Shown in pieces: positions 1 to 39,857 of a stretch of 39,857 bases of DNA. This DNA comes from Octopus bimaculoides (lineage: Eukaryota). Location: NCBI RefSeq assembly GCF_001194135.2, contig NC_068988.1, positions 4,542,299 to 4,582,155 on the forward strand. Reading direction: 5' to 3'. The notes under the pieces were generated by a model. That model made no database searches and was not told where the DNA came from. It saw only the letters and a program-made list of their open reading frames with translations. The first letter of the stretch is position 1; each line of letters starts with the position of its first letter. The position numbers and the translations under genes are program-made.

Positions 1-32
<32 letters not shown>

Positions 33-69
33 TATATACTATATATAAGCACAGTATAATATATTATAC

Positions 70-113
<44 letters not shown>
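1..113. repeat. (TA)n microsatellite, interrupted
   Basis: Direct TA runs at 1-29 and about 70-113. Confidence 0.95.
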
Positions 114-114
<1 letters not shown>

Positions 115-975
115 AGAGTATAATTTATAAAAGAGATGTCTGCCCTAGGGAACATTATAGAGTGTAAATGTTACATTGGTTGTGTGGAAGGTAGACTTAC
201 ACTACTTCACTTCAGTCGCGACTCATTGTTTAAACACAAAGAGACAACAGTTACAAAATCATCGTGTTTCGCCTGCCGTCAAATGTGCATGATACTGCGC
301 TTGGCGTCAAGCGATATATTCTAGAGAATAACAGAATATATATTAATGAGTCTAAAATGAACAAATTAGGTACGACTGAAAAAGGGGGAATTTTGAACAT
401 CAATATTTCGAGTAATTAACTTAAAGACTTTAAAAAATTGTGTTCTTGTTGCTCGGAAAAATTCAGCATTATATTGCGGCCTTTCGCGAATGTGAACACA
501 ATTTCAGAATTGATAAAGTCTTGCAGAAAATTCCATTAATATTTCAGAGATGTGTTATTACATAATCAATTTGCCATAAACTAGAAGATGATCATATACG
601 GAAGAAAAAAAAACAAAAATTCAGTTAATCACGAACACTTAAGGGACAATAACAGTAAGTTCTATCCTTGCTTTTATGTTTTACACATATAATACTGAAG
701 ACATGAATGCATCACGTGTCTTCCATATGGATATATGAATATTTTATCACATGTTCTCTATAAGACAAATGAATATATTGAAATCTGGCTCAATTTTCAA
801 CAGGCTATAGTCAACCAATCAAAACTCGATAACTAATCATATTTTGATGTGTTTACGAATACTTTTAACAGACAGTCACATTACTTCCCTTCTACAATCG
901 TTGAATTAATATGCAACAATAAACTCAGTAACAAATCAAGAAGCTTCAAATTCTAATGAAGTGTAATGGATGCTC

Positions 976-1172
<197 letters not shown>

Positions 1173-3401
1173 CGACACACCTCTCCAAAGTTTCTGTCTC
1201 CGTTTATTCGTTAATCCGAAACTCTTGTAGAAGACATTTAACGAAAGACTCGGAATCATGCATTTGTGAAGTAAACGTCTTAATGACACTGACGTCTCTA
1301 TTCTCAGACATGTCCATGTTCCTGATAAACTGTCTATATGAAGTACTTGCCTGAATTCTTTTGAATGTGTAACAATTATATTATTTTACTGTTGAAACAG
1401 GTTGCCATGTCATTATTAAAGAATATTGCATAGGATTGCTAAAACAGTGGCTGTAATGTGAATGATGTTTATGATGTATGTAAATGATTCTTATAAGTGC
1501 AATGTTTAGAGAGGATATTATATGATTTGCATAGGATATATTTGTAGAGTTAAAAGTGATATCAAGCACATTATTATAACAGTAAAAAGAGTAAAAGAGA
1601 TATTACCGAGAGTTGAAGATAGCTCGAGTTGAGAGAGTAGACATAGGAGATTAGTAGGTTGGCATACACTATAATTATAAGCAGAACATGCCACACTGAA
1701 TTGCTTATTTTTCCTAACACCTAAATTGTAGTAAAGATAGCTGAGATAATAATTTTCAATATAGAATCATTTAATGCTTCTCATATATTACATTTCTTTC
1801 ATTTCTCTTCAAAATGAAGAGTTAAACTTGAAATGTACGAGTTTGACTTTCAGAGTAGACAGCTGCGTGTCAGAAACAGGAAACGAAATTTAAATGCATG
1901 AACTGTGTGGCCCCCGTTCAGCGTTTGTGTCTGTCTTCGAAGTTTGTTGCTTAATTCAAAAGAAATGGGGAACCATTAAGAATTAGTAATTATGTTTCTT
2001 AAATGTCGCTGTTTATTAAGGTTTTCGAAGTTCATGTCTATCATAAACTCTGCTCAAAGCGAAATTTCCATCGGCTTCCAGGCAGATTTCTTCTCACAGC
2101 GTGTTGTATTTGAGAAATTGTCTTTCTCGTAAAATTCATTAGGAAATTTTTCGGTGCCAGTTTCAATTTTAAAATTTCATTTATTTTTATAAAAGGATAT
2201 TCAAGGAAAGACAAGGGTGTAGAACACCAGAATAAAACACGAATTTAAAACCTAATTATTTATTTATTAATACAAACACTTCAACCTTAAAAACATAACC
2301 AGATTTAAAAAATGTATATATACATATATATTTTAAAAACTGTATTTTATACACACGTTGACATCTTGCAAATGGAAATATTGGAAGTTGAAAATCTTTG
2401 ATAAACAAGTTTATATTCGAATGACACATTATCTTAAACCTAATTTCTGAAAGCACTATATAAATCTATGTTACAGTAGTAAATATTTGCGTTAAAAAAA
2501 TCTCTATTCAAAAAGAATGAGACCAACAAGATGTGTTTTCTTGAATACTTTGTTTTCAATAAACACACCGACTTTCAGTCAAGCACTTTTCGTTCTATAT
2601 TCTAAACAGTCTAACACTATTCCCAGGAATAGATTAACACTGGAGCTCAGCTTTATTTTATTTTAGGTATAGGTTTGGGCCTCACCAAAAAGACTTGACA
2701 TACAATATATAAATTATCCTATGTGTAATGGAATTTATCCTCTCAAAATATAAAACTGGGAAGGTATAGACCTGACGCTGAAGTGTGAAATTTCGTGTTC
2801 AATGTTTATTCATCTAGTCTAAGTGTACGCGTGTGCGTGTGTGTGCGTGTGCAAACACTGGCCTGTCAACGGATGTCTCTGCATGGTGCAAATGCTAATA
2901 AGTGAATATGGCTTTATGTGCGTATGTCTATGTGTGGATATATATATATATATATATATCTTTTGCTTCGGGAAAATATAAATATCACCTTGAGTCAGTT
3001 TGAATATCCGATTGTATATTCTGGTTTCTTTTTCGTTCTATCCATGTTTGTTTTATAATGTTATTTAAGATTTTTCATCATCAGTAGAAAGTATATTATT
3101 TGATTAACTTGTTTATTTTTTGGTTCCTTATAAGTCCCTTCCTTATACGAAAAGCATTCTACATTATAACCTAGTTCCTTGTGTAGACGAAGGCGAACTA
3201 TAACTACCAAAATGTATTTAAATCGAAACCAGTGAAACGGAGACTAAAAAGCAAGATACCTTTTGACAAGTCACCTATGGAGATATCTACACCTATGATG
3301 TACAACAACTGTTTGTACAGCATCTCACCTGCGAGGCACAATGAATCAAAATGACTGTAGTGAATAACAAAGAATCTCGTTTACCTCCATTTTCTTCACT
3401 C

Positions 3402-3404
<3 letters not shown>

Positions 3405-3469
<65 letters not shown>
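3405..3469. repeat. (TA)n microsatellite
   Basis: Perfect TA run. Confidence 0.97.
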
Positions 3470-3470
<1 letters not shown>

Positions 3471-3482
3471 GTAAAGATATAT

Positions 3483-4200
3483 ATAAGACTATGTCTGACT
3501 TCCTATTCTCTATCTCATGGTCGCACTGAATCATAAAATCCCATAAGATCTTTGGATTTCTATTTTCGACAATGCCTACAGGTTTGTGGTCGTACCAATC
3601 TTTTGCTCTCTGAAGCCCATACTTGCTGCAAAGTGTCCAATGGACAAGCCTGGCTACATTGTCGTGGCGTCTCTTATATTCCTTCTGGGCTAGTGGCGTA
3701 CATTGGCTGGTAATATGTCATACAGTTTCACCATTTTGTCCACAGATTCTGCACTTATCACTTTCTAATGTGTTGTCTGTTCTGTATTTTACGTAGTTTG
3801 TTTTTAGTGCTTGCTCATGGGCAGCACAGATTAGAGCTTCCGTTTCCGGTTTTGAATCACTTTTAGTCATCCACAGCCATCTTTTTTTCTCTGCCTGTCT
3901 TATTTTCTACAGCCCTATGAAATTGACCATGCAGTTTTGTCTATCAGGAGTTGATCCTTGGTACCTCTGCACTTACGCTTACAACCCTTCTGCTCATGTG
4001 GCAGGACTCCATTTTTTCCAGATGTTCGTACATTGATTCCTCGAGTATTCCAATCAATAACTTCCACATAAGTGACAAACAGGATATCGGCCTGTAATTG
4101 TCTACCGTATCGCCTTTTCGATGTTTTTCAGGCACAGCACTGTCCTACTCAATGTCAACCACTCTGGTATTACTTGGTCGGCATTTAACAAGGTATTGAG
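3483..4200 (-). mobile_element. Truncated, internally deleted R4/Dong-type non-LTR retrotransposon (RT fragment + CCHC knuckle + RLE start)
   Basis: Manual minus-strand translation with frameshifts: LNTLLNADQVIPEWLT...[15 protein letters not shown]...[22 protein letters not shown] (RT N-terminal part), joined to WLWMTKSD...ALICAAHEQAL...CRICGQNGETV*HITSQC...EYKRRHDNVARLVHW...KILWDFMIQCDHEIENRKSDIV (CCHC and PD-type RLE motif). One stop and frameshifts present. Confidence 0.9.
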
Positions 4201-4202
4201 TT

Positions 4203-4210
4203 ATTATCAT

Positions 4211-4272
<62 letters not shown>

Positions 4273-4285
4273 ATACTACTATTGT
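4203..4285. repeat. (TAC)n trinucleotide microsatellite
   Basis: Direct; abuts the truncated 5' end of the LINE remnant. Confidence 0.95.
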
Positions 4286-4612
4286 TATTCAACATTTGGC
4301 AGTTTCAGGCAAATTTCTGCTGCAACACCTCCGTGTTGCTGGGGTGTGTGTTCTTTTTTGTTGCTCGTTGGAGTGCAAACTCTTCCCCATATTTTATTGC
4401 ATCAATTTGCTTTGTTATGTGGTCTGGCTGTAGTCCTTTGTTTCATTAATGTTTGTATTGCGTATTGTACGTGTAATGCGAGTTGTGTTCTGTTGGATAG
4501 TATTGTTGTTGTTGTTGTTGCTTTATTGTTGTGTTGATATCATTATTGTTATCATTTTAATTGACCATTGAGTTACTATGTAGTCTGCTGACCATAAAGG
4601 ATATATACATCC

Positions 4613-5292
<680 letters not shown>

Positions 5293-5640
5293 TAATACCG
5301 AAGACAGATGTCTTTTTTAATGCTACATTTATTTCGCATGCAAGCAGGGGTATATGCATAACACATCACAAATATACGCTGAATTGCTCCAGCAAATAAA
5401 TATATGTCGATATAAGCATTCACAATTTTTCCATGTTCTCTCTTTGAAAGAAAGTATCTCCCCGTCTATCTTTTAGTCGCTCTTTTGTAACCTTGCCCAT
5501 TCACTATCTAATGCTTTTTTTTTTCTTATCTCCTCCGCATGTCTCCATCTCTCTCAACACTAATACACACACATGCATACAAACATACTCTTATCCCACC
5601 ATTCCTATTGAGGTTACAACGATATATATACATATATATA

Positions 5641-5717
5641 NNNNNNNNNNNNNNNNNNNNNNNNNNNNNNNNNNNNNNNNNNNNNNNNNNNNNNNNNNNN
5701 NNNNNNNNNNNNNNNNN
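5641..5717. other. Assembly gap (N run) flanked by (TA)n
   Basis: 77 N. Confidence 1.
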
Positions 5718-7239
5718 TATATATATATATATATATGTATGTATAGCTTAAGTATTTACATACGTTAGATTGACACATAAATAGATTACATATAAATAGA
5801 TTTAGTCAGAGAAGGAGAAAGTACGAGAGAGGGAGAAGGAAATTGAAAGAGCAGAATTGAAATCGGGAGAGATATTGCTGCATCGTAAAGTTCTTAACCA
5901 AATTTCAATGGCGACAGTTCCGTTATAATCAGTGAATGTTTGAACATGACAGATAAAAACTAAATTCTAATGGGACAAAAATCACATAAACATTTCTAAT
6001 GGTATCATATGTAATATTATGGATGACGTGAAACCATTTCAATAAATGTTTCGTTTCCTTTCCATGCTATTACACGCTGAAGGAATCATTACGCATTAAA
6101 TCCCTGTTGGTTGAAAAATGGCAGTTTCTACATGATTTTATAAGTTGAGATATCTTTCTCATTGCATTTGTGCGAGCTACAATCAGTTTTGCGCCCAGCT
6201 GTACATATCATACAACAATCAGTATTTCCTTGCAAAAAGAAATAAAAAAAGAAACACTGAATGTTCCGGGAATAAATTTAAAAACATAAAAAACACTGAT
6301 AGAAGCCAGATTACATTGGATCACACAGCATCAATATAAGTTGAAAGTTACTATTCTTCCATGATGACGTATAGAGATATACAGACACTCTTTACTACAA
6401 TTGTTGGCTTTAGATTTAAGTTCGCTGCAGTTGTTTTATTTAGTAGCTTCTTTCTGTTATCCATTCTATTTTTGAATCTCAATTCTCACAGATGCTGCAA
6501 GTATATATCAGATTATTCTATACATAATATTTGTAGTATATTTATGTCCAGAAGAAAAATTTAGCGATCATCTTCAAAGTGACAAGAAACTTAAAGCGAA
6601 GTTTGGAATCTAAAACTTAGGTATTTTACAATTATAAAGGAAGTCAAAAATGTATATTCATGTTCATTTTACAACAAATATATAAACAAATAATAATTCC
6701 CGCTTATGACAGTAGAACTGGTTTCCGTGGTTAACTTTGTTTACGCATTGCAGTATGTATACACACGTGCGCGCGCGCACATATACACACACATACACAC
6801 AGACAGAGAGATAGGTAAATAAATGGATTGATAGACAGACAGTTAGCCAGACAGATAAGTAGATAGATAGAGAGAGAAAGGAACAGATAAATGAATATAT
6901 ATATGTTGCTTTATGTCGAGCGAATGAGAAAGGAATGCTCTATTCATGTTGTAGAGGATATATTTTATTGAAAACTATATACTTATATACTTATACATCA
7001 TACCCAACTATATACATATATGTATGTCTATGTGTGCGTTTGTGTGTGGTGTGTATGTATGTATGTATAGCTTTCTGTTCCGTTTTGGTAGGATCAATAA
7101 GAAAAGCTCTCCATACAATGAGAGATAAATATCATTTCATGTATACAGATACGCGCTACTAATAGTTTCTTGCTGTGGAGACAGTTGTCAAGTCAGGTTT
7201 TTGATAACACACCTAGTGTCTCCAAGAAATCGTAGGGCT

Positions 7240-7895
7240 CTGAGCACATGCTGTGTTCCATTTGAAAATTAAGACGCTGATACATGAGAAAACACGAGAA
7301 AAGTATGAGAAGGTTGATACAAAAATTGGAAGGGTGACTAAAAATGGAAAAAGAAAAGAACAGATAGGAAATTACAGTTATGCCCCATTCGACCGTAAAA
7401 GCTAAACGTAAACTAGTTGTAGAATAATTCAACGGGGAGGGGACCAAAGTCTGCGAGACAGTTGCTCAATCCAGAAAGGCTTGTGTCAGCCTGTTCGCCA
7501 AAAGAAATTTGTCCACATGCATGAATTTGCTGAAAGTTTCGGATCCGGAATTAAGTAGTGCGGTGAAATTCTTAGAGTTAAAAAGTATGTGCGATCTTTC
7601 AGCTATGAATAAGTTGCATATTTTAGATCTGAATTATATATGGCATGGATTCCTCTACGATTCTTCACATGATTGGGAGTCTACGGATACAGAAATTCAA
7701 GACGTTAGCCAATCCATAAATATTAATAAAAAATAAGTGAAGGAACTAGCAAAAGAAATTAAAAAGAAGTGTACAGTTAAAGCAATCTTATTGACTCCAG
7801 GCCAAAGTGGATTGAAATCCCTCAAGATAAACGACAAGTTGCAATTTTATCTCAAAAGCCTTCAGCAATCTGCTTTTAAAAAAATCCTGATGTAG
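7240..7895 (+). pseudogene. Decayed reading frame of unknown family (probably an old mobile-element ORF)
   Basis: Frame 7428-7892 gives 155 codons with one stop (7734-7736) in very AT-rich DNA; Lys-rich; upstream part appears in another frame; no motif recognised. Confidence 0.35.
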
Positions 7896-8396
7896 TCATG
7901 TGGTTGTGTCTCTCAATAGTTAGTAATTCACTAAATTAATATATATTTTGTATGTAAAGCAATATAGCATTGCAACATCTTTTTACTGTATTCTCATCCA
8001 GTTAGGACATAATAATGTTCAGTTAACGATATATCAGTGAAAGTCATTCGGTCTCTTTACGTCTGCTATATTTATGAATCGACTTTTCTTTATGTATTTA
8101 TGATGAAACTAAATATTTATGATTAAACTTATTTTCTATAATTACGTGTAAATTTTATTTTGTATGTTTATAACAAAAGGATATTCTGCATATTTATGAC
8201 TAAAATATATTTTGGTATATTTATGATTAAAATATAGATCCACTGCCTAAAGATGTGCCGTCTTTCTCAGAAAGATATTTCGATGCAACCCTTCAAAATA
8301 TTCTAGAAAGAACTCGAACTGCTCTCGATGAGTAGATCTAGGAAGGAAAACATATTAGAAAAATCTCTTCCAGTTGAGAGATAGCAACGGAGCCTC

Positions 8397-8658
8397 TATG
8401 TTGTTGTTCGATCATCTAAAAACAGCGATTAGATCGCCCTCAAATGATATCCTATTGTCTAATATAGAATGACAACGATTATAACTATATTCCTCTTACC
8501 TATGTAGTATACGATCGGCTGCGGGGGCTGCGGTGGTGGTGGTGGCTGCAGTGATGTACTTTTTGTTTGTTGCTGTTTAAAACATGTTAGCAAACCTTGG
8601 ACAGAATGATGATCAACAGCGTTTTATTCATTTCCATAACAATGTTTTGGTGTTATGT
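8397..8658 (-). repeat. Inverted, circularly permuted copy of 8688-8943
   Basis: 8397-8462 is the exact reverse complement of 8688-8753; 8461-8658 is the reverse complement of 8749-8943 apart from one extra GGT unit; TATGT at both ends. Confidence 0.95.
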
Positions 8659-8691
8659 AGGACTATTTTAATAATCCTTTTCTTACTTTAG

Positions 8692-8947
8692 ACAATAGGA
8701 TATCATTTGAGGGCGATCTAATCGCTGTTTTTAGATGATCGAACAACAACATAACACCAAAACATTGTTATGGAAATGAATAAAACGCTGTTGATCATCA
8801 TTCTGTCCAAGGTTTGCTAACATGTTTTAAACAGCAACAAACAAAAAGTACATCACTGCAGCCACCACCACCGCAGCCCCCGCAGCCGATCGTATACTAC
8901 ATAGGTAAGAGGAATATAGTTATAATCGTTGTCATTCTATATTACAG
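8692..8947 (+). other. Candidate exon (acceptor ccttttcttactttag|, donor cag|gtaagt; alternative donor ag|gtaaga at 8905)
   Basis: Consensus splice signals and a CCA/CCG/CAG tract (LQPPPPQPPQP); no frame is open across the full 256 nt. Confidence 0.4.
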
Positions 8948-11870
8948 GTAAGTAAGAATGTTACAAACAGTCCTCAAGTATATAATGTTATGCGCTCTAC
9001 ATCATTCCAAAATATAGCATCGAACCAAAACTTAGAAATGAAAAATGCGGACAGTAACGGATTTCGAATAGCAACCAATTGCTTGACGTTTAAAACAACG
9101 CATACATGCGACACATTTAAAGCAGTTACAAAGTAAATCACCAGTGTCAAAGTGTGTATGTGTGTGTGAGAAAGAGAGAGATATAGTGAGGGTCTATGTG
9201 AGTGAGTGTGTATGACTGAATGCGTGTATGTGAGTGAGTGTATGTGTGTGTGTGTGCACGCATTAGACAGCGCACTCAGTTCAACAAACATTTAGATCTG
9301 TGTTTATCTGGTTGGAATCATACAGTGTCAGAAGTTTATGACATTTTACTCGCTGACAAAAAAAATTATATTGTAATATCACTCATCAGAATATTTTTAA
9401 TTCGTCATTATTTCACATTACTTAGCGAGAGAATAACAAACAGGTCTTATTGAAACTCTTACCTGTGATAAACTTGCGGTTTATCCCCGGAAATGTTTTT
9501 TCTACTCTCATCCGCTCGCCGGAATTATGCACCGTCGCTTAAAAGACCTTGAAAGAAATATCGTCATTCAACTGCCATTTTATCTTTTGTGTTTTTAATG
9601 ATCTGAGGGCAATGATTGCATCATGTTGAAACGAAAATATACGCGTTGTAATCAGAAGCTCATCTGCAATGTTTAGTGGCCAAGAAAGTGTTAATTTCCT
9701 TTCATAAGCTAACACACACATGTTGTCGAAATTCTTAATCAATATCTGTATCAGTGAGAACTCGGTGGATTACAAATGAAGTGATTGATGCATGAAACGA
9801 ACTCGATTTAATTAATTTCCTCTTATTCTTGCTTAATGAACTATACTCCTCTGGAACATTCAGATCCATCGCGTGTTCAATAATCGTAAAATCAAACTAA
9901 CTTCCTGTCTCAATTCATGGATAAACTATCGAAAGCAATATGCATGATAATATGCATAAATTGTAAACAGAGTTAAATTATTTTACTGGTATTATGGTTT
10001 CCATCGATATACTTAGGAATGAATTGCTATAGTCTAGGCAGCTAATTAGGGATTCTTGTGTAAGATTGGAATGCTATTATACCGTTGACGAATATAAAGT
10101 CTGCATTTGGCTGTAATAAATTATTTTATCTTGTTTGCTAACCTAATACATTAAGACTATTGTGGTTTGTGTTACATTCTATGTAATTTTAGAATCGGTT
10201 AAAATAGCAAATAGAATATTCTTTACAATGAAACACAAAAGACATCAAAGACAGGAATTAGCGACTGTTAGTGTTAAAAGGAAACATGTAAGCATAATAA
10301 TAGTTTGACCAAGTGTAAGTTAAGAATGAGTTCACTTAGCAAGTTAAGAACTTCAAAGTTGAATATTACAATATTACATTTATTACAACATTACATTTAC
10401 AGTATTAAGTTATTATTCAAACGCTAACAATTTTGAAATACGTGGAGAGGAACAATGAACAGTTGCATTAAGATTTTTCCCTGGAGAAGCTAGGAACATG
10501 ATTCGAATAAAGAAATATTCCGAAGATGTATCATAAGTGAATAATATATATTCAGATATTATTTAGAGAAATCCGCCTAACGATAATTGCGATAACTGCT
10601 TCCAGGATACACATGCATCCATGCGCACACAAACAGATACCCGCGTGCGTGTGCCTGTCAGTCTGTCTGCTCACATGTATTAATACAAGAACGCACACAT
10701 ACACACAGATAGATGTATGCGCAGAGGAATATGTATTTGATGCAAATACACACGTAACAGAGTAACAGAATGTAGCAGAAGCGCAGCACAATATAGTAAA
10801 ACAATATATGTTGTACCGGAGAGTTATTTTAAGCGTAAATATTTTCAAAACTGTAATAAATAAAAAGTTTTATCGCAATATTCTCATACAAAACACTGAA
10901 TGGTGTCTCTGTTTTGAATTAAGTTTTAATTTTAACCATGCTTTCTATCATAAGTTTGTGTTTATTATAAGAACCTCCTACACTGAAATTTATTTTGGAA
11001 GTCAGAGGGTTTGCTGTCCATTTTCCGCCATCGTGATGTTTTCATGCAGTAGATGACAACTTTCAGCTGTTATCTCCTTTGTAGCGTAAACAGTAACACC
11101 ATAACGTGACTTCGACAGATGAGATCCTTTAGGAAAGATGTGGATCTCAGTTTTATGCACTTGTTTAGTTATTTACACAAAAGAGGTTTGCACACATTAC
11201 ATTTGTATGCCATCTAAGGCTACCCGGAGATATTTAGTTGAAATTTAGCATTAAATTCTCTATGATACTATGGAAGACTGATGTATAGGAAGATTGTTTG
11301 GGAGTCATGGATTTCAGTAAATTGCAGTTATTGAAACGATGAGCAGATAAGCTTTCTTGCATGAAAGTCTTTTTCTAGACAATCAACAATCGGTTTTTTA
11401 AGTTTTCATGCATGTTCTGGAAGAAATTTATAGAGAGTAAGCAATTTATAAAGGTTGAGGAGGAGAACTAGTTTTTTCGTATGCATATGACATTGCTACA
11501 TACTGAGGTAGCCATGGGAGTTGACGAGGAAATATGATATGAAATGACCGGAGATCTTTGGACAGAATGCGGAGACAAATAATTTACTTAAGAATTAATG
11601 TGAAGACACGAAAATTTTGACGGCTTCGTTATCAAAACCATTTCATTTTTACAGGTTCCTAACGCATAAGACTAAGCATCCTGTAGATCTGACTAATGAA
11701 TATTTTACAGATGGTTAGGGTTAGGGTGAAAGACAAGAGGTGATTATGGTTGTGTATAACGGTTACCGTAACTTCTCAAATGTTGCAGAGAAAGAAAGAA
11801 GTGTAAGGGTATAAGGACACACGCTAAAGAAAAAGATCTAAAAGTTTTGCAAAAATAAAAGCAAATACAT

Positions 11871-12624
11871 CAGGGGGCGGCAACCTACGGCCCGCGGGCC
11901 GGATCCCACCTGCAAAAGGATTTTGACCGGCCCGCGAGTACCGATGCTCAATGATTTTTTTTTATTCAAAATTTGAATTTATTGAAATATGAGAGACGAG
12001 ACTTCCGAATACAATAAAAGGCCTGCTGTTACATTCTTCTGCAAATCTTCTGATTCACTCGACCTAATGTCCTCCACAAGAGATGGAGACAATATCAGAA
12101 TGTTTTCAAATGGAATTGATTTAATATGCAGTATGAGGACTTTTTTGAGATATATATTTTTCCAAGTGGGAAGTATACCAACGTAGTGAATCATGCAAAA
12201 AAGATGGCATCTTTGTTTGGAAGTACTTATCAGTGTGAGCAATTATTTTCCAAACTGAAGCAAACTAAGAACAATTTGAGAACAAGATTATCTAATAATA
12301 ATCTTGATAATACCTTACCCTTGGCATTAGCAAGTTTGAAACCTTGAGGAGCTTTCAAGGAACAAGAATCATCAAGTTCTATGTATTTTTAAGACATTTT
12401 AAACAAATGATTCCAACGATGTCTTAAATTGAATAAATGATATTTTTCCATTACTACATTCATCTGTGGTTAATACAAATTATTTTCCAGTATAGTCAAC
12501 ACTCGTGATTAAATTTTAGCTTGTGTAATTTTCCATAATGATTCTTTTATGGCCTCCGTCCGGCCCGCTATCCGTCATTAATACTCGATACGGTCCGTGG
12601 AAGTAAAGAAGTTACCGACTCCTG
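11871..12624 (+). mobile_element. Non-autonomous hAT DNA transposon (Charlie/Buster group, OC1/hAT1-like ends)
   Basis: TIRs cagggggcggcaac / gttaccgactcctg (11/14 match); subterminal cggcccgcgggccgg motifs; flanks aaatacat / aaataaag (6/8, possible degenerate 8-bp TSD); ORF 12126-12347 has the hAT C-terminal dimerisation motif ASLFGSTYQCEQLFSKLKQTKNNLRTRL. Confidence 0.9.
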
Positions 12625-12735
12625 AAATAAAGCAACTGTTTATAACTAATGAAAGAAAATATATATCATGATCGGCTGCCTTATTTGGTTGTAGCTAATG
12701 GAGGAGTTTGTGCATGTGGCAACTGTTTATGTGTG

Positions 12736-12772
12736 TGCCAAAATTTGAAACCAGTATTATTATTTATGTGTG
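12736..12772 (+). mobile_element. 3' tail stub of octopus-type SINE
   Basis: gtgccaaaatttgaaacc followed by (TAT)n; same tail as the 15014-15210 copy. Confidence 0.45.
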
Positions 12773-14123
12773 TGTTTCAGTATATGTGGAGGGGGCATTC
12801 CTGTTGAACTAAGCCATCAGTATTTTAGCTTTAAATGTAAGAATTTTATCTAAAATATCACTTACTGAAGAGTGACAACCAGGAGGATTCTTTCGCTTTG
12901 GAATAAACAAAATTTTTCAACGAACAAAGCAACTATGATTTGAGAAACGAGGAAAGTGAAGACATATTTAGCGTTCGTGGTGGTATTGTCGGATGTAGTG
13001 GGAAGATGTTCCTTACTTAGTGAACGAATGCCCAGTAAAAAGATATCAGTTGTTTGAGATTATGTGTTTTGCGTCTATAATAGCAGCGCAGCTACTTCAG
13101 GAGTGAAAGACGCCAGTTACAAGAGTTCAAAATATTTTTGGTTGTAAACTTTGGTCAAATATAAACGCGGGAAGAGCATAACTTGTAGAACGATTTAAGG
13201 GATCTCACTTGACTTGAAGAACGATTTAGGGGGTCTTACTTGACTTGTATAAAATAATATCTCGTTTGGCAAAATGGTTAACATCGGAGATTCTGGACGT
13301 TGCTCTTGGACAATATCTGTGACATTTAAATAAGGATCATAGAAACTATTAACACTACATCTCACCTCATGCATACCAAATACACAAGAAAGATTTAAAG
13401 ACAAAATACACTTGAAATTGAATTATTGTTCCAACTTACACTTGCATGAAAACAGTAAGATTCCAACATTTTTAACTTCCTTATTATGTCGCATGTATAT
13501 ATATCTCAAGGGTTTTTATTTTTTTAAAGACATATTCCAAATAACTGCTGCCTGTAATCATAGCAAACTGATCATTGACCTACAACTATTGGAAAGAAGA
13601 CAAAGGAAGCTATTTACTTGATCGAGATAAGTAATCGTCTTAAGGGCCGAAGACAGTGATGTTAGATGTGAGGAACGTGTCGATAAAATCCGTAATGTAT
13701 GAGTATAGATTTATGCACGAATACAACGGTAAATGTTGAGATATCTGGATACTCAAACCAGTCAGGAATATTCTCTAATCGGTCAATTCCTTTTCGCAGG
13801 GAAACGATTCAGAAGATTGTTGTTCTCCAAATACATGCTTTTACTCCCACCACTTCGTTTTCTCGTATTGGTTATATACTGATTTAAAACCTATTAAAGG
13901 TCATCAAGCATCTAATAAAGATATCGTAAACCTACATTACAATTCAGGGCAGAGATTTATATCCTGTATGTTAATGTTAACCGTGTCTCTACTTTTATTG
14001 CATAGAGGCGATTAAAATTGCTAGTATAGTATGTATGTATATGTGCGTGTGTGTGTGTATGTATATTATATGATTTGATTGCGAACGTATTTGTGTGCAC
14101 GCATATACAAATGAATGAATATA

Positions 14124-14170
14124 NNNNNNNNNNNNNNNNNNNNNNNNNNNNNNNNNNNNNNNNNNNNNNN
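14124..14170. other. Assembly gap (N run)
   Basis: 47 N next to a TA repeat. Confidence 1.
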
Positions 14171-14693
14171 ATATATATATATATATATATAAAGATATAT
14201 GTGTATAAACACGCTTATATTAACACAATGCACACGTTCTTTTATTCTTAAAACGATATTTAGATAAATGTTAATTCATACGTATTACCATTAAATATAT
14301 ATCCAGATGATCAGTCGATACATGATTACAAACTGAAGAGAAAGTGCTCTAGTGTGCAATTGAGGTAATATTTAAAATCGTAACGTTCACATTCCAAACG
14401 AATATTAAAGAAATGAAAATCAGTGAATGGTCTCTCGAATATTATGTAGTGATTTCAAACCGTTTGGTATATTGGCTGTGTAAACTGTGGTTTTGGAGGC
14501 ATACAGCAAACCCATATAGGGAAGGAATTAGTGAGCTAATGTTGTTTATGATTCTAGGTACTTTATGGCTCATTTCTGTTAGATATTGTAACAATTTCTC
14601 TGGGAAGTGAATTTATGAATTCCTTTGTATTTAAAGTAAATCATTATACATAAATAATATTGTTACATAGCAGTTCCGGCCTTACACTAAACA

Positions 14694-14777
14694 GGTTTCA
14701 AAGTTTGGTGCCGGCCAGCAATTAGGAGGAAGGTGGGGAGTCGATTACATCTTCCCTAATGTTCAACTTGTAGTTAT
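14694..14777 (-). mobile_element. 3' half of octopus-type tRNA-derived SINE
   Basis: Reverse complement aligns by eye with 15127-15210 (gtaatcgac...aattgctg...tttgaaa). Confidence 0.7.
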
Positions 14778-14789
14778 ATATCTTATTTC

Positions 14790-15012
14790 TACTTTCATTC
14801 TCTTATTTCCCTCTATATTACCTATGTCCTCCTTATCCATAATAATTCGAACTCAAATATTTTCTCACACCGTCTCTGATGAAGGGATATCCATAATATA
14901 CCAGAAACAGCTGTAAGACTATTTCATAATTTAATTGTCTGTGTTATTTTTGTATGTCCCCACATGTGTTGTACTAATATTTGTGTATACCCTTTATGGT
15001 AAATAAAGAAAT
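14790..15012 (+). mobile_element. Probable Penelope-like element pseudo-LTR/3' fragment
   Basis: Pyrimidine-rich lead-in, minimal hammerhead motif, AATAAA at about 15002; this layout is typical of PLE pLTRs. Confidence 0.55.
14872..14919 (+). ncRNA. Minimal type I hammerhead ribozyme motif (possibly degenerate)
   Basis: Stem I GUCU(14872-75)/AGAC(14916-19); core CUGAUGA (14876-82); imperfect stem II GGGAUAU/AUAUACC; GAAA (14904-07); stem III AC/GU with palindromic AGCU loop; GUA cleavage triplet (14913-15). Confidence 0.7.
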
Positions 15013-15013
15013 T

Positions 15014-15210
15014 AGAATCGTTAGCGTGCCAGACAAAATGCTTAGTGGCATTTAATCCGTCTTTACCTTCTAAGTTCAAATTTTGACGAGGTAGACGTTG
15101 CGTTTCATCCCGTCTTGGTCAATAAAATAACTACTAATCGATCACTGGCGTCGACGTAATCGACCTGTTCCTTCCCTGAAATTGCTGCATTTGTGCTAAA
15201 GTTTGAAAGC
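15014..15210 (+). mobile_element. Octopus-type tRNA-derived SINE, near full length, diverged
   Basis: agaatcgttagc...atgcttag...agttcaaatt (B-box-like)...gtaatcgac...tttgaaa; homologous to other copies in the window. Confidence 0.8.
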
Positions 15211-16097
15211 TTGATTTTTTCACTTTAGTATGTCCGAAATATATTTTTCTATTAATTTGATTCAATAAGTTTTTTTGCTTGGAGAAATTGTTAAAGCGAT
15301 GAAACTCGTCACAAATTATTTCTAATGCCTGTTTGATCAGTCGAGGAATGAAAAGCAAAACTACTGCTACAAGATTAGAACACAGAACATAAGTAGCTTC
15401 AAATGGATGCTCTTAGACATTTAGGCAAAGACTCAGACTGCAAATTATCAATGGCAATAATAAATATTCAATATCTTATCCATAAATATAGCGGGGATTT
15501 AAAAATATTCCAGTCTAATATTTTCACCACCATATTCTCTAAAACTATGCAAACTACGAGATTAAACACATCAAAGATTGCTAATATACAGTAATCATGG
15601 ATCGATTTGTGAATAAGCATCACATGAATAAAACACTTTTAAAACGCCCATTTCGCTCGCGTGCCAGTGTGCAAAACCTATTCGTGAAAATCTAATATTT
15701 ATAACCAAATATAAAAATTAAAATTTATCAGATATATCGCGTATTGTTCACATTCAAAGAAAAAGAAATCTTGAAAATGCTACACGCTCTACTTCTAATA
15801 TAGATAGATAGATAGATGCATACATGCATACATACAGGCAGGCAGACAGGTAGATAGACAGATAGTGTTAGGAAATTATAAATTAGTTTTTCATGTTGCA
15901 CTGTAAGATTAGGATGGAGTCCATTGTGAAAATGGGGGAGGCTTGGTGTTATTAGCCAAAACTGTGAAACTCTAACAAATTGGCGAGACCTTGCCAAACC
16001 TTTATAAGCAGTGATAAGCATTTCTTTGCGACAGTTTTTTTTTTTTTTTTGTGAGACAAAAGTTGTTCAATTGAATTCTGGAAGCTATGATTTCCTG

Positions 16098-16153
16098 TTT
16101 AGTTTATGCACTTTGTGGATTTAGTTTATGCAGTTTGTGGATTTATTTTATGC
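16098..16153. repeat. 22-bp tandem repeat, 2.5 copies
   Basis: tttagtttatgcactttgtgga / tttagtttatgcagtttgtgga / tttattttatgc. Confidence 0.85.
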
Positions 16154-16577
16154 TTCAGGAATTCGCCAGAACTTTTTTCAGCTTTAAAATAATTTGTGTC
16201 ACATCTGGGTGAGTACAAAAAACCCAAGTTATGTTATAATATCTATGTTAATTTTGAAGCCTGCATTTGTAGTAAGTTTGCTAGCTATGTTCCCTTAAGA
16301 TAAATGTTAAAATTTGTATAACTAGCTAAAGGGTGTATGAATTTAATTTTTTCATGTAGCCAATTTATTGTATTAGACAACTAACTGTAAATTTTGTTTA
16401 ATGGTTAGTGAGTAAGCATGTACGAACCAGTTTTGTGTGAATTTAAAGCAAACTAGCTTTTTGTTTGACTATTTAATATTTTTACTATAATTGTTGATGT
16501 AGTTTGGTAGCCGTTTTGTGTCATGAACATGAACTTTTAGTTTAAACGGTTGCTTTGACATTAGATTTATGTTTAGG

Positions 16578-16755
16578 CCCGAAGTTTGAAATCCAAGGTT
16601 CGAAAACCGAATTTGTACTAAAATTCAAATCCAGATTTTATGAAATCCAAATTTTTGGAATCTATAATTTTGAAAAACCAAATTTGTGAGCCAGTTTTTG
16701 AGTGAGGCCAATTTTGGTGAAACCCAAAACCGGCATTCTGAGTCCGAAGTACTGA
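16578..16755. repeat. Degenerate ~15-bp minisatellite (CCRAAWTTT..GAAA-like, about 11 units)
   Basis: Recurring ccgaagtttgaaat, ccagattttatgaaat, ccaaatttttggaat, ccaaatttgtgag, ccaattttggtgaaac. Confidence 0.5.
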
Positions 16756-17579
16756 ACTATATTTATGTTACCTTTGTAAATATTTTGACAGTACATCTGG
16801 TGTGGCATTGTTTTTTTTTTGTTCGTGTATATATTTGTTTTGTATGTGGGCTGTTTTTTTTATGCTGACAATTGTTGTTAATATTTTACAAAAGACTTCG
16901 TGGTGTGTTGTTTTGGGTTCACCCTTTCCTCGTTGATTTTGTAAATTCGGGTTATGGCCACCAGGTAGTAACGATATAGTCAGACATGCATGCATATACA
17001 TGCATTTTCACTTTGGCACACGCAATTATATAATATACATACGACTACAGTGTCTTTAACTGCTGCCACAACGTTTGCGATTAATCTAAAGTTTTTGTAT
17101 AACTCATTACTCCTCCACTTCCTTTCACCGTTCTTCCCTTTATTACTGTTGTTGTACATCTCTTACTTACACCCCTCCTCTAGTTTCTCTCTAATCTCTT
17201 TCCCTCTTTGCACATTTTCCAAAGTTATTTTCTTAGGCCTAGTTTAGACGTTCGAATTACGCCCCGCTCCCAAAGTCTAAGAAGATTGCATAAAATGAAT
17301 TTTGCGCACGGATCGCAGTTAGTTTCCTTGAAGTCAGGATTTTATTTGATATTTGTATAACATTCGGTTATATTGTAAATTCTACGTTTTTGTTTTCCTT
17401 TATGAGGCAAACTTCATTTGTTTTCTTACGTTACAGAGATTAACACGTCACTCTAGTTAGCTGTATATACGTCACTGCTTTACATAATTCAATTTATATA
17501 ATCGGTTTTCTTCTCTCCCTCGAATTTTACCCGGCAAACTGTTTGTAGCCTGATGTCCTTAATTCCTGTTCAAATATTT

Positions 17580-18720
17580 TGAAGGGCTTGGAAAAGAAAT
17601 ATTAATAACGTGGCCTTCGCTTTTAGAGATAAAATTGTCTGGAATGAAAATAGTTAAAATCTAGAATATTTACAGAATGTTTTCTACATTGTTGTTTGAT
17701 GATGGAGATAAACATCACAACGTAAAGACTAAAAGAGACAACTAGGAAAACTGCCACAAGGAAAACTTTGAAGCGGTCGAAATGAGATAAGGCAAAGACT
17801 TTAACAGGCTGAACAGTTTGATTTAAAAATCGAATCGCAACACAACTGATAAAAAAATATTTAGAGAATTGTTTGCCAAATTTGTGAGAGCAACATAACA
17901 ATCACATTCTGAGATCAAAAACATCCATAGAAATAAAGAAGAAAAGGATCTTTGAAACGTATGACAGAGAAAAAGTTTTTAAAAAAAATATCATTGTAAA
18001 GCTATTCTGGACTGTGATTCGGATATGCTTCACTAAGCCTAGAATCCACTTGTAATAGAAAAAGAATTATTCGTTAGTCAGGTTTTCAACTATGAAATAG
18101 CAACATTTTTTATTTAGAAATACTTTCGCTTGTTGTTGAGAAAAGTTTACAATAACAGGGTTTTTTTTTCTGCAAAGACAGAATCAACAATAGAAAGGAA
18201 CCAATATATACAGCATGAACATTATCCACAAGCTGCATTGCGAAGCACCGAAGAAACCCCGTGTCCCAGGCAGATCGAAAGACATCGTCCTGGACTACTA
18301 CAACAGCTTTAGCCTGAAAATTTTGTTGGGTTATAAAATTCCAGGCTGTAGAAAAACATCTACCATTTCAGTTGTTATTTTTCATGCTTATGACCAGGCT
18401 GGTGAAATCTACAGACAGTTGATCACCAAGTCAAGGTTCTCGGAGTCTGCTCATTAAAGCTTTTATAGATAGCATTTATGGTTTTAACCACATCAGTCTC
18501 GGACCAGGCGGATCTTAAAGCGACTAGAGGAATTGGGTTAGCTTCAAGGCAGCGAAGGTCAATTTCTAGAGCTGAAGAAAGGAAAGATCATCACCCAGAT
18601 ACCATCTATAACTAAGAAACAATTAAAAGGACGAGAAAGTTGCTTGACTAGTCATGAGAGAGACCTCATCCATCTAGGCTACCAACCAAGAGTTTGCAGC
18701 TTGACTTGCTGCAGATAAGT
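17580..18720 (+). pseudogene. Decayed coding-like, purine-rich stretch of unknown family
   Basis: Overlapping 60-80-codon open segments in shifting frames (e.g. TRRILKRLEELG*LQGSEGQFLELKKGKIITQIP); no diagnostic motif recognised. Confidence 0.25.
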
Positions 18721-19039
18721 CAAACCTGTCAAGCTAATTCAAGGCTTGGTAACAAACGTAGTTTCTTTATCTCTTTTGTATTGTGAGGTCTCTATATCCA
18801 CAGTCAAGAACTTTCAGAGAAAGGCAGCAGTTTTCTACGAAAGCACCTTAAAACCTGAATAACAAAAGTCCCGAACGGGCTCAACAACAAACTGAGAAAC
18901 CAGAAAGTAATATTCATGATTTCTAGTAAAAAAGAAGTGCTGAAATATCGAAAAATGTGTAAACCAAGAGTCTCCCATGGAGGTATCGAGGTCAGTATAA
19001 AGATAAATTGAATGGAAGCAGAGACTATCTGTGTTTGTA

Positions 19040-19113
19040 TCTCTCCCTCCATCCCTCTCTCTCTCTCTCTTTCTCTCTCTATGTTCGTATCTCTCCCTCA
19101 CTCTCTCTGTTCG

Positions 19114-19147
<34 letters not shown>
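19040..19147. repeat. (CT)n microsatellite, interrupted
   Basis: Direct. Confidence 0.9.
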
Positions 19148-19148
<1 letters not shown>

Positions 19149-19214
19149 TTTAATACAATAATTACTCTACACATATATATACCTTTCCGATGAATTTTCC
19201 AATATTGATTTCAT

Positions 19215-19965
19215 GATAATAATATATTATAAAATATATATATATATGTATGTATATGTGTTTATATGTATGTATATGTGTTTATATGTATGTATATGTG
19301 TTTATATGTATGTATATGTGTTTATATGTATGTATATATATATGTTTATATGTATGTATATATATATGTTTATATGTATGTATGTATATATATATATGTT
19401 TGTATGTATGTATATATATGTATATATATATGTTTATATGTATGTATGTATGTATGTATATGTTTATATGTATGTTTATATTTTTATGTATATATATGTT
19501 TGTGTGTATATGTGTGTATGTATGTATGTACATGTGTATATTTGTCTATATATTTGTATATTTGTTTGTATATATTTGTAGCTGNNNNNNNNNNNNNNNN
19601 NNNNNNNNNNNNNNNNNNNNNNNNNNNNNNNNNNNNNNNNNNNNNNNNNNNNNNNNNNNNNNNNNNNNNNNNNNNNNNNNNNNNNNNNNNNNNNNNNNNN
19701 NNNNNNNNNNNNNNNNNNNNNNNNNNNNNNNNNNNNNNNNNNNNNNNNNNNNNNNNNNNNNNNNNNNNNNNNNNNNNNNNNNNNNNNNNNNNNNNNNNNN
19801 NNNNNNNNNNNNNNNNNNNNNNNNNNNNNNNNNNNNNNNNNNNNNNNNNNNNNNNNNNNNNNNNNNNNNNNNNNNNNNNNNNNNNNNNNNNNNNNNNTAT
19901 ATATATATATATATACATACATGTGTGTGTATGTGTGTATTTGTATGCATTTATATATGTATGTA
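19215..19965. repeat. Complex TA/TG/TATG simple repeat, including a 20-bp tandem unit (tatatgtgtttatatgtatg), spanning a gap
   Basis: Direct; explains the MYVY/ICIY ORFs. Confidence 0.92.
19585..19897. other. Assembly gap (N run)
   Basis: 313 N. Confidence 1.
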
Positions 19966-21991
19966 TAAACCCCTACACATACACCATTCCTAACTTTTGA
20001 CGGGGCTATATAGACAGTGACGGAAGCTCTATTTCTCCCTTGTCAGTTCGATCATCTGAGATTCTTTAACGGAGATAACACAGTTAAGTATACACATGAC
20101 GGCAGACATTTTTTTCTTGTCAAATGTACCTTGATAAACAATATTATTTATGTACGAACTATTAAGCACGTTTTTCATTTCATTAACGTGTTACTTATGG
20201 TAACAGAATTTGAGAACGATTTCAATTTATCCTGGGTCTGGTTTAGCATGATCGTTAATGTGTATTATAGCAACCATATTGAAGTAAAAAAAATCTACAT
20301 ATATCATAACGAATATAACCAATTTACTCCCGCTTAAAACAAGTGAAAGAAAACAAGTAGCTGAACGGATTATTTTAGTAATTTATAAACAAAACCATGC
20401 TTTTCATTTGAATGCAACATTCTGTAGGGATTCAAACAAAAACTAGTCTTGCTCTGCCGTTAACATCAAAGTATAAAACTAAAAAAATAAAGAGTTCAAT
20501 ATTCAATAGTTGGCATTAATCCAGCTCTTCAGCCGCCGACATTCAAATCCATTTGGAAAATTGATAAGCAAAACAAGTTTTCTGCTTCAAACCGATAATC
20601 TAGAAATCTACTCATTCGCAGTTCACAAAAGATTTATGATATTTTTTTTCTGCATGTACTTTCTATTCAAAAGGCTTATTGAGTTATTTGCTTGTATAGT
20701 TCATCATTAATATGTTCCTTTGGGTTTAAGTGTGGGTATGAATAAAACTAAAGCAATTTTCTTTATTGCTAATGTAAAAGTAATAAAAAAATCTCTCAAC
20801 CCTTGATATAAAAAATGATAAATTCTCTCCATTTATCTCTTAATGTTTGGCTTTTGAAATGCGAAACCACCATTCTTTTCTCCCAGGACGAGTTTGATCT
20901 TGTTATTTTTGATATGAAATAACATTCATATAACTGCAATAAATAATCTATGCATTCAGTTTATGGTACAGAAACTTTATTTCTAGTTGTGTGTGTATAT
21001 ATATATATACACACACATGCATGTGTATATACACACACACACGTACGTTGCGAGACAGAAATTTGCAAATTATGTATTTTATTTTACATTGCAAAAATAC
21101 TATTTTCACACCTTCTTATATTTGATAATATTTCAATAAGTCTACCGAAAGATATCAAATAAACACTTCAATGTAATTATTTTGTTTTGAGATGTTCCCA
21201 AAGAAATTCACTGGCATGTGGAAACTCAGCTTCCCACAAGATAGGATTCTATATCTATTCCAAGCAATCAATAGTATTTTCAATCTACGAACAGCATGTT
21301 TGTTTATTCTTTGTTTTGTTTTTTTGCTTAGTTTCGTTTAGTTTTCGATTTCCATGCAGTTAGTTTCTGTAAACGAATTGTGAAAATCACTTTTAAATTT
21401 CCATTCTGCGAGAAAGTACTTTGCCATTTATCTTTAACTCAAGAATCACTAAAACAAATTTTGTTATTTTATTGGACGTTGTCAGTGTGTTTATTTGGAC
21501 ATGAGGTGGGGGAGGGAAGGATTTTATTAATGACTAAAGGGTACAGGAATGTATTCAAGGTAGAATTCCATCGCACATAAAGACATAATTATAATAGAAT
21601 TAACAGAAAGTGTTTACGGTCACAATTGGCAAATCAAGCAGGAAATTGTGAATTAAAAAAAAAAAATCACATTCACTAACATCATGCACCAGTTGGTTTG
21701 TAATACATGTATATATAATATATATATATATACGTATATATATATATATATATATATATATGATTAAATATTTTTATATGAGTATATGTGTATGAGTGTC
21801 TAAATACATAAAAATATACATACATATATGTGTATGTGTATACATGTGTGTGTGCCTATACACACACAAATATACATATATATTTTTGTATTTTTACTAT
21901 GTTCACACATACATATGTGTGCCTATATCTGTGAACAAATGTATAGACATACGAATGTATTCAAAACCGTGTATATATATATATATATATT

Positions 21992-23165
21992 ACACTCTGA
22001 AACTTCTTGTCATCATACCAAGTGTCTTTTTTATTTTGTTCGTGTCCCTCTCTAATCCTGTTCCAGAACTTGTTGCGGTGTAGGGGGGGGGGGCATTTAC
22101 CGTTTTTGTCATCTCTTAGAATGCGTTCGAATCTTGTTTTCGCTCCTTTGTACATTTTGATTCTATCGTACTGTGTATCCAGAACGTTGCATTCGGAATA
22201 TGTATTGCTGGATGTGTCGTCCTTCTTGTTGTTGGCATAGTGGGGATACATTCCTCATTACTCTGCCAAAAGGATGTTGATCTTGGTAGTATTTGACATC
22301 GCTGAGTCACTACGGATTACCAGTGGGTTAGCCATAGGTTTACAATAGTGTGAGTGGAGTAAACAGGGTTTAGCAGTTCCGTTAATCATAGTATTTTCTA
22401 ACCACAGCTCAGTATCTAGGACAGGTAATCTATTACTGGGGTGTTTAGAGGGTATTCTACGGTAACCTTTATACTGTTATGGATAGTCAGCTATGTGTTG
22501 TATAGCTGTCATCACCTGTTCTTCATTTAGTAGAGTGTCCATATCTGTCTTACTATTACATTTCACGACAAGGTTAACGTCCTCAACGTATCGAGAGTAC
22601 ATAGCTAAGTGGATGTTACGGGTCGCTTAGCAGTGTAAAATGTTTGCCTCACCATACCATGAAGAGGTTAGCAACATCACTGGCGATTCCTACTCCAATA
22701 GCGCCTTAAAAATATGGTTTCTAAGAGTAGTTCTAAGGCTGACACCGATAGCGTGTTCGACAGTAGATGTGATGTCGTGTACATCTGAAGGTCGGTAGTC
22801 TGGCTTCGTTCAGCCATGCCAGCGTTCACTGTAGGTCTTTTTGTATGCAGAGGTTATGGTAGGTTGTTTACCTCGTTTGTTACGGGTGGGATAAGCCTAT
22901 ACAAGATTATTGCGGTACAAGGCAGGGTTAGGAAGAGGCCTAGTTCATATACGTCCACATTTTTAAATATCATTATTACTCTCACAAATTAACTCGATAC
23001 ATTTTTCGGTAGCAAAGTCTACATCAATGGAAGGATGTAGTGACACCACATCCATGCTACCTACGATGTGGTCACTGAGGTCACATGTGTTGTTGCATAC
23101 ATCTGCAAATAACTCTATTAAGGGTCGTATAAATTGTGAGAGTATATACGAACAATTTTACAGCG
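21992..23165 (-). mobile_element. Penelope-like element reverse transcriptase remnant (possibly Naiad clade)
   Basis: Minus-strand translation with stops and frameshifts: LSQFIRPLIE...VGSMDVVSLHPSID (RT motif A)...GVGIASDVANLFMVW...MYSRYVEDVNL (RYVDD-like)...IKVTVEYPSKHPSNRLPVLDTELW...HSHYCKPMANPLVIRSDSAMS...RVMRNVS; truncated into (TA)n before any GIY-YIG domain. Confidence 0.85.
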
Positions 23166-24440
23166 GTGTATGGACCTTTCGGTACGTTTTTGAATTTTTT
23201 CGAGCAGCAATTTCGAAATTTTAACTAAATAACAACTTAATATTTCTAATGATGAAGACCAACATAATTCATTCCTTAAATGATTCTTCTATTATCAGAA
23301 GATGGAATCTGTTTTTTTTTTTGTTTTTTTTTAAGTTGGAAGGTATTCCATTCTTACCAATTTTCTACTTTCACCAATATTTTCTTTTGACTCCATTCAA
23401 TGAATGGATAAACTTGGATTCGGTAAGCACCACCACCAAAAAAGATGCACTTGTACCCATATATGGTGGTTTAGCAGTAAAGCGCAATTGTTGAGAGGAA
23501 AATGGCTTGGCAGTCTAGGCGATGCAGTGTCGATAATAGGGTACGAACTACAAACGCTTTGATGACTAATTTAATTAGTTACTTAGAGCGCTTACAATTC
23601 AGCGAGTCTGAATGCTCCACATTTATGGAAAGTCTGATATTCTGTAAAATACATGGTCCCAGAAATTAGAGATTTTATTGTGTTACATAAAACATCGATT
23701 CTTCGATGTTTTGCAAATCGGTGGAACAGTTAAAAGAAGAGGCATCTTTACATCTTCATTACAAATCAGTAATTTGGTAATCCATATTCCACTTGAATAT
23801 ATTCACGTTGGATGGTCCTTTAAATTCATATTCACCATTCTTTTAATTTCTTGTTGTCGGGACGTAGAGCAGAGATGAAAGCTGATATAGATTTAAATTC
23901 ATTAAATTTCCAATAACCGGATCTGAATTACTCGACGATCGTTTTGATTGAACAGCTTTAATTCCAATACTGAGCAGAATAACACTTCAAAAGGGAACAT
24001 TCTTAGAGATTAATAGGAGAAGTAGAGCTGTTAATGTATCGAGTACACCATGTCATCACAGCTTATGATTATACCTGAAGATACTTTAAGGAAACATATT
24101 GTTATTTGCAGAACAACAAGAATTTCGGTATCGATAGTGCCATTAGAATGCTGGTTTCTTATATTGGCATAAGGAAGCCAGAACATTCTAGTGGAGAAGC
24201 AAAATCCATTAAATCCACTCCAGCATATAATCAGTATTATAATATCAGTTAATTATACGGTGGGTGGAAGACAAGTTCGATATTTGTCGAATTTTAACTG
24301 AAAACGTGAAAGAGTCAAAATTAACTGTTGAGACGCAATTACACTTGCTGTGTGCAACTTTTACAGCACCGCTTTTAATTAAATGAACAGACGATAGAAT
24401 TAGGATATATAATGTGTTTGTAACTTTCAGCCAATTGAAA

Positions 24441-24535
24441 ATGTGTGTGTGTGCGCGCACACGCGCACACACACACGCACACGCACACGCACACGCACAC
24501 GCACACGCACACGCGCACGCACGCACGCACATACA

Positions 24536-24566
<31 letters not shown>
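24441..24566. repeat. Compound (GT)/(CA)/(CACACG)/(CGCA)/(CATA) microsatellite
   Basis: Direct. Confidence 0.93.
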
Positions 24567-24567
<1 letters not shown>

Positions 24568-25934
24568 CCTCTGTGTGTGCAGCTAAATTAACCTTGTTGA
24601 TCACATCTACTACTTAGGTTACATGTAACATACCTTAATACCTAGTGGACTCAGATCCCCGTTGACAGGCCCCTGATTTTGAATAAAGTGTTAACACGGT
24701 ATTCAGATTGATTACTCAAATTCTTTGCAGCTACTGGAATTGGTGAATATATATATAAATAGATTGGCTGCTTGTTTCTCTGGGATTGGTCAAATTGATG
24801 TAGTACCTCCGAGGAGAACCCCAGATTCGAAAATCCATTGAAGCTGTTCAACATTCATTCTAATCTATGAAGAAATTGCTAAATTACGCCTTTTTATATA
24901 TCTACTATATAGATCTCTCTAGATAATTCATGTTTTACAGAAATTCGCGCGGACGTACATACACACACATATATTTATTTACATATGTGTGCGTGGTTTG
25001 TGTGTGTGCTTATATGTGTATATGGGAATTTGTAGCGTATCTTATATCTTTTCATACCTGTTATATATTCATGTTTTTTTTTCGTATCATGTTACTCCAA
25101 TGTAATTTCAGCAACTTGTGCCAATGTAAGAAACCAACTTTCTAATGGCACTATGGGTATCAAAGTTCCTGCTGTTCTGCAGAAAACATATTTTCTTACA
25201 GTATCTTCAGCAACTGGACACAGACACACACACACTGTGTGTATGTAATATATATATATAAATTATACATAAACACACACTTATACCTTTTGTTAGGTTA
25301 ATTAACTTAGCATTGGTTCTATCATTGAAAGTCTATCAACGCTCGCTAATTATGACATAATGTTCAAATATCTTGGAATTCGCTATAACACAAATTAACA
25401 CCATCAAAACTTATAGCATATTACGAAGGAACCCAACGAGTAACCATATGCGTATTTAACAATGCTACGTCTGTGCAAAAAGCTAAACAGGCAAAGAACC
25501 TAACCTGTTACCAGCATTGTCAAAATCCTTTGATTCTTAGTGTATCGATCTATGAAGATCTATTTAGCATCTTCATGTTAAATATTCACATTTATGGTCA
25601 CTTAAAGTATTGTTTAATTGACACAGATTACAAAGGAATTTTCAGTTTTATTACAGAAGATAAATTTAAAGAATGGCCACAGTGAGTTTTGTTGGGTATA
25701 ACATAAAATAAGGAATTCAACTGAACATAACCATTTATTGCAATCAAGAAGTTATGACTTAGTCTCCGATCAGCTCTGATTAGATAGATGTATAATCAAA
25801 GCAGATTGTAGAGTTTCAAAACTATGAGGAGCATACTGTGCAACAGGCCATACTGTGGAGGACAATGAAGAGATTGTAGTGGGAGAAAGAGAGAGTGAAA
25901 ACTGTTGCATGAATTCATCTTTATGCACTTTCAC

Positions 25935-25943
25935 TCACACACA

Positions 25944-25991
<48 letters not shown>

Positions 25992-25993
25992 CA
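25935..25993. repeat. (CA)n/(CGCA)n microsatellite
   Basis: Direct. Confidence 0.93.
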
Positions 25994-26924
25994 TATGTCT
26001 CATTGTATATTTCTGAGTAACGGTGGAATGAATTATGGCAAAGATAAAAAAAATGTAACTGTATAATTCATACCTACATTAAAAAGAAAATATTTCTGCT
26101 CAAAAACTATATCATTTTCGAAATACAGTCACATTCTAAGCTATTAATATCTATTCAAAATATAATCGATAGACAAAGAAGAAACAGCCTACAAATATTA
26201 TTAGTTTATTGCAAAACATCTAATGAAAAATAAATACGGCGAACAAAAATATAATTATCAATAATTTCACAGATTTATAGACGTGAAATTTAGGTTAAGT
26301 GAACAAAAGAATTTCGTCTTAAATAGCGGTGAATAATTCAAACAATCTGCTATTTATCTTGTCACTACATTTTTTAATGCCATGAAGGCGTCATATATCT
26401 TATTTGGCAATTACATATTCACAGGCGTCTTTAAAATGTTAACCACCGCCATCATCGCTATGAAGGCAGTGAGAGACAACACAGGTATGGTGGCGAACAA
26501 GGCATCTTTTGATATTCAATGCCAGTCATTTAAATTCTAAGTATAATATTTCGCCGTGGTTAACTTTTGCCATTCATATTTCTAGTTGAGATGAAATAAA
26601 AATCTAGTCAAATAGCGTGGAGGATTAAATCGTGTATACTCTTCTCCCAGAACTAGAAGAGTGGTGAATAGTAGAATCGATAAAGAAGTGCATAAAATTT
26701 TCATGGACACACTTGTCTTTAGATGCTGAGTTCAAATTCTATCGGTTTTTATTTATTATTCATCCTTCCAGAGTTGATAAAACAAACCAATCAAATAATA
26801 ATGGCGATTAATTATCGCAGAACTCCCAACTCAGAAGTTGCTATGTATTATTACTTTACCGACCGCAGTTACCCAACAGTAACATTTTAACCTTACTGAT
26901 TCAGCATAATTTGATACACTATAT

Positions 26925-26932
26925 GTACATAC

Positions 26933-26990
<58 letters not shown>
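26925..26990. repeat. (TA)n microsatellite at the left end of the mariner
   Basis: Direct. Confidence 0.93.
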
Positions 26991-26991
<1 letters not shown>

Positions 26992-26993
<2 letters not shown>

Positions 26994-27885
26994 CACAGGA
27001 TGTAGTATCTAAAAATTTCCGGACTAGTTCTGTAACGTGCTAGCAGATGGCAGCACACGATTGCGTGCGCAGTGAGAGTTAGTGACATTTCTGAGGCAGT
27101 GTGCCGAGTGACATCACTATAATCCGCAAGTTGTAAAATTTGTGTTTTTGTCATCACGTGTATTTTGTAGTCTCCATGGACTGGAAGCTGGAACATAGAG
27201 CCAGCGTAAAATTTTAGGCTGAACTTGAGAAATCTGCTACAGAGACAGCGATGATACTTCGGCAAGCTTATGGCGACGAGGCAATGGGTCGTATGCAATA
27301 TTTCGAGTGGCATGGGCGCTTCAAAAGCGGGGGAACGTTCTTGGAAGACTATGAGCAATCTAGAAGACCTGTCACGAATGTCACCCTCGGAAATGTGTTA
27401 TTATGCATCGGGAATTCGTACCTCATGGCCAGACCGTCAATGGAGAGTTCTGTTGCGACGTTTTGAAGCGTTTGAGGGAAGGCATTGAGAGAAAGTGACC
27501 CGGATCTCTGGAGGGTGGCGAATTGGATTCTTCGTGATGACAATGCACCCTGTAAGCGATATCTCCTCACTCGCGAGTTTCTCGCCAAAAAACATGGTAA
27601 TGTCCCTGCACCCGAGCTATTCGCCAGACGTAGTACCTGCAGACTTCCATTCTTCCCCAAGATGAAAATACAACTTAAAGGTCGCCGTTTTAACACCGTT
27701 GTCGAGAAGAGCGAATCGCAGAATGTTCTCCACTCGCTGACAGAAAACGACTTCCAGGCCGGGTCCCAAGAGTTGCAAGAACGCTGGGACCGGTGTATTG
27801 CTACGCAAGGTGACTATTTCGAAGGTAAATATAATATTTTTTATCAAACATAACTAATCCGGGTGCTTTTTCAAACTGCTTCGTG
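26992..27885 (+). mobile_element. Mariner (Tc1/mariner) transposon, internally deleted, with degenerate TIRs
   Basis: Left end tatctaaaaatttccggact and right end aatccgggtgctttttcaaactgcttcgtg are degenerate mariner TIRs; transposase remnants inside. Confidence 0.9.
27176..27853 (+). pseudogene. Mariner transposase pseudogene
   Basis: MDWKLEHRASVKF*...LRQAYGDEAMGR..FEWHGRFKSG (HTH); HREFVPHGQTVN; WILRDDNAP (second D); HPSYSPDVVPADF (YSPDLAPSD-like); KGRRF; RWDRCIATQGDYFE; stops and frameshifts. Confidence 0.9.
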
Positions 27886-28550
27886 TGCACAGAACTTAGG
27901 ACGTTGCCTATTACTAGAGGCGCAGCGGCATCTTTATTGCATGTATGGTAATACGCAACAATTTTAACTGTCTTTTATTAAATATATTTTTATTGTTTAC
28001 AATTTACATACATAGGTCAAATACATTTGCTTTTGCTTATATATTCATATGCTCAAATCCTTTATTGTTGTTGAAACTGTTTTATTGTTTTTTAGTGTTG
28101 TTGTGATTAAGCAATGTAAATTAATGATCAAATTTTATCAAATTAATATTTGAATGGTAGACAAACTGAAAAAAAAATCTGTACACATGCATTTATCATT
28201 TCTAACTCTTTTCTCTCTCTCTCTCTCTCCCTCTCTCTCTCTCTCCCACTGTCTCCCACTCCCGAACTCATTTTGCGCCGTTCTGAGTGGGCGGCGTCGC
28301 TCACGTTGAAAAGCACTGCCTTAAGTCAATGTTAAACAAATTTATAGTTAGCTTTCTCTGCTGGTAGATATAGTTTTGTATTTTTCAAACATCTATTTCT
28401 GTGTGCTTCTTCTGTGTACATGAATAGGACAGTGGAGTGGACACTTTTCTATAGAAATGCACTGTTCAACGGTAAAGTGCTGTACTAATTATAGGATGCA
28501 AATTGTCCAGCAACATGATTCTTTGAATACAAATAGTAAATTATGGTCAG

Positions 28551-29577
28551 TGACGAACAGTGACCACACCTGGTCCTCGTCTCGGAAGCACTGGTGATAT
28601 CGTAGCCTCTGCGCATCAGCAGCCACAGCATACCGAGTCCCCCATTCTGCTGACCAGTGGAACGCGTCTCTTCCAAAGAAAGCTAAAGAGTACGCGCTCA
28701 AGTTTGTTCAGACGTAAAATCGAGCAAGGAAAGACGGTCAGGTGGTAATATACGACGGAGGCGATGTAAGTATTCGTCATCTCTACCCGAACTCTGAGGG
28801 ATAGCCTTCTCTCAACCCCTTTCTGGGGTAATTTGGCCACCCCACTCGTTACCTTGTCCCAGCTCTTTTCCATCTAGAGATGTGAACCAAAATAGACCCC
28901 GAGCAATTTAACTGGTCACTCCGTCCAGCGTCCCACGATGTAATTGCCCTGCATGGACGTGCCTTTCCAAATGCCGAGTTGCAGGCCCACTGACAGTTAA
29001 TTTTTTCTCCTGCCACCGCCTCGTATGCCGACACGGTTTTCCCATGCCCTAGTTCGTGCGGGATGCCTCACGATCCCTCAAATTTTCTCAGTAGTGATCC
29101 TAGATCCAGAACACACCAAAGAGACGGGAACGGACACGCTTGGGGAACTGAATGCATTATTCTGAATGGTTCCGAGAGGTAACAATCCACCCGATCAACC
29201 GAGCAGATGTCGCTGTAGAGTGTAGTGATTCCGCCACGGAAAACGGGACCGAAACCAGCCGTCGTGAGAACGACCACCAAGTATTGATGTCGACCCTATC
29301 GAAGGCTTTCGACTGATCCAAATTAATCATGGGCCCTACCCATGCCAGTTTGTTTATTCACCTTGTGTGTGATGCATCGCATGAAGTGAAGGTTGTGGAT
29401 TGATCTGCTTGGCATTATGCACATTTGCCCATCATCAATCAGTTACTCTACGACAAGCGCCACCTCAGCCAAAATTTTGAAATCTGTGATCAGCAGCGTA
29501 TGGGCCTAAACATTTATGTTTGATGTCTCTTGTTTGGGTCCTGCTTCTTTCAGCAGTGCCACCGCTCCTCGACAAAT
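28551..29577 (-). mobile_element. L1-clade (Tx1-like) LINE ORF2 remnant (RT and downstream region)
   Basis: Minus strand: RPITLL.TDFKILA, INLDQSKAFDRVD, GFGPVFRG..., SV.QACPFPSL (QGCPLSP-like), YEAVAGEKIN, LSLRVRVEMTNTYIASVVYY, KLERVLFSFLW, GGLGM, QVWSLFV. Confidence 0.88.
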
Positions 29578-30779
29578 ACAATCTAAATAATATATTATAG
29601 AAACAAAAGTTTTATTGCAAGAAAAAAATTGTTCGTCTTTGCATTATATTTAAAAACATCGATAACAATAGTATCAATTGCTGCCATCTCAAAGACTGAA
29701 GGACAGAAATCTTGATAGGAGATCATAACCTAAGAAGGATATTTTCGTTACACAAAGACTTGAGTATCATATTTATCATGGCTGACAAACTATCAACAAT
29801 AGATACTTCTCACTTACTTATTAGAAACTTCGTCAATGTACGTGATGCCGACACAAACCAGAAAGTTTAGAAAGAAAACTTTATATCTATTGACAGTTTC
29901 CAAGATTTCCTAATATATTCTTTGGTCAGAAGTCGTATTTTGTGAAGAAAGGAGAAAATATCACGCCTCTTAAATGCAGATGCAATGTGTGCTTGCCGTT
30001 GTGTAATATTTCAACAGTCATGAAACTGTGTCCTATTATCACGTTATATATGGAAGGAGAAGCACTTATCGGAGAGAGCTAAGAGAAGTTAGCGCCGACC
30101 GTGTGAAGGTGAAGCCTTTACAAAATACTTAAACATTCCGAAAGTGAACATTTTATGATGGGTTCTCACACACACACACACACACACACACATTATATAC
30201 AGTATATTTGGCTTTACTAATATGAATGTGTCTGAGTGTGTGCGAAATGCCTATTGAGGCAGAAATACGTGTCCTCTTATCTTCAGACAGACTTTTCTTT
30301 CTTTCTTTCTTTCTTATTTATTTTGGGAAGTTAAAATGTCGCTAAATTTGACGGGCGAACTGTCCTCATGTATGAATGTGAGGACTGTGGTGGTATGTTG
30401 GACTGATCCCTGTAAGGGAGAAGCTATTAAAAAGCCTATCAACCCCTCTATCTTCTCTGCCCCTTATAATCACACATCGAAACCAACAGCGTGTTCCTTC
30501 CACTACATGCAAACTTGTCTTTCTCATATTCTTCTCTTCCATATCACCAAATTTATTACCCAAACGCTTCTTACCTCTGCGATCCATTTCACAAACCTGA
30601 CACCCCAAGACGTCACAGAATCTCCACTAATACAGATACATGCATCCGCAGTCACACACACATTCGCATACACACACACACACACACTCACAAGCGCAGA
30701 CGAGCATGGACATACAAGACTACTTGTTAACTCACATACATGCATAGATACACTAAATGTTACCACAACTCATCTCGTA

Positions 30780-32995
30780 AAAGATTGATGAACAAATAAC
30801 TGGTTTCGCAATTAGTCAGCGAGCTCAATCAAATTTCTCCATTGGCGATAAAATAAGTACAAGTTCAAAAACATAATCTGAGTCTCATCCTTAAAGTCAA
30901 TACATCGTTGATTCTTCGAAAACTGCGGGAATCGCCTCGAGAAACCATGCATAGTGTTACAAAGATAGAAAACAACTGCAAATGAAAATTCTTAAGCACA
31001 GGAGGTAGCTTTGCTAAATACATATGTTGTCACATTGTAAAGGGGGCTTCGCCAGTAGTTAATATCAGCATGCTAAAAATAATTGGCAATTACTGCTATA
31101 GTATTACGATAAGTGAGTAATTACTGGTGTTGTCAATAGTCGGAAACGGAAGTAAAAATGTGTTGTTAGCTTTAAAATATGCAAGATGTGTCTTTTCCAT
31201 GTTTAATCCTCAAGTTGCGACCGGCTTTTGGACTATTCTCTCAGTGATATATTTCTGTGTCAATACACAGAAATATATCATTAGCAAGCAAAAATTATCG
31301 AGCATTATTGATGGAATTTCTCGATATTTATTTGTTTCTCTTGGCTTCATCAGCAGCACGTATCCACTGGCACACGCAAACTTAAACGAATTTGGTTATA
31401 ACTGCCATAGTAAATGAATGTCTGAAAAATCACGAGTGTCGGCATTAACGCACAAGTTTAATAAAAATACGTTACTAGCGACAGAAACATTATTAGTTAA
31501 AAGAAGATATGTCTGTACCATGCTTAAAGCAGATACATCGTTGAGTCTTATAAACTGCGGTATTCGTTTCCAGAAAATAACTCTTATAGTTGTATAATAT
31601 TAAAAAAAAACAGTTATACATGTAGCAGACGAAAAGCATCTGGCAACTCAAGTTTCACAGCTAAACACGTATATTTGCTTACCTTGTCTTAGTAGCAAGT
31701 ATCCTCTGGTATCTTTGTGATGAGAAAAAAGTAGCTACTACTAATATAATGAAAAAGGGATTTTAAAGAAATGACTCGTGTGGCAATTAATCGGCGAGTT
31801 AAATAAAATTATTAGATGAGGAAAATCGTGCAGCGAAGTTAAGTGCGTTGATAAATACGTATTTCTGTATTGGTGATGGGCTTCCTCAATAGTAATTATT
31901 CCACAGGCATCCGCACGCTAAATCAATTTTTCCCATTGCAAATACAGTAGAACACTGCTTAGAATAAAACTGTGGTTGTAATTAAATGACAAGTGAAATA
32001 AAAAATAAAATCGCTATTAGTAAGATGAACATTATTAGTTCAAGAAACATCTCAATCTGTTGTCCTTAATGTATATGCATCGTTGAAACCTTTATAAACT
32101 GTGATAAATGTCGCGAGAAAGAACTTTTATAGATGAATAGTGTTAAACATGTCAGACATATATTAGCAGCAGGCGAAGATTGTTCAGTAGCGTTAGTAGC
32201 ATTGCTTAATACGTATTTTTGTATCATTGAGCTTCGTCAGTAGCAATTATTTACTGGCATCTGCATACGAAAATGAATTCTGTCATGACTGACAGTTAAA
32301 TAAGCCATATGTATATCATACTTAAAGCAGATATATCGTTGGCAGCTTGATATACTACGGTATCCGTGGCAAGAATACAACTGTTAGAGCCTTGTAGTGC
32401 TTAAGTACAGATGTTTATACCAGAAACAGATGCTAATCATTCAGACATAATGGCTGCATTGCTACATACGTATTTCTCCTTATGGGACTTTGTTAGTAGC
32501 GTCTCCTCTAGTATCCACATACTAAGAAAAACTCTGTCACTATTGATATCATAAGAGAATGGCTGAAATGATATCGCTGTTAGCCGCCAAGGTGAATGAA
32601 ACTTCTATTTTGCTGACTGAAGCAACATTAGTTTCAAAAAGCAATGTGTGTATCGTACTTAAAGCAGATACATCGCTGTAAGTCTGATAAAATTGATATT
32701 TGTTTAGAGAAAATCATCTCTTACTGATGAATAGTTGTAAAACATACATAAAAATTGTACAGCTTAGTTGGTGCCATTACTAAATGCGTATTTCTATTTT
32801 TTGTACTTTATAATGTTTTTCTTCGTGATCAGTAAGTATCCACTAGCAGGCGCGTACTTAAAAGTTCGGTCATAACTGCTACAGTAAAACAGAGGCTGAA
32901 AAAGAATCACTGGTGTGACAATTATTTGGGAAGCGAAATAAATTTTTTTGTTAGCGACAGAAGCAGTACCAGTTCGAATAGTAACGATGTACCTT
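30780..32995. repeat. Old degenerate tandem array, about 7 units of ~320 bp
   Basis: Motif cttaaagcagatacatcgttg recurs at about 30890, (31201), 31523, 32065, 32321, 32658, (32991); motif taaatacgtattt...cttcgtcagtagc...tatccactggca recurs at about 31015, 31325, 31662, 31852, 32206, 32463, 32781. Confidence 0.85.
31245..31280. other. Perfect 16-bp inverted repeat with 4-nt loop
   Basis: tgatatatttctgtgt-caat-acacagaaatatatca. Confidence 0.95.
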
Positions 32996-33110
32996 TGAAA
33001 TACAGGTGCAACTCGCTTTTTCCAGCTGAGTGGACTGGAACACCATAAAATCGAACTCGTGACCTTACGATCGAGTGCCCAATACTGTAACCACTGAGCC
33101 ATGTGCCTTC
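32993..33110 (-). mobile_element. tRNA-derived SINE 5' portion (second octopus-type family)
   Basis: Minus strand: gaaggcacaTGGCTCAGTGGtt (A box)...GAGTTCGATT (B box)...ctccagtccactcagctgg-like body...cctgtatttcaaagg. Confidence 0.75.
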
Positions 33111-33524
33111 ACTACACACACGCACACACACATATAAAGCTGTTCTGCAAAATATTTAATCTGAGAAAAAGACAAGATAACAAAATGTATAGATTTGTTT
33201 CTTAATTTTGTATTTGTTAATCTTTATTTCATTTTGACAAAATGAATAGAATATTCTGTTGTATGGTGTACATTCAATGAAATGCATGCGCGGTATATAT
33301 CAAGAACGTATATAACATGTTTGTAAGGAAAACATTCTCAACAAAAAATATTTCTTGTATTATTGTTATTATTAATAATGTTATTTGTAATATTGTAATT
33401 ATTTCATTTTTATTTTATTTTATTTAACTTTTTCTTTCTTTTTTTGTTTGTTTTAGTTTTCATTTTGAAATCATCCGATCAGTTTTGTGTTTGGCAACAA
33501 TGTATTGATACCATCAATCAGTAG

Positions 33525-33758
33525 ATGTGTCAATGTGGTTCATGTATCGATTTCCTTTCGGACATACCCGGCTTTCACTTGATAAAAACTTTACTAGATA
33601 TCACCCAAGAGGCTTTCTCAGACTCGCTTCGAATCATGATTTTGATGATGAATGAAACAAATGAAGAACTCAAGCAATTAAGAGAGAATCAACCAAAACA
33701 ACGAAACAAATATAACAAGATGTGGTCACTGGAAGAAGAAACTTGCAGTCAGGGGTAA
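33525..33758 (+). CDS. Candidate coding exon of unknown product (coiled-coil-like segment)
   Basis: 77-codon ORF of non-repetitive composition; strong polypyrimidine/AG at 33431-33456; possible donor g|gtaata at 33755; no homology recognised. Confidence 0.25.
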   Translation: MCQCGSCIDFLSDIPGFHLIKTLLDITQEAFSDSLRIMILMMNETNEELKQLRENQPKQRNKYNKMWSLEEETCSQG

Positions 33759-36344
33759 TAAACTTCAGGTTATTTATATGCACACACAAATGCATATAAT
33801 GCATATGTGTATATATATATATATACATGCTTATATCGGTGTATATATATGTATGTATACGTACATGCATGCATACACATATACACATAGATATGAATAT
33901 GTATTCAGTTAGAAAACTTAACAAATAATTAATAATGATAAGGCATATCTGTAATATCAACTTCTATACACAACAGATGTTTAAACACAACAAGCGACAA
34001 TATTCATAGTTTATGCATACTTATATGCATTTGATTGCATCGGATATATATTTATCTGTCAACATTCCACTTATATACTGACGTTCATATCTGCAATATA
34101 TATGTCCAGTATCTAGTTAGGTATGAATATGTAAATATATTCGTATTTTCATGAGCATACAGGAATATATACATGTATAAGCAGATATAAATGCACACAC
34201 ATAGAGGCATGTATACACCCATTTATGCGTTCGTATATGAAAATATATATATATATTAATGTATTTATATATTTAAATATACATCTTTCAATATCTATGC
34301 GCTTCTTCAATATATTTACATATAGTTTACACACACACACACAATCAGCATACGTATATATGTAAATATGTGTATATACACACATAAATTGTACACACAT
34401 TTAAAATTTACATATACACGCACATTCAAATATATATCTTATCACATACATCATAGACATCATTACAAACATGTTATGTAAGTATGTATGTATATACGTA
34501 AATATCTGAGCTATGCATAGTCGCACCGATGCGCGCGCACACACACACACACACACAGACACACACACACATATATACATGTGTGTGTGTAGTTAAGTGT
34601 TATCTATATTGTAATGAATGCTAAAATGAAATTCTAGATTAGCTTTGAACTTGAAATCATCACAAGTTATTACTCTGGTTTTAATGTTGCTGATCTTTGA
34701 ACGAAAAACGGAATTTAATAGTACAATACGAATATGTCAAATCACTTTTTTGGAATTGTTTGACAAAAACACACACTCTTAAATGAGGCTCTGTTGGAGC
34801 CCTGGAAATTCAATATATCGTTAGTTAAACTTAATAACTATTAGCATAAATATAAAAATTTGCAGAAAATATAAATTGCGTCTATAAATAAATACGTTAT
34901 ATTTCTGTATCACCTGATTTACCTCCGTTGGCGACCTTTCAATATCATTCAAATTTTTTTCACTTTCTTTCTCTGCTCTACTGTAACGTATTTATTTAAG
35001 AATTTATTGGTAAATAAAACAATTTAGAAATATTGCGTTCTCTGAAATACAATGTATCCAGTACCGTCATTTATTTCCAAAGGTTTATTTCTATATTTTA
35101 TATTTTCTACATGTTTTAATACTTGTGCAAACAATTATTCGAATTACCCAATCTTTCCACAATTTTACCAATATCATTAAGTGGACAAGCTCCTTAGAAC
35201 TAGTTGAGGATATGCGCTTATTATAAATTCTTCATTATCATCATATTAATCCAAATACTTCATTTTCCGTCGAAGATCAGCACTAAGAAATTCAGAGAAA
35301 TAATCTGAGAAGTTTTATATACACAAGCCTATATGAGTGTGCGTCACTGTGTGTGCATAGATATATATCTGATATATACATACATAATATATATGCATAG
35401 GGATGTGTTTTTGTATATGCATATATATAACTTTTTCTTTTCTTGTTTTTTAATTGAGTATATGTATATATACATACATACATACAGAGAGAGAGAGAGA
35501 GAGACACACATACTGTCTAAAGTGAAATTCTATAAACATGACATACGATTACGTCTATTTTTTGTATTTAGTGAATTTATTCAATTTCCGAACGCAATGA
35601 CGGCTAAAATATTTTGGTATATCACATCGGAAACAAACCTTTATATATATATATATATACACACACACATATGAATATATGTGTGTATATGTACACAAAC
35701 ACATATAGGTGTGTAAGTATATATATATATATATAAACAAACGTCATGCTATAACATCAAATATTGTAGACAGATTTCCTCATATACTGAAGGAGGAGGA
35801 GAAGAAGAACCCATGCAAATATACATTATTCCATTTTTGTGCTATGACTTCCGTTACGTTTCTAAGTATTTGTATATGATTGAATACGCATGTGTGATTG
35901 CGTGGGGGGAAATGTGATGCCATTATATATGTATCCAGAAAAAACTAAATTTAAGGAAATCTTTGGGTAACTATAATTTAGTGATAACAAGAAAAAATAT
36001 GTAGAAATTAATCACTCATAAGGTTATCAAGGGAACAATACAAGTGATAATAATACCTTTCCTTAAGTGAGTTTAACAGGTAAAGTTATGTTCTTATTTA
36101 ACAATTCCTTTTTAACGTGTCTACTATTATTGAAAGTGTTACAAATATTCCAGTAAACGTGACGCTTTACTTTCATGAAAATATTTCGTATTAATTGAAG
36201 AGAGAGAGAGAGAGAGAAATCCGTCAATATTATAAGTTGCTAGCTCGATTCGTTGGGAAGAAAAATCAAATATAACTCAATTTTCATTATCTTTCAGCAA
36301 AATAAAATTTAAAAGATATAAGAAATTATTATTATCGTCTGTCA

Positions 36345-36380
36345 TCATCATCACCATCATCATCACCATCATCATCGCCA
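36345..36380. repeat. (CAT)n-type trinucleotide repeat
   Basis: Direct. Confidence 0.85.
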
Positions 36381-37279
36381 TCAACATTGTCATTTATAAC
36401 ATTCTTGTGAAGCAAATTTCTTCGTTAACGACATACATCATCATCATAACCCTGATCACCACCAATTCTTTAATGTATTAGTTTGTTTGATGTATTTTTA
36501 ATCACACATGGACTGATATAAACGTTTGGCTTTCCTCAATATTTTGTGCGCTCTTGCAACTGATGTCCAACATTGGAAAGTTTTGGAGAGATACATCCAA
36601 CACAAACTCAACGTTGCTCTTCCGTGAACTTTTATTCATGTCACACTTCCTGTTGGTGATGGTGGTCGGGAAAACAAGCTTTGCGGATTTTTTATAATTT
36701 TGTTTTTACAGAACTGGGTGGGATTTACTAGCATTTCGAATAAAATGTAATGGATTTAAAATTAGTACAAATAAACTTGCTGCTTTCGTGACTTTTCATC
36801 AGTCTAATTTTATGTTATTTTAGTTTAATTCGTTTGTTTTGTTTTTTGTATTTTTTTTTTTTAACAGATGATAAATTATTTTAATGAGAAAGTAATAAAT
36901 ATTGGTCTCCTGCTATTTGTGTAGGATGAATGCTACTTACGATGAAGCAATATAAATGTTGGTCTTATAGTGGATTCCATTGAATCTAATCACTCTAAAT
37001 GTGGTCCTTTGGTAGAAAAAGAAAGCATTATTAAACTTGTTAGAAAAAAAAAAAACATTTCATAATATTGTCAAATAATATTCTTTCTTCAATTTGAATA
37101 TGTATATTAATTTCCTTTCTGTCCCAGAGGAAAATATCACAACAATATTGTTGTAATACTTATTTTGATTGTTGTCATATGTTCTTTTACTGTCTATAGG
37201 AAGGCTTGTTGCATAAAAATGTAATTGGTTTTGTTTTAGATTAGATACACTTTTTATTCAGTTTTCCATTATTTCTCAG

Positions 37280-37383
37280 CAGCATAAACCTTTTTCAGTC
37301 ATCTTGGAAGAAGCGCGGGAAGAGAGGAAGCAGAGTTACTCTTTATTGAGGCCAGAGTCACGTGTAGTTTGGATAACAATCTT
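37280..37383 (+). CDS. Candidate internal exon (QHKPFSVILEEAREERKQSYSLLRPESRVVWITI)
   Basis: Acceptor tttccattatttctcag|cag (NAGNAG), open purine-rich frame, possible donor t|gtatgt at 37384; product not recognised. Confidence 0.3.
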
Positions 37384-37530
37384 GTATGTATTCCAAGGCT
37401 ACTTCGTGACAGAATCGAAACTGCTCCTGAAAAAGAAAAAAATATATAATTACATCTGTTGGGAAAGATTTCGTTGACATATTGATTGTTGTAAATTGAA
37501 TTTAATTTACTAAAAAGTGGAGATAAGTAA

Positions 37531-37705
37531 ATCCTTTCTACTGAAAGCACAAGGCCTGAATTTTTTTTGGGGGTGGGGAAACTAACCGATCGCATCGACT
37601 CCAGTGTGTAACTGGTACTCAATTTATCTACCCCGAAAGAATGAAAGGTAAAGACGGACGAATTATCGGTAAGTATTTTGCCGGTGTCCTGACGAGTCTT
37701 CCAGC
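37531..37705 (-). mobile_element. Octopus-type tRNA-derived SINE, internally deleted
   Basis: atcctttctac...cacaaggcctgaa...atcgac.ccagt...aactggtact...ccccgaaag.atgaaagg; same family as 15014-15210 in opposite orientation. Confidence 0.85.
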
Positions 37706-39555
37706 GGAATTAAATTAAGCAGACATTCAAGATGTCTACATTCGAGGACATTTAAGGGGAGCAATCTGAGTTAATTATATCGGTATTTTTGTATGCTATT
37801 AATATAGTTAGGTACTTTCTGCAATTAACTAAGAATTCCAGGTGTATCAAAGTAAGTTTTTAACTTTTCACAGTTGATCATTGCAAGGATTTACGTCACT
37901 CAATGACGATATTTTGTTATTTTGGCACATATCGGATTTTACTAAAGAAAACTTGGAGACAAGTAACATACTCGATACTCCGCGATGTGACTTAATATGA
38001 ACTTTATCTTTGATACAACAGAAATAAAGTTAAATTACGTAGTTATGACTTGGAAGAAAAACAAAGGCTATTTCGTTTACTGATTATAACAAAGTGTATC
38101 CAGACGTACACACACACATATAATGCATATTGTACAAGCCCTATTTTTAAATAAAAATTAAAACTTAAGAAAGAAAATAATTCCACATCTATCGTAGATA
38201 TTAATAAATAAATAAACAAACTTCCTACAGATTTCTCGACTTTGTTTTCTGTTGATCTCCATACTAACGTCATTGTAATGCACCAACAATTCACTGTCTT
38301 TAAAGGATTAATATAGAATTTCTGCAAGATTTGAGACTAAAGTACTTTTTCAACATCACCGATCTACGCAGGTTAACTTTGCAAATAACAACAGGTTCAC
38401 CTTAGCAACAAACGTTTATGCAAATCCTGAAGAACAGCTAAAGGGATGATCTATCACTGTAAGAAAATTTATACAAAGTACAGGTTTGTGAACAGGGCAA
38501 AGTTTATAAATAGAAAATCTACGTTACAAGTAATTTATTTGTTGTGACAGTTTACGGTTAACAGCAATGATATCAACGTATAATTAGTTCGCTAATGTAA
38601 AATATAAAGTAACGGGAATAAGGCTTTAAGAATTGGTCGAGTTGATTTAGCATAATTTGGAAGTGGTGGGGAAATCAAATATCTCAGTAAAAATGCGCTT
38701 TGTTAGCGTAAACAGAAACACCGTAGGACTTGCCAGGATTTGTTTCTATTCTGTAACAGAAATAAAGCATAAATGTGATAATACGGTTAATAGAGAATAG
38801 AAGAGACTTTATTTAGATTAACTCTGTATCCTCGAATATTTTCTGACATCATTAACAACGCGGACAGAGTTGTGCATATTGATACACACAAACAACAAAT
38901 CGGCCGTTAGTTATCTTCTTTGAAAAGTTCACACTCAACAACTAAATTATTACCATTTGCCCAACAAACTTTGAGTGTTACAGTGTTTTCAAACATATTT
39001 CTCATCCGAACACATCGCTACAGCGATTTCTGATTTTAATTAAAAGAGCTGACCTTAAAAATATGGCAGATAGATGACAATAATACCCGAAATATATAAT
39101 TCGAAGTGCAATCACAACTTTCAGAAAGATTATATTTCTCAAAATAGTGAGTGGAGCAAAAGCGAGACCACGTCATCCTAAAGTATTCGTAACAAATAAC
39201 TGCACACAACACAAGTGTTCAATTAAACTAATTAGAAAAAATATTTCCCATTGTCTGCATATCTCACTATCTTTCCTACACACACTGATTTGCTCTCTCT
39301 CCCTCTCTCCGGCTCTTTCACAGAAACACACACTCTTTATCTGAATGAATCTACACACGTTATATATATACACATATATACGACATATAAATACATGTGT
39401 GTGTATGCGTGTTTAATGGTTCGTGGAGTATATGAACGTTTACAGTTTTGATATATATATATATAAATAACACGGGCAATAAAGATATTGCTTTGCGTGC
39501 GTTTGTTTTGTGATTATTAATCTGAGTTTCTAGCTGAGGGCGTCACTCCCATTAG

Positions 39556-39629
39556 ATACACACACAAACACACGCACACACACACATATATATATACATA
39601 TATATATATATACATACATATATATATAC

Positions 39630-39663
<34 letters not shown>

Positions 39664-39823
39664 CTATCTATATATACATACATACATATATATATGCATA
39701 TATACATACATTCATAAATATATATACATATATACATTCAAATATATATATATATACATATATACATTCATATATATATATATATACATATATACATTCA
39801 TATATATATATATATATACATTC

Positions 39824-39857
<34 letters not shown>
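39556..39857. repeat. Complex (CA)/(TA)/(TACA) simple repeat
   Basis: Direct. Confidence 0.95.

Follow-up and report, generated by a model that had tools for sequence, protein, structure and literature searches.

Short-range inverted template switching is a common and documented class of mutation, and the switch type 1-4-3-2 of the four-point model makes inverted repeats (PMC5453318). The four-point paper acknowledges events of several rounds but leaves them explicitly outside the model. Serial switches primed by microhomology are known as the hallmark of FoSTeS/MMBIR, at least as that work is cited in two other papers (PMC7450558, PMC7403614). Circular DNA intermediates are described as leaving a permuted order of segments as their signature, with microhomology of 1-2 bp (PMC7450558). 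Satellite circles have been described to re-insert in such a way that the first and the last truncated repeats sum to one monomer (PMC7403614). At the RNA level, a circRNA-derived pseudogene is defined by the exact back-splice junction of its parent (PMC4897178).

The present analysis shows an inverted, circularly permuted local duplicate of a short unit, and its structure has been confirmed to the base. Two copies, the upstream copy U and the downstream copy D, lie in the window, by which we mean the whole stretch of 39,857 nt that was analysed (Table 1). Direct reading, a repeat scan and a scripted re-alignment were used to place them. D reads X and then Y. U reads rc(X)-rc(Y), so that its reverse complement has the permuted order Y-X, whereas an ordinary inverted duplication would read rc(Y)-rc(X). 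There are no substitutions between U and D in 254 nt, and the sole difference is one GGT more in U. The longest exact blocks common to both copies are 66, 83 and 124 nt. On the D strand the X/Y joint within U reads CTATATTAGACAATAGG, and the TTA/TAA at this joint is common to both edges of D. Similarly, the TATGT found at both ends of U is the complement of the ACATA at the X/Y overlap. Each copy thus amounts to a single unit with a few redundant nucleotides at its end (5 in U, 3 in D), and the implied circular unit is 254 nt in the D version and 257 nt in the U version. All three joints carry microhomology, of 5, 3 and 5 nt, with no filler and no deletion. The source copy is intact and no sequence was lost at the insertion site. 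What the first-pass annotation had stated about the sequence was reproduced by the repeat scan and the re-alignment, namely a copy 29 bp upstream of D in the order rc(X)-rc(Y), identity apart from one GGT unit, a new Y-to-X joint with TTA microhomology, and a copy that starts and ends with TATGT to match the internal ACATA. Its limits for X (8688-8753) were borne out, but Y, which it had ended at 8943, extends to 8944, and the circle of ~256 bp that it proposed has to be replaced by the two sizes given above. Low-complexity sequence aside, self-BLAST finds no local inverted repeats of 25 nt or more in the 39.9-kb window besides U and D, and no third copy of the 254-nt unit was found within it. 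Chance origin of the pair is excluded.

Table 1. Coordinates of the duplicated unit, its junctions, the splice-like motifs and the transposable-element remnants in the window
Feature	Position	Strand	Remarks
U, inverted circularly permuted copy including both TATGT	8397-8658	+	262 nt
rc(X) arm	8397-8462	+	66 nt, 100% reverse-complementary to X (8688-8753)
J1, microhomology TATGT, left edge of U	8397-8401	+	P(at least 5 nt by chance)=0.008; junction sequence gagcctcTATGTtgttgtt
J2, microhomology TAA, permuted joint of Y end and X start	8460-8462	+	P(at least 3 nt)=0.066; junction sequence ctattgtcTAAtatagaa
rc(Y) arm	8460-8658	+	199 nt, reverse-complementary to Y (8749-8944) except for the additional GGT
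(GGT)4GG run	8532-8545	+	one unit longer than CC(ACC)3 at 8862-8872 in D
J3, microhomology TATGT, right edge of U	8654-8658	+	junction sequence ggtgtTATGTaggacta
Unique spacer between U and D	8659-8687	+	29 nt
Acceptor-like motif ccttttcttactttag	8676-8691	+	AG ends 1 nt inside the left microhomology edge of D
Left arm TTCTTACT of 8-bp inverted repeat flanking D	8680-8687	+	P=0.0175 by chance
D, colinear X+Y	8688-8944	+	257 nt; TTA at both ends (8688-8690, 8942-8944)
ACATA, X/Y overlap of D	8749-8753	+	complement of the U-flanking TATGT
Second, internal donor-like AG/GTAAGA	8903-8910	+	U copy on the minus strand near 8500
CAG/GTAAGT, only perfect donor consensus in the window	8945-8953	+	starts at the first base after the D end (8944); AG/GT boundary 3 nt outside
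Right arm AGTAAGAA of 8-bp inverted repeat flanking D	8950-8957	+	
LINE-type reverse-transcriptase fragments, frameshifted	3403-4144; 28488-29357	-	
hAT-like C-terminal remnant	12120-12344	+	
Degenerate transposable-element remnant	22261-23157	-	
Mariner/Mos1-like transposase remnant	27218-27850	+	Pfam HTH_48

The best explanation of this locus is an uncommon outcome of a known mutation class, one which imitates a circle. It is probable, though well short of settled, that a single, recent and local error of replicative or repair synthesis produced U through three microhomology-primed switches, either of the FoSTeS/MMBIR kind or by snap-back of the polymerase-theta type. A stalled fork could have been the setting in the first case and a break in the second. 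A 3' end in TATGT, originally 29 nt upstream of D, would have annealed to the opposite-strand ACATA, the first one downstream, and would have copied X backwards to 8688. It could then have slipped by TAA/TTA to 8942-8944 and gone on to copy Y backwards until TATGT was made again, and this new TATGT would have re-annealed at the departure site. By leaving and returning through one 5-nt microhomology, such synthesis would give a product resembling one circuit of a circle, for which a free circle would be unnecessary. The extra GGT would be a slip of the polymerase in the trinucleotide run, during or after the synthesis.

Several observations bear on this proposal. Random inverted joins in the window rarely share as much sequence as J1, J2 and J3 do (Table 1), and microhomologies of 5, 3 and 5 nt set against such low chance values indicate that the joints were primed by microhomology. 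All templates lie within 550 bp (8397-8944), and the absence of any substitution in 254 nt points to a young event. FoSTeS/MMBIR calls for microhomology at every breakpoint junction, which is what was found here. It further calls for at least two switches between nearby templates with replicative gain and a source that is kept, and the locus shows three junctions with both copies intact. The four-point model, on the other hand, calls for one contiguous reverse-complement fragment, and here there are two fragments in permuted order. The three junctions, their microhomology, the kept source, the intact insertion site and the near-identity of the copies can be read off the sequence directly; the enzyme or pathway, the polarity and the occurrence in vivo are inferred. 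It should be noted here that a pure DNA model does not predict the match of the unit edges to an acceptor-like tract and to the only CAGGTAAGT. The middle switch, from 8688 to 8944, uses 3 nt, and TTA is present at five other sites in 8688-8960. In addition, 257 nt in two fragments is far above the typical short template-switch or polymerase-theta insert. Triple template switching (FoSTeS/MMBIR) had been named in the first-pass annotation as the alternative to a circle; with the copy at 29 bp from its source, it is now the better-supported of the two.

Some other routes to the same arrangement were considered and rejected. The 8-bp repeat TTCTTACT/AGTAAGAA flanking D, which is marginally unusual, could form the stem of a "lollipop" aligning 8688 with 8944. 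Its predicted probability in the single-stranded DNA fold is ~0, and a fold made to contain it is ~19 kcal/mol less favourable. Enumeration by hand of single inversions and deletions, starting from a simple palindrome or a tandem duplicate, gave no way to the order A-B-s-A'-B' in fewer than three novel joints. A target-site duplication of the transposon type was also discarded, as TATGT and TTA belong to the circular sequence of the unit itself and are microhomologies.

The arrangement A-B-s-A'-B' is symmetric, and either copy may be the source with the same number of junctions and the same microhomologies. In the first history D is the source, closure takes place at TTA, opening and insertion take place at TATGT, and the implied empty site is GGAGCCTCTATGTAGGACTATTTT. 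In the second history U is the source, closure takes place at TATGT/ACATA, D is inserted at TTA, and the implied empty site is CTTTTCTTACTTTACAGGTAAGTAAG. The empty site of the second history, ending in ccttttcttactTTAcag/gtaagtaagaa, is a juxtaposed acceptor and donor motif and is predicted to fold as a 9-bp hairpin (dG -6.5 kcal/mol, z=-2.7). If this history is true, the "exon" would be a by-product of insertion into such a juxtaposed motif. Going downstream from the departure point, no ACATA comes before the one used in the first history, and 740 nt contain only two. The first switch of the second history, by a 3-nt TAA, would have to pass over five nearer TAA sites. Because of the first-downstream 5-nt ACATA in the one case and the bypassed TAA sites in the other, D as the source is mildly favoured. 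The earlier assumption that the downstream unit was the source had been taken for granted, and the mirror history with U as the source is equally parsimonious. No paralogous flanks showing an empty site were found inside the window, and two exact k-mers from the unit gave no matches in metagenome contigs.

The edges of D lie close to splice-like motifs. The sequence CAGGTAAGT has a single occurrence in 79.7 kb (the window on both strands), directly beyond the right edge of D. With an acceptor-like site taken as YAG preceded by at least 11 pyrimidines in 14 nt, the density of such sites is 1.17 per kb per strand, and 8691 is the end of one of them. In the whole window, an acceptor-like site and an AGGTRAGT stand 50-400 nt apart in one place only, 8691/8947. 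At both edges the unit thus comes to within 1-6 nt of such a motif, an acceptor-like tract on the left and the only CAGGTAAGT on the right. The rough joint chance of this is ~1e-5, with the two motifs partly dependent, since the complement of GTAAGT (ACTTAC) consists largely of pyrimidines and an 8-bp inverted repeat flanks D. The coincidence of splice motifs with the edges of D is statistically real. The donor (cag/gtaagt) and the acceptor (tttag/) that had been reported close to the joint were accordingly found again, the donor as a unique site.

The reading of the exon-sized unit as an exon fared less well, and on sequence grounds D is unsupported as an exon beyond these motifs. Stops are present in all three forward frames of 8692-8947. 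A composite of 27 ORFs from 7129-10562, which included the ORFs of both copies, was unmatched among 5.8 billion sequences, no Pfam homology of the unit was found, and an exact-protein look-up of the adjacent 105-aa ORF returned no record. Nowhere in the window could a host-gene exon be recognised. The unit does contain a short ORF at 8770-8820 (+), with a minus-strand copy in U, which reads MEMNKTLLIIILSKVC up to the stop and has a signal-peptide-like hydrophobic core. A separate open frame in the unit encodes a stretch with QPPPPQPPQP, in which the GGT/ACC indel is in-frame. Neither the short ORF nor this frame has a database match.

On account of the splice-motif coincidence, readings with a circle stay alive at low probability. 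There is a small chance that the template was an exon-defined circle of ~254 nt, either a microDNA or an exonic circRNA held at the locus and copied by a repair polymerase, which was read once around and became fixed in the germline 29 bp away. If true, it would explain why the edges of D fall at the only perfect donor and at an acceptor-like tract. It would also be a first case in which the return of a micro-circle into a genome can be traced to the nucleotide, and would mean that a hairpin-RNA locus was created against its own exon.

A different kind of doubt comes from the assembly. The window is AT-rich, with a GC content of about 33%, and microsatellites are extremely abundant in it. N runs interrupt it at three places, 5641-5717 (77 nt), 14124-14170 (47 nt) and 19585-19897 (313 nt). 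Their unequal lengths mark a scaffold with size-estimated gaps, which is typical of a short-read draft, and this bears on the trust to be placed in any fine structure of the window. The recognisable coding remnants are all transposable elements (Table 1). Pfam on all non-low-complexity ORFs gave the mariner HTH remnant as the only match, and the best database relatives of the LINE and mariner remnants are at most 76% identical, the nearest named being from penaeid shrimp at 56-59%. Other repeats were seen in passing. Four copies of a 57-91-nt motif with the core CTTAAAGCAGATACATCGTTG lie in 30820-32689 with a spacing of 337-800 nt and 61-79% identity; TRF found no tandem array there and Pfam no match, and the copies could represent a diverged tandem unit of ~600 bp, or else small exons or regulatory elements in several copies. 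An AT-rich motif of ~20 nt (ATATTTATGAYTAAA and similar) recurs four or five times at 8064-8240, 160-330 bp upstream of U. Imperfect TA/TG-rich low-complexity arrays of ~300 nt at 19200-19580 and 39550-39857 are 70-78% complementary across 20 kb, which looks like an effect of microsatellite composition rather than a specific repeat.

It is unlikely that the structure is absent from the germline genome and arose as an assembly or gap-filling error, or as an in-vitro polymerase chimera that reached the consensus. The gaps are of the kind expected in short-read drafts, the copies are 100% identical in their shared blocks, and their 3-bp difference could be allelic. Whole-genome amplification typically makes inverted, microhomology-joined local chimeras, and an in-vitro chimera would look identical in sequence to a fork error or break repair in vivo. 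However, joins over 3-5 nt of overlap are not made by de Bruijn or overlap assemblers, so that reads spanning the junctions must exist. The exact blocks of 66, 83 and 124 nt are resolvable by 150-nt reads, and the locus is 2.7 kb and 5.2 kb away from the nearest gaps.

A circle of DNA is rather unlikely as well. Here a microDNA or eccDNA of ~254 bp, excised or copied from the segment, would have closed at TTA. It would have been inserted at TATGT by microhomology-mediated joining, or an invading 3' end would have copied it for one full turn in a rolling-circle-like MMBIR. MicroDNAs are 200-400 bp long, carry short microhomology and are enriched in exons and 5'UTRs, and the size of the unit and its 3-nt joint fit this description. 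Germline re-insertion of a microDNA has, to our knowledge, never been shown. The locus is exactly permuted in circular fashion, closed at a single joint and opened at a single point: both ends of U fall on adjacent or overlapping positions at 8749-8753, and within U the two ends of D meet at 8460-8462. At the junctions there is only microhomology, of 5, 3 and 5 nt. This is the published signature of a circular intermediate (PMC7450558), and re-insertion through microhomology of 4-7 nt has been proposed for small circles derived from satellites (PMC7403614). Yet published circle-mediated duplications are non-tandem and distant (PMC7450558), and their ancestry is fixed by outgroups, whereas the present copies are 29 bp apart and the mirror history is equally parsimonious, which leaves the polarity ambiguous. 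There is no reason for a freely diffusible circle to land 29 bp from its origin. A circle cut once also has no terminal redundancy, and the duplicated TATGT would still need microhomology-primed copying, the chemistry already invoked for template switching. Of the earlier proposal that a circle integrated through 5-bp microhomology, the permuted topology and the junction microhomology stand, and the circle itself is less well supported, as template switching local to a fork or break predicts the 29-bp distance.

It is very unlikely that U and D come from a third source, that is, that they are pieces of about one monomer, in different phases, of a 254-bp tandem satellite or of a circular or rolling-circle element. 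One unit with a short redundancy (5 nt in U, 3 nt in D) agrees with what has been described for re-inserting satellite circles (PMC7403614), but no third copy is present in 39.9 kb, and it is improbable that two insertions took place independently at a distance of 29 bp and with opposite orientations and have stayed identical. No ribozyme, tRNA-like or other RNA motif was found in the unit and no protein or DNA match in the databases. A mobile or structured-RNA element was rejected after negative searches with Rfam at the gathering threshold, with ARAGORN and with Rfam at E<=10; over the window, Rfam at the gathering threshold gave no match and ARAGORN no tRNA. A ribozyme-bearing circular RNA of the retrozyme or viroid-like kind should carry a self-cleaving ribozyme, and the search at E<=10 gave generic hairpin or chance matches. 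Since there is no ribozyme or RNA family, no tRNA and no further copy of the unit, a mobile-element origin is disfavoured.

The joint itself speaks to the RNA form of the circle. A true back-splice would read TATATTACAG/ACAATAGG, which is 2 nt longer than the observed TATATTA/GACAATAGG (also CTATATTA/GACAATAGG); this difference had already been given by the first-pass annotation and is confirmed, and it tells against the circRNA variant which the same annotation had put forward. The least probable explanation of all is hence the cDNA of a circRNA, in which the exon 8692-8947 would have been back-spliced, held at the locus as a circle and turned into cDNA in one circuit starting at a nick or break at TATGT. 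A good acceptor-like tract lies on one side of D and the window's only perfect donor consensus on the other, and circRNA-derived pseudogenes exist in mammals (PMC4897178), but the exact back-splice junction is not there, the exon status is unsupported (stops in all frames, no homology, no host gene), the copy sits undispersed 29 bp upstream of its source and not away from a parent, and non-colinear joints can arise without true circles according to Dong et al. (PMC4897178).

Whatever its origin, the inverted repeat would have consequences if it is transcribed. As RNA, 8390-8955 is predicted to form a near-perfect hairpin of ~196 bp with a 3-nt bulge and a 90-nt loop, with dG of -388 kcal/mol against -126 +/- 7 for shuffles (z=-38). 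Such a transcript would be a dsRNA of ~196 bp on which Dicer or ADAR could act, and most of D, if it is an exon, would be locked up in the hairpin. Rfam gave a sub-threshold match to MIR5048, a plant long-hairpin miRNA, at 8575-8832 (-), with 77 bits against a gathering score of 160 (E=6e-17); it reflects the generic effect of a long inverted repeat and no family membership. Long inverted repeats in DNA with a short spacer are generally held to be unstable, which again argues for a recent event. If real, the locus shows how a single event can provide a possible starting point for an hpRNA/siRNA locus, or for a fragile palindrome.

Our data indicates that the circle reading is not required, and its RNA form is contradicted at the junction. 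The adjacent copy most likely came from local serial template switching, with which it agrees far more readily than with a circle free to diffuse. Provided that it is real, the structure is a nucleotide-resolved case in which serial short-range switching imitates the signature of a "circular intermediate". Use of the same microhomology for exit and return results in a perfect circular permutation without any circle. This calls for caution in studies which infer re-integration of eccDNA or circRNA from permuted order alone. Owing to the splice-motif match, the locus in turn lends itself to asking whether circles defined by exons ever serve as templates for insertions in the germline.

The locus can be compared with a number of known systems. 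Inverted duplication is a route to the birth of hairpin-RNA and miRNA genes, as for plant MIR genes and Drosophila hpRNAs. The long near-perfect inverted repeat, the short loop and the predicted dsRNA of ~196 bp recall these genes, and the resemblance is one of possible consequence, not of origin. Snap-back inserts made by polymerase-theta (TMEJ) are copied from the flanks within about 100 bp of the break, are often inverted and typically measure 3-30 nt; they arise by iterative cycles of annealing, extension and dissociation with short microhomologies. An insert of 257 nt, as seen here, would be exceptionally long for this pathway. With the circRNA-derived pseudogenes of Dong et al. 2016 the locus has in common a non-colinear joint from the end to the start of an exon-like unit, but the joint is inexact, one putative exon is involved and the copy is undispersed (PMC4897178). 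In colour-sidedness of cattle at KIT and in human cSDPs, A-B/C-D becomes B-A/D-C with a single closing joint and an opening point, and microhomology or tiny indels are found at the junctions, as in the present case. Those are large segmental duplications at distant loci with outgroup polarity, whereas here 254 bp are duplicated next to the source and inverted (PMC7450558). Short-range template switches (Ripley; the four-point model of Loytynoja and Goldman 2017, PMC5453318) are alike in giving an inverted copy of adjacent sequence by one replication error, and the 1-4-3-2 type in particular has departure and return at one site with no loss of sequence. The four-point model has a single inverted fragment; the present locus has two with their order swapped, which takes one extra jump within the template. 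FoSTeS/MMBIR shares with it serial switches primed by 2-5 nt, replicative gain with the source kept, nearby templates and inverted segments. The usual FoSTeS/MMBIR events extend over kb to Mb, whereas this one is contained in 550 bp and mimics one turn of a circle.
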